DNA of 64,000 bases from Acidobacteriota bacterium (GTDB lineage Bacteria; Acidobacteriota; UBA890; WLXD01). The notes beneath the pieces are model-generated. The model did no database searches. It saw only the letters and a list, made by a program, of their open reading frames with translations, and was not told the DNA's origin. This document shows positions 1-64,000 of this stretch, one piece after another. The DNA lies in NCBI GenBank assembly GCA_965205505.1, contig CBDBHB010000009.1, positions 3,008,001-3,072,000 on the forward strand, read 5' to 3'. Each line of letters opens with the position of its first letter. Position 1 is the first letter of the stretch. A program made the position numbers and the translations under genes.

Positions 1-1145
1 CGCGGCAGGGGAAATACATCATTGACCAGCAGCGCCACAGGCAACTGACGCGACAGCTCGAAACGGTGCGCGCCGAGCGGCAACGGTACGAAGCGCACGA
101 GCCTCAGCGCGTCAAGCAGTTCAAGCAATCGGCGTTGAACCGTTGGCTGTGGAGCGGTGAAAACGGGCTCGAACAAGACGAGTGCGAGCTGTATCTGCGC
201 GAGCCGGACCCGGCGATGCTCAACCAGGTCCCGGACCTACGGGGCAATGGCTTCCGCGTCTCGCTGGCTACCCGCTCCGACATCGACACGGGCGCGGGCG
301 CGGCCGGCCTCAGCGTCGAACAGGAGTGGAACTCCGACGTCATCGAACGGCTAGCCTACTAGGGCGACGTCGAAGAGGCGTGCTCGTCGTTCACGACGGC
401 CACCGGTGGCGATTTCCACATCAACGCCCTGGACGGCATCGCCGACAAGGGGGTGCTGCTGACCGACCAGGCGGGAGCGATCGGCACGGACCTGGGCAAA
501 AAGCCGTTGCCGCCGGTGACGGCCGTCACGTTCAAGGCCTACGTCATGCACACGGGGCCGATGTGGATTCGCCGCGAGGCGATCCAGGACGTGCATTTCG
601 CCCTGGAGAACCGTGCGGACATGCACGCCGTGCGTCGAATGGGGCGCGCCTGGAACGAGCTGTTCACCCAAGGGCACCAACACCGACCAGCCGCAGGGCA
701 TCGTGACGATCGCCAAGGCGGGGGTGACGGCGGCGGCCGCCAACGCGGTGACCTACTCGGAGCTGCTGGAGCTGGAGTATTCCGTGAACCGCGCCTATCG
801 CAAAAACCGCGAGGGGGGCGTGGGCGGCTTCACCGGCAGGGCTGCGGGCATGAGCGGCTTCATGTTCTCGGACAGCTTCGAGAAGCTGGCCCGCTCGCTG
901 GTGGACAGCGATGGTCGGCCCATGTGGACGCCGGGCATCACGGCGGGCACGTGTGGCATCACCGACGGGTTGCCGCCCCGGCTGCTCGGTTACCCCTACG
1001 TCGTCAACGACAACATGGACGCGGTGGCCACCGGCAAGGTGCCGTGCCTGTTCGGCAACCTCGGCTACTACGGTATCCGCACGGTGTCCTCGGTGGAGAT
1101 CTTCCGTTTCTGGGACTCCCGGACGGCACAGGCCAACTCGATCGA
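1..1145 (+). pseudogene. HK97-fold phage major capsid protein, disrupted and 3'-truncated
   Basis: Capsid-like motifs G-T-x-x-QPQGI, VTYSELLELEYSV, LVDSDGRPMW, RLLGYPYVVNDNM, LFGNLGYYGIR. In-frame TAG at 360-362, frameshift near 668, abrupt end near 1145. Frame is open to the window start. Confidence 0.8.
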
Positions 1146-2326
1146 GACGTGCTGTTCGGCGAGCCGGCGGCCGACCAACTCGGCTGGATCGGCGACCTGT
1201 TCATTAAGCTGCTGCGCATGATCATCGTGCCGTTGGTGCTGACATCGATCATCTCGGGTGCCGCGTCGGTGAGCGAGGGACGTGCCATCGGACGCCTGTT
1301 TCAGCAAGACGCTCGGCTACTACATCCTCTCCAGCCTGCTCGCGATCATGGCCGGCCTCTTGTTGGTCAACCTGATCCAACCCGGAGTCGGCGCTACCAT
1401 GACCGGCGCGGCGGCGCAGCAACCGCTCCCCGAGCTGGCGACGCCCAGCTCGCCGGTCGAGCTGATCCTCGACATCGTGCCGGACAACGTGATCCAGGCG
1501 GCGGCCAGCGCCGACATGCTAGCGATCATCTTCTTCAGCATCCTTTTCGGGCAGCGATTACCGCCCTGCCCGACGACACCCCAACGCACCTTGACCGATC
1601 TGTTCGGCGCCCTCTTTCAGACGATGATGCGGCTCACCTCGGGGATCATGAAGTTCCTGCCGATCGGTGTGTTCGCGTTGATCACGCGGATGGTGGCCAC
1701 TACCGGGTTCGAGGCGTTCCGGCCACTGGCGCTGTACGCTGCGACCGTCTGTAAGCGGCATCACCTTTCACCTGCTCGTCAGCCTACCACTGCTATTGGT
1801 CTTCCTGGGCAGGATCTCGCCCCGCATCCACTTCGCCAACATGCGCCAGCTGCTGCTGATCGCGTTCTCGACCAGCTCCTCAGGGGCGACGTTGCCGGTC
1901 ACCATCGACAGCGTCAAGAACAAGGTTGGCGTCTCCTAACAAGGTCACCTCGTTCGTCCTGCCGTAGGGGCGACGGTGAACATAGACGGCACCGCGGTCT
2001 TCGAGTGCGTCGGCGCCCTCTTCATCGCTCAGACGCTGGGTTTCGAGCTCGGCGTGATGCAGCAGGCGATCGTCGTGCTGACGGCGCTGCTGGCCTCGAT
2101 CGGCGCCGCGGCGATCTCCTCTGCCGGGCTGGTCGTGATCTTCATCGTCCTGGAAGCGATCAACCTGCGGGGCCCCGAGGTCAACCTGATCGTCGGCTCC
2201 ATGCTCGCCATCGACCGGCCGCTGGACATGTATCGCACCGCGGTCAACGTCTTCAGCGACTCTTGCGGCGCCGCCATCATCGCGCGGTCGGAGGGCGACC
2301 GCGACTTGGATACGGAGGTGAGATAG
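1146..2326 (+). pseudogene. Dicarboxylate/amino acid:cation symporter (GltP/DAACS family), 5'-truncated with several frameshifts and stops
   Basis: Motifs WIGDLFIKLLRMIIVPLV, LPIGVFALI, AFSTSSS, GATVNIDGTA, IDRPLDMYRTAVNVFSD are spread over three frames. Confidence 0.88.
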
Positions 2327-2449
2327 GGCCGGCGGCCTGGATCCCGCCAGCGCCCGATGGGATGTCCGGGCGACCGTTTCTCGAGCGCTTTCTTCGTGGC
2401 ACGGGTTTGGGGACCACCTGCCGGAATCTTCAGACTCGGAGGCGCGCTC

Positions 2450-2745
2450 GTGTCGCCGTTCAAATCCGACGTGTCGGTTCCCATCGTGCCAATGGCCGTC
2501 GAGACGTCGGCGAAGCGCTTCTGTCTCGAGTACCTGGGCTCTGAAATCGACTGGGAGCACCGATTCGGCGAGACATCTCCCCCTGTACATGCAGGTCCGA
2601 CAGGGTGGATCCGTGCTCCATCTCGACGGTCACGCGGGTGCTGAAGCTCCAAGGGGACGGTGCGCGTGACGTTGCAGGGTCTCGATCACTACCGCCAGCT
2701 GCTGTGTTCGAGGGCTCCCGGTGCCAACGCCCCTCGCTGGTCAGA
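2450..2745 (+). pseudogene. Glyoxalase/VOC-family protein, copy 1 (frameshifted, 3'-truncated)
   Basis: GGAGG then GTG; SVPIVPM..ETSAKRF.LEYLG.EIDWEHRF..PLYMQVRQG.SVLHL motifs. Confidence 0.7.
2468..2745 (+). repeat. Diverged ~280 bp direct repeat, copy 1 (copy 2 at 5029-5308)
   Basis: Shared blocks include GAGACGTCGGCGAAGCGCTTCT, GAAATCGACTGGGAGCACCGATT and GCAGGGTCTCGATCACTACCGCCAGCTGCTGTGTTCGAGGGCTCCCGGTGCCAACGCCCC. Confidence 0.95.
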
Positions 2746-2862
2746 CGACCGCTTCAAAGCTGTGTGCACGATCAACGACCAAGGCTCAGAACTGGAACGC
2801 GTTTACAGATACCCCTCGGACTTGACCACAGGCGCGCTCAACAAATCTAGGACGTCACCTCG

Positions 2863-3739
2863 ATGCCTCGAAAGATTGGACGCAACGAACCTTGCCCCCG
2901 CGGGAGCGGAAAAAAATACAAGAAGTGCTGCGTCGTTGAGGACGAAAAGAACACGCGAGGCTTGAGGGCCGAACATCCGGCAGGTGGGGGAGGGGTCGCC
3001 CGGGCGCTCTCTTGGCTGTCCGCGCGGTATTGCGTCGAAAGCATGGAAGCGCTCGAGAGGCTCGCGCAACCACCCTCAGCACTTGTCGATGCTGCGACGG
3101 GAGATCCGATCCTTCTAACGAACATCCACTATCGTGTCCGGGACTGGGCGCCCATCGAGGCTGCCCTCGAAGCGGATGCTCGAATCGAGCCGACTGGCGA
3201 GAGTAACTGGACCTGCTTCGAATCGACATCAGCAGACGAGCCGCGGCGCATCGTGTGGACGGTCAGCCGGAGGCGCAACAAGAAAGAAGAGCGCATCGAA
3301 GTGTATGCTCAAACCGCAGAGCGAGCCGCCGAGGCTGCATGCTGGTTTGCAGACCACGCAGAGGATGCGCTCGAACTGATTACGCGCGAGTTCATCGATC
3401 CAGCGCATCTGTGGAAAGACCGTCCATCACGAGAACATAGTCCAGAGCCTTTTCCGAGCCCGCTTGATGACATGTCCCCTGATGAAGCCACCGAGTCCAG
3501 TCAATAAATCCACGTTGCATGTGTACCGTAATTGGCACAATGAGCCTATCCCGGCGCTCGCGAACCAGACCCCCGAGCAAGCCATGCGTTCCAAGTCAGG
3601 CCGACGCGACATCGTTCGGCTCATGAAGAGCTATGATATCTAGGAGGAGCACCGCGCGGAAACAGAAGATCGACCCGCGATCGACTACGGTTTTCTTTGC
3701 AAGAGGCTAGGAATGTCTCGGCGCGAGGAGTCGGGCTAG
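2863..3739 (+). pseudogene. SEC-C motif protein with a detached C-terminal MbcA/ParS/Xre-like domain
   Basis: N-terminal GRNEPCPRGSGKKYKKCC; TAA at 3505-3507. A shifted frame from 3521 reads YRNWHNEPIPALANQTPEQAM, has a TAG at 3641 and continues IDYGFLCKRLG. Confidence 0.7.
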
Positions 3740-3872
3740 ATATGCCTGCCGACGGGCAATCGCGCCAGCCGACGCAGCCGCGCCGCCGGACAGCGCAGCG
3801 ATGTCGGCCGACCGTGGAAAGAGCGTGACTTCCTAGGCGTCCTGCGCCCGACACGGTGGAGACGGAATCGTC

Positions 3873-5018
3873 ATGTGTAGCACGTCTGTGGAGTGCAAAT
3901 GGCCAATGAAAGACACGGCCGCCATCAACGTTGCCGTGCGAAGAATCCCATGTGCCCTGCTGTTCGCTTTGAATGCTGTGGGAGCCGCTGGCTGCGTCTC
4001 GAACCCCACCTTGGAGATGTTCCAGGCCGATGATCCTGCATGCTACGACCGCTCCGTCCAATCCCAAACTGCGGTGGTGGATACTCATCTCCACTTCCGG
4101 CCGTTTGGAGGTCCTGCGATCCCGTTCGAGGAACTGGTCTCCTATCTCGAGGAGACCGGCGTCGTGTTCGCCAACATCTATGGCGTTGGCCAGACGCTGC
4201 CCGTGACTACGTCCTGCACCTATTACTTGGACTGTCCCGGTACGCCGGTGACACCGACGTTGAAGAATGACTTTCTCAATGCCGCCAACACCATCATGAA
4301 CGCGCCCGCTGGGATCCATCTGACGCTCTCGATGAGCTTCCCGGACTTGTCGCGCCCAGAGACGATCCTCCCCAGGATGCAACTGCTGAACGAGGAATAC
4401 CCCAGAGCATTCGCCTGGATGGGCGAAATCAACCTGGTGAAACAAGCGCTGTTCGGCAACGGGAGGGCGCCGGTCCCCCTGGCGACGCTACTCAGGTGGG
4501 CGCCTTTCATGGAGGCGCTGCGGGAACGAGATATCCCGCTGGCGATTCACGCCGATTTGGGCAACGACGAGGAACCGACACGACACCTGCCGCTCATGGA
4601 GGAAGTGCTGCGCTTGTATCCGGACAACGCAATCGTTTGGGTGCACATGGGCCTGTCCCGGGAACTGGTCAACATGAACGCCGTCCAGCATATTCGAATC
4701 ATGAGTGCGCTGCTGGATCGTTATTCGAAGCTGCTGTTGGATATCTCCTGGCGGGTGCTCGACGATGCCTACTTCTCAGACCCGGACAACCGGACGCTCT
4801 ATGCGTCGTTTCTGAATGAGTACTCGGAGCGAATCCTGCCGGGAACGGACTTCTTGGCATCGAGTGACAAAGACATCGCCGTCTATCGCACCGAGCTGCA
4901 GATCACCAGTCGGATCCTGCGTGACTTGAACGACACGGCCTTCCGCAACATCGCCTTGGGTCAGAACTATTTCCGCTTGTTGGATCTGGACTACACCGCG
5001 CCGCCGGTATGTCAATGA
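3873..5018 (+). CDS. Amidohydrolase-superfamily metallohydrolase, probably exported
   Basis: VVDTHLHF HxH motif, AWMGEIN, LAIHAD, VWVHMG, LPGTDF; hydrophobic leader ending AAGC. Start is uncertain. Confidence 0.8.
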   Translation: MCSTSVECKWPMKDTAAINVAVRRIPCALLFALNAVGAAGCVSNPTLEMFQADDPACYDRSVQSQTAVVDTHLHFRPFGGPAIPFEELVSYLEETGVVFANIYGVGQTLPVTTSCTYYLDCPGTPVTPTLKNDFLNAANTIMNAPAGIHLTLSMSFPDLSRPETILPRMQLLNEEYPRAFAWMGEINLVKQALFGNGRAPVPLATLLRWAPFMEALRERDIPLAIHADLGNDEEPTRHLPLMEEVLRLYPDNAIVWVHMGLSRELVNMNAVQHIRIMSALLDRYSKLLLDISWRVLDDAYFSDPDNRTLYASFLNEYSERILPGTDFLASSDKDIAVYRTELQITSRILRDLNDTAFRNIALGQNYFRLLDLDYTAPPVCQ

Positions 5019-5391
5019 AACCCGAATTCGACGTGTCGGTTCCCGTCGTGCCGATGACCGACGAGACGTCGGCGAAGCGCTTCTAATCTCGAGTACCTGG
5101 GCATGAAATCGACTGGGAGCACCGATTTAGCGATACATCGCCCCTGTACATGCAGGTCCGATAGGGTGGATCCGTAATCCATCTCGACGGTCACACGGGC
5201 GCTGAAGCTCCAAGGGCACGGTGCGTGTGACGGTGCAGGGTCTCGATCACTACCGCCAGCTGCTGTGTTCGAGGGCTCCCGGTGCCAACGCCCCCTCGCT
5301 GGTTAGACCACGGGGTACGAATCGGGAAATGCCGATCGAGGACCCGTCGGGGAACCTGCTGATCTTCGCGGAGCCGGACTCCGACGACTAG
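5015..5391 (+). pseudogene. Glyoxalase/VOC-family protein, copy 2 (stops and frameshifts)
   Basis: ATG overlaps the upstream stop (ATGA); MKPEFDVSVPVVPMTDETSAKRF* and C-terminal IEDPSGNLLIFAEP. Confidence 0.72.
5029..5308 (+). repeat. Diverged ~280 bp direct repeat, copy 2
   Basis: Aligns by eye with 2468-2745. Confidence 0.95.
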
Positions 5392-5581
5392 CGAGCACCG
5401 GTCTGTTCATCAAGACCGAGCCGTCAACCGAGCACGATTGATCCTGATGTGGGACTGGACTTGTGCTAGCAATCGAGCGTCACGATGAGTGCCCTGGGTG
5501 GCCGGCCGGGACCTCGATTCCGGGCGGGCTCGGGGCGATGGAGCGCCCGCGAGGGGCAGGCGCTACGGCGATGCAGGCCAC

Positions 5582-5695
5582 ATGTCCACGAAAACCCAAC
5601 CTCGTAGGGCCGGTGAGATGATCGACTTGGAGGAGCGGATCGCGGCGCTGCAGGGGATGGACTTGCCCACGCTCCGTGATGAATGGCGTCGTCCT
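5582..5695 (+). pseudogene. DUF2924-like protein, N-terminal fragment
   Basis: LEERIAALQGMDLPTLRDEWRR resembles DUF2924 N-termini; it is cut off by an IS3 fragment. Confidence 0.5.
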
Positions 5696-5699
5696 TCTT

Positions 5700-5835
5700 G
5701 GCCCTCCTGCCCGACTCCACCTCCTGCAGAACCCGGATGATCTGCTCTTCGCTGAATCGACTCTTGCGCATCCGCTCCTCCGTAGCTTGACCAGTCTCGC
5801 ATTTCCACTGTGCCGAGTTTACGGGGAGCACGTCA
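5700..5835 (-). mobile_element. IS3-family left-end remnant
   Basis: Minus strand begins TGACGTGCTCCCCGTAAACTCGGCACA, followed by GGAGGAG and MRKSRFSEEQIIRVLQEVESG. Confidence 0.8.
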
Positions 5836-5895
5836 GATTAGGCCTCGGATCGGCGGGATCGAGGGACGATCTCAGTATACACTTAGCCCTGACGC

Positions 5896-6267
5896 TCATC
5901 TCGGCATATACTTAGCTGTGACGCTCGAAGATGCTGAACTGATTGTCTTGCCGTAGGTGCCGCGCCCGCGCTTGCCCTTGATCCGACGCGCCCCGAAGAA
6001 GCTCTCGCCCACCTCGACGACCCCGAGCGGGCGCTGCGCTTCACAGGCAAGCACAATGCGTTGCCGCAAGCCCCGGTACAGCCGGTTCACAGTGTTGCGG
6101 TTCCGACCGCTCAGCGCCGCCGTCTGAAGGGCTGTGAGATCGGCCGCGAGGCAGCGCACGATCTCGCGGGTCTGGGCCTCGGACATCCTTGCACGCTTCC
6201 CGCACCTGTTTTTCATTGTCATGCTTAGCCTTATGCCTCATCCAGAGACTCTCAGCTAGGCAAGACC
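5896..6267 (-). mobile_element. IS1595-family transposase remnant
   Basis: LTALQTAALSG.NRNTVNRLY, VVEVGESFFGARRIKGKRGRG (the usual EVDES Asp is a Gly); putative end GGGTCTTGCCTAGCT. Confidence 0.8.
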
Positions 6268-6306
6268 CTTTCTTTATTGGAGTTCCCCATGGCCGCGTTC
6301 CGGCCT

Positions 6307-6620
6307 TCACCCATCTAACCGGAAGCCCCAGTCGTAGCTGATGCGCACGTAGTAGTAAGCGCCGTTAAAGCCGAAAGGCGAAGACTGACCGTATCGGATT
6401 CCTTGGCCAGCAGCGCCCAGCAGGTTGACGTCCGGGTACGTGTTCAGAATGTTCTGGGCCCCCGTGGAGAAGGTGAGCTCGTCGTTGATAGGTACGTTGA
6501 ACACGACATCGAGAAGCACCTTGCCCCGGTACAACTGGTACAGGTAGGACAGGTCGGGGTTGCCGAGCGTTGCCGTTGCCCAGGTTCTAGCGTCTTCCTG
6601 GTCCCAGTACTGGCCGTTTC
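6307..6620 (-). pseudogene. TonB-dependent receptor C-terminal fragment, fused in frame to IS3 OrfB
   Basis: FSTGAQNILNTYPD...SPFGFNGAYYYVRISYDW beta-barrel terminus. Confidence 0.75.
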
Positions 6621-7765
6621 GAGTGCGCTGCGGCGGTCGGCGCTCGTTGTAGAAGTCCATCCAGCAGCCGATCCCGGCCCGAGCCTCGGAGCCAGTCGCG
6701 TACTCTGACAGATAGACTTGCTCGTATTTCAGTGATCGCCACAGCCGCTCGATGAAGACGTTGTCCATCCAGCGGCCCTTGCCGTCCATGGAGATCCGAA
6801 TGCCGGCCTCCTTGAGCGCGTCGGTGAAGTCGACGCTGGTGAATTGGCTACCCTGATCAGTGTTGAAGATCTCGGGCGCATCGTAGCGCTCGAGAGCCTC
6901 TTGCAAGGCCTCGGCGCAGAAGCTCGCATCGAGCGTGTTGGACAGGCGCCAGGACAGCACCTTGCGGCTCGCCCAGTCCATCACCGCAACCAGGTACAGA
7001 AAACCTCGCTGCAGCGGGATGTAGGTCACATCCGCACACCAAACGTGGTTCGGTCGCGTGATCTGCAGATCGCCCAGCAGGTAGGGATAGATCCTGTGCT
7101 CCGGGTGCGGCTGAGACGTCCTGGGCCGCTGGAAGATAGCTTGCAACCGCAGCAGCCGCATCAGGCGGCGCACCCGCTTGCGAGAGACCGTGTAGCCCTG
7201 ACGATGTAGCCAGCGTTTCATCTGACGGGAGCCGTAGAACGGCGTCTCCAAAAACTGCTCGTCGATCAACCGCATCAGGCGCAGGTTCAACGGACTCTCG
7301 CCCTTGCCCTCGTAGTAGAACGACGAGCGCGCGATCGACACCAAGCAGCACTGTCGCGCGATGCTGAGCCTTGCGTGGTCGCGATCAACCATCGCTACTC
7401 TCCGGCCGCGGCTCAACGACCGAAGACTTTGGATAAAAAATCCCGCTCGATGACGAGCTCTCCGATCTTCGCCCGCAGCTCCTTGATCTCCGCCTCCCGA
7501 GAGACCTCATCCCGCTCTTGCTTGCCCGAGAAGCCGGCCAGTACCTTCTGCCGAGCCTTCTTCTTCCAGTTGGCGATCAGGTTCGGATGCACATCGTAGC
7601 GGGCTGCCAGCTCCGCCATCGTCGCTTCCTCCCGAAGCGCCTCCAAAGCGACCTTCGCCTTCAGCTCAGCAGGATAACTTCGTCTCTTCCGTGGCATTCC
7701 AGACTCCTTCTCCTTGGTCTGGATTCCACCTTAGCAAGCTGTCCGAATTTCGGGGTCCACCTCTA
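6620..7765 (-). mobile_element. IS3-family element lacking its right end (orfA 7413-7697, orfB from 7416)
   Basis: Left end TAGAGGTGGACCCCGAAATTCGGACAG; HTH OrfA; OrfB DDE motifs WCADVTY, FNTDQGSQF, DNVFIERLWRSLKYE; TTGA stop/start overlap. Confidence 0.93.
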
Positions 7766-8791
7766 TGACCCACGCAAGGGCACGCTATCGTCTCGACAGC
7801 TGGCCATGCTGCCCCCGCCGGACGAGTTCACGATGCTGCTTCTGGACCCACCGGACCACACGCGGCTGCGGGCGGTCGTCAGGACGGCGTTTACCCCGAG
7901 GGCGGTCAACGCGCTTGAGTCCCGCATCCGCGCCATTCTGGGGGCCCTGCTGGACGACATCGACGACCCGACGGCGTTCGACTTTATGCAGGCAGTGGCC
8001 CGGCCCCTGCCAGTGATCGTCATCGCCGAGATGCTGGGCGTTCCGGCTGAAGACAGGGCACAATTCATGATCTGGTCGGAGCAGCGTGCGCGACTGTTGG
8101 ACCCGATGATCGGTGCGCGCGAACGTAAGGCCGGCGCGGCGGCCTCGCGGGCGTTCGACGCCTATTTCCGACCGATCATCGAGGAGCGGCGCGCCGAGCC
8201 GCGCGACGACATCGTAAGCACCCTCCTGGTGCGAGCGCAGGACGAAAGCGTACATTTGAGCGAACGCGAGACGCTGAACATGCTTCGGCTTCTGCTCAGC
8301 GCCGGCAACGAGACCACCGTAAACCTGATCGAAACGGCATCCTGGCCCTGCTTCGGCATCCCGAACAGCTTCAACGGCTCCGGGAAGACCCGAGCCTGAT
8401 CCCGGCGGCCGTGGAGGAACTGCTGCGCTTCGACTCTCCGGTGCAGGTGGATTTTCGGCGTGTGCTCGCGGACTGCGAGGTCAACGGCTCTCCGCTACGA
8501 GAACGTGACAATGTCGTCCTTCTTCTGGGCGCAGCCAACCGGGATCCGGACGTGTTCGAGAATCCGGACCGGCTCGATGTTGATCGCCACCAGGGTTCGC
8601 ACCTCTCTTTCGGGAGCGGGATCCACCATTGCCTCGGCGCCCTGCTAGCGCGTTTGGAAGGCCGGATCGTTCTCGAGATACTGCTCGACCGGTTCAAGTC
8701 GATGAGCCTATTTGAGGATCACCCGCGGTTTCGCAAGAGCCTCATCATCCGAGGCCCCCAATCCCTGGCGGTGCGCTGCCGCAGACTCTGA
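7766..8791 (+). pseudogene. Cytochrome P450, 5'-truncated by IS3 and frameshifted near 8330
   Basis: DPPDHTRLR, AGNETT, EELLR (ExxR), heme motif FGSGIHHCLG. Confidence 0.92.
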
Positions 8792-8958
8792 GGCATGGAC
8801 GCCATGTATCTCGGCGGTGGCTAGTTCGTCCCTGCTTCGGCGATAGTATCTCCAGCGGTGGCGGTGGCTTATTCGGTGCAGCAAGGAAGAGCGCTAGCCG
8901 TCGGAGATGATTGAGTCAGGAGTGTGCCCGAAGGAAAATCCTGCGATAAAGGCACCAT

Positions 8959-9078
8959 CATGAGCGAAGGAGACACATTCGATCGCATCCTGGCATCGTT
9001 GCACGAAGCCGCGCTCGACGACGCCTACTGGCCAGCCGCCTCCGCCCTTATAGATGACGCGCTCCGCGCGAAGGGCCA
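8959..9078 (+). pseudogene. N-terminal fragment of a putative LuxR-type HTH regulator
   Basis: MSEGDTFDRILASLHEAALDDAYWPAASALIDDAL, then an abrupt end. Confidence 0.45.
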
Positions 9079-9552
9079 CGACCGGGCTGGCCGTCGACCT
9101 GCGGGTGCGGATGCTGGTGGTGCACCAGGCTGAAGGGTTCCGGGAGCGGGGGCATGGCGCTGTCGCTGAGCTACAACCCGACGCCGTCGACGCCGCTGGG
9201 CTTTACGGCGCGGGTGGCGCCGTCGTGGAGCGGTGAGGCGACGAGCGGGGCCGAGGCGATGTGGGGCCGGGAGACGATGGCGGGGATGGAGCACGGCGGC
9301 GGCGACGACGGCACCCGGCTCGATGCGGAGGTTAGCTACGGGCTGCCGGTGGGCAGCCGCTTCGTGGGGACGCCGCGGGCCGGCGTCAGAACCTCGGAGT
9401 ACGGACGGGACTACCGGGTCGGCTACGGCCTTGGAGTGCTCGACCGGGAGCGTCTGAACCTCGAACTGGAGGTCGATGCGCACCGCCGTGAGAGTCCGAT
9501 GCTGGACGGCACAGATCACGGCGCGCTCGCGCGGGCCACGATACGCTGGTAG
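9078..9552 (+). pseudogene. Autotransporter-like beta-barrel C-terminal fragment
   Basis: Amphipathic strands RLDAEVSYGLPV, RDYRVGYGL and terminal ARATIRW; frameshift near 9150. Confidence 0.65.
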
Positions 9553-9680
9553 CGGCGGCGCCCAGGCACCGCCTGGGGCGCGCCGGAGGACAGCGAGGAG
9601 GACGGGGCCGGCGCACCACGCCGGCCCATACCTGCCAGTCCGGCCCCGCGGCCGCAATCAGTGACCGCCCGCGTCCAGCC

Positions 9681-10099
9681 TCATCGCTCGTATTGCTCTC
9701 GTCGCACTTTGTCGGCGTGGGCGGCACTTACGATCCAGTCTACGGGCTCCAGCTCCCGCAGGTCTTGCACGTCCCACCATTGACACAAATCCTCCAGTGC
9801 GGCGGCTATGGGCCAGGGGTTGCCTGAGAACTCTGCGACCAGCTCCACGGCTCCGAGAAATTCGCGCTTCGATCCCTCAGGGCCATAGAGGCTGGCAAGC
9901 TCGTAGTCCACCGGCAGGGGGCGGTATCGGTGGCCTGGAGCCGCCAGCTTCGCCAGGATCTCTGCCTTCTGGGTACGTAGAGCCGCGAGGATGTGGCGCG
10001 GCAACGGCTCAGGGCCTCGGACTCAGAGCTTGTCGCCACGAGGTTCCAGCTCAAGCCCACAGCCGTTCGAGCGCGGTGGACCAGCTCCGTGGCGTTCAC
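9681..10099 (-). pseudogene. Small mobile-element protein with a TubC_N-like N-terminus, disrupted
   Basis: GTG overlaps the DUF3631 stop; shifted frame reads LELEPRGDKL*VRGPEPLPRHILAALRTQKAEIL. Confidence 0.5.
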
Positions 10100-11500
10100 A
10101 GTTCCACCTCAACGTATCGGCCCTGCTCGCCAGAGGGGTCTGCACCCGGTACCCTCGGTACTTTGCAGTCCTGGTAGGGGTTTTCGGCTACCTTGAACCC
10201 GGTACCGACGCCTTCCGGTACCGGGTCGCCATCTGCCTCATTGCCAGAGCCGGCGCGGGTTGTACCGGGGGTACCGGGTGCGGACGGTGCATCAGAGTCA
10301 GGAGCTTGTGCTGGGGTATATCGCTCCCACACCTCCTCCAGATCAGCACGCTCGTAGCCGCGCACCTTCTTGCCGTCGATCTTCATCTGACGAGGCCGCA
10401 CGTCGAAGTGCCGCAGCAACGTTGCCAGCTGCTGGGTGCTCAGCGGCCTGCCACGACGCCACTCGGGCCAGGGACGATCCTCACGATCCGTCAGGCGGTC
10501 CACGATCTGCTGGGACGCAAGCCGGCAGGCGCCATACTCGTCGAACAGCTCGCGCAGATCTCCCAGCAGCAGAATGCGGACGGAGCCGTCTTCACGCTGA
10601 CCGACACCGGACAAAAGCCTAGCAGCCTCCCTCGCCCGGTCCGGCCAGACACCCCCCGCCACTTCTGCGATGGCAAGTAGGGTCCGCCAGTTGTCGGCGG
10701 CACGGTCGTTCAGGCCATCGGGCACGTCGGGATCGGCGTTGCGGAGCGCCTCGCGGTGATCGGCAGCCCACCGCGCCGCCTGGCGGAGCACGTCCTCAAG
10801 GTCGAGGCTTCCGAGTCGCAATCGCTCGACCTTCTCGGCCGGTGTCTTGCGCTGCATGGGGACCACGATGGAGCGGTCCTGCAGCGTGTCCGTCAGGTTG
10901 CCGATCAGAGCCACGGCTTTCGGTCCCCATGTGGAGAACTTAGCCGGCTCGTGGTCTTCGCCCACAGTGCGAATCACGTACGCGGTTCCCCGCGTGTGCC
11001 CAGCATTCAGAATGCCTCGAAGCTCCTCCCGCTCTCGGAAAAACGAGTCCGCCTCATCGACCAATAGGGTCGGTCTCCATTTCTCTACCGCACGGAACAG
11101 CGCGGCCGGCGTGATATTGGAAGCAGCGAGCGGTCTCGGCACGAGGCGGCTGAGCACTGTCAGCGCGGTGGTCTTGCCGCACCGCTTCTCCGGCGACACC
11201 AGCGCCAGTAGTGGAGAAACGTCGGCAGCATCGTGCGCGTGAGCGAAGACGGTCCAGAGGGCGAAGGCCGTTGCGGCCCCCTCTGCCAGCACCGCGAATC
11301 GAGTGAACGTCTGGGCAAGAGCGGCCAGGAGAACGGCTCCATCCACTGATTCTGGCCACAGCTCCGGATCTGCCAACGCGACACTCGCCCCCTGGTCGGT
11401 GCGGTCCTTCGCCGGTCCACCGTCCAGACGCCGAAGGTCTTTGCGCGCCTCGTCGCGCAGAGTGTCGATCACGCTGACTCGCCAGTCACTGGCTCGCGCG
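10096..11500 (-). pseudogene. DUF3631 phage/satellite replication protein, 5'-truncated
   Basis: SPEKRCGKTT, PTLLVDEADSF, LRGILNAGH, DRAADNW, DRPWPEW, KKVRGYER. The N-terminus of the called ORF is antisense selO. Confidence 0.85.
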
Positions 11501-12614
11501 ATCGGCCGTGCCCCCCTGGGCGTGGTATTGCGTGAATACATTGTCAGCGAGGCTATGGCGTCCCTGGACATTCCCTCAACGCGCTCGCTGGCGGCCGTGA
11601 CCACTGGCGAGCAGGTATACCGGGAGACCGCCCTGCCCGGCGCAGTCCTGGCCCGCGTGGCTCAGAGCCATATCCGTATTGGTACCTTTCAGTTTTTTGC
11701 CTCAAAGCAGGATACCGAAGCACTGCAAATGCTGGTGGCCCACGTGATAGCTCGCCACTACCCGGACCTGGCCGCGGCAGACAATCCCGCGCAGGCGCTG
11801 CTGCAGGAAGTCGTAAGCCAGCAGGCACAACTGGTGGCTCGCTGGCAACTGGTGGGCTTTATCCACGGGGTGATGAATACGGACAATATGCTGCTTTCCG
11901 GGGAAACCATTGATTACGGGCCCTGTGCCTTTATGGATGATTTCAATCCCGACACGGTCTACAGCTCCATTGACCACGGCGGCCGTTATGCCTACCGCAA
12001 CCAGCCCCGCATCGCCCACTGGAACCTGGCCTTCCTGGCACAGACCCTGTTACCACTGCTGCATGAAGTCCAGGAGCAAGCCGTAACGCTGGCGAAGGAG
12101 AGCATTGATGCGTTTCCCGATTTGTTCCGGGACGCCCACCAGCAGGGCATTGCTTGCAAGCTTGGCTTTCGGCCCGAGGGTGAAGAGGACGAATCCCTGC
12201 TACAGGACCTGTTGTCAGTGATGGCGGAGACCGGTGTGGGACTTCACCCTCAGTTTCCGGCACCTGGCCGACCTCGCCAACGGGGACGCGGGCGACGAAG
12301 GCGTCAGCGCTATTTTTGAATTCCCGCAAGTATTCAATTCATGGCTGGAGCGCTGGCGGAAGCGACTGGAAAAAGAACCGACCACGCCCGCCGGGCGACA
12401 GGGATCCATGTACGCAGCCAACCCGGCCTTCATTCCGCGCAATCACCTCGTGGAAGAAGCGATTGAGGCGGCTACCACCGACAGTGATTTCGAGCCATTT
12501 CACGCCCTGGTGGAGCGTCTAGCAAAGCCCTTTGAGTACGATCCGTCCCAATCGCGCCTGGCCCTGCCGCCACGACCGGAGCAAGTCGTGCGACAGACTT
12601 TCTGCGGGACGTAA
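11500..12614 (+). pseudogene. selO: SelO/YdiU protein adenylyltransferase, 5'-truncated and frameshifted near 12240
   Basis: GRA..LREYIVSEAM, SHIRIGTFQ, GFIHGVMNTDNM, TIDYGP, NPAFIPRNH, terminal TFCGT. Confidence 0.92.
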
Positions 12615-12891
12615 TGACGCTACCCGGAAGATGCGCAGTGCTTGAAGCCGGCACCTACCGTCAGAGGATTACCGTGCGCTGGCCGTTCAGCAGCACCCGC
12701 TGTTCGTCCTTTCGCACAGCCCGGCCCCTTAAGCTCCTTTGTAGCCGTATCTTCTGAAAGCACGCCAGTGGCGAATCCTTCGGGTGCTCCTCCGGCGCGC
12801 TTCGGCTCCAGAATCGTTTTGGAACAGTCGCTCAGGGCACGCTGGTTAAGCGGCGGGAGCGGCTATCGGTGATTGCGGCGACCGTTGCCGC

Positions 12892-14178
12892 TCATCGAGC
12901 TCGTCTGGACACTCCAGCCCTCCATTCCTTCCACCGCGACCACCGCTTTCTCCTTGATGACGACGGTTTGATCGACACATCGCCACCGCCCTTCAACTCC
13001 ATCACCGCATCGAGCACGTTCTGCGCCACGGCTCTGAAGATCTTGGTGACTTCGCTGTCGGGGTGCTCGACAACGTAGGGTGTGCCTGCATCGCCCGCAA
13101 TGGCAATCTGCGGATCGAGCGGCAGCGCGCCCAGGAACGGCACTCCGAGCTCGTCTGCCGTTCGCCGCCCGCCATCGGTGCTGAAAACGTGCGTGCGATG
13201 CCCGCACTCCGGACACGTGAAGACCGACATGTTTTCCACCAGGCCGAGCACCGGCACATCGACTTCCTGGAACATGCGGAGCCCTTTACGGGCGTCGATC
13301 AACGCTACATCCTGCGGCGTGGTAACGATCACCGCGCCATCGAGCGGCGCCGATTGAGTCAACGTGAGTTGCGCATCGCCGGTGCCTGGAGGTAGGTCGA
13401 TCACCAGCACCTCAACGCCGCGCCAGTCGACGTCGCGGAGGAACTGACGTACCGCCTTCATCACCATCGGCCCGCGCCAGATCACCGGATCGTCTTCGGG
13501 CTGCAGGAAACCGAGCGACATGAGCTTCATACCGAACTTGTCGACCGGCACCATCACCCGCTTGCCGTCGAGATCGATGATCTTCGGCTGCTCATGGGTG
13601 CCCAGCATCGTGGGTACCGAGGGACCGTAAATATCTGCATCCATCAGGCCGACGTGCTGGCCGAGCTGCGCCAGGGCGGCCGAGAGATTCACCGCCACGG
13701 TCGACTTCCCCACGCCTCCCTTTCCCGAGGCCACCGCCACCACGTACTTCACCCCACTGAGGGGGGTGCGGTCGTACAGCGCCGCCGGTCGGCCGGCGGC
13801 CGCAGGCCCGGTATCAGGCGCCGGCGGTCCGCCCGTCGTAGAACCAGCTCGGGGGCCGGCCGCATCGCCGAGGCCGGAAATGGTCGCACCGCCCGGTGAC
13901 TGGCCTGGCTGGGTCGCCGGAGCGCCCTTTGACTCGGGGGCCGAGATTTCGAGGCTGACGCTGTCGACCCCGTCCAGCGCCATCAACGCATCGCGCGATG
14001 CGCGGGCGATCTGCTGCTGATGTTCCGGCGAGCCGATCGGGATATCGAGACGGACGGTCACCCCGCCACCGTCGATTCGCACTGCCTCGACAAAGCCGAA
14101 CGACACGATGTCGCGCGACAGCCCTGGAAACTTCACGGAAGTCAGAGCTTCACGAATACGCTCTTCGTTGATGGCCAA
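12892..14178 (-). CDS. mrp: Mrp/NBP35 (ApbC) Fe-S carrier ATPase
   Basis: SGKGGVGKST, DADIYGPS, WRGPM, DLPPGTGD, ENMS..CPEC; TTG start after GGAGGAG. The extreme C-terminus may be chimeric. Confidence 0.93.
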   Translation of the reverse strand: MAINEERIREALTSVKFPGLSRDIVSFGFVEAVRIDGGGVTVRLDIPIGSPEHQQQIARASRDALMALDGVDSVSLEISAPESKGAPATQPGQSPGGATISGLGDAAGPRAGSTTGGPPAPDTGPAAAGRPAALYDRTPLSGVKYVVAVASGKGGVGKSTVAVNLSAALAQLGQHVGLMDADIYGPSVPTMLGTHEQPKIIDLDGKRVMVPVDKFGMKLMSLGFLQPEDDPVIWRGPMVMKAVRQFLRDVDWRGVEVLVIDLPPGTGDAQLTLTQSAPLDGAVIVTTPQDVALIDARKGLRMFQEVDVPVLGLVENMSVFTCPECGHRTHVFSTDGGRRTADELGVPFLGALPLDPQIAIAGDAGTPYVVEHPDSEVTKIFRAVAQNVLDAVMELKGGGDVSIKPSSSRRKRWSRWKEWRAGVSRRAR

Positions 14179-14474
14179 TGGCCGGGGCTCCTCCTCCATC
14201 CATCCAGTCGATGCCAATCCATCTCCCGCCCAGCGGTCCGACGGTCTCACGCCGAGCGCGGAAACTCTCAAACAAAGATAGCGCGATCCCCCGGTTCCGG
14301 TATACGAGCGGCCTCGATGATTCAAGCCAAGGGACGGAAGCCAAGTATCATACGATAGCCACATTGATCTTTTTGGGGAGTCTCTTTGGCGTCGGGATGC
14401 TACCGCTGAAGGAATTGTTTCAGTTTGCCGTCGACAATAGGGTGGCCATCTTCGAAGCAAGTGGCAGATCAGCG

Positions 14475-15506
14475 ATGAAGGTAACCTCCAGCGGCCGAAC
14501 CCTTGGCGTGCGCGACCGGTTGGACAGGCCGATGCGCGACCTGCGAATCTCGATCACCGACCGCTGCAACTTCCGCTGTCGCTATTGCATGCCCAGGGAG
14601 GTCTTCGGCGAGGGCTACCAGTTCCTGCCGCGCGAGGAGATCCTCAGCTTCGAGGAGATCACTCGCCTCGTCCACATCTTCCGCGGACTAGGCGTCCGCA
14701 AGGTGCGCCTCACGGGCGGGGAGCCACTTCTGCGCAGCGAGCTGCCAAAGCTCATTGGCATGCTGGCTGAGATCCCTGGCCTGGAGATCGCCATGACCAC
14801 AAACGGCTCGCTGCTAGCGCAGCAGGCGCAGGCGCTGGCAGAGGCCGGGCCTGTGCGCCTCACGGTGAGCATCGACTCGCTGGACGAAGCCGTTTTCCAA
14901 GCGATGAACGACGCAGACTTCCCTGTCTCGCGCGTGCTAGAGGGCATCGAGGCGGCCACCGCCGCGGGGCTGGGACCGCTAAAGGTCAACGCGGTCGTAC
15001 GCCGCGGAGTCAACGACCACACGGTAGTGGGACTGGCGCGGTACTTCCAGGGCAGCGGCCACATCCTGAGGTTCATCGAGTACATGGATGTTGGCAGCAC
15101 CAACGGCTGGCGCATAGAGGAGGTGGTTCCCGGCGCCGAGATCATCGAGCGCATCAGTGCCGAGATGCCCCTGGAGCCGCTGGATCCGAATTACCGTGGC
15201 GAGGTAGCGAAGCGGTGGCGGTACGCTGACGGAGATGGCGAGATCGGCGTGATCACCTCCGTGACGCAGCCGTTCTGTGTTGATTGCACGCGCGCCCGGC
15301 TGTCAGCGGCGGGCGAACTCTACACTTGCCTATTCGCTGCTGCCGGCACCGACCTTCGAACTCCGCTGCGGGACGGAACCAACGAGGAAGAGATCGGCGA
15401 ACGGCTGCGCCGGCTATGGGGTGTACGCGAAGACCGATACTCAGAGATGCGTTCCGAAGAGACGAGGGATCTTCAGCGGATCGAAATGTCCTATATCGGC
15501 GGGTAG
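14475..15506 (+). CDS. moaA: GTP 3',8-cyclase
   Basis: CNFRCRYC radical SAM motif, LTGGEP, FCVDCTRARL, terminal MSYIGG. Confidence 0.96.
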   Translation: MKVTSSGRTLGVRDRLDRPMRDLRISITDRCNFRCRYCMPREVFGEGYQFLPREEILSFEEITRLVHIFRGLGVRKVRLTGGEPLLRSELPKLIGMLAEIPGLEIAMTTNGSLLAQQAQALAEAGPVRLTVSIDSLDEAVFQAMNDADFPVSRVLEGIEAATAAGLGPLKVNAVVRRGVNDHTVVGLARYFQGSGHILRFIEYMDVGSTNGWRIEEVVPGAEIIERISAEMPLEPLDPNYRGEVAKRWRYADGDGEIGVITSVTQPFCVDCTRARLSAAGELYTCLFAAAGTDLRTPLRDGTNEEEIGERLRRLWGVREDRYSEMRSEETRDLQRIEMSYIGG

Positions 15507-15573
15507 TGGTCATGGGACCCATGATTACGGTGCGCTCATCTCGCCCGCTCTGCCGATAGGCTTTAGGTGCCGA

Positions 15574-17256
15574 TCACTCCAGTTCGAGATCGGTAACAGC
15601 GCCGAGGTCGGCGCTGGAAACCAGCCGCGCGTACTTGGCGAGAACGCCGCGCGAATAACGGGGAGCCGGCGGCTCCCAGGCGGTGCGGCGGCGCCGCAGC
15701 TCCTCCTCGTCGACCTCCAGTTGGAGCTTCCGCGCCGGCGCATCGATCGTGACCGTGTCGCCTTCGTGCACCAGCGCGATCGGCCCGCCGACGGCTGCCT
15801 CCGGCACGACGTGGCCGACCACCATGCCATAGGTGCCACCGCTGAATCGTCCATCCGTGATGAGCCCGACCGAATCTCCGAGCCCGGCACCGATGAGGGC
15901 GCTCGTTGGAGCCAGCATCTCGCGCATGCCGGGTCCACCGCGGGGGCCTTCGTAGCGAACCACGACGATGTCGCCAGCGCCGATCTCACCGGCGAGGATC
16001 GCGCTCAAGCTGTCCTCCTCGCAATCGAACACCCGGGCCGGACCCGATAAGCGCGGGTTCTTGACGCCCGAGAGCTTCGCCACGCTGCCGCCCGGCGCCA
16101 GGTTGCCACGAAGGATCGCCAGGTGGCCGGTCGGGTAAAGGGGTTGGCCCCACGGTCGGATCACGTCCTGGTTGGAGGGTGGCACCGGCGGGACCTCTGC
16201 CAGACTCTCGGCGATGGTTGCACCCGTCACCGTGCGGCAGTCTCCATCGAGGACACCGTGCTCGAGCAGCACCTTCATGACCTGAGGCACGCCGCCGGCA
16301 CGATGGAAGTCGACCGTCACATACCGACCACTGGGCTTCAGGTCGCACAGGACGGGCACCCGAGCACCGACCAGCTCGAAGTCGTCGAGGCTGAGCTCCA
16401 CGCCCGTCGAATGGGCGATGGCGGGCAGGTGCAGCACCGCGTTCGTCGAACCCCCGATCGCTATGGTGACGGCCACGGCGTTCAGGAGCGCCTGGCGCGT
16501 CACGATGTCTCGCGGCAGCCGATCGGCTGCGATGCAGTCGGCGAGGACGCGAGCCGACTCGGCCGCGCTCTCGGCCTTCTCCGCGTCCTCCGTGGCCATG
16601 GTGGACGAGTACGGGAGGCTCATCCCCATCGCCTCGATGGCGCTCGACATGGTGTTGGCTGTGAACATCCCACCACACGAGCCTGCGCCGGGGCAGGCGT
16701 TGCGCTCGATCGCCGCGAGTTCCTCGTCCGTTATTCTGCCGGCGGCGTGCTCTCCAACCGCCTCGAACGCGCTTACCACCGTCAGGTCGCAGCCTGCGTG
16801 GTGACCCGGCTTGATGGTGCCTCCGTAGACGAACACCGCGGGAATGTTCAGGCGCCCGATGGCCATCATGGCACCGGGCATGTTCTTGTCACACCCGCCC
16901 AGGGCGAGAACGCCGTCGAAGCTCTGGCCGTTGCATACGGTCTCGATGGAATCGGCGATGACCTCGCGCGAAACCAGCGAGTATTTCATCCCCTCGGTGC
17001 CCATCGAGATGCCGTCGGCCACGGTGATCGTCCCGAACTCGAGAGCGCGAGCGCCCGCCTCGTGTAGCGCGCTCCGAGCGCGCTCCGAGAGCGCGCCGAG
17101 GCCTATGTTGCACGGCGTCAGGTTCGAGTGGGCGTTCGCGATACCGACGATCGGCTTGTCGAAGTCCTCGTCCTCGAATCCGACCGCACGGAGCATCGCC
17201 CGATTGGGAGCGCGCTGCACTCCTTCCGTCACGGCACTGCTACGTCGTTTCCTCAA
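15574..17256 (-). CDS. ilvD: Dihydroxy-acid dehydratase
   Basis: [47 protein letters not shown]. Confidence 0.97.
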
Positions 17257-17519
17257 TGTTACCTCAGCTTAAGCTGAAAACGTCGTTTGTGCGCTACAGG
17301 CGATCGGTGCCGGCGATGAACACGTCGTCACCGTTTGGGCCCGCTTGCACACTACTATTGGAAATTTCAAGTCGTTACTCAACCGGTTGATAGCCGACAC
17401 GTGCAGTTTCGGTCTGCGTCCCTGCTTCTATCGTTAAATTCGGTAGTAGTGGACTTTTATGGTCCGCGCCAGGCGGTAGGGATTGTTTCTTGCGCTCTAG
17501 GGATTAGGAAAGAGATGCG

Positions 17520-18699
17520 ATGACTGTCGCAGAAAAATGGCTGACTATGATGCTGCTTTGTTTGTCTGGCAGCACCATTTACTGGATGCCGTTTTTTTCA
17601 GAGATTTATTATGTACCCATGCAGGACGCCTTTGGTTTTTCCAATACGCAACTGGGCGTTCTATCAAGTACTTTTGGAGTTACGTCGCTGATTGGCTATT
17701 TCCCGGGTGGGTGGTTAGCGGATCGCTTTTCATCACGCAAACTCATATCTGTCGCCCTGGTGATTACGGCGGCGGGTGCGTTTGTATTCTCGACGATGCC
17801 GTCATTCGAGATATGTGTGCTTTTGTTCGGCCTGTGGGGAATAGCAACCGCGTGCGTGTTTTGGTCAGCGATGATCAAGGCAACACGTAACTGGGCCTCC
17901 AGCGCTGAACAAGGGCGGGCGTTCGGCATACTCGAAGGAGGGAGGAAATTTGTTGATATGGCCTCCGCCGCACTCCTTTTAGCTATCTTCGCTTTCCGCG
18001 GCGGTGATGATGCCGCGCTCTCCGAAATTATCCAGATTCTTGCCGTATCCACTCTGGTTTTGGCAGTTCTCGTTTGGACGGTCATGAAAGATGCTAGCTC
18101 CCACGACGATTACCGGGAGGAACCGCCAACCCATACTGCCGCAGGAATAATAGAGGTCCTGAAATTGCCGATTGTGTAGATGATGGCGATTATCATCATG
18201 GCTGCCTATAGCGGATTATGGGGTGCGATCTATTTAACGCCTTACGCAACTGAAGTGTATGAATTGGGCTCCATCTTGGGCGGCGCGATCGGGGTGGGCA
18301 AGCTATGGCTTGCGGCCCTTGCGGCCATCGCCGCAGGATTTATCGCAGACAATATAGGCACGGCGAAAGCCATTGTAGGGTCTTTCGTTCTAATGACATC
18401 TGGCTTTCTCATTTTCGGGCTCCTACCAGGGGGACCGAGTCTTGTGCCGCTATTGTTGATGAATGGTGCCCTCATTTCCTGCGCTGTATACGGCCTGCGT
18501 GGGATATATGTTGCCCTCCTGGAACAGGGTGGTGTTCCTGTTGCTATTACGGGTACTGCGACAGGTGTCGTCTCCGTGATTGGCTATATGCCTGACATGT
18601 TTCGACCCGTGCTGGGTGGCATGATCTTAGATGCGAGTCCAGGTGCCGACGGGTATCAGAACTTATTTCTTTTTGTTGCGGCTCTGAATTTTCTCGGTC
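17520..18699 (+). pseudogene. MFS transporter with an internal TAG (18177-18179), 3' end cut by IS3
   Basis: GGWLADRFSSRKL, QGRAFGILEGGRK, TGTATGVVSVIGY. Paralog of 51595-52959; visibly lower GC. Confidence 0.88.
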
Positions 18700-20072
18700 T
18701 GACCTTGCCCCGCTTTCCCGGACACTTAGTTAAGATCCATTGTCGTAGTCGTATTAGCGGCTGTGGGAGCTGTTGGCAACGCGGAGCGTTGTCCAAGCGA
18801 CGGTGGAAATCGGGAGTCGATTTCCACGGGCGCGTCAGCTTCCACAGCTGATTGGCCGCTCTGGCCTGGCCGCCGCATTGCCGCCTCGAACTGAGCCGGA
18901 CTCTGGTCTCCGATCGAGGTGTGCATGCGAGCCCGGTTGTAGAACACTTCGATGTAGTGGAACAACTCGGCTCGGGCCGCCGCCCGGGAACTGAAGCAGC
19001 CACCGAGTTGGAACTTCAGGGTAGAGAAGAAACTCTCCATCGGCGCGTTATCCCAGCAGTCTCCTTTCCTGCTCATGCTGATGGTGAAGCCACGGTCACG
19101 CAGCTTGTCTAGGTAATCGTCGCTGCTGTACTGGCTGCCGCGGTCGCTGTGATGGAGCACTCCGGAACCGGGACGGCGTTGCTCCAAGGCCTGATCCAGG
19201 ACCGCCAGCGTCAAATCGTCCGTCATCGTCTCGCTCACCGCCCAGCCGATGATCCGTCGCGAGCACAGATCCATCAGCACGGCCAGGTATAGCCATCCTT
19301 CCTGCGTCCACAGGTATGTCAGGTCGCCCACCCAGACGCTGTCCACGGCATCCACCGTGAAGCGCCGTGCCAGCACGTTGGGCGCCGCTGACCGGCCAGG
19401 TGTGGGCCGTGTTGTCACCTGGAACCGACGGGGTTGGCGAGCTCGAAGTCCTTCCTGGCGCATCAGCCGAGCTACCCGCTTGCGAGAGCAGCGGATCCCT
19501 CGTTGCCGAAGTTGCTTGTGGATGCGCGGACTTCCGTAACGGTCGCGGCTCTCTCGGAATGCAGCTCTGATCTGCACACGTAGACGGCGATCTTCTCGCG
19601 CTCTCGGGCTCGGCCCCCTTCCTCGCCACTCGTAGTAACCGCCGTGAGACACCTCGAGCATCTTGCACAACCGCCGCACCGGGAACTTGCCGGACAGTTG
19701 CTTGATGATCGGGTACTTCATCGCGGGCGTTCCGAGAAGATCGCCAACGCTTTTTTTAGAATGTCGCGCACCTGCCGTACTCGCCGCACGTCCCGCCGTA
19801 GCTGTTGCCCGTCCAGGTCCTGGTCGGGCATCTTCCCCGCGCCCGGAAACGCCGTGACCCCCTGCTCCTGGAGCTGTTTGCGCCACTTGGTCAACATGCC
19901 GCGGCCAACACCCAGATCCCGGGCCACCTCAGACACCGGATGGCCCAGCTGCGTCACCATCCTCACTGCCTCAATCTTGAACTCGCGACTGTACCGCCGT
20001 CGTGACCCCATGCTTCACCTCCGAGCCCATTATCGGACTTCCAAAGGTGTCCGGGAAATCGGGGGAGGCCCA
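18700..20072 (-). mobile_element. Complete IS3-family element (orfA 19718-20011, orfB to 18726)
   Basis: IRs TGGGCCTCCCCCGATTTCCCGGACAC and TGACCTTGCCCCGCTTTCCCGGACAC; AAAAAAAG -1 frameshift motif at ~19750-19757; WVGDLTY, HHSDRGSQY, DNAPMESFF. Confidence 0.95.
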
Positions 20073-20233
20073 GTGCTGGCTCCCAACGACTCCGCTGCCC
20101 AAGCACCGGCCTCCATGAGCATGCGTACCTGTCGCCAGTGTTCACTGCATAGTGGCCACTTCAACGCCGAGCGCTTGCAGCGCTCCCCACGCTGCGTTAT
20201 CGCAACGCACCGCTTTCCTGACTTGAGCCCCAT
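20073..20233 (-). pseudogene. Small Cys/His zinc-finger-like protein, cut by IS3
   Basis: RCVAITQRGERCKRSALKWPLCSEH (C-x9-C-x9-C-x2-H). Confidence 0.45.
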
Positions 20234-20336
20234 AGCTACGCCTTCCGGTGGAACCAACCAGGCAGCGACGCGGGCGACCGCCTTGCCCGGCACCATCGGC
20301 CACGTAAGGTGCCCCCCGAAGCCCTCGGTGAGAGTC

Positions 20337-21548
20337 TCATTCCCGTCCCGCGATTTCGATCACGGTGCCGAGGTTCTGGGTGCCGTTCATCGCTGTCCGG
20401 ATCTCACCGCTAATTTGTTCGGCAGCCTCACGCACCGGGTCGATACCTACGTGCGCATAGCGTTCCGTGCTGGCCGCTCGCCGATGCCCTAACACCTTCC
20501 CCACCAGGAGAAGGGAAAGCCCGCTGCTCGCACCCCAAGCGCCAACGGTGTGTCGAAGATCGTGAATCCGGACACCCGAAAGACCGGCGAGTTTCTTCAC
20601 CCGGCGCCAGGGACGAGCCAGGTCGGTCAGATGCTGGCCAGAGCGTTGGCCTTGAATGACCCACGGGTTCCCGGGGCTGCGCGGGATGGTGTCCAAGAGC
20701 TCTAATACAGGGGAAGTGAGTGGAAAGAACTTCTCCCCGGTCTTGGTATCCGGGAGCCTCCCGAGGTTAAGCTCGAAGTCAAGGTGCTCCCAGCGCAACG
20801 TGAGGATCTCGCTTACCCGGCAGCCAGTGAACAACAGGAGGCGAAGCGCAGCAGCAGCGTGAACGGAAACACGGCCGTCGCTCTCCAGTTCTTCTATTGC
20901 GTCGCCGAGTCGCTGAATCTCGGCACGACTCAGGTACCGAGTCCGAGGCTGCTCCGGGTAACGCCGCACGCCGTTACATGGGTTGGAACCGGGCGCGCGT
21001 AGCCCTCGGTGCTCGGCGGTCGTCAGTAAATTGGAGAGCAGGAAAAGCGCGCGATTCGCCGCGTAAGGTGTCGCCTGGAGTCCTCGGTGAAAGCGTCGTA
21101 CGTCGGCTGTCTCTAGCGCCTCAGGGCGTAGGCGTCCGAATGCCGGTACAAGGTGCGTCGTCAGCAACTGCCGATAGGCACGAGCCGTGGAGGGCTTTCG
21201 CTTCGCTGACACTTCAGCCATGTACTCGATGGCTAGGTCTGCGATCGTCACGTGCCGCGCGTTCCGGCGCTGGCTAGCCTCCCGCGGATCCTCCCCGTCG
21301 CTCACTTGTACACGCGCGCGCATGGCTCGCTTGCGTGCCTGGCTGACCGTGAGCGGTCCGTAGTCGCCGAGCGTGAGCCATCGGCCGCGGCCCGCCAGCG
21401 TGTACTTGAAGACGAAAGTCTTACGGCCCGACGGATAGACGCGCACGCCGAATCCCTTGACGTCGCGATCCCACAGGACGAAAGCTCGCTTGGAACTATT
21501 GCTTGCAGGGTAAGATGCCCCGTCCACTACCCGTTTCGTCAGTCGCAT
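20337..21548 (-). CDS. Tyrosine integrase with N-terminal Arm-DNA-binding domain
   Basis: LWDRDVKGFGVRV, TLGDYGPLTV, TGCRVSEI, HDLRH, VLGH, TERYAH. Confidence 0.95.
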   Translation of the reverse strand: MRLTKRVVDGASYPASNSSKRAFVLWDRDVKGFGVRVYPSGRKTFVFKYTLAGRGRWLTLGDYGPLTVSQARKRAMRARVQVSDGEDPREASQRRNARHVTIADLAIEYMAEVSAKRKPSTARAYRQLLTTHLVPAFGRLRPEALETADVRRFHRGLQATPYAANRALFLLSNLLTTAEHRGLRAPGSNPCNGVRRYPEQPRTRYLSRAEIQRLGDAIEELESDGRVSVHAAAALRLLLFTGCRVSEILTLRWEHLDFELNLGRLPDTKTGEKFFPLTSPVLELLDTIPRSPGNPWVIQGQRSGQHLTDLARPWRRVKKLAGLSGVRIHDLRHTVGAWGASSGLSLLLVGKVLGHRRAASTERYAHVGIDPVREAAEQISGEIRTAMNGTQNLGTVIEIAGRE

Positions 21549-21759
21549 CGGACTGTTGCTCCAGACAATGTTGACTGGTGGGCTCGGCCACGCTTCACGT
21601 ACTGTCTCGCAAGAAGGTGGAGCAACCCAGGAGCAACATTATGGCATCGAATCCCGTAGCATTCCATCCATCACCAATGATAGGTAGGAGCCCGGATAAT
21701 AAGGCTCAAATCGCTAAATATCGTCGATGGATCTAGGCCCATCGTATGGTGGACTCTAA

Positions 21760-21804
21760 GATTCGTAATCAGCAGGTCCACGGTTCGAATCTGCGCGCCG
21801 GCTC
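21760..21804 (+). other. tRNA-Thr(CGT) 3'-half remnant, probable att site
   Basis: GATTCGTAATC anticodon arm, AGCAGGTC, GGTTCGAATC T-loop, GCCGGCTC. No 5' half or D-arm. About 210 bp upstream of the integrase. Confidence 0.82.
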
Positions 21805-22177
21805 TTTAGATTCAACGATTTACAGCCAGTCACTCTGGAGGCTGACGTTTTGGGGGGTCGGTCTGGGGGTCGGCGAGCGACTTATAGAATCGACTTGTGT
21901 ACGTCGGGAAAAAGCGTCTCCTATATAGGACATCCCTCCGTTCCCGGATCGGGTGGGTAGGCCAGTTGACGCTGTCGCCGCGTTCGGTCACCAACCGCAC
22001 CCCGGAGCGTCGGTGGACCTGTACGCCGTTTACGTCTAGTACGGAACTCTAGTCAAGATGGTGTGGAAATAGGTCAGGCAGTATTTGCTTGCCGAGTGCT
22101 CACCGGTGAATCGCTCGCCGCAGTCATGGTCTTGGGGCAGCGGCCGCTGATTGGATATAGACGGCGACGTTGATGTG

Positions 22178-22340
22178 CTACTCAGCCCGCAGGGCCACCA
22201 GCGGGTCCACCTTCGTCGCGCGGCGGGCGGGGATGTAGCAAGAGCGAGCAGTGCTACGCCGGGCAAGCCCACGGTCACCGTGGCGAACGTGGCTGGATCT
22301 GTGGCTGTCACGCCGTAGAGCTGACTGGCGATCAGCCGCC
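22178..22340 (-). pseudogene. ABC (ADOP/FtsX-like) permease C-terminal fragment
   Basis: LIASQLYGVTATDPATF ... PARRA.KVDPLVALRAE* across a frameshift. Confidence 0.75.
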
Positions 22341-22384
22341 TCACCCAAAAGGCGGCCATCTTGTGTTCACTATGACGTTGTCTC

Positions 22385-22820
22385 GCCGGCGACAAGCCAC
22401 GGGGAACGTTCGGGCGGTAGCTCGTCGAGCATCCAGGCGACCTGACCCGTCTCCAAATCGTGGCCGTACGCGTAGCCATGCGGCCAGCGGTTCAGCGTGA
22501 TCGCCTCGATGTCGCGCGCCGGGTCGAAGCCCCCGGCAGACAGTATCCGGCTGAGCTGGTTCCTGATCTTGCGCTCGAAGGTCTCGAACGTCGCCACAAG
22601 CCGACGCCTGGCGGGATGCTTTCCACTGCTCCGGCGCCGAAAGCCCGCGTGCCTCTGGCACCGGAGGAATCTGCAACATGCGCACCACGATGGGCTCGCC
22701 GGGCGTCCCCGAATGTCGGTAGCCTCCGATGCTGCGCGGCCGCGTGAGATCGACGTCCTCGAAATAGCTGCCCGGGCAGCCCACGACGCGGACGCCAAGC
22801 TTGGTGAAGGTGGTGCAGCT
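22385..22820 (-). pseudogene. Spermidine dehydrogenase-like FAD oxidoreductase fragment
   Basis: TFETFERKIRNQLSRIL..GGFDPARDIEAITLNRWPHGYAY. Confidence 0.75.
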
Positions 22821-22979
22821 AGAATCGTCTGCCTTCCGGCTTCCGGGTTTGAGTTCCAGCCTGGACATTGTCTTTAGTAGAGTAGTGCATATATAAGATA
22901 GGAATTGGTATAAATCCTCGGGACACGCAGGCGGAACGGCCGCTCATACGCTACTGATCGAGTATCGTTGATTGGGACC

Positions 22980-23149
22980 AACAGGCCGTGGTGAACGTGT
23001 GATGGGTCTGGTTGCGCCGCCGAAGGGCGCAGATGCAAGCTGCCGCGCCGCTGGCGATGCCTTGGCGCATCGTTCAGAGCGGCAACGCCGCCTATGTCCC
23101 CTTCGCGGCACAACCTCTACGGGCCACCACACTTCCACCACGGCCTGCT
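22980..23149. mobile_element. MITE-like element, copy A
   Basis: Imperfect TIRs CAGGCCGTGGTGAACGTGTG and CACACTTCCACCACGGCCTG; no transposase. Confidence 0.7.
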
Positions 23150-23191
23150 AAAGGTCACCGCGCCGGAATACGCATTGCGGAGGAACTGATT

Positions 23192-24793
23192 ATGAAGGAT
23201 CAGGTGTTGGCGACGATTCGTGGTATCAGCACTCATAGGAAGCCATATTTGTTTATCTCCCTACTCCTCCTCTCTTCTGCAATAGGCACAGGACCACAAG
23301 TTTCTTCTGCAATGCCCGCAGGAGCACAAGTCAGGCCAAACATTCTCTACATAATGGTCGACAACCAACCCGCCTCGATCGTGGGGGCTTATGGAAACCC
23401 GGATGTCAGGACGCCCAATATCGATCGACTAGCCAACGAAGGAATACGTCTTACGCGTGTTTTCGCCGTGCACGGATATTGTTCTCCAACACGTGCAACA
23501 CTGCTGACCGGGCTTGTACCTTCTCAACACGGCGTTCACGACTGGCTAGATGACGGAAAGATAGAGAATTGGCCCGAAGACTGGAATGCGATTGGAGAGT
23601 ATAGAACATTACCGCATACACTAAAGAATCGAGGATACCAGACATCATTAATCGGCAAATGGCACCTAGGCCAGCCACGTCCGCCGGACGACTGGTTCGA
23701 TTATTGGGTGACGTTCAATTTGGGCCATACCGTCGATTTCTGGTCCAATGAAATCATTGACAACGGCAGAACGTACAGATTAGAGGATAAGCACAGTGTC
23801 GAGTTCTTTGCCGACAAAGCAGTCGCATACCTGGAGAACTATGATCATCAACGGCCCTTCTTCCTGCTGGTTACCTTCAACGGTCCTTATATGCAACCTC
23901 CAACGAACCTCGGTCCCGCCAGGAACCCGCATTATGAATACTACAAGGGCAAAGAGTTTCCTTCGTTTCCCAGAAACAGGATCAACGACAGGATACTCGA
24001 GCAGTTAAGTCCACCCTACTCCGGATGGTACGCCAGCTTGGCTCGCATGCATAACGACCAAGCATCGATGGCTAATGTAGCGTCACAAAATACGATGGTG
24101 GACGATGGTGTCGGCCGTCTATTGACAACACTGAAGGAAAACGGACTCGAAGAAGACACGTTAGTCATCTACACGAGTGATCAGGGAATGTTCTTCGGAC
24201 AACATGGCCTTTGGGGCCATCCCGCTAGCACATTTCCATCGAGCCTGTACGATACGCCGATGAACGTACCGTTCATTGCTCGCTATCCAGGCGCCATCAA
24301 AGAAGAGCAAGTAAGTGATCTGCTCGTTGGGCAATACGACCTCATGCCCACAATACTTGATCTAGCTGGGTTTGGGGATGTGGAAATAGCCAACTCCCCT
24401 GGAAGAAGTTTTGCCGAACATCTGGAAGGGAGAAAGCTCGAGGCATGGGCCGATGCCGTGTATATGGATGAAGGGGCAACTCGTGTAATCAGAACCGATC
24501 GTTATTCATATTGGAAACGGCTGAAAGGTACGGGTGAGCATGAGCTCTACGATATACAAGAGGATCCTGAGCAAATGCACGATCTATACGGGACTCCCGA
24601 CTACGCCGAAGTGGTTTCGGAACTGGATGGAAAGCTCACCACGTTCTTCGACACCTATTCTGATGTCGAGTATGACCTTTGGCGGGGCGGCACCGTGAAG
24701 GGATCGACCGACCACGTTCGAGTTTTCAAGTCTCTTTACGGTGACCAGTGGGAGGAGGAGGCAAGAGTCAAACCAGTCTTTAGAGAACAGTAG
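23192..24793 (+). CDS. Sulfatase, Cys-type, copy 1
   Basis: RPNILYIMVDN, CSPTRATLLTG, GKWHLG, TSDQG; signal-peptide-like leader; GGAGG RBS. Confidence 0.93.
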   Translation: MKDQVLATIRGISTHRKPYLFISLLLLSSAIGTGPQVSSAMPAGAQVRPNILYIMVDNQPASIVGAYGNPDVRTPNIDRLANEGIRLTRVFAVHGYCSPTRATLLTGLVPSQHGVHDWLDDGKIENWPEDWNAIGEYRTLPHTLKNRGYQTSLIGKWHLGQPRPPDDWFDYWVTFNLGHTVDFWSNEIIDNGRTYRLEDKHSVEFFADKAVAYLENYDHQRPFFLLVTFNGPYMQPPTNLGPARNPHYEYYKGKEFPSFPRNRINDRILEQLSPPYSGWYASLARMHNDQASMANVASQNTMVDDGVGRLLTTLKENGLEEDTLVIYTSDQGMFFGQHGLWGHPASTFPSSLYDTPMNVPFIARYPGAIKEEQVSDLLVGQYDLMPTILDLAGFGDVEIANSPGRSFAEHLEGRKLEAWADAVYMDEGATRVIRTDRYSYWKRLKGTGEHELYDIQEDPEQMHDLYGTPDYAEVVSELDGKLTTFFDTYSDVEYDLWRGGTVKGSTDHVRVFKSLYGDQWEEEARVKPVFREQ

Positions 24794-24836
24794 CATTGTC
24801 CCGTGTAAGCTCGCGGGCTGAGCGATCCATCTATGC

Positions 24837-25240
24837 GGCACTGGCACGTCAACTTCGCCGCCTCGAGATCAGGTCATGCTTGGCATCGAGCTGGCCTTTC
24901 TCAGTCAGCCGCGACCGCGACCCAAGCCGCAAAAGCGCGCCCTCGAAGCGTCCGATAGTCCGCTGCTCGTAATCGGTGCCGACTTAGGTCGAAGAGATTG
25001 CGAACGAGGCCACGCACCGCCAAGAACCGCTGCGCCTGAGCGGCGGATTTGAACAGGGCATGACACTCCTGTGCGCGGCCCCATAGCTTCCGAGCTTGTC
25101 GGTGATCAGCCGTCGAGGTTCGCTCCCCTGCCGTCTTAGCAACTTGCGGAAGAATCGCATGGCGGCGTGGGCGTTTCGTCGACCTTGCCGCCGCCGTAGC
25201 TTCGCCGCGTAGCCGGGTCCGAACTTCGCGCACCAGCACG
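24837..25240 (-). mobile_element. IS6-family transposase remnant with internal deletions
   Basis: AAMRFFRKLL..EPRRLITDKLGSYGAAHR and FKSAAQAQRFL..NLF; end GGCACTGGCACGTCAAC. Confidence 0.75.
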
Positions 25241-25349
25241 GGAACCGATGCCGACGGTAGCTGTGCGGGACGGCGCTTCACGCCGCCACACAGGCTCCAC
25301 AGCCCCTACGACTACGATCTGATCCACTCTCAATCCACCAGGAGTAACC

Positions 25350-25442
25350 TATCCGTCGCTTCGCTCCGATGGCGTGATCACGATCAACCGTAATCAGTGA
25401 TCACGTTCCCGTAATGAGCGATCACGATGACCGAAATACACA
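25350..25442 (+). mobile_element. Isolated IS21-like right end
   Basis: Three tandem ~23 bp GATCACG..CG(T/A)AAT boxes ending CCGAAATACACA, preceded by CGTCGCTTCGCTCCG. Confidence 0.7.
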
Positions 25443-25518
25443 CCCCGACGAGCTGATCGACATCGTCGTCGACGCCACCAGGCGGTCCCGCAAGGTGCGC
25501 ACGAAGCCGAAGCTGCCG

Positions 25519-27339
25519 CTATGGTCTCATCTCCGCGCCACCGTCTAAGCTTCCCCTGATGATCTCGCCTTCCATGATGACCGCTTCGGGTCGAACCTCG
25601 TGGATCTCGTAGCGATCGATTTCGAACAGGTTGCGATCCAACACGACCAGGTCGGCGAGCTTGCCTACCTCGATTGAGCCAAGCTGCTCCTCCATACGCA
25701 GCTGATAGGCACCGTTCCAGGTGTACCCCTTGATCAGATCCTCGAGCGCCAGCCGCTCGGTCAGGGGCGGTCGGATCGGGGCCGCCTCACCTTGTCTCTC
25801 GTGTTGGCGGTTGTGGGCGATCTGCATCCCCAGGTAGGGGCTGGCCCGACTCATTCCCGAATCGCTGGAAAAGGTGACAATGGCACCGTCATCCAGCAGC
25901 GGTTGCGTCAGCAAGGTCCTGCTGTATCGCTCATCACCCAAGGCGTAGGGAACAGGGCCGTCGGTGAAGCCGTGCCATGCCGGCGTATAGCTCGCGATGA
26001 CGCCGAGTTGCCTGAAGCGCGGATAGTCGGCTGTATCGATGATGTCCAGATGGGAGACTGTGACCCGCGTGTAGAGATCGCCGCTGAGCAATTCCCGGGC
26101 CGCCTCCACTGCGTCGAGCGCGATTCGGACGGCCCGATCTCCGACGGTATGTAAGTGCAGGTCGATCTCGGCCTCGTGTAAACGAAGAAGGAAATCGCGC
26201 AACTCGTCGGTGCTCAACAGCGTATTGCCGCGGTTTCCCGGATCGTCACTGAACGATTGGAGCACGGCGCCCGTACGGTTCTCGTTGGAACCATCGAAGT
26301 GAATCTTTATGGTGTTGAAGCGCAGCCGGTCACCACCGTAGCTGTCGCGCAAGCGCAGTAGCTCTTCGACCGCCACGTCCTCCTGACCGGGAAGGAAAAT
26401 GTGATAGGTGCCTTCATAGCGGACCGGCAACTTCCCTGCCCTGTCAAGCTCGGCGAGGAATGAATAGACAGCGTCGTTGTAGTAGGCATTGCCCCCATCG
26501 TAGAGCGAGGTGACGCCGTAGCTCGCAAGGTAATCCAGAAAGGCGACGATACCCTCTTGGTTGGCCTCTTCGTCTACCTCAAAGAACTTCTCTCGATAGG
26601 GACGAAAAGCACTCTCCTTGATCCAGCCAGTAAGCTCACCAGCGGCGTCGCGTGCATAGAGCGCGAGGCCAGGCACAGGGTCGGGGGTGTCGCGGTTAAC
26701 ACCCATCAGTTCAAGCACCTTCGAGTTGACCCAAATACTGTGGCCAATATTGCTGCCCAACCAAACCGGCCGATCCGGCACGATCGCATCCAGATCTCTC
26801 TTGTGAGGCCCTTCCTTGCCGTTGCCGTATAGGTGCACTGGCCAGCAACACATCACGATCCAGGGCAGATCCGGGTTCGCCTCTGAATACGCCTTCACGG
26901 CAGCGAGTATTTCTGTCTTGTTGGTTCTCGGCAGGCTTCCCGAAGGCCCGCTGAAGCGGCCCGTGCCCCCGGGATGGGTATGGGCATCCACCAGCCCAGG
27001 AATAACCAGTTTCCCTTGCAGATCGTGACCGACAGTTTCGCGGCCAACGAACCCCTGTACGCCCGCATCATCCCCCACATAGACGAGTTTTCCGCCTTTG
27101 ATCGCAACGGCCTCGGCCCAGGGTTGGTCGTCGTTCACCGTAAAGATCTTGGCCCCGTGCAAGACGCGGTCAGCAGGACCGCTGATACCGCCAGCCCCCG
27201 GCTGCGATGAAGGCTGACAGGCCAGCACGCTGAGGCTGGTCAACATGACACCCAGCACTCGCGACCACGTCATTACGAGCGGATGATGCTGCCCCTTCGT
27301 CCGCTTCAGCCCGGCGTCGGTGCGTTCGTTATTGCTCAT
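25519..27339 (-). CDS. Amidohydrolase-3 (YtcJ-like), probable lipoprotein
   Basis: WAEAVAIK, PGLVDAHTH, HTVGDRA, GSIEVGKLADLVVLD; lipobox VLAC; GGAGG before 27339. Confidence 0.9.
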   Translation of the reverse strand: MSNNERTDAGLKRTKGQHHPLVMTWSRVLGVMLTSLSVLACQPSSQPGAGGISGPADRVLHGAKIFTVNDDQPWAEAVAIKGGKLVYVGDDAGVQGFVGRETVGHDLQGKLVIPGLVDAHTHPGGTGRFSGPSGSLPRTNKTEILAAVKAYSEANPDLPWIVMCCWPVHLYGNGKEGPHKRDLDAIVPDRPVWLGSNIGHSIWVNSKVLELMGVNRDTPDPVPGLALYARDAAGELTGWIKESAFRPYREKFFEVDEEANQEGIVAFLDYLASYGVTSLYDGGNAYYNDAVYSFLAELDRAGKLPVRYEGTYHIFLPGQEDVAVEELLRLRDSYGGDRLRFNTIKIHFDGSNENRTGAVLQSFSDDPGNRGNTLLSTDELRDFLLRLHEAEIDLHLHTVGDRAVRIALDAVEAARELLSGDLYTRVTVSHLDIIDTADYPRFRQLGVIASYTPAWHGFTDGPVPYALGDERYSRTLLTQPLLDDGAIVTFSSDSGMSRASPYLGMQIAHNRQHERQGEAAPIRPPLTERLALEDLIKGYTWNGAYQLRMEEQLGSIEVGKLADLVVLDRNLFEIDRYEIHEVRPEAVIMEGEIIRGSLDGGAEMRP

Positions 27340-27416
27340 CACGTCCTCCAAGCTCTCTCCGCCGCCGGTGGCGTCGTCATGGCGTGCTACAACTCGATGG
27401 TCCCCCAACCACCCGG

Positions 27417-27690
27417 TTCGAGACCCTTCGAGCGCAACATCCGGCACCAGATGGGTCGGGCGCTTTCGGATGCCGGCTTCGATCCGGCCAGCGATATCCG
27501 GGCGATCACCGTCAACCGCTGGCCACACGGTTACGCTGGCGCCGGCAACGACCTCTACGATCCGGGACTGGCCGTACGATCAGGCACCCTGGGTCCGGGG
27601 CTGCAAGCGCTTCGGGCGTATCACGACCGCCAACTCCGACGCGGCTGCCGTCTGTCTCACCCAGGCCGCCTTCGACCAGGGGCACCGGGT
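27417..27690 (+). pseudogene. Second spermidine dehydrogenase-like C-terminal fragment
   Basis: FERNIRHQM..GFDPASDIRAITVNRWPHGYA ... FGRITTANSDA..QAAFDQGHR. Confidence 0.75.
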
Positions 27691-27728
27691 TTTAGAGGTG
27701 GTTACGGCGCCGCTCGCGTGTATTCCGA

Positions 27729-30611
27729 TCAGAAGGAGAGTCGTACCCCGAACCGAAACTGCCGCCCGGGCAGCAGTGAGGTTGATCGCCCGGGCGACCC
27801 GACCGCGGAGCCCCCGGCAACGACGAACGTTCGGTCGATTCGCCCTTCAACGCCGGTCGGGGAGAAGTCGTTGAGCATGTTGAATCCGTCGACCATCACC
27901 TCTAGCCGGCCATTATTACTCCCCATATTAAAGGACTTCGACAACCGCAGATCGAGCTGCTTATGCGAGTCCCACGTCCTGCTGCGGACCGGCTCGATGG
28001 CCGTAGTGCTGTAGTTGGCGGTGAGCAACTGGGGAATCCCCCTGCGTCCGTGCCTGATCGTGAGGTTCCATGGCCGACCCGACGCCAGGTTCCAGTACAT
28101 ACCCGCGAGGATGCCTCCAGGCAGCCTGTAGTTGCCCAGCACCTTCCAGCTCCACTTCCTGCTGAAGCCCAACGGACCAGACTCGGCGAACGGGTGGCCC
28201 CTGAAGTTCGGGTTGTTTGCTGCGTCGAAGCCCCCACCCCAGACGCTGTCGCCGTCGCGATTATTAAACGTTCCCTTGTGGTTCTGGTAGGCGAGCGAGG
28301 TGCTGAAGTTGAGGCCGGAACCCGTTCGCCGTCGGTCCAGCGTCAGCATCACGATGTCGTGCTGCCGCTTATAGAAGTCGTCGTTGCTGCGGATGGGGGC
28401 CCACTCGCCGCTCTCCCTCGAATAGAGCGTTTGTGTCAACCCGGGCACCACGGTTCCGTCCGCTAACGTCGCGTCGGGGGCGGTGAATTCGAAGGGCGTG
28501 TACACATGCTCGATGGTGTTCCTGTGTCGGAACATGTTGCGGTCATCTTTGCGGATGTAGTCGACCCCCGCGACCCAGTTTCTGGCGAATTCATACTCGA
28601 ATCCGACGTTCCAGACATCCGTGTGCAGCGACTGCAAGTTTGGGTCGAGCGGAAATATAGCGGCGCTGACACTAGTCTGGTTTTCGGGTCGGAAAACAGC
28701 GTCTTGCAGCGCGAACAACTGCGCGTCGGTCGGATTGAGCGGGTCGTAGTCGGCAGGGAAAAACCCGTCAGGTATCACGAAGAAGTACGACGAGTAGGGT
28801 TGGTATGGGTCCGAGTACCCGGTGCCGCTAGCGCCAGAGATGAAGCCGACGGTCATCTTTTCGAAGTAGCGCCCCCAGCTGCTATGCACAACGGCACGGC
28901 CATCACCGCTCAGATCGAAGGTTGCACCAAGGCGTGGCGCCAAGTTCCTGAACGTTACCGCCGGACCCTTCCCGGTTGACTTCCCACCGAGTCTTTCGTA
29001 ACCGTTCGTGTGGTCATAGCGCAGCCCGAGGTTGAGGGTGAGGTTGTCGCTAGGGGTAACGACATCCTGAATAAAGGCTGACATGGGTTGGAGTTGGCCC
29101 TCGAGGCCAAAGTCGTAGACAGACCCGTATACGTACGAGCCATAGGTAAACAGACCCCCGAGGCCGGTATAACTAGCAAGCCAGCTGGCCCAGCTGTCCT
29201 TGTAGCCGAGGCCGACCTTGACGTCATGCGCGGCGCCCAGGAAGTCGTCGACGTACTGGGTCACCGTTGCCGAGACCTCTTTGCGGGCGTTGTCCTCGTC
29301 CTCCAGGAAGCCCCGGGTGATCCTCCTCGACCCGTTGTACCAGTAATCGGGTAGCTCGCAGCACACGAACGGGAGGCGCAAGTAGTCCGCCCTATTGGCT
29401 GCGAGGCGGAGATCGGTGAAGGTGTTGTCGCCCAGTTGGGATTGCCAGCTGAACAACAAGGTCGTGCTGCCGTAGCTACTATCCATGCCGATGTCGACCG
29501 GCGAACCTGGTCGCAGGTCCTTATTGGACTCTCTGCCCGGATCATAGTTGATCATGAAACCGAGCGTGTTGGAGTCGTTGAGCAAGAAATCCAGCCTGCC
29601 GTGCAGTGTCCACCTATCGTTACCCTGCTGGGCATCTTCGACGGAGATTCCACCGTCCACCCAGATCTGGTCGGCGACAACCGACTTGAGCGTTTCTTGA
29701 CGGGCGGCGCTGGCAAAGAAGAGCGCCTTGTTGCGCACAATCGGGCCACCGATAGTGACGGAAAGGTCGCGGTCGTAGGAGAACTTTCCGCGCTGCAGAT
29801 CCACGATGCCGCGCGAGTTGTCGGCTCTCAAATCGCCGTTCTGGAAGTAGAAAGCGCCGGTGCCATGAAACTCGTTGGTGCCCCCCTTGGTCACAATATT
29901 GATCATCGCTCCGGTGAACTCGCTGTACTCGACGCTGGCGCCGATACCGACAATCTGGATCTCGGCGATCGTATCCACGTTCGGGTTGACCCAGGCGGCA
30001 CCCCATTCGTTTTCGGTGATGTCAACGCCGTTGAGCCGGTAGCCGTTGGTTGCCGCACCCACCCGATGCACGCTGGTGCCCTCGGCGTGGTTGCCGCCGG
30101 CGCCATAGGCTCCCTTGTCGGCGAAACCAGGGGCGAAGTTCGTCATCTCGGTGAAGTCACGCGCCACCGGAACGTTTTCCAGCAGAACCGCCGTGTAATT
30201 CGTCGCGAGCGATGCCGACGCCACGTCGATCAACGGCGTCTCGGAGATCACAGTGACGGTCTCTGCGACCCCCGCCAGCTGCAGCTCCGCGATCACGGCT
30301 GAGGTTGCGCCGACGCTCACCGGGACGTTGTAGGCCATCGTCTGAAACCCGGTGAGTGCGACCGTCACGATGTAGCTTCCCGGCCTGAGATTACGAAACC
30401 GGAAAACCCCCGCGACGTCGCTTACCTGCGAGAGAGATTCCTGGATGAGGTTGTCTCCCTCGATGGTGGCGGTGGCGCCGGGCAGCCCCGCACCATCCAC
30501 GTCCCGAACCTCCCCGGCGATAATTCCGGTCGTCCGCGCGCCCTGCGCCATCAGCTGCGCGGGGAGTATCAGCACCATAGCAAGGGTCATGACGGCGAGC
30601 GTAGCGCGCAT
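27729..30611 (-). CDS. TonB-dependent receptor, Oar-like, with carboxypeptidase-regulatory-like N-domain
   Basis: Signal peptide, LPGATATI, INIVTKGGTNEFHG, LTLNLGLRYD, APRLGATFD, terminal RQFRFGVRLSF. Confidence 0.93.
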   Translation of the reverse strand: MRATLAVMTLAMVLILPAQLMAQGARTTGIIAGEVRDVDGAGLPGATATIEGDNLIQESLSQVSDVAGVFRFRNLRPGSYIVTVALTGFQTMAYNVPVSVGATSAVIAELQLAGVAETVTVISETPLIDVASASLATNYTAVLLENVPVARDFTEMTNFAPGFADKGAYGAGGNHAEGTSVHRVGAATNGYRLNGVDITENEWGAAWVNPNVDTIAEIQIVGIGASVEYSEFTGAMINIVTKGGTNEFHGTGAFYFQNGDLRADNSRGIVDLQRGKFSYDRDLSVTIGGPIVRNKALFFASAARQETLKSVVADQIWVDGGISVEDAQQGNDRWTLHGRLDFLLNDSNTLGFMINYDPGRESNKDLRPGSPVDIGMDSSYGSTTLLFSWQSQLGDNTFTDLRLAANRADYLRLPFVCCELPDYWYNGSRRITRGFLEDEDNARKEVSATVTQYVDDFLGAAHDVKVGLGYKDSWASWLASYTGLGGLFTYGSYVYGSVYDFGLEGQLQPMSAFIQDVVTPSDNLTLNLGLRYDHTNGYERLGGKSTGKGPAVTFRNLAPRLGATFDLSGDGRAVVHSSWGRYFEKMTVGFISGASGTGYSDPYQPYSSYFFVIPDGFFPADYDPLNPTDAQLFALQDAVFRPENQTSVSAAIFPLDPNLQSLHTDVWNVGFEYEFARNWVAGVDYIRKDDRNMFRHRNTIEHVYTPFEFTAPDATLADGTVVPGLTQTLYSRESGEWAPIRSNDDFYKRQHDIVMLTLDRRRTGSGLNFSTSLAYQNHKGTFNNRDGDSVWGGGFDAANNPNFRGHPFAESGPLGFSRKWSWKVLGNYRLPGGILAGMYWNLASGRPWNLTIRHGRRGIPQLLTANYSTTAIEPVRSRTWDSHKQLDLRLSKSFNMGSNNGRLEVMVDGFNMLNDFSPTGVEGRIDRTFVVAGGSAVGSPGRSTSLLPGRQFRFGVRLSF

Positions 30612-30962
30612 TACACCTCTTTCTCCTGGGCAACGCCCGCGCCGTGGGCAACGCCGTCACCCGATGTCAAACTAGTTGATGCTTCGAAGGGGGTACTAGC
30701 ACCGCACCGAGGCCGCTGTCAACTGACTCGGCCAAGCTTCCACCAAATATGTGAAGCATCCCGCGAGCAGCGAGGGAACCAACCACCACGGGTAGTCGTA
30801 GAAACCGCGAGTCACCGATTCGCAACTCATTACTCACTGCACTGTGATTTCTCAGTCAGCTGGCTTCTTAGCACCGCATCGCCCCCGGCGCCGACGAAGC
30901 CGACCCGCAGAGGCTCCAGCCCGAAGGCTACGGGGCCGCCTCACCGAGCGCGAAGGCCACCG

Positions 30963-31197
30963 TATTTCGGCGGCGACAAGGCGTTCACTCGTTACTCGCC
31001 GCTGGCCCAGATCGATCGCCACAACATCGCCGACCTGCGGGTCGCCTGGCGCCGCCCGGCGGTGGACCAGGCGTTCGAAGACGCCTACCCGGAGGTGCGG
31101 ATTCCGGGCTACTTCCGGTCGACCCCGATCATGCTCGACGGCCTGCTGTTGGCGCCGAACGGGGTCGGCCTGCTGCGCGCCCTGGACCCTGGAACTG
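30963..31197 (+). pseudogene. PQQ-dependent dehydrogenase N-terminal fragment
   Basis: YFGGDKAFTRYSPLAQIDRHNIADLRVAWR ... STPIMLDG..RALDPGT. Confidence 0.75.
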
Positions 31198-31515
31198 TCG
31201 CCCGGCGCCCGGTCATCCGGCGCGCCCGAAACCTAGCACCCCGCCCCCCAACCATCACCAGGAGCACACCGCCACCGACCACTCGTCGCATCAGATGCGT
31301 CACCGAACTCCTCCAGTCAGGCGTCGAGCGAAGCAGCTGGTTCCCCGTCTATCTTTCCGGCTCGGGTTCCTTGGCTCTGAGAACACCCGGAAACTAATCC
31401 GGGATTTCCCAGATAACCCTTGTCGAGTCACGTTCCTGGCTTTGGTCAGTATCGGGACGCCTGGATTCAACCACCGATCGTTGCGCTCCTCAGACGGATC
31501 GCTTAGCCCGCGAGC

Positions 31516-33132
31516 TTACTGGACAACGCCATTGTTCTCTCTAAAGGCTGGTTTGACTTTTGCCTGCTCCTCCCACTGCTCACCGTAAAGAGACTTGAAA
31601 ACTCGAACGTAGTCTGTGGATCCCTTTACGGTGCCGCCCCGCCAAAGATCATACTCAACATCAGAATAGGTGTCGAAGAACGTGGTGAGCTTTCCATCCA
31701 GTTCCGAAACCACCTCGGCGTAGCCGGGAGTCCCGTATAGATCGTGCATTTGCTCCGGATCCTCTTGTACATCGTAGAGCTCATGCTCACCCGTACCTTT
31801 GAGCCGTTTCCAATATGAATAACGATCGGTTCTGATTGTACGAGTTGCCTCTTCATCCATATACACGGCATCGGGCCATGCCTCGAGCGTCCTCCCTTCC
31901 AGGTGTTCCGCAAAGCTCCTTCCAGGGGAGTTCGCTATTTCCACATCCCCAAACCCAGCCAGATCAAGTATTGTGGGCATGAGGTCGTATTGCCCAACGA
32001 GCAGATCACTTACTTGCTCTTCTTTGATGGCGCCTGGATAGCGAACAATGAACGGTACGTTCATCGGCGTATCGTAGAGGCTCGCTGGAAATGTGCTATC
32101 GGGATGGCCCCAAAGGCCATGTTGTCCGAAGAAGGTTCCCTGATCACTCGTGTAGATGACTAACGTGTCTTCTTCGAGTCCGGCTTCCTTCAGTGCTGTC
32201 AATAGACGGCCGACACCATCGTCCACCATCGTATTCTCTGACGCTATATTAGCCATCGATGCTTGGTCGTTGTGCATGCGAGCCAAGCTGGCGTACCACC
32301 CGGTGTAGGGCGGCCTTAACTGCTCGAGTATCCTGTCGCTGATCCTGGTTCTGGGAAACGAAGGAAACTCTTGGTCCTTATAGTATTCATAATGCGGGTT
32401 CTTGGCGGGACCGAGGTTCGGTGGAGGTTGCATATAAGGACCGTTGAAGGTAACTAGCAGGAAGAAGGGCCGTTGATGATCATAGTCCTCCAAGTATGCG
32501 ACTGCTTTGTCGGTAAAGAACTCGACACTGTGCTTATCCTCTACTTTGTACGTTCTGCTGTTGTCATTGATATCAGTGGACCAGAAATCGGGGGTGAGGC
32601 CACCATCGAACGTCACCCAATAATCGAACCAGCCGTCCGGCGGGCGTGTGTGACCTAGGTGCCACTTGCCGATTAATGATGTCTGATATCCTCGAGTCCT
32701 TAGTGTGTACGGTAACGTTCTATACTCTCTGATCGCATTCCAATCTTCGGGCCAATTCTCTATCTTTCTGTTATCTAGCCAGGAATGAACGCCATGTTGA
32801 GAAGGCATGAGTCCGGTCAGCATTGTTGCACGTGTTGCAGAACACATACCGTGGACGGCGAAAACACGCGTAAGACGTATTCCTTCGTTGGCTAGTCGAT
32901 CGATATTGGGCGTCCTGACATCCGGGTTTCCATAAGCCCCCACGATCGAGGCGGGTTGGTTGTCGACCACTATGTAGAGAATATTTGGCCTAACTTGCGC
33001 TCCTGCGGGCAGTGCAGAAGAAACTTGTGGTCGTGCGGGTATTACAGAAAAGAGGAGGAGTAAGGAGATAAACAAATATGGCTTCCGATGAGTGCTGATA
33101 CCACGAATCGTTGCCAACACGTGATCCTGCAT
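31516..33132 (-). CDS. Sulfatase, copy 2, with variant CxAxR motif
   Basis: CSATRATMLTG, GKWHLG, TSDQG; close paralog of 23192-24793. Confidence 0.93.
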   Translation of the reverse strand: MQDHVLATIRGISTHRKPYLFISLLLLFSVIPARPQVSSALPAGAQVRPNILYIVVDNQPASIVGAYGNPDVRTPNIDRLANEGIRLTRVFAVHGMCSATRATMLTGLMPSQHGVHSWLDNRKIENWPEDWNAIREYRTLPYTLRTRGYQTSLIGKWHLGHTRPPDGWFDYWVTFDGGLTPDFWSTDINDNSRTYKVEDKHSVEFFTDKAVAYLEDYDHQRPFFLLVTFNGPYMQPPPNLGPAKNPHYEYYKDQEFPSFPRTRISDRILEQLRPPYTGWYASLARMHNDQASMANIASENTMVDDGVGRLLTALKEAGLEEDTLVIYTSDQGTFFGQHGLWGHPDSTFPASLYDTPMNVPFIVRYPGAIKEEQVSDLLVGQYDLMPTILDLAGFGDVEIANSPGRSFAEHLEGRTLEAWPDAVYMDEEATRTIRTDRYSYWKRLKGTGEHELYDVQEDPEQMHDLYGTPGYAEVVSELDGKLTTFFDTYSDVEYDLWRGGTVKGSTDYVRVFKSLYGEQWEEQAKVKPAFRENNGVVQ

Positions 33133-33174
33133 AATCAGTTCCTCCGCAATGTGTATTCCGGCGCGGTGACCTTT

Positions 33175-33344
33175 AGCAGGCCGTGGTGGAAGTGTGGTGG
33201 CCCGTAGAGGTTGTGCCGCGAAGGGGACATAGGCGGCGTTGCCGCTCCTGAACGATGCGCCAAGGCATCGCCGGCGGCGCGGCACCTTGCATCTGCGCCC
33301 TTGGCGTCGCAACCAGACCCATCACACTTTCAACACGGCCTGTT
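33175..33344. mobile_element. MITE-like element, copy B
   Basis: Same TIRs as copy A; lies inside the duplicated block. Confidence 0.7.
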
Positions 33345-33597
33345 GGTCCCAATCAACGATACTCGATCAGTAGCGTATGAGCGGCCGTTCCGCCTGGCTT
33401 GCCCGAGGACTTGTACTTGTACCACTTCCTATCTCATATGCGCTACTGATGAGGTGTACCCCAACTTTGGTCCGTCGAAAACGAGAAAGACTCGGGTTTG
33501 GGAACATCAGGTAACTGCACCCTCCTGCAGCAGTTGGACTTAGACGGTAGGTTGCAGGCCTCGGGAGTCCGCTCTTCACGTTGTCCTAGCTGGATCT

Positions 33598-33872
33598 AGC
33601 AGGCCGTGGTGAAAGTGTGGCGGGCCTGGCGACAGGGTCTTGCGAGGCGGAGGCAAGGAGAAAGGAGGAGGCGATGGTTACCCCATCGTTGACGACGAAC
33701 GACGCGGGATACGCGCACAACCCCCTGTCGCCCGAAGGGTTGCGGCGATTTGGGGCCATCTGCGGCGTTCGCCTTCCTCGACGATGGCTCGGGCATCGCC
33801 AGTGTCAGGCCGCCTTGCATGTGGCCCCAACTCGCCGTAACCAGGCCCGCCACACTTTCACCACGGCCTGCT
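33598..33872. mobile_element. MITE-like element, copy C, with perfect 32 bp TIRs
   Basis: AGCAGGCCGTGGTGAAAGTGTGGCGGGCCTGG at 33598-33629; exact reverse complement at 33841-33872. Confidence 0.85.
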
Positions 33873-33962
33873 CGGGGGTAGGGTTCACCCTCCTCTGTTG
33901 TTCACGGAGCGCGCTGAACAGGAGAACGTCGGCGCCGGGTACGAGGTGAGCTGGAGCAGACA

Positions 33963-36017
33963 ATGCGCCGAACAAGGCTCGCTAGCTCCTTTGCCGCCAT
34001 CATGCTGTTGGCGGGGCTTTCGCACGCCGGCGGGCAGCTCTCCCCGACCGAAAGCCAGATCCTGAGCGCTCTGGATACCGACAGGACAATCGCCCTCACC
34101 CGCCGTCTCTCGGAGGAACTCGTCAAGAACGACTCGGGTGCGGGTGCCGGCTCGGCCATCGCCGGCAGCGCCGATGAGCGCCTCTTGGCCGGCTTCATCG
34201 AGGCGGAGATGAAGCGGCTAGGTTTGGAGGTGCGGCGGGAGAGCTTCCCCGTGCACGCTTACGACTACGGGGAAGTATTGCTGCGGGCATCGGGCAGACA
34301 GCTGCCGGCGATCACCCAGCACTCCGGCGCAGGGACCTGGGGTACGGCCGAGCGAGTGCCGTACACCAAGGGCAACACGTCTGGTGGACAGCGCCTGCGG
34401 ACGGCGTTACTCGATGCAGGAGAGGGCTGGGTCCATGACTACGCGAACCTGAGCGAGGTGCGCGGTAAAGCCGTGCTGGTGCGCCGCGGAGCGGGTTGGC
34501 TCAACAGCCAGGTCGTGATGGAGGCGGCAGAACAGGGAGCGTCCGCGATCTTGCTCTACGACTACAACGGCGGTGGTGGCGAGGCCCCCCAGGACTCGAT
34601 CCAGCAGATGAGCATCGTTTACCGCGATCCGATCCCGACCGTGACGATCAGCAACCGTGATGCCGCATGGCTCAAGGAACGGCTTGCCGAGGGCCAGGTG
34701 ATGATCGAGCTCGAAAACCGGGTCGATGTCGACTACGGCGTTTCCGAGAACGTCATCGGCATGATCCGGGGCCGGGAGTATCCGGACGAATGGATCATCG
34801 TCTCGGCGCACCACGACCGCTGGTGGCAGGGAGCCCAAGACAACAGCGTCGGTGTGGCCGTCATGCTGGAGCTGGCCCGCGTGATCTCGGAGGGTTACCG
34901 GCCGCGGCGCAGCTTCCTGTTCATCGCCTTTGGAAGCGAAGAAGTCGGAGGACTGTGGACCCAGTACGACTGGCTGGCGGGTTCCCATGCGTTCATCCGG
35001 GCGCACCCCGAGGTCACCTCGCGTCTGGCCTATGCCTTCAACATGGAAGGCGCTGGATGGAAGGGGCGTGAGGGCCGCTTGTATGCCACCCTCGACCAGG
35101 TTGCCTTCCAACGCGGTTTGCTGGCAGAGCTCGGCCTCGACGAGCGGGTGACCGTACGTGAGCGTATCAGGGGCGATGGCTGGTCGTTGGGAGGGGTTCG
35201 GGGCGGAGCGGTGGCATACATGAGTTGGACCGGTGACGTCCCCTACAGCCGCTACTACCACACGCAGCACGATGTCTATCGCGCCGAGGATTACACTAAC
35301 CTGCAGGACCACCTGCGAGTCGGAGCACTCGGCGTGCTTCGGATGGATCAAGCTGTTGTCCTGCCCGTCGGTTTCTCAGAGATCGCTGACTGGGTCGCCC
35401 AACAGCTCGAGAGGATCGAGCAGACACTCTCCGCTCTCTCGGCACCGACGGAGCTGCTTCGCGACGCTAGAGAGGCGGCAGAGCGCCTTCGCACGCAGGC
35501 CGAAAGGCTGGCAGCGGCTCATGCGTCAGTCGTGGACGTCGATCACGCAGCGGTCGTCAATGCCCTCTTGATGGGGACCCGACACGATCTCGTTCCCTGG
35601 CTTCTCAACACAGAACAACGCCTGAGAGGAAGCCGTTACGCGGAAGATTTCGCTGCACTCCAGAGAGCCCGTCTCGCTGCCACGGATGAAGATACGGAGG
35701 CTGCGGCGAGGGCGCTCGAAGAGGTCAACACGATGCAGTGGGGCAGGCAGGTTTCGCCCGGAACCTACCGCGCTGAGAGGCTGCTCTCCTACGAGCCGAT
35801 CGGTTGGATGTGGGAGTTCGACCAGCACCCGCGTCCGATCGGTCCGGAACTCCACACCATCTACTCGCAGCTCGGGGCGGGACGCGGCTCTGATTCGGTC
35901 ACCGGGATCGCCAGGCTCGAGGCGCAGGCGGAGGGTTCGCTGCGTGAGGCCTTGTTCATCGTGAGCGGCAAGCTTCGGGAAGCCGCGAGGGCGCTTGCCG
36001 ATGTTCCGCTACCGTAA
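33963..36017 (+). CDS. Exported M28-family metallopeptidase with PA domain
   Basis: Signal peptide, VRGKAVLVRRG, SAHHD, GAQDNSVG, GSEE, YYHT. Confidence 0.87.
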   Translation: MRRTRLASSFAAIMLLAGLSHAGGQLSPTESQILSALDTDRTIALTRRLSEELVKNDSGAGAGSAIAGSADERLLAGFIEAEMKRLGLEVRRESFPVHAYDYGEVLLRASGRQLPAITQHSGAGTWGTAERVPYTKGNTSGGQRLRTALLDAGEGWVHDYANLSEVRGKAVLVRRGAGWLNSQVVMEAAEQGASAILLYDYNGGGGEAPQDSIQQMSIVYRDPIPTVTISNRDAAWLKERLAEGQVMIELENRVDVDYGVSENVIGMIRGREYPDEWIIVSAHHDRWWQGAQDNSVGVAVMLELARVISEGYRPRRSFLFIAFGSEEVGGLWTQYDWLAGSHAFIRAHPEVTSRLAYAFNMEGAGWKGREGRLYATLDQVAFQRGLLAELGLDERVTVRERIRGDGWSLGGVRGGAVAYMSWTGDVPYSRYYHTQHDVYRAEDYTNLQDHLRVGALGVLRMDQAVVLPVGFSEIADWVAQQLERIEQTLSALSAPTELLRDAREAAERLRTQAERLAAAHASVVDVDHAAVVNALLMGTRHDLVPWLLNTEQRLRGSRYAEDFAALQRARLAATDEDTEAAARALEEVNTMQWGRQVSPGTYRAERLLSYEPIGWMWEFDQHPRPIGPELHTIYSQLGAGRGSDSVTGIARLEAQAEGSLREALFIVSGKLREAARALADVPLP

Positions 36018-36068
36018 GTACGGATCCCTCTGATTGGAAGAGTCGGTTGGCTGCGGCCTTGAGCCGGC

Positions 36069-38069
36069 CTACCTCAGGGAGGCAAGCTCGATGCCTCGAT
36101 CGATCATGCGCTGGACGTCTTCTGGTAACAGCAGGCCCTGTTGTAACAGTCGGTGGGCGGCTTCTGCCAACCGACGGACATAGTCTTCGTGGCTCGCATA
36201 GCGCTCCGCGATCGACAGCCGTGGATCACCCGTTGCCAAGCGCTCCTCACGATCCTGAGGAAACGCGATGCTGGACCCGGTGACACCGCAGAGAGCGCCC
36301 TCCGCATAGCCCGCACGCCGCAGATTCCAACCAAGATAGGTGGCAACTGGAACCTCGACCGCCGGCAGCCGGATGCCGGCGATGTCGTTGCCGTCGTCAT
36401 CTACCTCGGGCACGAACAATGGGTAGGCTGCACCTTCTGGGGGAGGCTGGGCATCGTAATCGACGACGTGCAGGTGGTTGATCTGGCCCTGGTAGCGCAG
36501 ACCGGGGATCGCGGGCAAGCCGAAGGTTTTCCGATCGGCAGCAACCAGCGTCCCATCCGAGATCGTCGGGAAGCGGCTAACGGGCGGCTCGACGCCATCG
36601 GTAACCCAACGGTCGAGCGCTACCAGCAGGGCCCGCATCGGTCCGCCCTTGTGGAGCGGATTGCTCGGCTGCTGGCAGGTTCTCGTCGGCGCGGGCAGAG
36701 CGTCGATCCTAGCCGAATGCTGGGTGCTGGAGATCAAGTAAGCGCGCACGTTGCCGGGTAGCTCGATCGGCTTGCCGTCGGTGTCCGTCACCACCAACGA
36801 CGAACGCGCCTGAAAGAACTCTGTCGACGAGTCGACATGCATGATCTTCGGACAGTTTCCTGCCCGCTGGCAGCGGGCAAGTACTCCGTCACGCTTCCCG
36901 GTCAGGGAATCGGTCGTGATGCCGTAGGTGAAGGGGAACTGGTCTCCGGGTTGGAGATGTTCCTCGTGCTGTCGCGAGAACCGACCCGGTTGGGCGAAGC
37001 GGTGGTTGATGTACGTCTTGCGGCCACCGGCGACGTCGGGGATCAGGGCATCGAAGACGACCAACCCCTCTTCGTCTTCATTGAACCCCTGATAGAGGAG
37101 GTCACGCAGAAAGCGACCGCTCTGTGAGATACCAAGGGCGTAGGCACGCTCGATCAGGGGCGCACCGTTGGGAGCCAGCGGATTGGGGTTACCTACCGAG
37201 TCCTCCACCTGCCGCCGAAGAAACGCGACCACGTCGCGCACGGAGGCGAAGGCCAACCCCATGACGACCGGATCTCTGGCCGGGTAGACGATCTCGTAGA
37301 TTGCCCCGGCATCGAAACCGGCCGGTCTCTGGATCAGGATCTGACGCGGGTCCCGGTACGAGATTCCCGAGCGGCGAACCCTGAAGTATTCGAAAGACAG
37401 ATCGTCCGGCGACTGCCGGGGATGCGTTTGCTGCTGGCGGACCGTCAGGGACGCCAGCGTCGGATCCATGTCGGCGGCCGGATAGCTGAGCGTCGCCACA
37501 ACCGGATTGATGTCGTCGTTGAAGATGAACTCGTCCCGACTCGGACCAGTGATGCCTTTGGCGACCGGCACCGTGAGACTCATGAGCTTCTCTCCCGGAC
37601 CCAGGTCGCCTTGCCAGCCGGACCAGACGATGGTGTAGCCCTGTCGCATGAGAAAGCCGTTGCCCGCATCCTCGGCCGTCGTCGGATCATCCTCCCAGGG
37701 CCCATCGTTCATCAGATTAAGGCCGATCTTTTCCCCACGGTTGAGGACATCGTAGAAGATCCGACGGTTGCCGCGTTCCAGGTCGACCGGCTTCAGCAGC
37801 ACGACATCGGCGATGAACTCGACGTGCCCGGCAGCATTCCGAGGAACAGCGGCAAGATCCACGATCCCGGCATTGCATGGTGCCTCCGGATCGACCTCAA
37901 GAGTCGCTCTGATGATCAGCTTCTCGTAGACGCCGATGCTACCAAAACGCCGACCCTCGAAGGTTGGTGACTCGACCTCGACGATCTCGAATCGTACGAC
38001 TTCTGCAAGCCCGGTGGCCGCCATCAAGCCGAAACCGAGCTGGATAACCAGCATCGACTTCCATCGCAT
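36069..38069 (-). CDS. Exported alpha/beta-hydrolase-domain protein
   Basis: Signal peptide, YDVLNRG, WSGWQGD, nucleophile elbow GISQSGRFL, DGNDIAGIRLP, RLSIAERY. Confidence 0.85.
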   Translation of the reverse strand: MRWKSMLVIQLGFGLMAATGLAEVVRFEIVEVESPTFEGRRFGSIGVYEKLIIRATLEVDPEAPCNAGIVDLAAVPRNAAGHVEFIADVVLLKPVDLERGNRRIFYDVLNRGEKIGLNLMNDGPWEDDPTTAEDAGNGFLMRQGYTIVWSGWQGDLGPGEKLMSLTVPVAKGITGPSRDEFIFNDDINPVVATLSYPAADMDPTLASLTVRQQQTHPRQSPDDLSFEYFRVRRSGISYRDPRQILIQRPAGFDAGAIYEIVYPARDPVVMGLAFASVRDVVAFLRRQVEDSVGNPNPLAPNGAPLIERAYALGISQSGRFLRDLLYQGFNEDEEGLVVFDALIPDVAGGRKTYINHRFAQPGRFSRQHEEHLQPGDQFPFTYGITTDSLTGKRDGVLARCQRAGNCPKIMHVDSSTEFFQARSSLVVTDTDGKPIELPGNVRAYLISSTQHSARIDALPAPTRTCQQPSNPLHKGGPMRALLVALDRWVTDGVEPPVSRFPTISDGTLVAADRKTFGLPAIPGLRYQGQINHLHVVDYDAQPPPEGAAYPLFVPEVDDDGNDIAGIRLPAVEVPVATYLGWNLRRAGYAEGALCGVTGSSIAFPQDREERLATGDPRLSIAERYASHEDYVRRLAEAAHRLLQQGLLLPEDVQRMIDRGIELASLR

Positions 38070-38319
38070 CGCACACCTCTGCATATGCCAGGCGCCGTCG
38101 GCTCCCGCTCTGATCATCGTGGGCGACAGTCGTGCAGGGCGCTCCCAGTGCCTGCTGTTTGAGGGTTCAGCAAATCTCGGTGGGCCGGTGTTCACAAGCT
38201 CTCACCTCAGCCCTCCTGGCGGGGTAAGCCAGACGAGCAGAAGATCGGTGCCGATCACGAACGGGCCCTCTTCGACATCTTAGAGGCTCAAGCCGAAGCG
38301 GGATATTGTCAAGTTCGGG

Positions 38320-38611
38320 AGTAGATATCTTCAGCCCGTGCGTGACCTTCAATCATGACAACGACTATCCGTTCTTCCGCGAACGTGTGCGCCGGCTGGA
38401 GGACGAGGACCACGACCCGAGCGATTGGAAGAGCGCGTGCGAGAAGGCAATGCTGTGGGGCGATACGATCTACACGGGGCATTTCTTCGAGAACGTGGCC
38501 CCGTCGCTCGACCAGCTGGAGCCGGTGCTCGATGAAGGCGGCCCCCTTGCGCTGCGCTCCCTCGGCCTCACGCGGGAGCAGAGCAGGCGCCTCGTCGATC
38601 GGATGATGTAG
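38320..38611 (+). pseudogene. 2-oxoacid:ferredoxin oxidoreductase beta subunit, C-terminal fragment
   Basis: VDIFSPCVTFN ... HDPSD ... IYTGHFF. Confidence 0.7.
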
Positions 38612-38825
38612 CCAGGCCTACGATCTCGTGCAGCGCACGCTGATGACGGATGCCCCCCAATACCCGAGCAACCAGAGTCAGGGCCACGGGCGTCCTCGGC
38701 TGGCCAACGAGATGTATCGACGCGGCTGAAAGCAAGCGTGGCCAAGCGTTTCCGGCTCTACCCTCGGTTGAGAACTCTCTCCTCGCGACCTTTCTGGCCT
38801 CGCGGCTGCCTATGAAGCTCGGCTG

Positions 38826-39146
38826 GTGCTTGCCACCCAGCCATCCGTATGGCGACCGGGCATGACGGCCGACGAGCAGGAACGGCTATGGCTCGGCGGT
38901 GTCGGCAACTACCAGGAGCAGCCCGGCCAGCCGTACTACTCGGTCGACACGTTGGCCGATGGCATGCAACGCTACAATGACGTTCTCGTTGACACATGTC
39001 GCCAACGCGGCGTCGAATGTCTCGATCTCGCCGCCGCGTTGGCGCGCAGCACGGATAACTTCTTCGACGACGTTCACTTTACCGAGGCTGGATCGGCAGA
39101 GGTTGGACGACTCGTCGTGGCACATCTGGGTCGGCGCGCCTTCTGA
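38826..39146 (+). pseudogene. SGNH/GDSL hydrolase, C-terminal fragment
   Basis: YNDVL..C...GVECLDLA, FFDDVHFTEAG (DxxH). Confidence 0.7.
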
Positions 39147-39185
39147 GGCGGTGTTGTAGCGGACCGATCCCCAGCCGGAGTTGAA

Positions 39186-40577
39186 ATGTCCTTTCGGCAT
39201 CGTTCGCTCTGGCTCCAGGAAGTCGCGGGAGATGCGCCCGACGCACCTCCGCTGCGCGGGCGCGTGCGGGCCGACGTTGCGATCGTCGGTGGCGGCTACG
39301 TCGGCCTATGGACGGCGATTCGGATCAAGCAGGCAGAGCCACAATGTGGTGTGGCTATTCTCGAGCAGGACATCTGCGGTGGAGGCGCCTCTGGCCGCAA
39401 TGGGGGCTTCGTGCTGTCGTGGTGGCCGAAGCTTGCCTCGCTGAGCAAGATGGTCGGGACCGAAGAGGCGATTCGCGTTGCGCGGGGCTCTGAGCAAGCG
39501 ATCGCCGAGATCGGCGATTTCTGCGCCGCCCACGCGATCGACGCCGACTATCGGCAAGGAGGGTGGCTATGGGCCGCCACGAGTGAAGCGCAACGTGGAG
39601 CATGGGACGGACTGCTCGATCTCTGTGCTCGGCACGGGGTGGACGCCTTCCGGCGTCTGGACCCCACCGAAGTGGCGCGCCGCAGCGGCTCGACGGCCCA
39701 CCGGGAAGGTGTTTTCGAGAGCACGGCCGCAATCGTGCAGCCGGCGGCGCTGGCCCGCGGGCTGCGTCGCGTCGCGTTGAAGATGGGCGTTCGGATCTTC
39801 GAGCATACCCAGATGCGTACGTTCTCGCGCCGTCGACCGGTCACGGTCGAGTGCGATAACGGAACGCTGCTTGCCGATACGCTGGTGATCGCCACCAACG
39901 CCTGGGCGGCGCGCGTCCCCGAACTGGCGCGCGCCATCGTAGTGGTCTCCAGCGACATGGTCGCCACCGCGCCGATCCCGGAAGAGCTCGACCGGATCGG
40001 CTGGGAACGGGACCTCGCGATCACCGATTCGCAACTCATGGTCGACTACTATCGCACCACGCGAGATGGCCGCATTGCCTTCGGCAAGGGCGGCAGTACC
40101 CTCGCCTACGGCGGCAACGTCGGAGGCGCCTTCGATCGCAGCGCCCGCCGCGCTCGCGAGGTCGAGGCAGACTTCCGACGCTACTACCCGACACTCGACC
40201 ACGTGCCTATCACCCACGACTGGTCGGGGCCCATCGATCGAACGCCCAACAGCGTCCCCCTGATGGGCCACCTCGGAGGGCTCGAGCACATCGTCTACGG
40301 GGTCGGCTGGAGCGGTAACGGGGTTGGGCCCAGCGTTGTCGGGGGCAAGGTCCTCGCAAGCCTGGCGCTGCGAGCCCAGGACGAATGGTCAGACCATCCG
40401 CTGGTTGACCAGCCCACCGCCGGGTTTCCGCCTGAGCCCATTCGATTCGTCGGTGCGCACATCGTGCGGGCGGCGGTGGCTAGCAAGGAGCGCGCCGAGA
40501 TTCGCGACCGCAAGCCATCGTGGCTGTCGGTGAAACTGGCGGGCCTCGCGCCGTCGGGTCTCGAGGACAAGGAGTGA
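39186..40577 (+). CDS. FAD-dependent oxidoreductase (DAO/PuuB-like)
   Basis: IVGGGYVGL, GASGRNGG, WSGPID, GWSGNGVG. Confidence 0.9.
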   Translation: MSFRHRSLWLQEVAGDAPDAPPLRGRVRADVAIVGGGYVGLWTAIRIKQAEPQCGVAILEQDICGGGASGRNGGFVLSWWPKLASLSKMVGTEEAIRVARGSEQAIAEIGDFCAAHAIDADYRQGGWLWAATSEAQRGAWDGLLDLCARHGVDAFRRLDPTEVARRSGSTAHREGVFESTAAIVQPAALARGLRRVALKMGVRIFEHTQMRTFSRRRPVTVECDNGTLLADTLVIATNAWAARVPELARAIVVVSSDMVATAPIPEELDRIGWERDLAITDSQLMVDYYRTTRDGRIAFGKGGSTLAYGGNVGGAFDRSARRAREVEADFRRYYPTLDHVPITHDWSGPIDRTPNSVPLMGHLGGLEHIVYGVGWSGNGVGPSVVGGKVLASLALRAQDEWSDHPLVDQPTAGFPPEPIRFVGAHIVRAAVASKERAEIRDRKPSWLSVKLAGLAPSGLEDKE

Positions 40578-40824
40578 GCCACGCGTGGGCTCCAGAGCGG
40601 CTGCTTATCGATCGTCAGGTCACCGCCCCGGTGGCGTCAAGGCGAGGTTTTCGACCGAGGCAGACAGATCCTACGACGCTTGAGAATCTGCCCCTCCCAT
40701 GGTCCAATGCGCGTAGGCGCGTATCATCCTTGAGGGCAACAACGGGCCACCATCGATCGGTGATCTCCGGCGCGGCGCGAGCGATGTTGAGCGTAGGCGC
40801 GGGCGCTGGTGGGAGACGTATGTC

Positions 40825-43314
40825 GTGAGAGCCGGTGCGGAGCGTGTCCGCGCGATGTCGCGGCTGGCAACAGCTACGCTGGCCGCCGGCTTTCTCGCAA
40901 CGAGCCTGAGCGCCAACAGCCTGGCGCAGAGCAACTCGAGACGGGTCGATCTGCCACCGGCGGCCAACGAGATCGCCGAGAGCGCCGCAGCCTACCAGTC
41001 GCAGAATCGTGTCATCGGCCAGTATTGCGTGCGCTGCCACAACGACGCGAACCGTACGGCCGACCTGTCGCTGGAGTCGTTCGACGTGGCTCGGGCCCAC
41101 GAGAGCGCGGAAATCGTCGAAAAGATGATTCGCAAGCTGCAAGCCGGCATGATGCCGCCACCGCCGCTGCGTCGGCCCGACCGGGCGACCGTCAACGCGC
41201 TGGTGACGTCGTTGGCAGGGCGCATCGATGAAGCCGCGGCGGCCGGATCCTACGGTGGGGGCCGCACGTTCCAACGGCTCAATCGCGCCGAGTACGAGCG
41301 TTCTGTGCGCCAGTTGTTGGATCTCGAGATCGATGCTGCCGCTTATCTGCCGCCCGACACGATCAGCGAAGGATTCGACAACGTGGCCGACGTACAGGGG
41401 TTGTCGGTGACGGTGATGCAGGGGTTCTTGGCGGCGGCCGGCGAAGTGAGCCGCATGGCGCTCGGTAACGTAAGGGCCACGCCTAGCGCGACGACCTACT
41501 CGGTGCCGCGATTCGCTTCACAGCGGCAGCAAGTGGAGGGCGCTCCCTACGGTACGCGCGGCGGACTCTCTGTGATCCACCATTTCCCGGCCGATGCCGA
41601 GTACACGTTCACGATGGATTTCTACGACTCGCCGATCGCCGAGCTGTTCGGCAAGCGCACCCTGCACGATGAGCAGATCGAGATCTCCATCAACGGCGAG
41701 CGGGCGGCGCTGGTAGACATCGATCGGTGGATGAATGCCGACAACGGTCTCCTCGAGGCCGATGCTCCGATTTTTGTCAGGGCGGGACCACAGCGCGTAT
41801 CGGCCGCGTTTCTGCAGCGCTTCGAGGGGCCTGTCGAAGACACGCTCTCACCGCACGAGTGGAGCCTGGCCGACAAGAAGATCGGCAGCTCGTACGGGGT
41901 GACTTCGTTACCGCATTTGCAGGACCTGATCATCGGTGGGCCCTACAACCCGCGGGGCGTATCGGCAACGCCGAGCCGCGACCATATCTTTGGCTGCCGG
42001 CCTACGGCTCCAAACGAGGAGCTGCCGTGCGCTCGCCAGATCGTCTCGCGTCTGGCAACCGAGGCATACCGACGGCCGCTGACAAGCGCCGACGTCGATG
42101 CGCTGATCAGCTTCTACGAGAACGGTGCTGGCGCGGGCGGATTCGAGATCGGCATCCGAGATGCCCTACAGGCAATCTTGGCGAGCCCTCACTTCATCTT
42201 CCGTTTCGAGGAGGCAGCTGCATCCGATCTGCCAGCCGCAGGGCATCGGATCAGCGATTTGAACCTTGCCTCGCGACTGTCGTTCTTCCTCTGGGCCGCC
42301 GCCCCCGACGACCAGCTGGTTGACCTGGCGCAGCGCGGTCAGCTGTCGGACCCACGGGTTCTCGAGGCCCAAGTAGCCCGGATGCTGGCCGACCCGCGCG
42401 CGGCGTCGCTAGGCACACGCTTCGCAGCCCAGTGGCTTCGCCTCCAGGATCTGTACCTGGTGCAGCCGGATGCGGTGATGTACCCCGATTTTCCACGACA
42501 GCTCGCCGATGCCATGCGCCAGGAGACCGAGCTGCTCTTCAACCATCTCGTGCAGGAAGATCGTGGCGTTCTCGAGTTGCTGACCGCCGACTACACGTTC
42601 GTCAACGAGCGCTTGGCCAGGCACTACGGCATCCCGAACGTCGCCGGCACGCATTTCCGCAAGGTGCCCCAGAGCGACCGCAATCGACGAGGTATTCTGG
42701 GGCACGGTAGCTTTCTCACGCTCACCTCGCACTCCACCCGAACCTCTCCGGTTCTGCGCGGCAAGTGGCTGATGGAGGTCTTGCTGGGCACTCCGCCTCC
42801 GCCTCCGCCAGCGGACGTGCCGGATCTAGAAGACAGCGATTTCGTCGGCGATACCAAGCTCACCACGGTGCGCGAGCGACTCGAGCAACATCGTGCCGAT
42901 CCGACCTGCATGTCGTGCCATCGGGTTATTGATCCGCTCGGCCTGGCGCTCGAGAACTTCGACGTCATGGGGACCTGGCGCATCAACGACAACGGCCTAC
43001 CGATCCAGGTTGCGGGCGAGCTGTACGACGGTACGCAGTTGGAGGGCCCCCTCGACTTGCAACGGGCGCTGCTCAACTACTCCGACGCCATCATCACGAA
43101 CTTTGCCAAGAACCTCATGGCCTATGGACTTGGCCGGCGGATCGAGTACACTGACATGCCTTTCATTCGGGCCATCGTTGCCGACGCGCGGCGGAATGAC
43201 GATAGGATGTCGTCGTTCATCCTCGGCATCGTTCGCAGTCCCTTATTCCAGACCAACGACCGCGCACTGCGGATACAGGTAGCCGACGGCGACGACGTCG
43301 AACACCGACCTTGA
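40825..43314 (+). CDS. DUF1592-family protein (DUF1587/1595/1592/1588/1585 domains) with two CxxCH motifs
   Basis: Signal peptide, CVRCH, GMMPP, RLNRAEY, LASRLSFFLW, NERLARHYG, TSPVLRGKW, CMSCH. Confidence 0.92.
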   Translation: MRAGAERVRAMSRLATATLAAGFLATSLSANSLAQSNSRRVDLPPAANEIAESAAAYQSQNRVIGQYCVRCHNDANRTADLSLESFDVARAHESAEIVEKMIRKLQAGMMPPPPLRRPDRATVNALVTSLAGRIDEAAAAGSYGGGRTFQRLNRAEYERSVRQLLDLEIDAAAYLPPDTISEGFDNVADVQGLSVTVMQGFLAAAGEVSRMALGNVRATPSATTYSVPRFASQRQQVEGAPYGTRGGLSVIHHFPADAEYTFTMDFYDSPIAELFGKRTLHDEQIEISINGERAALVDIDRWMNADNGLLEADAPIFVRAGPQRVSAAFLQRFEGPVEDTLSPHEWSLADKKIGSSYGVTSLPHLQDLIIGGPYNPRGVSATPSRDHIFGCRPTAPNEELPCARQIVSRLATEAYRRPLTSADVDALISFYENGAGAGGFEIGIRDALQAILASPHFIFRFEEAAASDLPAAGHRISDLNLASRLSFFLWAAAPDDQLVDLAQRGQLSDPRVLEAQVARMLADPRAASLGTRFAAQWLRLQDLYLVQPDAVMYPDFPRQLADAMRQETELLFNHLVQEDRGVLELLTADYTFVNERLARHYGIPNVAGTHFRKVPQSDRNRRGILGHGSFLTLTSHSTRTSPVLRGKWLMEVLLGTPPPPPPADVPDLEDSDFVGDTKLTTVRERLEQHRADPTCMSCHRVIDPLGLALENFDVMGTWRINDNGLPIQVAGELYDGTQLEGPLDLQRALLNYSDAIITNFAKNLMAYGLGRRIEYTDMPFIRAIVADARRNDDRMSSFILGIVRSPLFQTNDRALRIQVADGDDVEHRP

Positions 43315-43398
43315 TTGGAAGCTCGCCGGAACAATTGGAGCTCGACTGACCCGCGGAAACGGGGGGACGGCGGTGTACAGCCGAGCCTTGGAGGAACG

Positions 43399-44790
43399 AT
43401 GGTCATCTTGAATAAGCCGCTTCCGCGCCGCACGGTTCTGCGCGGTGTGGGCGCGACCGTTGCATTGCCCTTGCTCGACGCGATGGTGCCAGCAGCCAGT
43501 TGGGCACGGACCGGCGCCGACTCCTCTGATCCCACTCGGCTGGTCTGTATCGAAATGGTGCACGGCGCCGCCGGTTGCAACGATTACGGTGCTTCGAAGA
43601 ACTACTGGTCGCCGGCGGAGACGGGCCGCCAATTCGATCTCAGCCCGAGCTCGCTTCGCGCCCTCGAGCCGTTTCGCGAACAGCTGACCATCGTCAGCAA
43701 CACCGACTGCCAGGGCGCCGAGGCGGTTATCCCGAAGGAGATCGGCGGCGATCACTTCCGCTCGAGCGCCGTCTTCCTGACCCAGGCGCACCCGCTGCAA
43801 ACTCAGGGTTCGGACGTGCGCGTCGGCACGTCCATGGATCAGCTGCACGCGCATCGTTTCGGTCAGAACACGCCGATTCCGTCAATGCAACTCTGCATCG
43901 AGAACGTCGATGCAGCAGGCGGATGCGCGTATGGATACGCCTGCGTGTACACCGACACGATCAGCTGGGCTGCCCCGAATCGCCCGCTGCCGATGATCCG
44001 AGACCCCCGCGTGGTCTTCGATCAGCTATTCGGCGTCGGTGGTACCCAAGAGGAGCGCGCCGAGCGCCGGCGAGCAGATCGCAGCATTCTCGACTGGATA
44101 ACCGGCGAGATCTCGCGCCTGAAGGCCGGCTTCGGCCCCGAAGATCGGCGGCGCATAGATCGGTATCTCGAGAACGTTCGTGAGATCGAGCGCCGAATAC
44201 TACGAATCGAGGAGCGCAACGCGAGCGGTGAGGTACGCGAGCTGCCCGAGGCCCCGGCGGGCGTGCCGGACTCCTTCGAGGAACACGTCAAGCTCATGTT
44301 CGACCTCCAGGTCCTGGGCTTCGCTGCTGATGTGACCCGCGTGTTCTCGTTCAAGATGGGTCGCGATGCCTCGTCGCGCGTCTATCCACAGAGCGGCACC
44401 AACAAGGGCTTCCATCCCGCCTCACACCATGGAGGCAAGGAAGAGAACATCGACGAGTTCGCCCTCATCAACGACTACCACGTCAGCTTGATGCCGTACT
44501 TCCTGGAGCAGCTGCGGAACACGATGGAGGGTGACAGTAGTCTGCTCGACAAGAGCATGGTGATCTACGGGTCGCCGATGGGCGATCCCAACCTCCACAA
44601 CCACAAGAGGTGCCCGCTATTCCTTGTCGGCGGCGCCAACGGCCAGCTCGATGGGAACCTCCACCTGAGGGCCGACGATGCCACCCCGATGGCCAACGTC
44701 ATGTTGAGCCTGATGCATAGGCTCGGCCACAACGACATGACGAGCTTCGGTGATAGCACCGGCGAGTTCGCGCTATCGGCGCCAGCGTGA
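43399..44790 (+). CDS. DUF1552 (HXXSHH) family protein, Tat-like leader
   Basis: LPRRTVLRGVGATVALPLLDAM, CAYGYACVY, HPASHH, NLHNH; GGAGG RBS. Confidence 0.92.
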   Translation: MVILNKPLPRRTVLRGVGATVALPLLDAMVPAASWARTGADSSDPTRLVCIEMVHGAAGCNDYGASKNYWSPAETGRQFDLSPSSLRALEPFREQLTIVSNTDCQGAEAVIPKEIGGDHFRSSAVFLTQAHPLQTQGSDVRVGTSMDQLHAHRFGQNTPIPSMQLCIENVDAAGGCAYGYACVYTDTISWAAPNRPLPMIRDPRVVFDQLFGVGGTQEERAERRRADRSILDWITGEISRLKAGFGPEDRRRIDRYLENVREIERRILRIEERNASGEVRELPEAPAGVPDSFEEHVKLMFDLQVLGFAADVTRVFSFKMGRDASSRVYPQSGTNKGFHPASHHGGKEENIDEFALINDYHVSLMPYFLEQLRNTMEGDSSLLDKSMVIYGSPMGDPNLHNHKRCPLFLVGGANGQLDGNLHLRADDATPMANVMLSLMHRLGHNDMTSFGDSTGEFALSAPA

Positions 44791-46679
44791 TTCGGACAGC
44801 GATGCACTCTCGGAGGACCAGCATGCTCCGACGATACGCGGGCCGGCCGACCGCCGCTTTGATCTTCGCCGTTTGTCTGCCCGCGCTGGTAGCGGCGGCA
44901 CCGAGCGCCTCGCCGGTAGCCGACGCGGCGATGCGCGGCGATGTCGACGCGGTGCACTCGTTACTCCGGCAAGGCGCCGATGTAAACGCGGCCCAGGGTG
45001 ACGGCATGACCGCCCTGCACTGGGCGGCGCGAAACGACGACAGCGCCCTGCTCGAGATGCTCATCTACGCGGGTGCCAGCCCCACCGCGGTAACGCGAAT
45101 CGGCGACTACACTGCGCTTCACCTGGCCGCCAAATCCGGGCACGCGCAAGCGGTCGAGGTACTGTTGCGGGCCGGTAGCAGTGTGGACGCCACGACAACG
45201 GCGGGAGGCGCGAGCGCCCTGCATTTCGCCTCGGCAGCGGGCAACTTGAACGCCATCACCGCGCTCCTGGACCATGGCGCAGACGTCAACGCGCGGGAGT
45301 CGACCTGGGGGCAGACGTCGCTGATGTTTGCTGCCGCGGCGAACCGCGTCGAGGCGGTGGACCTGCTGGTTCAACGAGGCGCCGACTCGTCTATCACCGC
45401 CAGGGTCGTCGACCTGCCCGCCTTCGAAGAGCGCCTGAACGCTCAAAAGGAGCAGCGCGACCGACGCATCGCGGCGCTTCAGGCAATCGATCCCGAAGAT
45501 TCCGTCGAGCCTGTGAGGCCCACTCCCTCGAGGGAGCCTCTCGACGCAACGCCGGCCGAGCCGACAGCGAAGCCGGCACCGGCTGCCGAGGCAAAGCCCG
45601 AGCCCGAGTCAGAGGAGGCGCCATCTCCACCGGTCGCCGAGTCGGCCGCACTCGAAGAGGAAGAGGCGGAAGGAGAGCCGCCGGACTACCACGACCTCGT
45701 GGGTACGCACGGCGGCATGACCGCGCTGCTGCACGCGGCTCGCGAAGGTCATGGCGCCACCGTACAGGCCTTGCTGGAGTCCGAAGCCGACGTCAATCTG
45801 GTCAACGCCGGCGATCGCACCAGCCCGCTACTGATCGCCGTGGTGAACGGCCACTTCGACCTGGCGATGTACCTTCTCGACCAAGGTGCCGACCCGACCC
45901 TGGCAAGCACCGGCGGCCTGACACCGCTCTACGCCACCATAAAGGTGCAGTGGGCGCCTAAGTCGCGGTACCCACAGCAGTACGCCTACACGCAGCAGCG
46001 CACTGGCTATATGGAGTTGCTACAGGCGCTGTTGGATGCCGGGGCCGATCCGAACGTTCGGCTCAACAAGCATCTGTGGCATATGTCGTACAACTTCCAC
46101 TTGCTCGGCGTGGACTCCAAAGGGGCGACGCCGCTCTGGAGGGCCGCCTACGCTACCGATGTTGCGGCGATGCGGCTACTGGTCGCCCACGGCGCCGATC
46201 CGAACGTCCCCACGCAGGTAGTGCCCAAGCGCCGGCGCTACGCGGACAGCGGCGGCGAGGATGGCAAGATGGACCCCTCGGGTCTGCCCCCGGTACCGAT
46301 CAACGGGCCCGCCGTGTATCCCATCCACGCGGCCTCGGGCGTGGGATACGGCCAGGGCTATGCAGGGAACTCGCACCGGCATGTGCCGGACGCGTGGTTG
46401 GCGACCGTTACGTATCTGATGGAAGAGCTCGGTGCGGACGTCAACGCCCGCGACCATGACGGGTACGCGCCGCTGCACCATGCCGCCGCACGAGGAGACA
46501 ATGAGCTCATTCGGTACCTCGTGGAGCACGGCGCCGATCCCACCGTGATTAGCCGCCGCGGTCAGACGACAGTCGATATGGCGAACGGGCCCGTACAGCG
46601 CATCCAGCCGTTCCCCGAGACCATCGCGCTGCTCGAGAGCTTGGGCGCGGAGAACAGCCATAACTGCGTCTCCTGCTGA
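44787..46679 (+). CDS. Exported ankyrin-repeat protein
   Basis: Repeated GxTALHxAA units; GTGA overlap with the upstream stop; ends NCVSC. Confidence 0.92.
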   Translation: MIRTAMHSRRTSMLRRYAGRPTAALIFAVCLPALVAAAPSASPVADAAMRGDVDAVHSLLRQGADVNAAQGDGMTALHWAARNDDSALLEMLIYAGASPTAVTRIGDYTALHLAAKSGHAQAVEVLLRAGSSVDATTTAGGASALHFASAAGNLNAITALLDHGADVNARESTWGQTSLMFAAAANRVEAVDLLVQRGADSSITARVVDLPAFEERLNAQKEQRDRRIAALQAIDPEDSVEPVRPTPSREPLDATPAEPTAKPAPAAEAKPEPESEEAPSPPVAESAALEEEEAEGEPPDYHDLVGTHGGMTALLHAAREGHGATVQALLESEADVNLVNAGDRTSPLLIAVVNGHFDLAMYLLDQGADPTLASTGGLTPLYATIKVQWAPKSRYPQQYAYTQQRTGYMELLQALLDAGADPNVRLNKHLWHMSYNFHLLGVDSKGATPLWRAAYATDVAAMRLLVAHGADPNVPTQVVPKRRRYADSGGEDGKMDPSGLPPVPINGPAVYPIHAASGVGYGQGYAGNSHRHVPDAWLATVTYLMEELGADVNARDHDGYAPLHHAAARGDNELIRYLVEHGADPTVISRRGQTTVDMANGPVQRIQPFPETIALLESLGAENSHNCVSC

Positions 46680-46717
46680 CGGCGGTCGACGCTGGCTCTC
46701 TCCGCCTGATCGTGCGC

Positions 46718-47506
46718 CTACTTGAGCGTCACCCAGATCAAATCGATCGTGGTGTCGCCGGTGTTGCCGGATTCGTGCCCCTCGCTGAGCGGAACAGCCT
46801 CCATCCAGCCCACGGAGCCGGTCTCGGAAAACGGTGACGGATCGCGCTGTACGCCGCCGCGGCGTCCCGACCAGATGCCTCCCTTGATGTGGATGTAGAC
46901 CTGTTTGCCGGGATGCGAGTGGATGCCCTCCCACTCACCGGGGCGGACGATAAACCGCTGTACGACGACGCGCTCGTTCTCCAACAGCACGTCACCGTCA
47001 GGATCCGCCAGGTTCGGATAAGTCAATAAGAACTGCTTGTCGGCGTCGGGGGCGGCCGGCGCATCTTTCTTCAGAGTCACCCAGATCAGGTCGATCGGGG
47101 CGTCGCCGGTGTTGCCGGATTCGTGCCCCTCGCTGAGCGGAATCGGCTCCATCCAGCCTACCGAACCGTCCGCGGACGGGGAACCGGAAGAGGTAGGCTC
47201 GCCGCCTCCGGTAATGCCGGACCATTGGCCGCCCTTGACATGCACGTAAACCTGGTTGCCGGGATGCGAGTGGATCCCCTCCCACTCGCCCGGGCCCACG
47301 ACGAACCGTTGCACCACGACAAGCTCGTTCTCGAGCAGCACCTCGCCGTCAGGATTCGCCAGGTTCGGATAGGTCAATAGAAACTGCTTGTCGCTGGCGG
47401 CAGCCGGCGCGGCGACCTGTTCGGTCGGTGTCGGGGCTTGCTCGCTTCCGGCAGGGGCAGCGGCGAACATGAGCATGACGAGGGTCAAAGTCAATCTGCG
47501 GCGCAT
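46718..47506 (-). CDS. Exported tandem-cupin protein
   Basis: Signal peptide and two near-identical domains with WEGIHSHPG.Q and GHESGNTGD..IDLIWVTLK. Confidence 0.85.
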   Translation of the reverse strand: MRRRLTLTLVMLMFAAAPAGSEQAPTPTEQVAAPAAASDKQFLLTYPNLANPDGEVLLENELVVVQRFVVGPGEWEGIHSHPGNQVYVHVKGGQWSGITGGGEPTSSGSPSADGSVGWMEPIPLSEGHESGNTGDAPIDLIWVTLKKDAPAAPDADKQFLLTYPNLADPDGDVLLENERVVVQRFIVRPGEWEGIHSHPGKQVYIHIKGGIWSGRRGGVQRDPSPFSETGSVGWMEAVPLSEGHESGNTGDTTIDLIWVTLK

Positions 47507-47685
47507 GGTTTCTCTCCTGCGCACACGAAGGCGCGCGGCCAGTTGGCTCGGAACTCGGCGGCAAACATTCACCATGCGGGCAACTCGTTCAAGCGTCGAT
47601 GGGTCGGTTGCGATTGCTCCATACCGAGGGTGGCCGTTACGATCCCCACGCAGGAGCATTCCGGATCTCCAAACACGGCGCCGAC

Positions 47686-48138
47686 ATGAAGCTTCGATCT
47701 ACGACAATAGCCACGGCCACCTGCTTGGCTCTGGGCGGTCTTCTCACCGCGCTCGGTTCGCCCGCCACGGTTGGGGCAAGACAGACTCAATCGGTGTGGA
47801 ACGGGATCTATACCGTGGACCAAGCTGAACGTGGCCGGCCGCTCTACGAAACCGCCTGCGCCGGGTGTCACGGTGCCGACCTCACGGGTGGAGACGAAGC
47901 GCCGCTGCTTGCAGGCGGCGAGTTCGTCTGGACCTGGAACGGGCTGACGGTCGGAGCGCTATTCGAACGCATCCGTAAGTCGATGCCCGTTGACGATCCC
48001 GGCAGCGTGAGTCGTCAAGAAAAGGCCGACATCCTGGCCTTTGTGTTCTCGGTCAACGAGTTTCCGGCCGGTGAATCGGAGCTAGCTTCGCGCACCTCTA
48101 CGCTTGAACGAATCATGTTCGAGGCCATCCAGCAGTAG
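47686..48138 (+). CDS. Monoheme cytochrome c
   Basis: Signal peptide, CAGCHG, distal SMP. Confidence 0.9.
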   Translation: MKLRSTTIATATCLALGGLLTALGSPATVGARQTQSVWNGIYTVDQAERGRPLYETACAGCHGADLTGGDEAPLLAGGEFVWTWNGLTVGALFERIRKSMPVDDPGSVSRQEKADILAFVFSVNEFPAGESELASRTSTLERIMFEAIQQ

Positions 48139-48177
48139 CGACCGAGCGCGCGCCGCCACAGGCGGTGGCGAGCGGCG

Positions 48178-49203
48178 GTGATCAGGAGCGAGACCATGCG
48201 CCGAACGCAACGAATTCATCCGGCAGCCGGAGCTACCATGCTCGCTCTCCTCCTGCCCTTGGCAGTCTTCGCGCGGACGCAGGACAACCCCTACCGCGTC
48301 GCCGATGCGGCCTGGGGCGAGCTCCCCAACGGCCGTACATACGGGTCCATAAGCGCGGTGCACCCGGCGCCTGACGGCACCCTGTGGGTTGCCGACCGTT
48401 GTGGCCAGAACAGCTGCCTCGGACGAGATGAGGCTCCTATTCTGCACTTCGATGCGTCGGGGAAGCTGCTCAACAGCTTCGGCGCCGGGTTGTTCGTGTG
48501 GCCTCATGGCATCGAGGTCGACGCGGAGGGCAACGTCTGGGTGACCGACGCCCAGGTTCGGAGCGGCCAGGGCAATCAGGTGCTGAAGTTCAGCCCGGAC
48601 GGTGAGCTGTTGCTGACCCTGGGCCTCAAGGGCCGAGTCGACGGTGACCGCCCCGACTTGTTCACCGGACCGACGGACGTCGCCGTCACAGCGGCCGGCG
48701 ACATCTTCGTCCTCGACGGACACGGCCCGCTCGGTAACAACCGTGTGGTGAGGTTCACAGGTGACGGCGAGTTGGTCACCTCTTGGGGTGAGACCGGAAG
48801 CGGGGTGGGCCAGTTTCACGATCCCCACGCTATCGACATCGATTCCCAGGGTCGCATCTTCGTCGGCGACCGCGGCAACAATCGTATTCAGATCTTCGAT
48901 CAGGACGGCAGCCATATCGCTACGTGGACGCAGTTCGGGCGGCCTAGCGGTATCTTCATCGATGCCAACGACGTTCTATATGTGGCCGACTCGGAGTCGC
49001 ACTCGGGCAACCCTGGCTACCGACGTGGTATCCGCATCGGCAGCGCCAGCGACGGCTGGGTCTCCGCCTTCATCCCCGACGCTGAGCCCAACCCAGGGAA
49101 CTACATTACGAGCGGAGCCGAGGGAGTCGCGGCCGACGCCATGGGCAACGTCTTCGGCGCCGAGGTAACGAATCGGACGCTGGTGAAGTACGTCCGGCGG
49201 TAG
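48178..49203 (+). CDS. Exported NHL-repeat beta-propeller, PAL-like
   Basis: WPHGIEVD..GNVWVTD, PTDVAV, DPHAIDID, VGDRGNNRIQIF. Confidence 0.88.
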   Translation: MIRSETMRRTQRIHPAAGATMLALLLPLAVFARTQDNPYRVADAAWGELPNGRTYGSISAVHPAPDGTLWVADRCGQNSCLGRDEAPILHFDASGKLLNSFGAGLFVWPHGIEVDAEGNVWVTDAQVRSGQGNQVLKFSPDGELLLTLGLKGRVDGDRPDLFTGPTDVAVTAAGDIFVLDGHGPLGNNRVVRFTGDGELVTSWGETGSGVGQFHDPHAIDIDSQGRIFVGDRGNNRIQIFDQDGSHIATWTQFGRPSGIFIDANDVLYVADSESHSGNPGYRRGIRIGSASDGWVSAFIPDAEPNPGNYITSGAEGVAADAMGNVFGAEVTNRTLVKYVRR

Positions 49204-49239
49204 TTGCGCCGCGCCGCGGGCAGAAAACTGCTCCGCCGC

Positions 49240-50613
49240 CTACTCTTCGCTCTCGGCCGCTGCGCGGCGCTTGTCGACCTCGGCGTCGAAGTCCTCCTGC
49301 TCCATGTAGGTGAAATCGATCCAGACGTGCGCCATCTCGTCGACAGTGCGGTCGCCATAACCAACCCACTGATCGGGATCCGGATTGTTCGGATTGTCCT
49401 CGGTATTGTCGTGCCAGGTGGTGACCAGCAGCGTCGTTCCGGCAGGCAGCAACGGCGCCACATCGTCGTCATAGATGTAGTTGATGTGCCAGTTCCACTG
49501 GAAATCGCCGACGTGGCTGAGCACCTCGCGACGACCATCCGGATAAATCGCTTCGAGGGTCTGCGCCTTGCCGCGCATGTGCATGTGCGGCTGGAAGTTC
49601 TCGATGCGCGCCGGAGCGACGAGCACCTGCTGGTGCTGGATCACGCTGACCTGGTGCGGTGGGATATCAAGCCGGGACTCCCGCGTTCCCTCGCCGATCA
49701 TTCCCAGCATCGTACGGTGCTTTGGGACGTAGCCGCGCGGATAGAAGTACACGCCCAGCTCGACGACGTCGTCGGTCACCTGTGCGCCGTACGCGTAGTA
49801 GTGCACCTCCCACTGAATCATCGAGCCGGGCAACATCAGCTTGCCCGCGGTAGGTGGAAACACTTCGCCGACCTTGCCGATCGCCCACTCCATGAAGGTC
49901 CCGGCGCGGCGTGCCTCTGGAGGAACGTTGCTCGCCAGGCCGACAATGTCGTCCTCCTCTTGGAGTAGATAGGTGAGGACGTGATGCACTGCTTTGCGTC
50001 CCCCAGGGTAGGACGGCTTGATCTCGATGGCGCGCACCCAACGTGGCTCGGTCAGGCCGGTCTCGACGATGGGGCGCCACCATTTGTCCTCGCCGAGATC
50101 CTCGACGGTGTATGGCACCGAACGGACGATTAGATCGGGCTCACCGAACTCGTCGGCCAGCCGCCACTCGGCGGGGTCAGGGAAGTCGCGCGGCGGCGGC
50201 ATGTCGGCGGGATCACCCATGGGGGCGCCTTCATCGATCCAACGAACGATGGTGGCCAACTCGTCGTCGGTCAGCGAACGGTCGTTCTTGTAGCGCTGGA
50301 TTCCGACCGTCTTGTCGATGTGCCAGGGTGGCATACGACGCGCCACCAGCGCCTTGCGGATCGGCCTGAGAAAAGCTCGTACGTCCTCATATGTCAGCAA
50401 CGACATCGGAGCGATGGAGTCCGGCTTGTGGCACTCCTGACACTTCACCTGGAGGATCGGCGCTACATCCTTGGTGAATGTGATCGGGTCGTCGTCCGCG
50501 ATCGGTACGCTGCCCGAGAAGGCGCTCCCGCTGAAGGCCAATACCGCGACGAAGGCAACGCTGGCGATAGCGAGGCTCTGTAACACGCGAGGGTAAGACC
50601 GGTTGCCTGTCAT
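49240..50613 (-). CDS. Cytochrome c-fused copper type II (PHM/DBH-like) monooxygenase
   Basis: Signal peptide, CQECH, MPPW, AVHHV, EVHY, PHMH, DEM. Confidence 0.85.
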   Translation of the reverse strand: MTGNRSYPRVLQSLAIASVAFVAVLAFSGSAFSGSVPIADDDPITFTKDVAPILQVKCQECHKPDSIAPMSLLTYEDVRAFLRPIRKALVARRMPPWHIDKTVGIQRYKNDRSLTDDELATIVRWIDEGAPMGDPADMPPPRDFPDPAEWRLADEFGEPDLIVRSVPYTVEDLGEDKWWRPIVETGLTEPRWVRAIEIKPSYPGGRKAVHHVLTYLLQEEDDIVGLASNVPPEARRAGTFMEWAIGKVGEVFPPTAGKLMLPGSMIQWEVHYYAYGAQVTDDVVELGVYFYPRGYVPKHRTMLGMIGEGTRESRLDIPPHQVSVIQHQQVLVAPARIENFQPHMHMRGKAQTLEAIYPDGRREVLSHVGDFQWNWHINYIYDDDVAPLLPAGTTLLVTTWHDNTEDNPNNPDPDQWVGYGDRTVDEMAHVWIDFTYMEQEDFDAEVDKRRAAAESEE

Positions 50614-50624
50614 GGTGAGCTCCT

Positions 50625-51473
50625 TCATGGAGTAACGGTGACTCGTACGAACGAATTCGTCCAGCAGCACTGCGCATGCCCCGCGGCAAAGGTCCCCGAG
50701 ACGTCGTTGGCGAGCACTCGTAGGACGTACTTTCCCGGTGCGCTGAATGTCGCGGTTGTGGTCGCTTTTCCGCCATCTGCGCGATCGACCGAGAGGGTGG
50801 CATCGGCAAACGAGACGTCCCCCTTGCCCTGGTGCTTGTGCCAGGTAAGGTCGAGCGTGTCGCCGGTGGACCTCCGGTGCCAATACGACTCGCTTCTGGC
50901 ATCGTCGATCGCCCAGACCGTGAGCGTCAGTGGATCGCCGACGGCAACGGTCCTGGGCGGACCGTAGATTCCTCCCGGCCCGCTACCTCCCGGGCCATCA
51001 GGGGCGAACTTGATCACGGGCGGCGTGTTCTGCACGCCCGCCTCACCCTCCAGGGCGTCGATGTAGTAGCCGCGGTCCAGGTGCCCCGGTACCGAGTACG
51101 TCTTGCCGCGAATGACGATCGTCCAGAAGAGCTTCCGGTCGCCGAAATCGGCCGGCACTTTGACGCCGAACACGCCCCAGTGACGACGTGGCCCAAAGCG
51201 GGTCGGCTGGCCCCGGTCGGGGTCGCCGGCCTCGAAGCGATTGTTCGGACCTAGCGGAATCTCGACGACCTCTTCCGAGTTGCGGTTGAAGTAGCCGAAC
51301 GAGAGCGTCCGTGTGCCATCCGAGTTTATGTACCAGCCCTCGAAGACCGGGGTTACCCCCTCCCCTGACCTGGCCACGGGCCCGAGCGGTAGCTGGCCAG
51401 CAAAGAGTGCCGTACTAGCTGTAGCGACGGCGGCAGCCGTCAGCAGTCCTAGTGCCACGCGACCTCTGGACAT
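50625..51473 (-). CDS. Exported protein of unknown function, Ig/PKD-like C-terminus, vicinal Cys
   Basis: Signal peptide, PVFEGWY..DGT..LSFGYFNRN, ATFSAPGKYVLR, QCCWTN; 11 bp upstream of the monooxygenase. Confidence 0.75.
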   Translation of the reverse strand: MSRGRVALGLLTAAAVATASTALFAGQLPLGPVARSGEGVTPVFEGWYINSDGTRTLSFGYFNRNSEEVVEIPLGPNNRFEAGDPDRGQPTRFGPRRHWGVFGVKVPADFGDRKLFWTIVIRGKTYSVPGHLDRGYYIDALEGEAGVQNTPPVIKFAPDGPGGSGPGGIYGPPRTVAVGDPLTLTVWAIDDARSESYWHRRSTGDTLDLTWHKHQGKGDVSFADATLSVDRADGGKATTTATFSAPGKYVLRVLANDVSGTFAAGHAQCCWTNSFVRVTVTP

Positions 51474-51594
51474 CGGCTCTCCTGAGGAGGATCCGCACAT
51501 GGGCGCTCGAGGCAAACCTGTGTGCGCCCGCAGGTGGAGAGATCGTACACGTACCATCGGCCAGCACGGTCAGTCAACGAAGGGTGCACCGCGA

Positions 51595-52959
51595 ATGAGC
51601 GCGGATACAATGGCCGCCGCACCACCAGGCGCCAAGCAACTGCCCCGTGATCGAAGAACCAGCGGTAGAGATTTGAAAATACGAAGTAATCGGTACGTGA
51701 TCCTCGCCTGCCTGACAGTGGCCGGAGAGATGGTGTTCTCTCTGCCATTCCACGTGGGCAGGTTCTTCCGCGCTACGACCCTTGACGTGTTCGGTTTCTC
51801 GAACACGCAATTCGGTGACGCCTTCGCGGTCTACGGCGTCACGGCGATGCTCTCCTATTTCTTCGGCGGCCCGCTCGCCGATCGCTTCTCCGCGCGCAAG
51901 CTGATCGCCACGTCTCTGTTCGCCACTGGCTTGGGTGGCTTCTACATGGCGAGCATCCCGGGCTTCGCCGGCACCACGCTCTTGTTCGGGTACTGGGGGG
52001 CCACCACCATCCTCTTCCTGTGGGCCGCGATGATCCGCGCTACCCGCGAGTGGGGCGGCGTGGCGGCCCAGGGGCGCGCGTTCGGATTGCTGGATGGCGG
52101 TCGTGGTCTGGCAGCTGCGGCCATGGCCAGCGTCGCCGTCGTGCTCTTCGGGCTGTTTCTACCCGGCGAGACGACTGAGATAACGGCGACCGAGCGGCTC
52201 GCTGCGCTCCGCGCGGTCATCTATTTCTACACCGCAATGACCATCGCCGCGGGGGCCCTCGTATTGCTCGTCATACCCGAGTCGAAGCGCAACCACCTCT
52301 CGTCCCCGCGCAACCCGCTTCCGGCGCTGCGGGCGGTCGTGGGTACGGCGTGCGTCTGGGCTCAGGCGCTTATCGTCGTGTGCTCCTACTGTGCCTACAA
52401 AGGTCTAGACAACTACTCGCTCTACGCCGTCGAGGTGATGGGAATGAGCGAGTTCCAGGCGGCGCAGTTCACCGCCAGCGCGACGTACCTCCGCCTGTTC
52501 GGGGCGATCGGCGCCGGGTTACTCGCCGACCGCTTCACCGCCCGGCGAACCCTTGCCGGACTCTTCATGATCCTGACAGTGAGCTACGTCGCCCTGGCGA
52601 TGTCGAGCCCGGCGGCGGGACTGGTCGGTGTCATCTACGCCAACCTCCTCGTAACCTTCGCCGCTACCTACGGTCTTCGGGGCATTTATTTCGCCCTGCT
52701 GGAGGAGACCAAGGTGCCGAGCACTCGCACGGGGACCGCGGTTGGCGTGATCTCCGTCGTCGGCTTCACGCCAGAGATATTCTTCGCGTCGATCGCCGGG
52801 CGGATTCTCGACTATTCACCGGGCGTCGCCGGCCACCAGAACTTCTTCGCATTCCTTGCGATGATCGTGGTGATCGGGGTCGGCGCCTACTTCGTGCTGG
52901 CGCGTCTCTTGAGATCCGAAGATTCGCGAGCTACATCATTGGCACGAGAGCGTACTTGA
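51595..52959 (+). CDS. MFS transporter
   Basis: GGPLADRFSARKL, QGRAFGLLDGGRG, about 12 hydrophobic segments. Confidence 0.9.
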   Translation: MSADTMAAAPPGAKQLPRDRRTSGRDLKIRSNRYVILACLTVAGEMVFSLPFHVGRFFRATTLDVFGFSNTQFGDAFAVYGVTAMLSYFFGGPLADRFSARKLIATSLFATGLGGFYMASIPGFAGTTLLFGYWGATTILFLWAAMIRATREWGGVAAQGRAFGLLDGGRGLAAAAMASVAVVLFGLFLPGETTEITATERLAALRAVIYFYTAMTIAAGALVLLVIPESKRNHLSSPRNPLPALRAVVGTACVWAQALIVVCSYCAYKGLDNYSLYAVEVMGMSEFQAAQFTASATYLRLFGAIGAGLLADRFTARRTLAGLFMILTVSYVALAMSSPAAGLVGVIYANLLVTFAATYGLRGIYFALLEETKVPSTRTGTAVGVISVVGFTPEIFFASIAGRILDYSPGVAGHQNFFAFLAMIVVIGVGAYFVLARLLRSEDSRATSLARERT

Positions 52960-52968
52960 GATCGTGAC

Positions 52969-55341
52969 TCAGGCCATCGAGTCCAACACCGCGTCAAGCG
53001 TCGCCACTAGCCGCTCCGCATGACTCGATGCGAAGACGATCGGGGGGCGGATTTTCAACACGTTGCCGTACGGGCCCTCACGTCCCACCAGCACGCCGCG
53101 CTGCCGCAGCTGGTTCACTGCCCGGTGCGCTTCCACCGGCGCCGGCTCTCGTGTGCTTCGGTCGAGCACCAGCTCGACGCCGATGAACAGGCCCGCTCCG
53201 CGCACGTCTCCGATCACCGTGTGACGATGTGACAGCTCTTCCAAGGCCGTACGCAACTCGGCGCCGACACGTTGAGCGTTCTTCTGCAGCTCCTCGACTT
53301 CGATGACCTCGAGGACCGCCGTCGCCGCGGCGCACGACACGGGGTTGCCACCGGTGGTGCTGAAGAACCCGCTGGTCGCCTGGAACTCCTCCGCCAGCTC
53401 TCGGCGGGTCACCACCGCGCCTACGGGGTGACCGTTGCCGATCGGCTTGCCGAACGTGACGATGTCCGGCACGACACCGTCGACCTCGAATCCCCACATG
53501 TGCGCTCCGGTGCGTCCGAAACCGGCCTGAACTTCGTCAGCAACACACAGTCCCCCAGCAGCTCGCACGCGCTCGAAGACACCCGACAGAAACCCGGCCG
53601 GGATGTTGAAGATCCCGTCGCTACTGAGCACCGTGTCGATGAGGAACATCGCTGGCTCGTGACCCTTGTCACGCAGCTTCGCGATGGCCGTGTCGGCGCC
53701 GGCAGCAAACTTCGCTCCGCGATCCTGGTCGTCTCTACGCCATCGACCGCGGTAATCGTCCGGCGGCTCGATGGTCTCCACATAGGCGGCGAGATCATCG
53801 TCGCGGTCTGAGGGCGACAGATCGTGAGTTATCTGGGTCACACCGTGATAGGCGTTGCGCGTCACCAAGGCTCCGCTGTACCCCGTGCAGGTGGCGGCGA
53901 TGCGCCACGCCAGGTCGTTGGCCTCGCTCCCGGACGACACCAGCATGCATACCTCGAGCTCATCGGGCAGGGTGCCCACAAGCCGATCGCCGAACTCGAC
54001 AATGTGCTCGTAGAGGTACCGTGTGTTGGTGTTTAACGTCGCAGCCTGGCGCGCGATCGCACGCACCACGCTCGGATGACAGTGCCCCACCTGCGGGACG
54101 TTGTTGTAGCAATCCAGGTAGGCGGTCTCGTCAGCGTCGTACAGCCACACTCCCTCACCGCGCACCGTGTGGACCGGTGTCTCGTACGAGAGCTCGTAGC
54201 CGCTGCCCAGGCGCGCCACCCGCCGCCGCTGTAGAGTCGTCGTAGCCGTCTCTGCGGGAACGGTAACTGCCGATGGAGATAGCCCGCAGGCACTTCGATA
54301 CAGATGCGCTACTTCTTCATGGCCAGCCGCCTGCATGGCCTCGAGCGAGTTGGCGAGATCTTCCTCGGAGTTGTCGAAGTGATCGCGCTCATCCGGGAAC
54401 GGCTTCCACGACTCGATCGCGAAATACATCGCCAACCGGGTGGCTGCGAGTACCGGTAGCAGCTCGATCTCGAGGGGCTCCAACGGCGTTACCGAGTGAA
54501 ACCCAGCAACGATCCGCGCACCCAGCACCAGCTCGCCCTTGCGTCCGGACGGAATCTCTGCTGCTGCGACAGCGAGATCCTGGACCAGCGGGGCGTGGAT
54601 CACGTCGCCGAAGTCGTACACGCCAGCGACGTTCCATGGACGATCGGCGTCAACCAGTGCGTTGTGGAACGAGACGTCGTTGTGGATGACTTGGGCGCGC
54701 AAGCGCTGCAGCTGAGGCGCCACCGTGCGATCGAATGCCGCGAACGCGGATTCTGCCAATGCTCGATGTCGGTCGTCGGCAATTCCGCTCGCTAGCTCGA
54801 CGATCCGCCCTGCCCGCTTGATATCCCAAGCCAACGGATGGTCTGCGGCCCGATGAAACAGCCCGCGCAGGCCGACGCCGATCTTGGCGGTGACGGCGCC
54901 CAGCGCGTGCATCATGCGCGGATCGTCGGGCGCGTCCCCGACGAGCCTGCCCGGCAGGTAGCTAAGCAACCTGGCGCGGTGTGGGCGTTCCTGGTCGTCG
55001 AGCACTTCAACCCAGGCGGCGCTCGTGTTGCTCTCGAACACACGCGGTACGGGAAGCGCCGGGGCCATCGACGCCAGGCGTCGAAGAACCGTGCACTGAA
55101 GGTCGATCAGCTCGGCAGAATCGGCCCGGTTGCCAATCTTGAGGACGCGTCTGCCATCGGCGCCGCTGAGCAAGAAGTTCTGGTCGCGCTCCCCACCGAG
55201 CGCTGCGGCTTCTCCCACGAACCCGAAGTCCTCAGCCGCAATTGCAGCTGCATCGGTCGAATTGAACTCCGGCGGCGCCACCGACAAACAGCGCAGAAGC
55301 TCATCGAGGCCCGGTTCTGGGGTCGATTCGGGAAAGAGCAT
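52969..55341 (-). CDS. APH-like phosphotransferase fused to class III aminotransferase fold (hydroxylysine kinase / phospho-lyase-like)
   Basis: GERDQNF, VIHND, YDFGD; YLDCYNNV, DEVQAGFGR, TFGKPIGNG. Confidence 0.9.
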   Translation of the reverse strand: MLFPESTPEPGLDELLRCLSVAPPEFNSTDAAAIAAEDFGFVGEAAALGGERDQNFLLSGADGRRVLKIGNRADSAELIDLQCTVLRRLASMAPALPVPRVFESNTSAAWVEVLDDQERPHRARLLSYLPGRLVGDAPDDPRMMHALGAVTAKIGVGLRGLFHRAADHPLAWDIKRAGRIVELASGIADDRHRALAESAFAAFDRTVAPQLQRLRAQVIHNDVSFHNALVDADRPWNVAGVYDFGDVIHAPLVQDLAVAAAEIPSGRKGELVLGARIVAGFHSVTPLEPLEIELLPVLAATRLAMYFAIESWKPFPDERDHFDNSEEDLANSLEAMQAAGHEEVAHLYRSACGLSPSAVTVPAETATTTLQRRRVARLGSGYELSYETPVHTVRGEGVWLYDADETAYLDCYNNVPQVGHCHPSVVRAIARQAATLNTNTRYLYEHIVEFGDRLVGTLPDELEVCMLVSSGSEANDLAWRIAATCTGYSGALVTRNAYHGVTQITHDLSPSDRDDDLAAYVETIEPPDDYRGRWRRDDQDRGAKFAAGADTAIAKLRDKGHEPAMFLIDTVLSSDGIFNIPAGFLSGVFERVRAAGGLCVADEVQAGFGRTGAHMWGFEVDGVVPDIVTFGKPIGNGHPVGAVVTRRELAEEFQATSGFFSTTGGNPVSCAAATAVLEVIEVEELQKNAQRVGAELRTALEELSHRHTVIGDVRGAGLFIGVELVLDRSTREPAPVEAHRAVNQLRQRGVLVGREGPYGNVLKIRPPIVFASSHAERLVATLDAVLDSMA

Positions 55342-55443
55342 CCAGTGTACCGAGACGCCCGTGCGGGGCGTCGCCTAGCAATGCGTGGTGAAGGTGTGTG
55401 GGGTCTGGTTCCGGCGACTCGGGGTCTGATGATAGGCAGCCCG

Positions 55444-56499
55444 CTAGCTCCTCAGGCCATCCACGTAGCCGAGGTTGGCCTCGCTGACCGTCTCGGCATC
55501 GCCGAGAGAATAGTGCTTCGACATGTCCGGTGAGTACCGGCTGGCGGGCGGTTGGCGTCCGAGTGCTTCGGCCATGGCACGGACGTGATGGGGCGCGCCC
55601 CCACAGCAGATCCCCAGGTAGCGAATGTCGAGGTCACGTGCCTGGCTGGCAAACTCCGCCATCTCGTAACGGTTGCACATGAACGGATCGAGCGCCACCG
55701 GAAATGGCCGGCTTTCCGGGATGCAATCGCATGCCGGATCGGTTAGTGCCTGGAACGACTCACAGTCGGGGGTCGTCCGATAGGGTACCGGGAGCAACGC
55801 CACATGGCACGAAACCGCAGCGCGGATGCGCTCCCCTACTGGCAGCATGGTTGCTGGACCGCGCGTGCAGTTGAGACCCACGACGTCCGCTCCCGCTTGT
55901 TCGAGCCGTTGCGCCGCCTCCTCGACGGTTACGTCGTCGCGCAGTCGCGGATCCTCGTGTAGTGCCAAAGTGATTAAAGCAGGCACGCCGGCCGCCTTGA
56001 TGGCGCTGGCCGCCAGCTCGGCCTCGCCGCAGTACGGGAACGTCTCGCCGATGATGAAATCCACGCCCGCCTCGACAGCCCATTCGATCTGCTCGTCGAA
56101 CATGGCCCGCACCTCGGATTCCGAGCCCGCGTCGACCCACAGGTTCGTGTTGCAGATGTTGCCGGCGACGAGCGGTGGGTTGGCAGGGAACTCCGATGCC
56201 ACCTCGAACGCCAGCGCCAGCGCCTGACTCTGCATGGGCTCCAGCAGGCCCTCCTTGCCGATGCTGCGCAGCTTCTCACGATGCGCATAGTAGGTCAGCG
56301 CCTCGATCACGTCGGAGCCAGCGCGCACGAACTCGCGATGCAACTGCTTCACCGAATCCGGAAATTCCAGAACCACCTCCGGCACGAAGGCGCCCGCCTG
56401 CAGATATCCGCGACGCTCGAGCTCGAACAGGTAGCCCTCGGCGCAGATTACGACCCCGGCATCGAGCTGCTCGACTAGCCCTTTCTTCGCATTGCTCAT
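55444..56499 (-). CDS. Homocysteine S-methyltransferase, BHMT-like
   Basis: FELERRGY, HREFVRAGSDV, GLNC, GICCG Zn ligands, PFPVALDP. Confidence 0.88.
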   Translation of the reverse strand: MSNAKKGLVEQLDAGVVICAEGYLFELERRGYLQAGAFVPEVVLEFPDSVKQLHREFVRAGSDVIEALTYYAHREKLRSIGKEGLLEPMQSQALALAFEVASEFPANPPLVAGNICNTNLWVDAGSESEVRAMFDEQIEWAVEAGVDFIIGETFPYCGEAELAASAIKAAGVPALITLALHEDPRLRDDVTVEEAAQRLEQAGADVVGLNCTRGPATMLPVGERIRAAVSCHVALLPVPYRTTPDCESFQALTDPACDCIPESRPFPVALDPFMCNRYEMAEFASQARDLDIRYLGICCGGAPHHVRAMAEALGRQPPASRYSPDMSKHYSLGDAETVSEANLGYVDGLRS

Positions 56500-56701
56500 G
56501 TCACGCTCTTCCGGTTCCGACCTGCGCCACGCATACCCGTGTCGTGGAGTTGAGAGCGGCTGCACAGAGGGTACATGCAGTTGCGAAGTAGGCCGGCTCA
56601 CGGATCTTGGTCGACCCTCTTACCGACTTGGCGAGGCTGCCAGAAACCCGGCCAACATCGAAAAGGGCGGTGGGCTAGAATGCCCCGCTTGGGAGGAGTC
56701 C

Positions 56702-58000
56702 ATGTCGCTGCTGGCCGGCCGTATCGCAACCCTGGGAACCGAGAACGCCTTCAGGCTGGGTGCCGATATCCAGCGCTGTGTCGAGCGGGGAATGGAGGTC
56801 ATCAAGTTCAATCTGGGCGAACCTGACTTCGACAGCGCCGCGCACATCAACCGCGAGGCGATCGCGCAGATCGAGGCGGGGAACTCGCACTACTGCGACC
56901 CGGCCGGATTACTGGGCTTGCGCGAGACCATCGCACGGCACGTCTCGGCGACGCGCGAGATCGAGGTCGATCCCGGTCGGGTGGTGGTGACCACCGGCGG
57001 CAAGCCACCGATCGGCTACACCTTTCAGACCTATGTCGACCCTGGCGACGAGATCATCTACCCGAGTCCCGGGTTTCCGATCTACGAGTCGTGGGTCACG
57101 TTTGTCGGTGCCGTTCCGGTACCGCTGCAACTCTCCGAGGACTCCGGCTTCGGCTTTACCGCCGATGAGTTGGCGGCGCTGATCACCGAGCGCACCAAGC
57201 TGATCATCCTCTGCTCGCCGTCGAACCCGACCGGCGGCGTGGTCGCCGGGAAAGACCTTGGCGAGATCGCGGCGGTGATTCGTGAGCGCTGTCGCCCCGA
57301 GGTCAGAATCTACTCCGACGAGATCTACGAGCACATTCTGTTCGATGGCGAGACCCACCACAGCATCGTCTCCCATTCCCAGATGCCAGAGCGGACCGTC
57401 CTGGTGAGCGGCCACTCGAAAGGCTTCGCGATGACCGGATGGCGACTCGGCTTCGCCGTGCTGCCGACCCTCGAGGAGGCGGCGATCTTCAAACAGCTCA
57501 ACATCAACATTGTTTCCTGCGTGCCGGCGTTCATCCAGGAGGCCGGCCGCGAGGCCTTCGAAAACCCCGCATCCGAGCGCACGGTGAGCGAGATGGTGAG
57601 CGCCTTCGAAAGGCGCCGTGACTGGGTTGTCCCGGCGCTAAACGGCATCAGCGGCTTTCGATGCCAGAATCCGAAGGGCGCCTTCTATGTGTTCCCGAAC
57701 GTCGCCGGAGCCTGTGAGCGTCTGGGCGTCCTCGAGGCCTATGCGGGCATGGCGCCCGAGGTTCGTGCGCGGACCAGCCCATCGGGGATGTTGCAGATGT
57801 TCTTGCTCTACCGCCACGGCGTGGCGACGATGGATCGTCCGTCCTTCGGCCACGTAGGCGCTGAGGGTCAACATTTCTTGCGGCTCTCGATCGCCGCCGG
57901 GATGGAGGAGATCAAGCGTGGCGTGGCTTGGATCGCCGCCGCGGTCGAGGATCGGGAGGGCTTCGGGGAGTTTCTCGAGGCAGAGCACCTATGGGACTGA
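56702..58000 (+). CDS. Class I/II PLP aminotransferase (AspAT-like)
   Basis: GEPDF, PSNPTG, SDEIY, SKGFAMTGWRLG. Confidence 0.92.
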   Translation: MSLLAGRIATLGTENAFRLGADIQRCVERGMEVIKFNLGEPDFDSAAHINREAIAQIEAGNSHYCDPAGLLGLRETIARHVSATREIEVDPGRVVVTTGGKPPIGYTFQTYVDPGDEIIYPSPGFPIYESWVTFVGAVPVPLQLSEDSGFGFTADELAALITERTKLIILCSPSNPTGGVVAGKDLGEIAAVIRERCRPEVRIYSDEIYEHILFDGETHHSIVSHSQMPERTVLVSGHSKGFAMTGWRLGFAVLPTLEEAAIFKQLNINIVSCVPAFIQEAGREAFENPASERTVSEMVSAFERRRDWVVPALNGISGFRCQNPKGAFYVFPNVAGACERLGVLEAYAGMAPEVRARTSPSGMLQMFLLYRHGVATMDRPSFGHVGAEGQHFLRLSIAAGMEEIKRGVAWIAAAVEDREGFGEFLEAEHLWD

Positions 58001-58034
58001 GTCACGCGCTACAGCGCCCAAGCAGTGGCGCCGC

Positions 58035-59069
58035 ATGAGCGCTCCCAGGATCTTCGTCACCCGCAAGATGCCCGCGTCGGGAATGGAGGTCCTCGCCGAC
58101 TCGGAAGCCACGATCACGGTCTGCCAGGAGATCGAAGACGAGGGCGTGAGCCGGGTGGACCTGATCGAGGGGGTACGCAATTGCGACGTGCTCGTGTCGC
58201 TGCTGACCGAGATGGTGGACCGCGACCTGATGATGGCCAACGAGGGTCTGCTTGGCGTCGCCAACATGGCTGTGGGCTTCAACAACATCGACATCGCGGC
58301 CGCCACCGAGTTGGGAATCCCGGTATCCAACACCCCGGGCGTGCTGACCGATACCACCGCGGACCTCGCCTGGGCGCTGATCCTCGCGGTGGCACGGCGG
58401 GTTCCCGAGGCCCATAACTACATGGTCGAAGGGCGATACAAGATCTGGGGGCCGAACCTTTTCCTCGGTGGGGACATCGGTCCGGGCGCGAGCGGCGTGC
58501 GCAAGGTGCTGGGGCTGGTGGGGTACGGCCGGATCGGCGCGGCGGTGGCCAAGCGGGCGCTCGGATTCGACATGGACGTGCTGGCCTTCGATCCCTTTGC
58601 GCGGCAGGCGATCGACGAGTCGGAGTGGGCCAGCTGGGCCGACCTCGAGGAGCTGCTCGAGCGAAGCGATTTCGTCAGCTTGCACCCGCTGCTGACCGAC
58701 CAGACCCGCCACATGATCGGCGCGGCGGAACTGCGTCAGATGAAGTCGACCGCCTATCTGGTCAACACCTCGCGAGGCCCGGTGATTGACGAGGCGGCTC
58801 TGGTGTCGGCGCTTCGCGAGCAGTGGATCGCCGGCGCCGGCCTCGACGTCTACGAGAGCGAGCCGGCGATGGCGCCAGGCCTCAGCGAGCTCCCCAACGT
58901 GGTGCTGCTCCCGCACATCGCCAGTGCCTCGCGGGACACCCGCGGCAAGATGAGCACCATGGCGGCGACCAACGCCCTCGCCCATCTACGCCGCCAGCGG
59001 GCCGCCAACCCGGTCAACCCCGAAGTCTACGACACCTCGGCCTATCGCCGGCGCACGGACGGCGGCTGA
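58035..59069 (+). CDS. D-2-hydroxyacid (D-glycerate/glyoxylate) dehydrogenase
   Basis: NTPGVLTDTTAD, GYGRIG, NTSRG, GLDVYESEP, PHIAS. Confidence 0.93.
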   Translation: MSAPRIFVTRKMPASGMEVLADSEATITVCQEIEDEGVSRVDLIEGVRNCDVLVSLLTEMVDRDLMMANEGLLGVANMAVGFNNIDIAAATELGIPVSNTPGVLTDTTADLAWALILAVARRVPEAHNYMVEGRYKIWGPNLFLGGDIGPGASGVRKVLGLVGYGRIGAAVAKRALGFDMDVLAFDPFARQAIDESEWASWADLEELLERSDFVSLHPLLTDQTRHMIGAAELRQMKSTAYLVNTSRGPVIDEAALVSALREQWIAGAGLDVYESEPAMAPGLSELPNVVLLPHIASASRDTRGKMSTMAATNALAHLRRQRAANPVNPEVYDTSAYRRRTDGG

Positions 59070-59097
59070 TCTGAGCTTGTGGCAGAGTGCGGTTGAG

Positions 59098-60024
59098 ATG
59101 GAAACGCGCGTATTCGCACCTGCCACGATTTCCAACATAGGCCCGGGATTCGACGTGCTCGGTTTGGCACTCGATGCCCCCGGCGACACGATCACGGCTC
59201 GCCTGAACCCCCGCGGGCCGCGCGGCGTGAGCATTGTCGCGATCCGCGGCGACGGTGGATCTCTGCCTGTTGATACGCGCACGAACACCGCAGGAGTAGC
59301 GGCGATGGCTACTCTGAAACGTATTGAGCTGGACGGCAGCGTCGAGATCGAGATCGACAAAGGACTGCCTATCGGAACGGGAATCGGTAGCTCCGCGGCC
59401 AGCGCCGCCGCGGCCGCCTTCGCGGTCAACGTGTTGTTCGGATCTCCGCTCACCACCCGCGAGTTAGTGGGTCCGTGCATCGAGGCGGAGACCGCAGTCT
59501 CCGGCCGACACGGCGACAACGTTGCGCCCGCATTGATGGGCGGTCTTGTCCTTGTCCGGTCGATCGACCCGATCGACGTCGTGCGTGTCCCGGTGCCCGC
59601 TGGATTGTTCGTAGCTTGCACGACCCCCGCAGTCGAGCTTTCGACGCGCCGGGCACGCGAGGTGCTCCCACGTCAGGTATCGCTGCAGGACATGGTCGGC
59701 AATGGCGCCAACCTAGCGGCGCTGGTAAGCGCCTGCCACTCCGGCGATCTCGATCTGCTGGGCGCGTGCATCACCGACGATATCGTCGGTCCAACTCGCG
59801 CCGAGCTCATCCCCGGGAGCCGTGAGGCGATGCGGGCAGCCGATGAAGTGGGCGCGATCGGCAGCTCGATCAGCGGTGGAGGCCCCAGCATCATGGCACT
59901 CTGTGGATCGGAGGTAGAAGCGGAGCGCGCTGGCGCCGCGATGGCGGCTGCGTTCGAAGCCGCGGGGCTGGCGTCTTCTACTCACGTCTCCCCGGCGGAC
60001 TGCCCCGGCGCCCGGGTGATCTGA
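59098..60024 (+). CDS. thrB: Homoserine kinase (GHMP)
   Basis: PATISNIGPGFDVLG, PIGTGIGSSAAS, HGDNVAP, ISGGGPS. Confidence 0.93.
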   Translation: METRVFAPATISNIGPGFDVLGLALDAPGDTITARLNPRGPRGVSIVAIRGDGGSLPVDTRTNTAGVAAMATLKRIELDGSVEIEIDKGLPIGTGIGSSAASAAAAAFAVNVLFGSPLTTRELVGPCIEAETAVSGRHGDNVAPALMGGLVLVRSIDPIDVVRVPVPAGLFVACTTPAVELSTRRAREVLPRQVSLQDMVGNGANLAALVSACHSGDLDLLGACITDDIVGPTRAELIPGSREAMRAADEVGAIGSSISGGGPSIMALCGSEVEAERAGAAMAAAFEAAGLASSTHVSPADCPGARVI

Positions 60025-60038
60025 ACGAGGCATCTCGC

Positions 60039-61334
60039 ATGTGCGCTGACGCAATCCCGTGGAAGCTGCGATGCGTGGAGACCGGCGCCACCTATCCAGG
60101 ACTGGAGGTGCGCTATCGGTCCGACATCGGGGAGACACTCGACGTCATACACGACTTTGCTGCCGCCGAGACGATCGATCTCGACACCTTCGATCGCCGG
60201 CGGGGGTCGAAGCAGCCCGCCGACCGTTCCGGCGTGTGGCGCTTCCGCGAGCTGATCCTACCCGTCGGCGCGGACGCGCCGGTCACCAAGCCAGAAGGCA
60301 ATACCAACTTGTACTACTCGGATGCAATCGCCCGCTACGTCGGCCTGGATTCATTCGGTCTGAAGCACGAGGGCGAGAATCCCACCGGCTCGTTCAAGGA
60401 CCGCGGCATGACCGTTGGGGTGACGGTTGCCAAGATGCTCGGCATGCGTCGTGTCGCCTGTGCCTCAACCGGCAATACGTCGGCCTCGATGGCCGCCTAT
60501 GCCGCGCAGGCCGGCATGCAGGCCTTGGTCTTCGTTCCAGACGGAAAGATCGCCTACGGCAAGCTCTCACAGGCGCTCGCCTACGGAGCCACCACGATCC
60601 AGCTGGCCGGTGACTTCGATCGCGCCATGGAGCTCGTGCAGGAAGTGTGCGCGAGCGAGGGCATCTACCTACTCAACTCGGTCAATCCGTTCCGCATCGA
60701 GGGCCAAAAGGCGATCGGCTTCGAGCTGCTACAGGATCTGCACTGGGCCGTGCCCGACTGGATTGTGCTTCCCGGCGGCAATCTCGGCAACAACGCCGCC
60801 CTGTCGAAGGGCATGATGGAGCTGCGCGATCTCGGCCTCATCGACCGGCTACCGCGCATTGCGGTGATCCAGGCGGCCGGTGCCAATCCGCTGTATCGCG
60901 CCTTCCGAAACGGAACCCCGGTGGAACCGCTCGCCAAGCCCGAGACGCTCGCCACGGCGATTCGCATCGGCAACCCGGTGTCGTGGCGAAAGAGCCAGCG
61001 CGGCATCGCTGCTTGTGACGGCGCGGTCGAGGAAGTGACAGATCAGGAGATCCTCGACGCCAAGGCCCAGGTGGACGCAGCCGGCATCGGCGCGGAACCT
61101 GCCTCGTGCACCACCGTCGCGGGAGCCCGCAAGCTGGTAGCTGCCGGTGTTATCGACCCCGCCGACAGCGTTTGCGGCATCCTCACAGGGCACCTGCTGA
61201 AGGACTCCGATACGGTGATCGGCTATCACCGCGGGGAGCTCGAGGGGTTCGACTCGCGCTTCGCCAACGCCCCGATTCGCGCCCCCGCTGAGATCGGGGC
61301 GATCGTCGATCTGGTGCGGTCAGTGGAGCCCTAG
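60039..61334 (+). CDS. thrC: Threonine synthase
   Basis: NPTGSFKDRG, CASTGNTSAS, NSVNPFRIEGQK, TAIRIGNP, LTGHLLKD. Confidence 0.95.
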   Translation: MCADAIPWKLRCVETGATYPGLEVRYRSDIGETLDVIHDFAAAETIDLDTFDRRRGSKQPADRSGVWRFRELILPVGADAPVTKPEGNTNLYYSDAIARYVGLDSFGLKHEGENPTGSFKDRGMTVGVTVAKMLGMRRVACASTGNTSASMAAYAAQAGMQALVFVPDGKIAYGKLSQALAYGATTIQLAGDFDRAMELVQEVCASEGIYLLNSVNPFRIEGQKAIGFELLQDLHWAVPDWIVLPGGNLGNNAALSKGMMELRDLGLIDRLPRIAVIQAAGANPLYRAFRNGTPVEPLAKPETLATAIRIGNPVSWRKSQRGIAACDGAVEEVTDQEILDAKAQVDAAGIGAEPASCTTVAGARKLVAAGVIDPADSVCGILTGHLLKDSDTVIGYHRGELEGFDSRFANAPIRAPAEIGAIVDLVRSVEP

Positions 61335-61354
61335 AGACGCGCTGGTGGTCGCGT

Positions 61355-62413
61355 TCAATCGCCCAGCCGCGCGAGGATCGCCTGCACGATCTCATCTACT
61401 CCGTCCAGCAGCGGAAAGGCGACCGGCAGGTCGAAACGATCGGCGAGGTTGCCGCGTAGGTCATCGCACTGCTCCGCGGACAGGCCGTCGTGATTCAGGG
61501 TCAGCGCCAACACTCGCGCGCCCAGCAGACGTATTAGCTCGATCTCCTCTTCCAGGGGCGGTATGGGACCGCCGGCTTCGCCGAGCCCGTCGAACGATGG
61601 GCGTCCCGGCGCATGCTGCAGCACCACCCCCGTGGCGGCGCCGGAGATGATGAGCTCCGAGCCACACGGACCGCTCGGGTTGCGGAGGGCCGACTGACCT
61701 TCGAGCAGGATCACGTCGGGCTGTTCCTCCCGGTCACAGTCGACGATGACGCGCTCCAGCTCACCGGAGACGAAGTCGTTGAGGGTGGCGTCGAGGATGA
61801 AGCCGTGCTTCTGACCCGACAGCCAGCCCGTTTGCCCGGTATAGACCATCTCGGCCTTCGTACCCGCAGCACACAGAGACTTCATCAGCAAAGCGGTTGT
61901 GGTGCGCTTGCCGAGGGCGCAATCGGTTCCCAGCACGGCGATCCGCGGAGCCCGAACCTGTCGAATCTTCCCCTCCCAGAAGTGAAGATCCGGGGTCGGG
62001 CGCGGCTTGCGGATATCGAGGATCCTGGCGCCGCCGGACGACGCGGCGGCTACAATCTCAGCGTCGTCTTCGAGGAAACGGTGCAGGCCGCTCACCAGCG
62101 AGATACCGGCCTGCGCCGCAGTTAGCAGGGACGCACGCAAGTCCGACGGAATCACCCCTCCGTCGGTGGCGATGCCGATAACGCAGAAGCCCGGCCGAGA
62201 CGGCAGCTTGTCGAGCGACTCGGACACCGACCGGAAGACCGGAATGTCGCGCTTCTGTCCGTCCAGCAATTCGCCCGCATCGGCGCCGGCGCAGCTCGCG
62301 TCGATGACTCCGACGATCGCGTACCGGCTTGGGCCACGGACAAGGCCATGAGCGGTCTTTGCCCAGGCCGTTTCGAACAGGTCGTTCGCCAACAAGATCG
62401 CAGTCTGGCTCAA
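61355..62413 (-). CDS. DUF1611 P-loop protein (DgcN-like)
   Basis: AKTAHGL, GTDCALGKRTT, TGQTG, DFVSGELE, EGQ. Start is uncertain (TTG). Confidence 0.88.
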   Translation of the reverse strand: MSQTAILLANDLFETAWAKTAHGLVRGPSRYAIVGVIDASCAGADAGELLDGQKRDIPVFRSVSESLDKLPSRPGFCVIGIATDGGVIPSDLRASLLTAAQAGISLVSGLHRFLEDDAEIVAAASSGGARILDIRKPRPTPDLHFWEGKIRQVRAPRIAVLGTDCALGKRTTTALLMKSLCAAGTKAEMVYTGQTGWLSGQKHGFILDATLNDFVSGELERVIVDCDREEQPDVILLEGQSALRNPSGPCGSELIISGAATGVVLQHAPGRPSFDGLGEAGGPIPPLEEEIELIRLLGARVLALTLNHDGLSAEQCDDLRGNLADRFDLPVAFPLLDGVDEIVQAILARLGD

Positions 62414-62488
62414 CGCATTGACTCCCCTGCTCGTCGATCGCGCCCGCATGCGATCATTCCCCCCGTCCACTATCATGGAGGCATTCGT

Positions 62489-63322
62489 ATGAATCCCGCA
62501 GAACAGGATCAAGGCTCGTGCCGCGCGTCGGCCCCGACGACCCTGGTGAATCTCGAACTGTACCCGATAGATAAGCTGTCGTCGGAAGAGGGGCGGACCC
62601 TGGTTCGCCGCTGCCGCGAACAGCTGGACGAAGACGGCGTGTGCCTACTGCCAGACTTTCTTGCGCCGCAGGTCGCCCCGCTCATGGCGGCGCAGGTCGA
62701 CGAGGTCGTGGGTGAGAGCTATCGCTGCGACACGACGCACAACGTGTATCTCGAGCCCGACGACGACGCCTTCCTGCCGGAGCATCCCCGGCGGCAGCCC
62801 CAACGAACGCATTTGAGGTCGGTTGCCTACGATCAGATCGTCGAAAGCCATGATCTCCGCGCCCTCTACGAGTGGGATCTGCTTACCGAGTTCGTCGCGG
62901 CTACGACCTCCAACGCGCCGATATTCCGTATGGGTGATCCGCTCGCCGCTTTGACCATCAACGTGATGGGCGAGGGACAGCATCACGGATGGCATTTCGA
63001 CGAGTCGGAGACCACGATCACACTCATGCTGCAGGCTCCGCTCCTGGGAGGTGAGTTCGAGTATGTTGCGCGGCTGCGCCGACCCGACGGCGAAGAGTAC
63101 GAGGCCGTGGGGCAGATCCTCGCCGGCGACACGCAAGCTGTTAGCAGGCTCGAGGTGTCGCCGGGAACGTTGATGATGTTCGAAGGCCACGAGGCGCTCC
63201 ACCGTGTCTCACCGGTGGTCGGCAGTACTGCTCGATACGTCGCGGTCCTGTGCTACAAGAGCGAGCCCGGTGTATGCAACAGCGCGGAAGTGCAGCAACT
63301 CTTTTACGGGCGCACTGCCTAG
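62489..63322 (+). CDS. Fe(II)/2OG oxygenase, BesD/HalD-like, hydroxylase-type HxD motif
   Basis: HGWHFD, GGEFEY, FEG..ALHRVSPV, R..AVL. Confidence 0.8.
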   Translation: MNPAEQDQGSCRASAPTTLVNLELYPIDKLSSEEGRTLVRRCREQLDEDGVCLLPDFLAPQVAPLMAAQVDEVVGESYRCDTTHNVYLEPDDDAFLPEHPRRQPQRTHLRSVAYDQIVESHDLRALYEWDLLTEFVAATTSNAPIFRMGDPLAALTINVMGEGQHHGWHFDESETTITLMLQAPLLGGEFEYVARLRRPDGEEYEAVGQILAGDTQAVSRLEVSPGTLMMFEGHEALHRVSPVVGSTARYVAVLCYKSEPGVCNSAEVQQLFYGRTA

Positions 63323-63351
63323 GCGACGCGGCGCTCGCCCGAACTTCCCTG

Positions 63352-64000
63352 CTAGGCTCGCGGGTCAGGCCGACCTGACCCGATACGTCGACGCCCGACG
63401 GCGTATAGGACCACCCCGCCCAGAATCATCACCAGCGTGGAAAGGACCAGCTTCGACAGCCATAGTTGCGGATCCGGCTCGCCATCGGGAGGTACGAACG
63501 CGAGCACGAACGCGACGCTCACCGTGAGGAGGCCTAGGGCGCCCATGAGAATCGCCGCCGGGGCTCCACCTGGGACGCGCCGCACCTCAGGCCCGGCGGG
63601 CTCGCGTTGCAGTCGAATCAGCGCCGCGAAGACGAGCACGTACGGGATCATGTAGCCGATGATCGACATGCTCACCAGGTAGTCGTAGGCGCCGGCCACC
63701 GTCGTTCCGTACTGCGCGAAATAGATGCAGAGGACCTCGATCCCGGCGAGCAACAGCAGCGAGTAGTGGGGCGTGCGCCATCTCGGATGCACGCGTGCAA
63801 ACCACCTCGGCAGAAATCGATCGATTCCGGCGACGAAGGGGACGTGCGCCACGGCTCCGAGCCACAAGCCGACGCTGCCGAGGGCGCTCAGCGCCACGAG
63901 AAAGGCGGCGATCGGAGCGAGCCACCCGAGGCCGAGACGCTGCATCGCGAAGCTGATCGCCTGCAGGATTCCTTGAAACCGGCCGACTTCACTCGCGGGC
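63352..64000 (-). CDS. APC-family amino acid permease (5' part outside window)
   Basis: DRFLPRWFARVHPRWRTPH, YMIPYVLVF, several TM helices. Confidence 0.87.
   Translation of the reverse strand, partial: PASEVGRFQGILQAISFAMQRLGLGWLAPIAAFLVALSALGSVGLWLGAVAHVPFVAGIDRFLPRWFARVHPRWRTPHYSLLLLAGIEVLCIYFAQYGTTVAGAYDYLVSMSIIGYMIPYVLVFAALIRLQREPAGPEVRRVPGGAPAAILMGALGLLTVSVAFVLAFVPPDGEPDPQLWLSKLVLSTLVMILGGVVLYAVGRRRIGSGRPDPRA

Follow-up and report, generated by a model that had tools for sequence, protein, structure and literature searches.

Two adjacent minus-strand genes in the window, by which we mean the whole 64,000-nucleotide stretch of DNA analyzed here, probably constitute a two-gene operon whose products would form a PHM/DBH-type (noncoupled two-copper) monooxygenase with two subunits, located in the periplasm, a reading to which we assign a probability of about 0.68. 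The catalytic subunit would be the product of PHMc (positions 49240 to 50613), and its proposed partner is the product of UpX (50625 to 51473).

The PHMc open reading frame extends from the ATG at 50613 to a stop codon at 49240–49242 and encodes an exported protein of 457 amino acids. Its hydrophobic, signal-like N-terminus (residues 1–35) is followed by a c-type heme domain (about residues 41–140), containing C58xxC61H62 and M94, and by a two-domain, PHM/DBH-like copper core (about residues 150–437), recognized by Foldseek and by invariant ligands. An AAGGAG ribosome-binding site, read directly from the sequence, lies on the minus strand at 50620–50625, 6 nucleotides before the ATG. A scan for promoters and terminators yielded nothing above the shuffled background. 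An earlier reading of the same DNA from its letters alone (hereafter, the sequence-only reading) had described a signal peptide and an ordered series of motifs, all of which are present: C58-Q-E-C61-H62, M94-P-P-W97, H210-H211, E269-V-H271-Y, H343-M-H345, and D425-E-M427. The reported spacing of 36 bp between PHMc and a convergent gene for an NHL propeller protein, which ends at 49203, is likewise correct.

An alignment of 44 PHMc homologues sharing 29% to 81% identity with the query contains just 19 invariant columns, 10 of which correspond to C58, C61, H62, M94, H210, H211, H271, H343, H345, and M427. These 10 residues are the ligands predicted for heme and copper, and the motifs cannot be put down to chance; P95 is likewise invariant. 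The predicted ligands of the CuH site are H210, H211, and H271, and those of the CuM site are H343, H345, and M427. Their order and spacing parallel those of PHM, for which PMC12164859 gives H107, H108, and H172 as ligands of CuH and H242, H244, and M314 as ligands of CuM. The same source describes H107 and H108 as lying together on one strand, and in the AlphaFold model of PHMc, H210 and H211 stand together at the start of a predicted strand (residues 209–217).

The sequence-only reading had proposed a heme-c-fused, PHM-like copper protein, to be checked against PHM by structure prediction and HMM comparison. The structural comparison upheld the proposal: with the PHMc model (pLDDT 88.6) as a Foldseek query, ranks 1 to 31 are all DBH or PHM chains (E-values of 1.3e-12 to 3.9e-8 over about 300 columns), and the first match outside these 2 enzymes appears at an E-value of 5.5e-5, so that strong matches are confined to DBH and PHM. 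The TM-scores are moderate (0.35–0.60 on the target, rmsd of 6–9 Å), which may reflect a different angle between the 2 domains of PHMc. The HMM comparison was supportive for the relatives but not for the window protein itself. At E ≤ 0.05, Cu2_monoox_C (PF03712) was matched by 20 of the 44 relatives (best E-value 6.1e-7), Cu2_monooxygen (PF01082) by 4, and Cytochrome_CBB3 by 38, whereas PHMc of the window had no match in Pfam and NCBIfam, including PF01082 and PF03712. Searches of the PDB with the single sequence and with a profile recovered nothing beyond a weak match, at the heme motif, to hydrazine synthase alpha (E-values of 0.22 and 0.036), and thus no alignment of individual residues with PHM. 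In its model and sequence, PHMc possesses the 2 beta-sandwich domains and both predicted ligand sets characteristic of the PHM/DBH family, the CuH set of a His pair with a third His some 60 residues later and the CuM set of HxH with a Met some 70–80 residues later, as well as the CxxCH motif and distal Met of class I-type c cytochromes. Judged by sequence and predicted fold, PHMc is a divergent branch of the PHM/DBH copper type II monooxygenase family.

Textbooks present PHM and DBH as enzymes of animals. A table in a survey of cuproproteins lists PHM/DBH under eukaryotes only (PMC7435645), and no paper on bacterial heme-fused PHM-like enzymes was found in the literature searched, which lay largely outside subscription journals and supplements. 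At E ≤ 0.001, a family search around PHMc recovered 14,383 clusters formed at 50% identity, including 1,690 with E ≤ 1e-30. The subfamily associated with UpX is highly conserved, with about 60% identity across 2 phyla. The PHMc family is a very large and apparently undescribed bacterial branch of PHM/DBH.

The constant companion of PHMc is UpX, not the neighboring propeller protein. Across a species-level set of 80 PHMc loci, UpX adjoins PHMc on the same strand in 76 (upstream in 68 and downstream in 8); it is also adjacent in 27 of 28 loci of relatives and at all 4 close PHMc paralogues in the genome to which the window belongs. No trace of UpX was detected within 8 kb in 3 of 79 assessable loci (L036, L040, and L041), even with a profile at E ≤ 10, and the 5 more distant PHMc paralogues of the window's genome are without UpX. 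All-against-all clustering of flanking open reading frames from the 80 loci revealed no third gene as constant. The next commonest neighbors are a PQQ dehydrogenase (21 loci), a cytochrome c (16), a sodium:sulfate/citrate-type transporter (14), a DUF1592/DUF1552/ankyrin trio (11 to 13), and a creatininase-like gene (11). A link to methanol/ethanol-type dehydrogenases was considered for the PQQ enzymes and rejected, as these score best to a glucose/quinate/shikimate model, below all curated cut-offs.

The UpX stop codon (TGA, 50627–50625) shares its last base with the AAGGAG of PHMc, and the intergenic gap is 11 bp. In 4 metagenomic proteins (P0124, P0133, P0128, and P0129), UpX and PHMc parts occur in one chain, although frameshifts or read-through could have produced such fusions artificially, as the genes were called on metagenomes. 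The UpX gene falls within the span covered by the sequence-only reading (48178–51473), where it went undescribed. Its product is an exported protein of 282 amino acids with 2 Ig-like beta-sandwich domains (model pLDDT 85.7). UpX has no match in Pfam and NCBIfam; the ESM Atlas returned only clusters labeled “hypothetical” and “putative PKD domain,” and Foldseek only generic tandem Ig-like matches (titin, intimin, and S-layer proteins; TM-score ≤ 0.39, with rmsd > 13 Å in most rows).

Structure prediction places the 2 proteins in a complex with an ipSAE of 0.78, compared with 0.00 for the best control. This score is the model's own confidence; of 80 solved complexes, 58 attain it, as do 2 of 110 mismatched pairs, a calibration that is only rough here because our own alignments were used. 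At least 60% of the contacts are shared between runs, with a partner pLDDT of at least 81. The predicted interface involves residues 411–424 and 313–319 of PHMc and residues 41–44, 126–138, and 265–266 of UpX. UpX would accordingly bind the CuM domain of PHMc beside the loop bearing Met427, so that a role in shaping or gating the substrate site is probable.

Under the reading we prefer, UpX and PHMc would be expressed from one operon, and the heme domain of PHMc (Cys58, Cys61, His62, and Met94) would take up single electrons, most likely from periplasmic cytochromes. It is reasonable to infer that the fused heme serves as the electron entry and replaces ascorbate. Electrons would then pass to the CuH site (His210, His211, and His271), and at the CuM site (His343, His345, and Met427), oxygen would be activated and a C–H bond hydroxylated. 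The substrate is probably not a C-terminal glycine. In PHM, R240, located 2 residues before H242, binds the C-terminal carboxylate of the substrate (PMC12164859). The corresponding position in PHMc, with the register taken from the motif rather than from superposition, is Gln341, which is invariant in 26 close homologues. A glycine-extended substrate is therefore not indicated, and the suggestion of the sequence-only reading that the enzyme acts on peptides or N-acylglycines is not supported.

Particulate methane monooxygenase and methanol dehydrogenase have been proposed to share a closed electron loop. By a more specific scenario, UpX–PHMc would be a soluble, respiratory-chain-driven periplasmic C–H hydroxylase acting on a small environmental substrate and forming a similar loop with a neighboring PQQ dehydrogenase. 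A periplasmic cytochrome c would supply electrons to the copper through the fused heme; where a PQQ dehydrogenase and cytochrome c lie next door (21 of 80 loci), the alcohol product would be oxidized by that dehydrogenase, the electrons of which would return to the hydroxylase via the cytochrome. If so, no branch of the PHM/DBH family would be larger or more diverse than that of soil and marine Acidobacteriota and Gemmatimonadota. We regard this elaboration as tentative and, as a whole, unlikely.

Alternatively, PHMc could act not on C–H bonds but as a heme-copper oxidoreductase in electron transfer, with O2, peroxide, or nitrite as the small oxidant reduced at CuM; electrons would flow from heme to copper as in copper nitrite reductases fused to cytochrome c. 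The fused heme c offers a one-electron entry point suited to such a role, N-terminal AhpC/TSA-Redoxin domains are present in 5 of 10 longer relatives, with peroxiredoxin-type fusions in others, and the PDB contains, judging from entry titles, PHM structures with bound nitrite and azide. However, all characterized members of the fold with the His3 and His2Met sets are substrate hydroxylases, the locus contains no pointer to denitrification or peroxide stress, and a tightly conserved partner predicted to sit near CuM fits substrate handling better than the reduction of a small oxidant. We consider a reductase function rather improbable.

The relationship between the 2 proteins could also be that of enzyme and substrate, with PHMc oxidizing the Cys-Cys-Trp stretch or the flexible loop of UpX to generate a protein-derived cofactor or cross-link. 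Across 33 sequences, UpX residues Q268, C269, C270, and W271 show no variation; they come after a flexible loop of low model confidence (residues 259–267), of which residues 265–266 touch PHMc beside the CuM loop in the predicted complex. Yet the main predicted interface is formed by the rigid N-terminal sandwich of UpX and not by the loop, and a stable subunit would account just as well for the 1:1 gene pairing and the fusions. We give this possibility a slim chance.

The sequence-only reading had cast PHMc and the convergent NHL gene as a hydroxylase/lyase pair, with the propeller as a PAL-like partner. The NHL gene (48178–49203, plus strand) encodes an exported, 341-amino-acid protein with a hydrophobic N-terminus and a six-blade propeller (Pfam PF01436, E-value 2.7e-25). 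It shares this architecture with PAL and matches rat PAL (3fvz) at an E-value of 1.5e-24 over one continuous 165-residue stretch across blades 2–4; overall, the NHL domains of TRIM71, Thin, and TRIM2 outscore PAL. We take His585, His690, and His786 to be the zinc ligands of PAL and Tyr654 to be catalytic, numbers that agree with the aligned PAL residues. H110 of the NHL product aligns with His585, and H217 occupies the matching position in blade 4, making it a possible counterpart of His690. In contrast, Tyr654 aligns with His182, and the position of His786 is taken, by repeat register, by Glu315, so that neither the three-His ligand set nor the catalytic Tyr of PAL is present; the last blade alone, used as a query, did not recover PAL at E ≤ 10. 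Conservation of H110, H182, H217, and E315 across 7 family members makes a metal site in the NHL product probable.

The NHL gene follows, on the same strand and after 39 bp, a gene for a small c-type cytochrome with a CAGCH motif (47686–48138). This pair recurs at a paralogous locus (C9:1675531/1674272), and the cytochrome is kept next to the NHL gene in genomes G003 and G004; the cytochrome is the NHL gene's own unit partner. Adjacency of an NHL gene to PHMc is found in 1 of the 80 species-level loci (L001, 98% identical) and in 3 of the 28 loci of relatives, which represent only the orthologous locus of the same genus: that of the window and those of 2 further genomes, at 98% and 84% identity. 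The 1.17 Mb of flanks contain 4 NHL-like matches, where the NHL density of the genome itself would predict about 3.1. The other 8 PHMc paralogues of the genome all lack an NHL neighbor, the nearest being about 30 kb away, and none of the 10 longer fused relatives contains an NHL domain, which is weak evidence. The convergent gene would thus belong to a separate cytochrome c and NHL unit that occurs at the PHMc locus only in this genus, and PHMc and the NHL gene are neither fused nor consistently co-encoded in the way of a PAM. The lyase step can, moreover, run spontaneously above neutral pH (PMC6529398). Despite the PHM fold and ligands of PHMc, the PAL match with its retained His585 counterpart, the probable metal site, and the adjacency kept within one genus, a split bacterial PAM in which PHMc hydroxylates glycine-extended peptides or N-acylglycines and the convergently encoded propeller acts as the lyase is very improbable in view of the rarity of the adjacency, the NHL gene's own cytochrome, and the replaced PAL and PHM residues.

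These results correct the notion, appealing but without support, that bacteria encode here a pair of amidating enzymes. In its place, the sequences suggest two-copper PHM/DBH-type chemistry, known from animals, in a very large bacterial family with a predicted covalent heme. PHMc would allow the PHM mechanism, long debated, to be studied in a form independent of ascorbate and possibly more tractable, and it points to an oxidative reaction common in soil and marine Acidobacteriota and Gemmatimonadota.

Among known systems, PHM, the core of animal PAM (PDB 1phm and 3mll), shares with PHMc the two-beta-sandwich core (Foldseek E-values of 4e-11 to 4e-8 over about 300 columns) and the HH...H and HxH...M sets for the 2 coppers, in the same order and with similar spacing (PMC12164859). 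The 2 proteins are only 13% to 16% identical, with no Pfam match for PHMc of the window, and PHMc differs in being bacterial and periplasmic, in carrying an N-terminal c-type heme domain in place of the reliance on ascorbate, in having Gln at the Arg240 position, and in being accompanied by a separate conserved partner, UpX, rather than by a conserved PAL. Human dopamine beta-hydroxylase (PDB 4zel), the best structural match (E-value 1.3e-12, 315 columns), likewise has an extra N-terminal domain before its PHM-like core, described as DOMON in PMC12164859; in PHMc, this domain is a c-type cytochrome, the dimerization domain is missing, and identity is 16%. Rat PAL (3fvz) and the NHL product have in common the six-blade propeller and the His585 counterpart, but differ at Tyr654 (His182) and at the His786 position (Glu315), and the partner of the NHL gene is a cytochrome c gene rather than PHMc. 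In copper nitrite reductases with a fused cytochrome c, electrons enter from the periplasm via the heme, which passes them to copper. Like PHMc, these enzymes join a c-type heme domain to a two-site copper enzyme, whereas their fold (a cupredoxin trimer), copper sites, and chemistry are all different.

PHMc, an exported 457-aa protein with a predicted heme c domain and a PHM/DBH-like copper domain (49240-50613, minus strand), lies in high-GC DNA (~64%) of a 5.98-Mb Acidobacteriota genome. It is flanked directly upstream by UpX, an exported 282-aa protein (50625-51473, minus strand), and on the other side by an NHL-repeat protein of 341 aa (48178-49203, plus strand) and a small c-type cytochrome (47686-48138, plus strand); a divergent MFS transporter gene (51595-52959) lies beyond UpX. 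The coordinates bear out the convergent arrangement described in the sequence-only reading, with the NHL and PHMc genes tail to tail and 36 bp between their ends, and every motif listed there for PHMc is found in the sequence where it had been placed. UpX and PHMc are read as a single operon, because the AAGGAG at 50620-50625 that precedes the PHMc ATG (at 50613) overlaps the final base of the UpX stop codon.

PHMc itself matched no family in Pfam or NCBIfam, and its sole match in a sequence search of the PDB was a weak one to the heme motif. The PHMc family is very large: a word-indexed search returned at least 8,000 matches, and when all 50%-identity representatives were searched exhaustively, 14,383 clusters reached E ≤ 0.001, 1,690 of them E ≤ 1e-30. 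The best 120 of the at least 8,000 matches, all at least 59% identical and from Gemmatimonadota and Vicinamibacterales, are annotated as "hypothetical" or "c-type cytochrome". An alignment of 44 members, 29% to 81% identical to the query, contains just 19 invariant columns, 10 of which are C58, C61, H62, M94, H210, H211, H271, H343, H345, and M427, the pattern of a CxxCH heme site with a distal Met, plus HH, H, HxH, and M as in PHM. When the 44 members were scanned singly against family models (E ≤ 0.05), Cu2_monoox_C was matched by 20 (best 6.1e-7), Cu2_monooxygen by 4, and Cytochrome_CBB3 by 38. From this alignment, AlphaFold produced a confident model (pLDDT 88.6, pTM 0.83), whose Foldseek ranks 1-31 against the PDB are exclusively human dopamine beta-hydroxylase (DBH) or rat PHM chains (E 1.3e-12 to 3.9e-8, ~300 columns aligned), the following match standing at 5.5e-5. 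The predicted fold and ligand assignment are well supported by alignment and model, and the proposal of a PHM-like copper protein with a fused heme c stands on its invariant ligands and structural matches; we infer the copper content, heme content, and chemistry.

The same proposal had made PHMc, with heme c in place of ascorbate, the hydroxylase of a split PAM that has the NHL propeller as its PAL-type lyase; this pairing did not hold, the decisive test being one that the proposal had itself named, conservation of the adjacency. Loci were collected from one-genome-per-species contigs, where 556 of 565 pattern matches were confirmed, and the best 80 of the 556 were examined. Across these 80, the NHL gene adjoins PHMc solely in a locus 98% identical to the window (L001); in L012 it lies 3.7 kb off, past other genes, and L073 and L079 hold weak NHL-like pieces only. 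Altogether, 4 NHL-like matches were present in 1.17 Mb of flanks versus ~3.1 expected from the NHL gene density in the window's own genome. Among 31 related genomes, the arrangement was found only at the orthologous locus of the same-genus genomes G004 (98%) and G003 (84%) and was missing from each of the remaining 25 homologous loci. In the own genome, no NHL gene neighbors any of the eight further PHMc paralogues, and the 10 longer fused PHMc relatives contained no NHL domain, which is weak evidence. With the adjacency not conserved, the split-PAM pairing should be given up in favor of the pair of UpX and PHMc.

UpX adjoins PHMc on the same strand in 76 of the best 80 of 556 loci (68 upstream and 8 downstream), compared with a maximum of 21 loci for any other flanking gene family. 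One of the four exceptions ends at a contig edge; in the remaining three (L036, L040, and L041), no UpX was found within 8 kb, profile search included. At 27 of 28 loci of relatives, UpX lies next to PHMc, and the remaining one is cut by the contig end. The own genome encodes nine PHMc-type proteins, and UpX accompanies all four close ones (46% to 100% identity) and none of the five distant ones (32% to 36%). The UpX profile also detected fusions of UpX and PHMc, in both orders, in four stored metagenomic proteins (P0124, P0133, P0128, and P0129), which may have arisen as artefacts of gene calling. At E ≤ 0.001, UpX has 3,677 relatives; of the 120 listed, the named ones are all called hypothetical save one "PKD domain-containing protein". 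The UpX model (pLDDT 85.7) consists of two Ig-like sandwiches, with a flexible loop (259-267) running into the invariant Q268-C269-C270-W271, and Foldseek returned nothing beyond generic matches for it.

Prediction of the UpX-PHMc complex yielded an ipSAE of 0.78 (runs 0.78, 0.75, and 0.78), the best of three controls reaching 0.00; among solved complexes 58 of 80 attain this ipSAE mark, and among mismatched pairs 2 of 110, counts that hold only roughly here because our own alignments were used. The runs share at least 60% of contacts, with partner pLDDT of at least 81. The predicted interface involves the first sandwich of UpX (41-44, 62-64, and 126-138) and loop residues 265-266, facing residues 313-319 of PHMc and its segment 411-424, which leads directly into D425-E426-M427. 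The prediction supports, but does not show, binding of UpX to PHMc.

Most likely, UpX and PHMc would form a periplasmic heterodimer in which the heme c domain would take up electrons one by one from soluble cytochromes to reduce CuH; CuM would bind O2 and hydroxylate a substrate in a cleft that UpX would help form. A C-terminal glycine is not indicated as that substrate, because the position of PHM R240, which binds the glycine carboxylate according to the available text of PMC12164859, corresponds by motif register to Gln341 in PHMc. Less probably, PHMc might be an oxidant-reducing heme-copper enzyme, in line with the AhpC/TSA-Redoxin domains frequently fused to its longer relatives (5 of 10 scanned). 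It is likewise less probable that UpX is the substrate that PHMc modifies.

The distant family members P0127, P0212, P0229, P0233, P0248, and P0396-P0398 carry their AhpC/TSA-Redoxin domains at the N-terminus, some together with esterase, LRR, GAF, or TPR domains. Two of the distant genes in the own genome form a tandem pair (C9:396277-399418, C9 being a contig of this genome), and one lies 3 kb from a UpX-PHMc pair at C9:1332971. A soluble PQQ-dependent dehydrogenase, with the glucose/quinate/shikimate family as top model at scores below the curated cut-offs, is encoded beside UpX-PHMc, in several orders, in 21 of the best 80 of 556 loci (L003, L007, L010-L014, L020, L021, L026-L028, L031, L034, L037, L064, L067, L073, L075, L077, and L078), and a small cytochrome c family occurs nearby in 16 of the 80, many of them shared with the dehydrogenase.

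A trio of plus-strand genes, encoding a DUF1592-type PSD/PSCyt protein (40825-43314), a DUF1552 protein (43315-44790), and an ankyrin-repeat protein (44787-46679), recurs within 8 kb of UpX-PHMc in 11 of the best 80 of 556 loci (L001 and L004 of Acidobacteriota and nine of Gemmatimonadota), and was not found near any further PHMc paralogue that the own genome encodes. Because the trio recurs there, convergent to PHMc in the ORF coordinates inspected for some loci (including L045), the window's cupin, cytochrome, and NHL genes look as though they had been inserted between a pair of older units; a functional link of the trio with UpX-PHMc is possible. The cupin-like gene (46718-47509, minus strand) encodes an exported 263-aa protein whose translation consists of two near-identical halves with a weak Cupin_2 match, and has 7 paralogues in the genome. 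On the far side, the gene for a 790-aa protein in which an APH-type kinase domain is joined to a class-III aminotransferase (52969-55341, minus strand) adjoins a homocysteine S-methyltransferase-family gene (55444-56601).

The NHL gene is preceded, at a distance of 39 bp, by a cytochrome c gene of its own, and this order occurs twice in the genome (47686-49203, plus strand, and C9:1674272-1676178, minus strand), the recurring pair lying at C9:1675531/1674272; the second NHL copy is 58% identical and contains an in-frame TGA. The NHL protein is a true propeller of six blades, and one unbroken alignment links its blades 2-4 to rat PAL (E 1.5e-24), with TRIM71, Thin, and TRIM2 outscoring PAL overall. 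It shares with PAL the propeller and the equivalent of His585 (H110), but differs at Tyr654, aligned with His182, and at His786, which by repeat register falls on Glu315; the last blade used as a query did not recover PAL. Given these residues and the conservation of H110, H182, H217, and E315 across seven family members, the protein probably has a metal site that differs from that of PAL. Two Cys near the N-terminus are also kept, and the sequences suggest a metal-dependent, possibly redox-linked enzyme family.

Our literature search, with most subscription journals outside its reach, found no bacterial heme-fused PHM-like enzymes, and the available text of a cuproprotein survey places PHM and DBM among eukaryotes only (PMC7435645); the superfamily may already be flagged in databases. 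The protein described here is of the PHM/DBH copper type and putatively a monooxygenase; it carries its own predicted heme c, comes with a dedicated partner, and has its ligands in an order and spacing near those of PHM (107/108, 172, 242/244, and 314, in the available text of PMC12164859).
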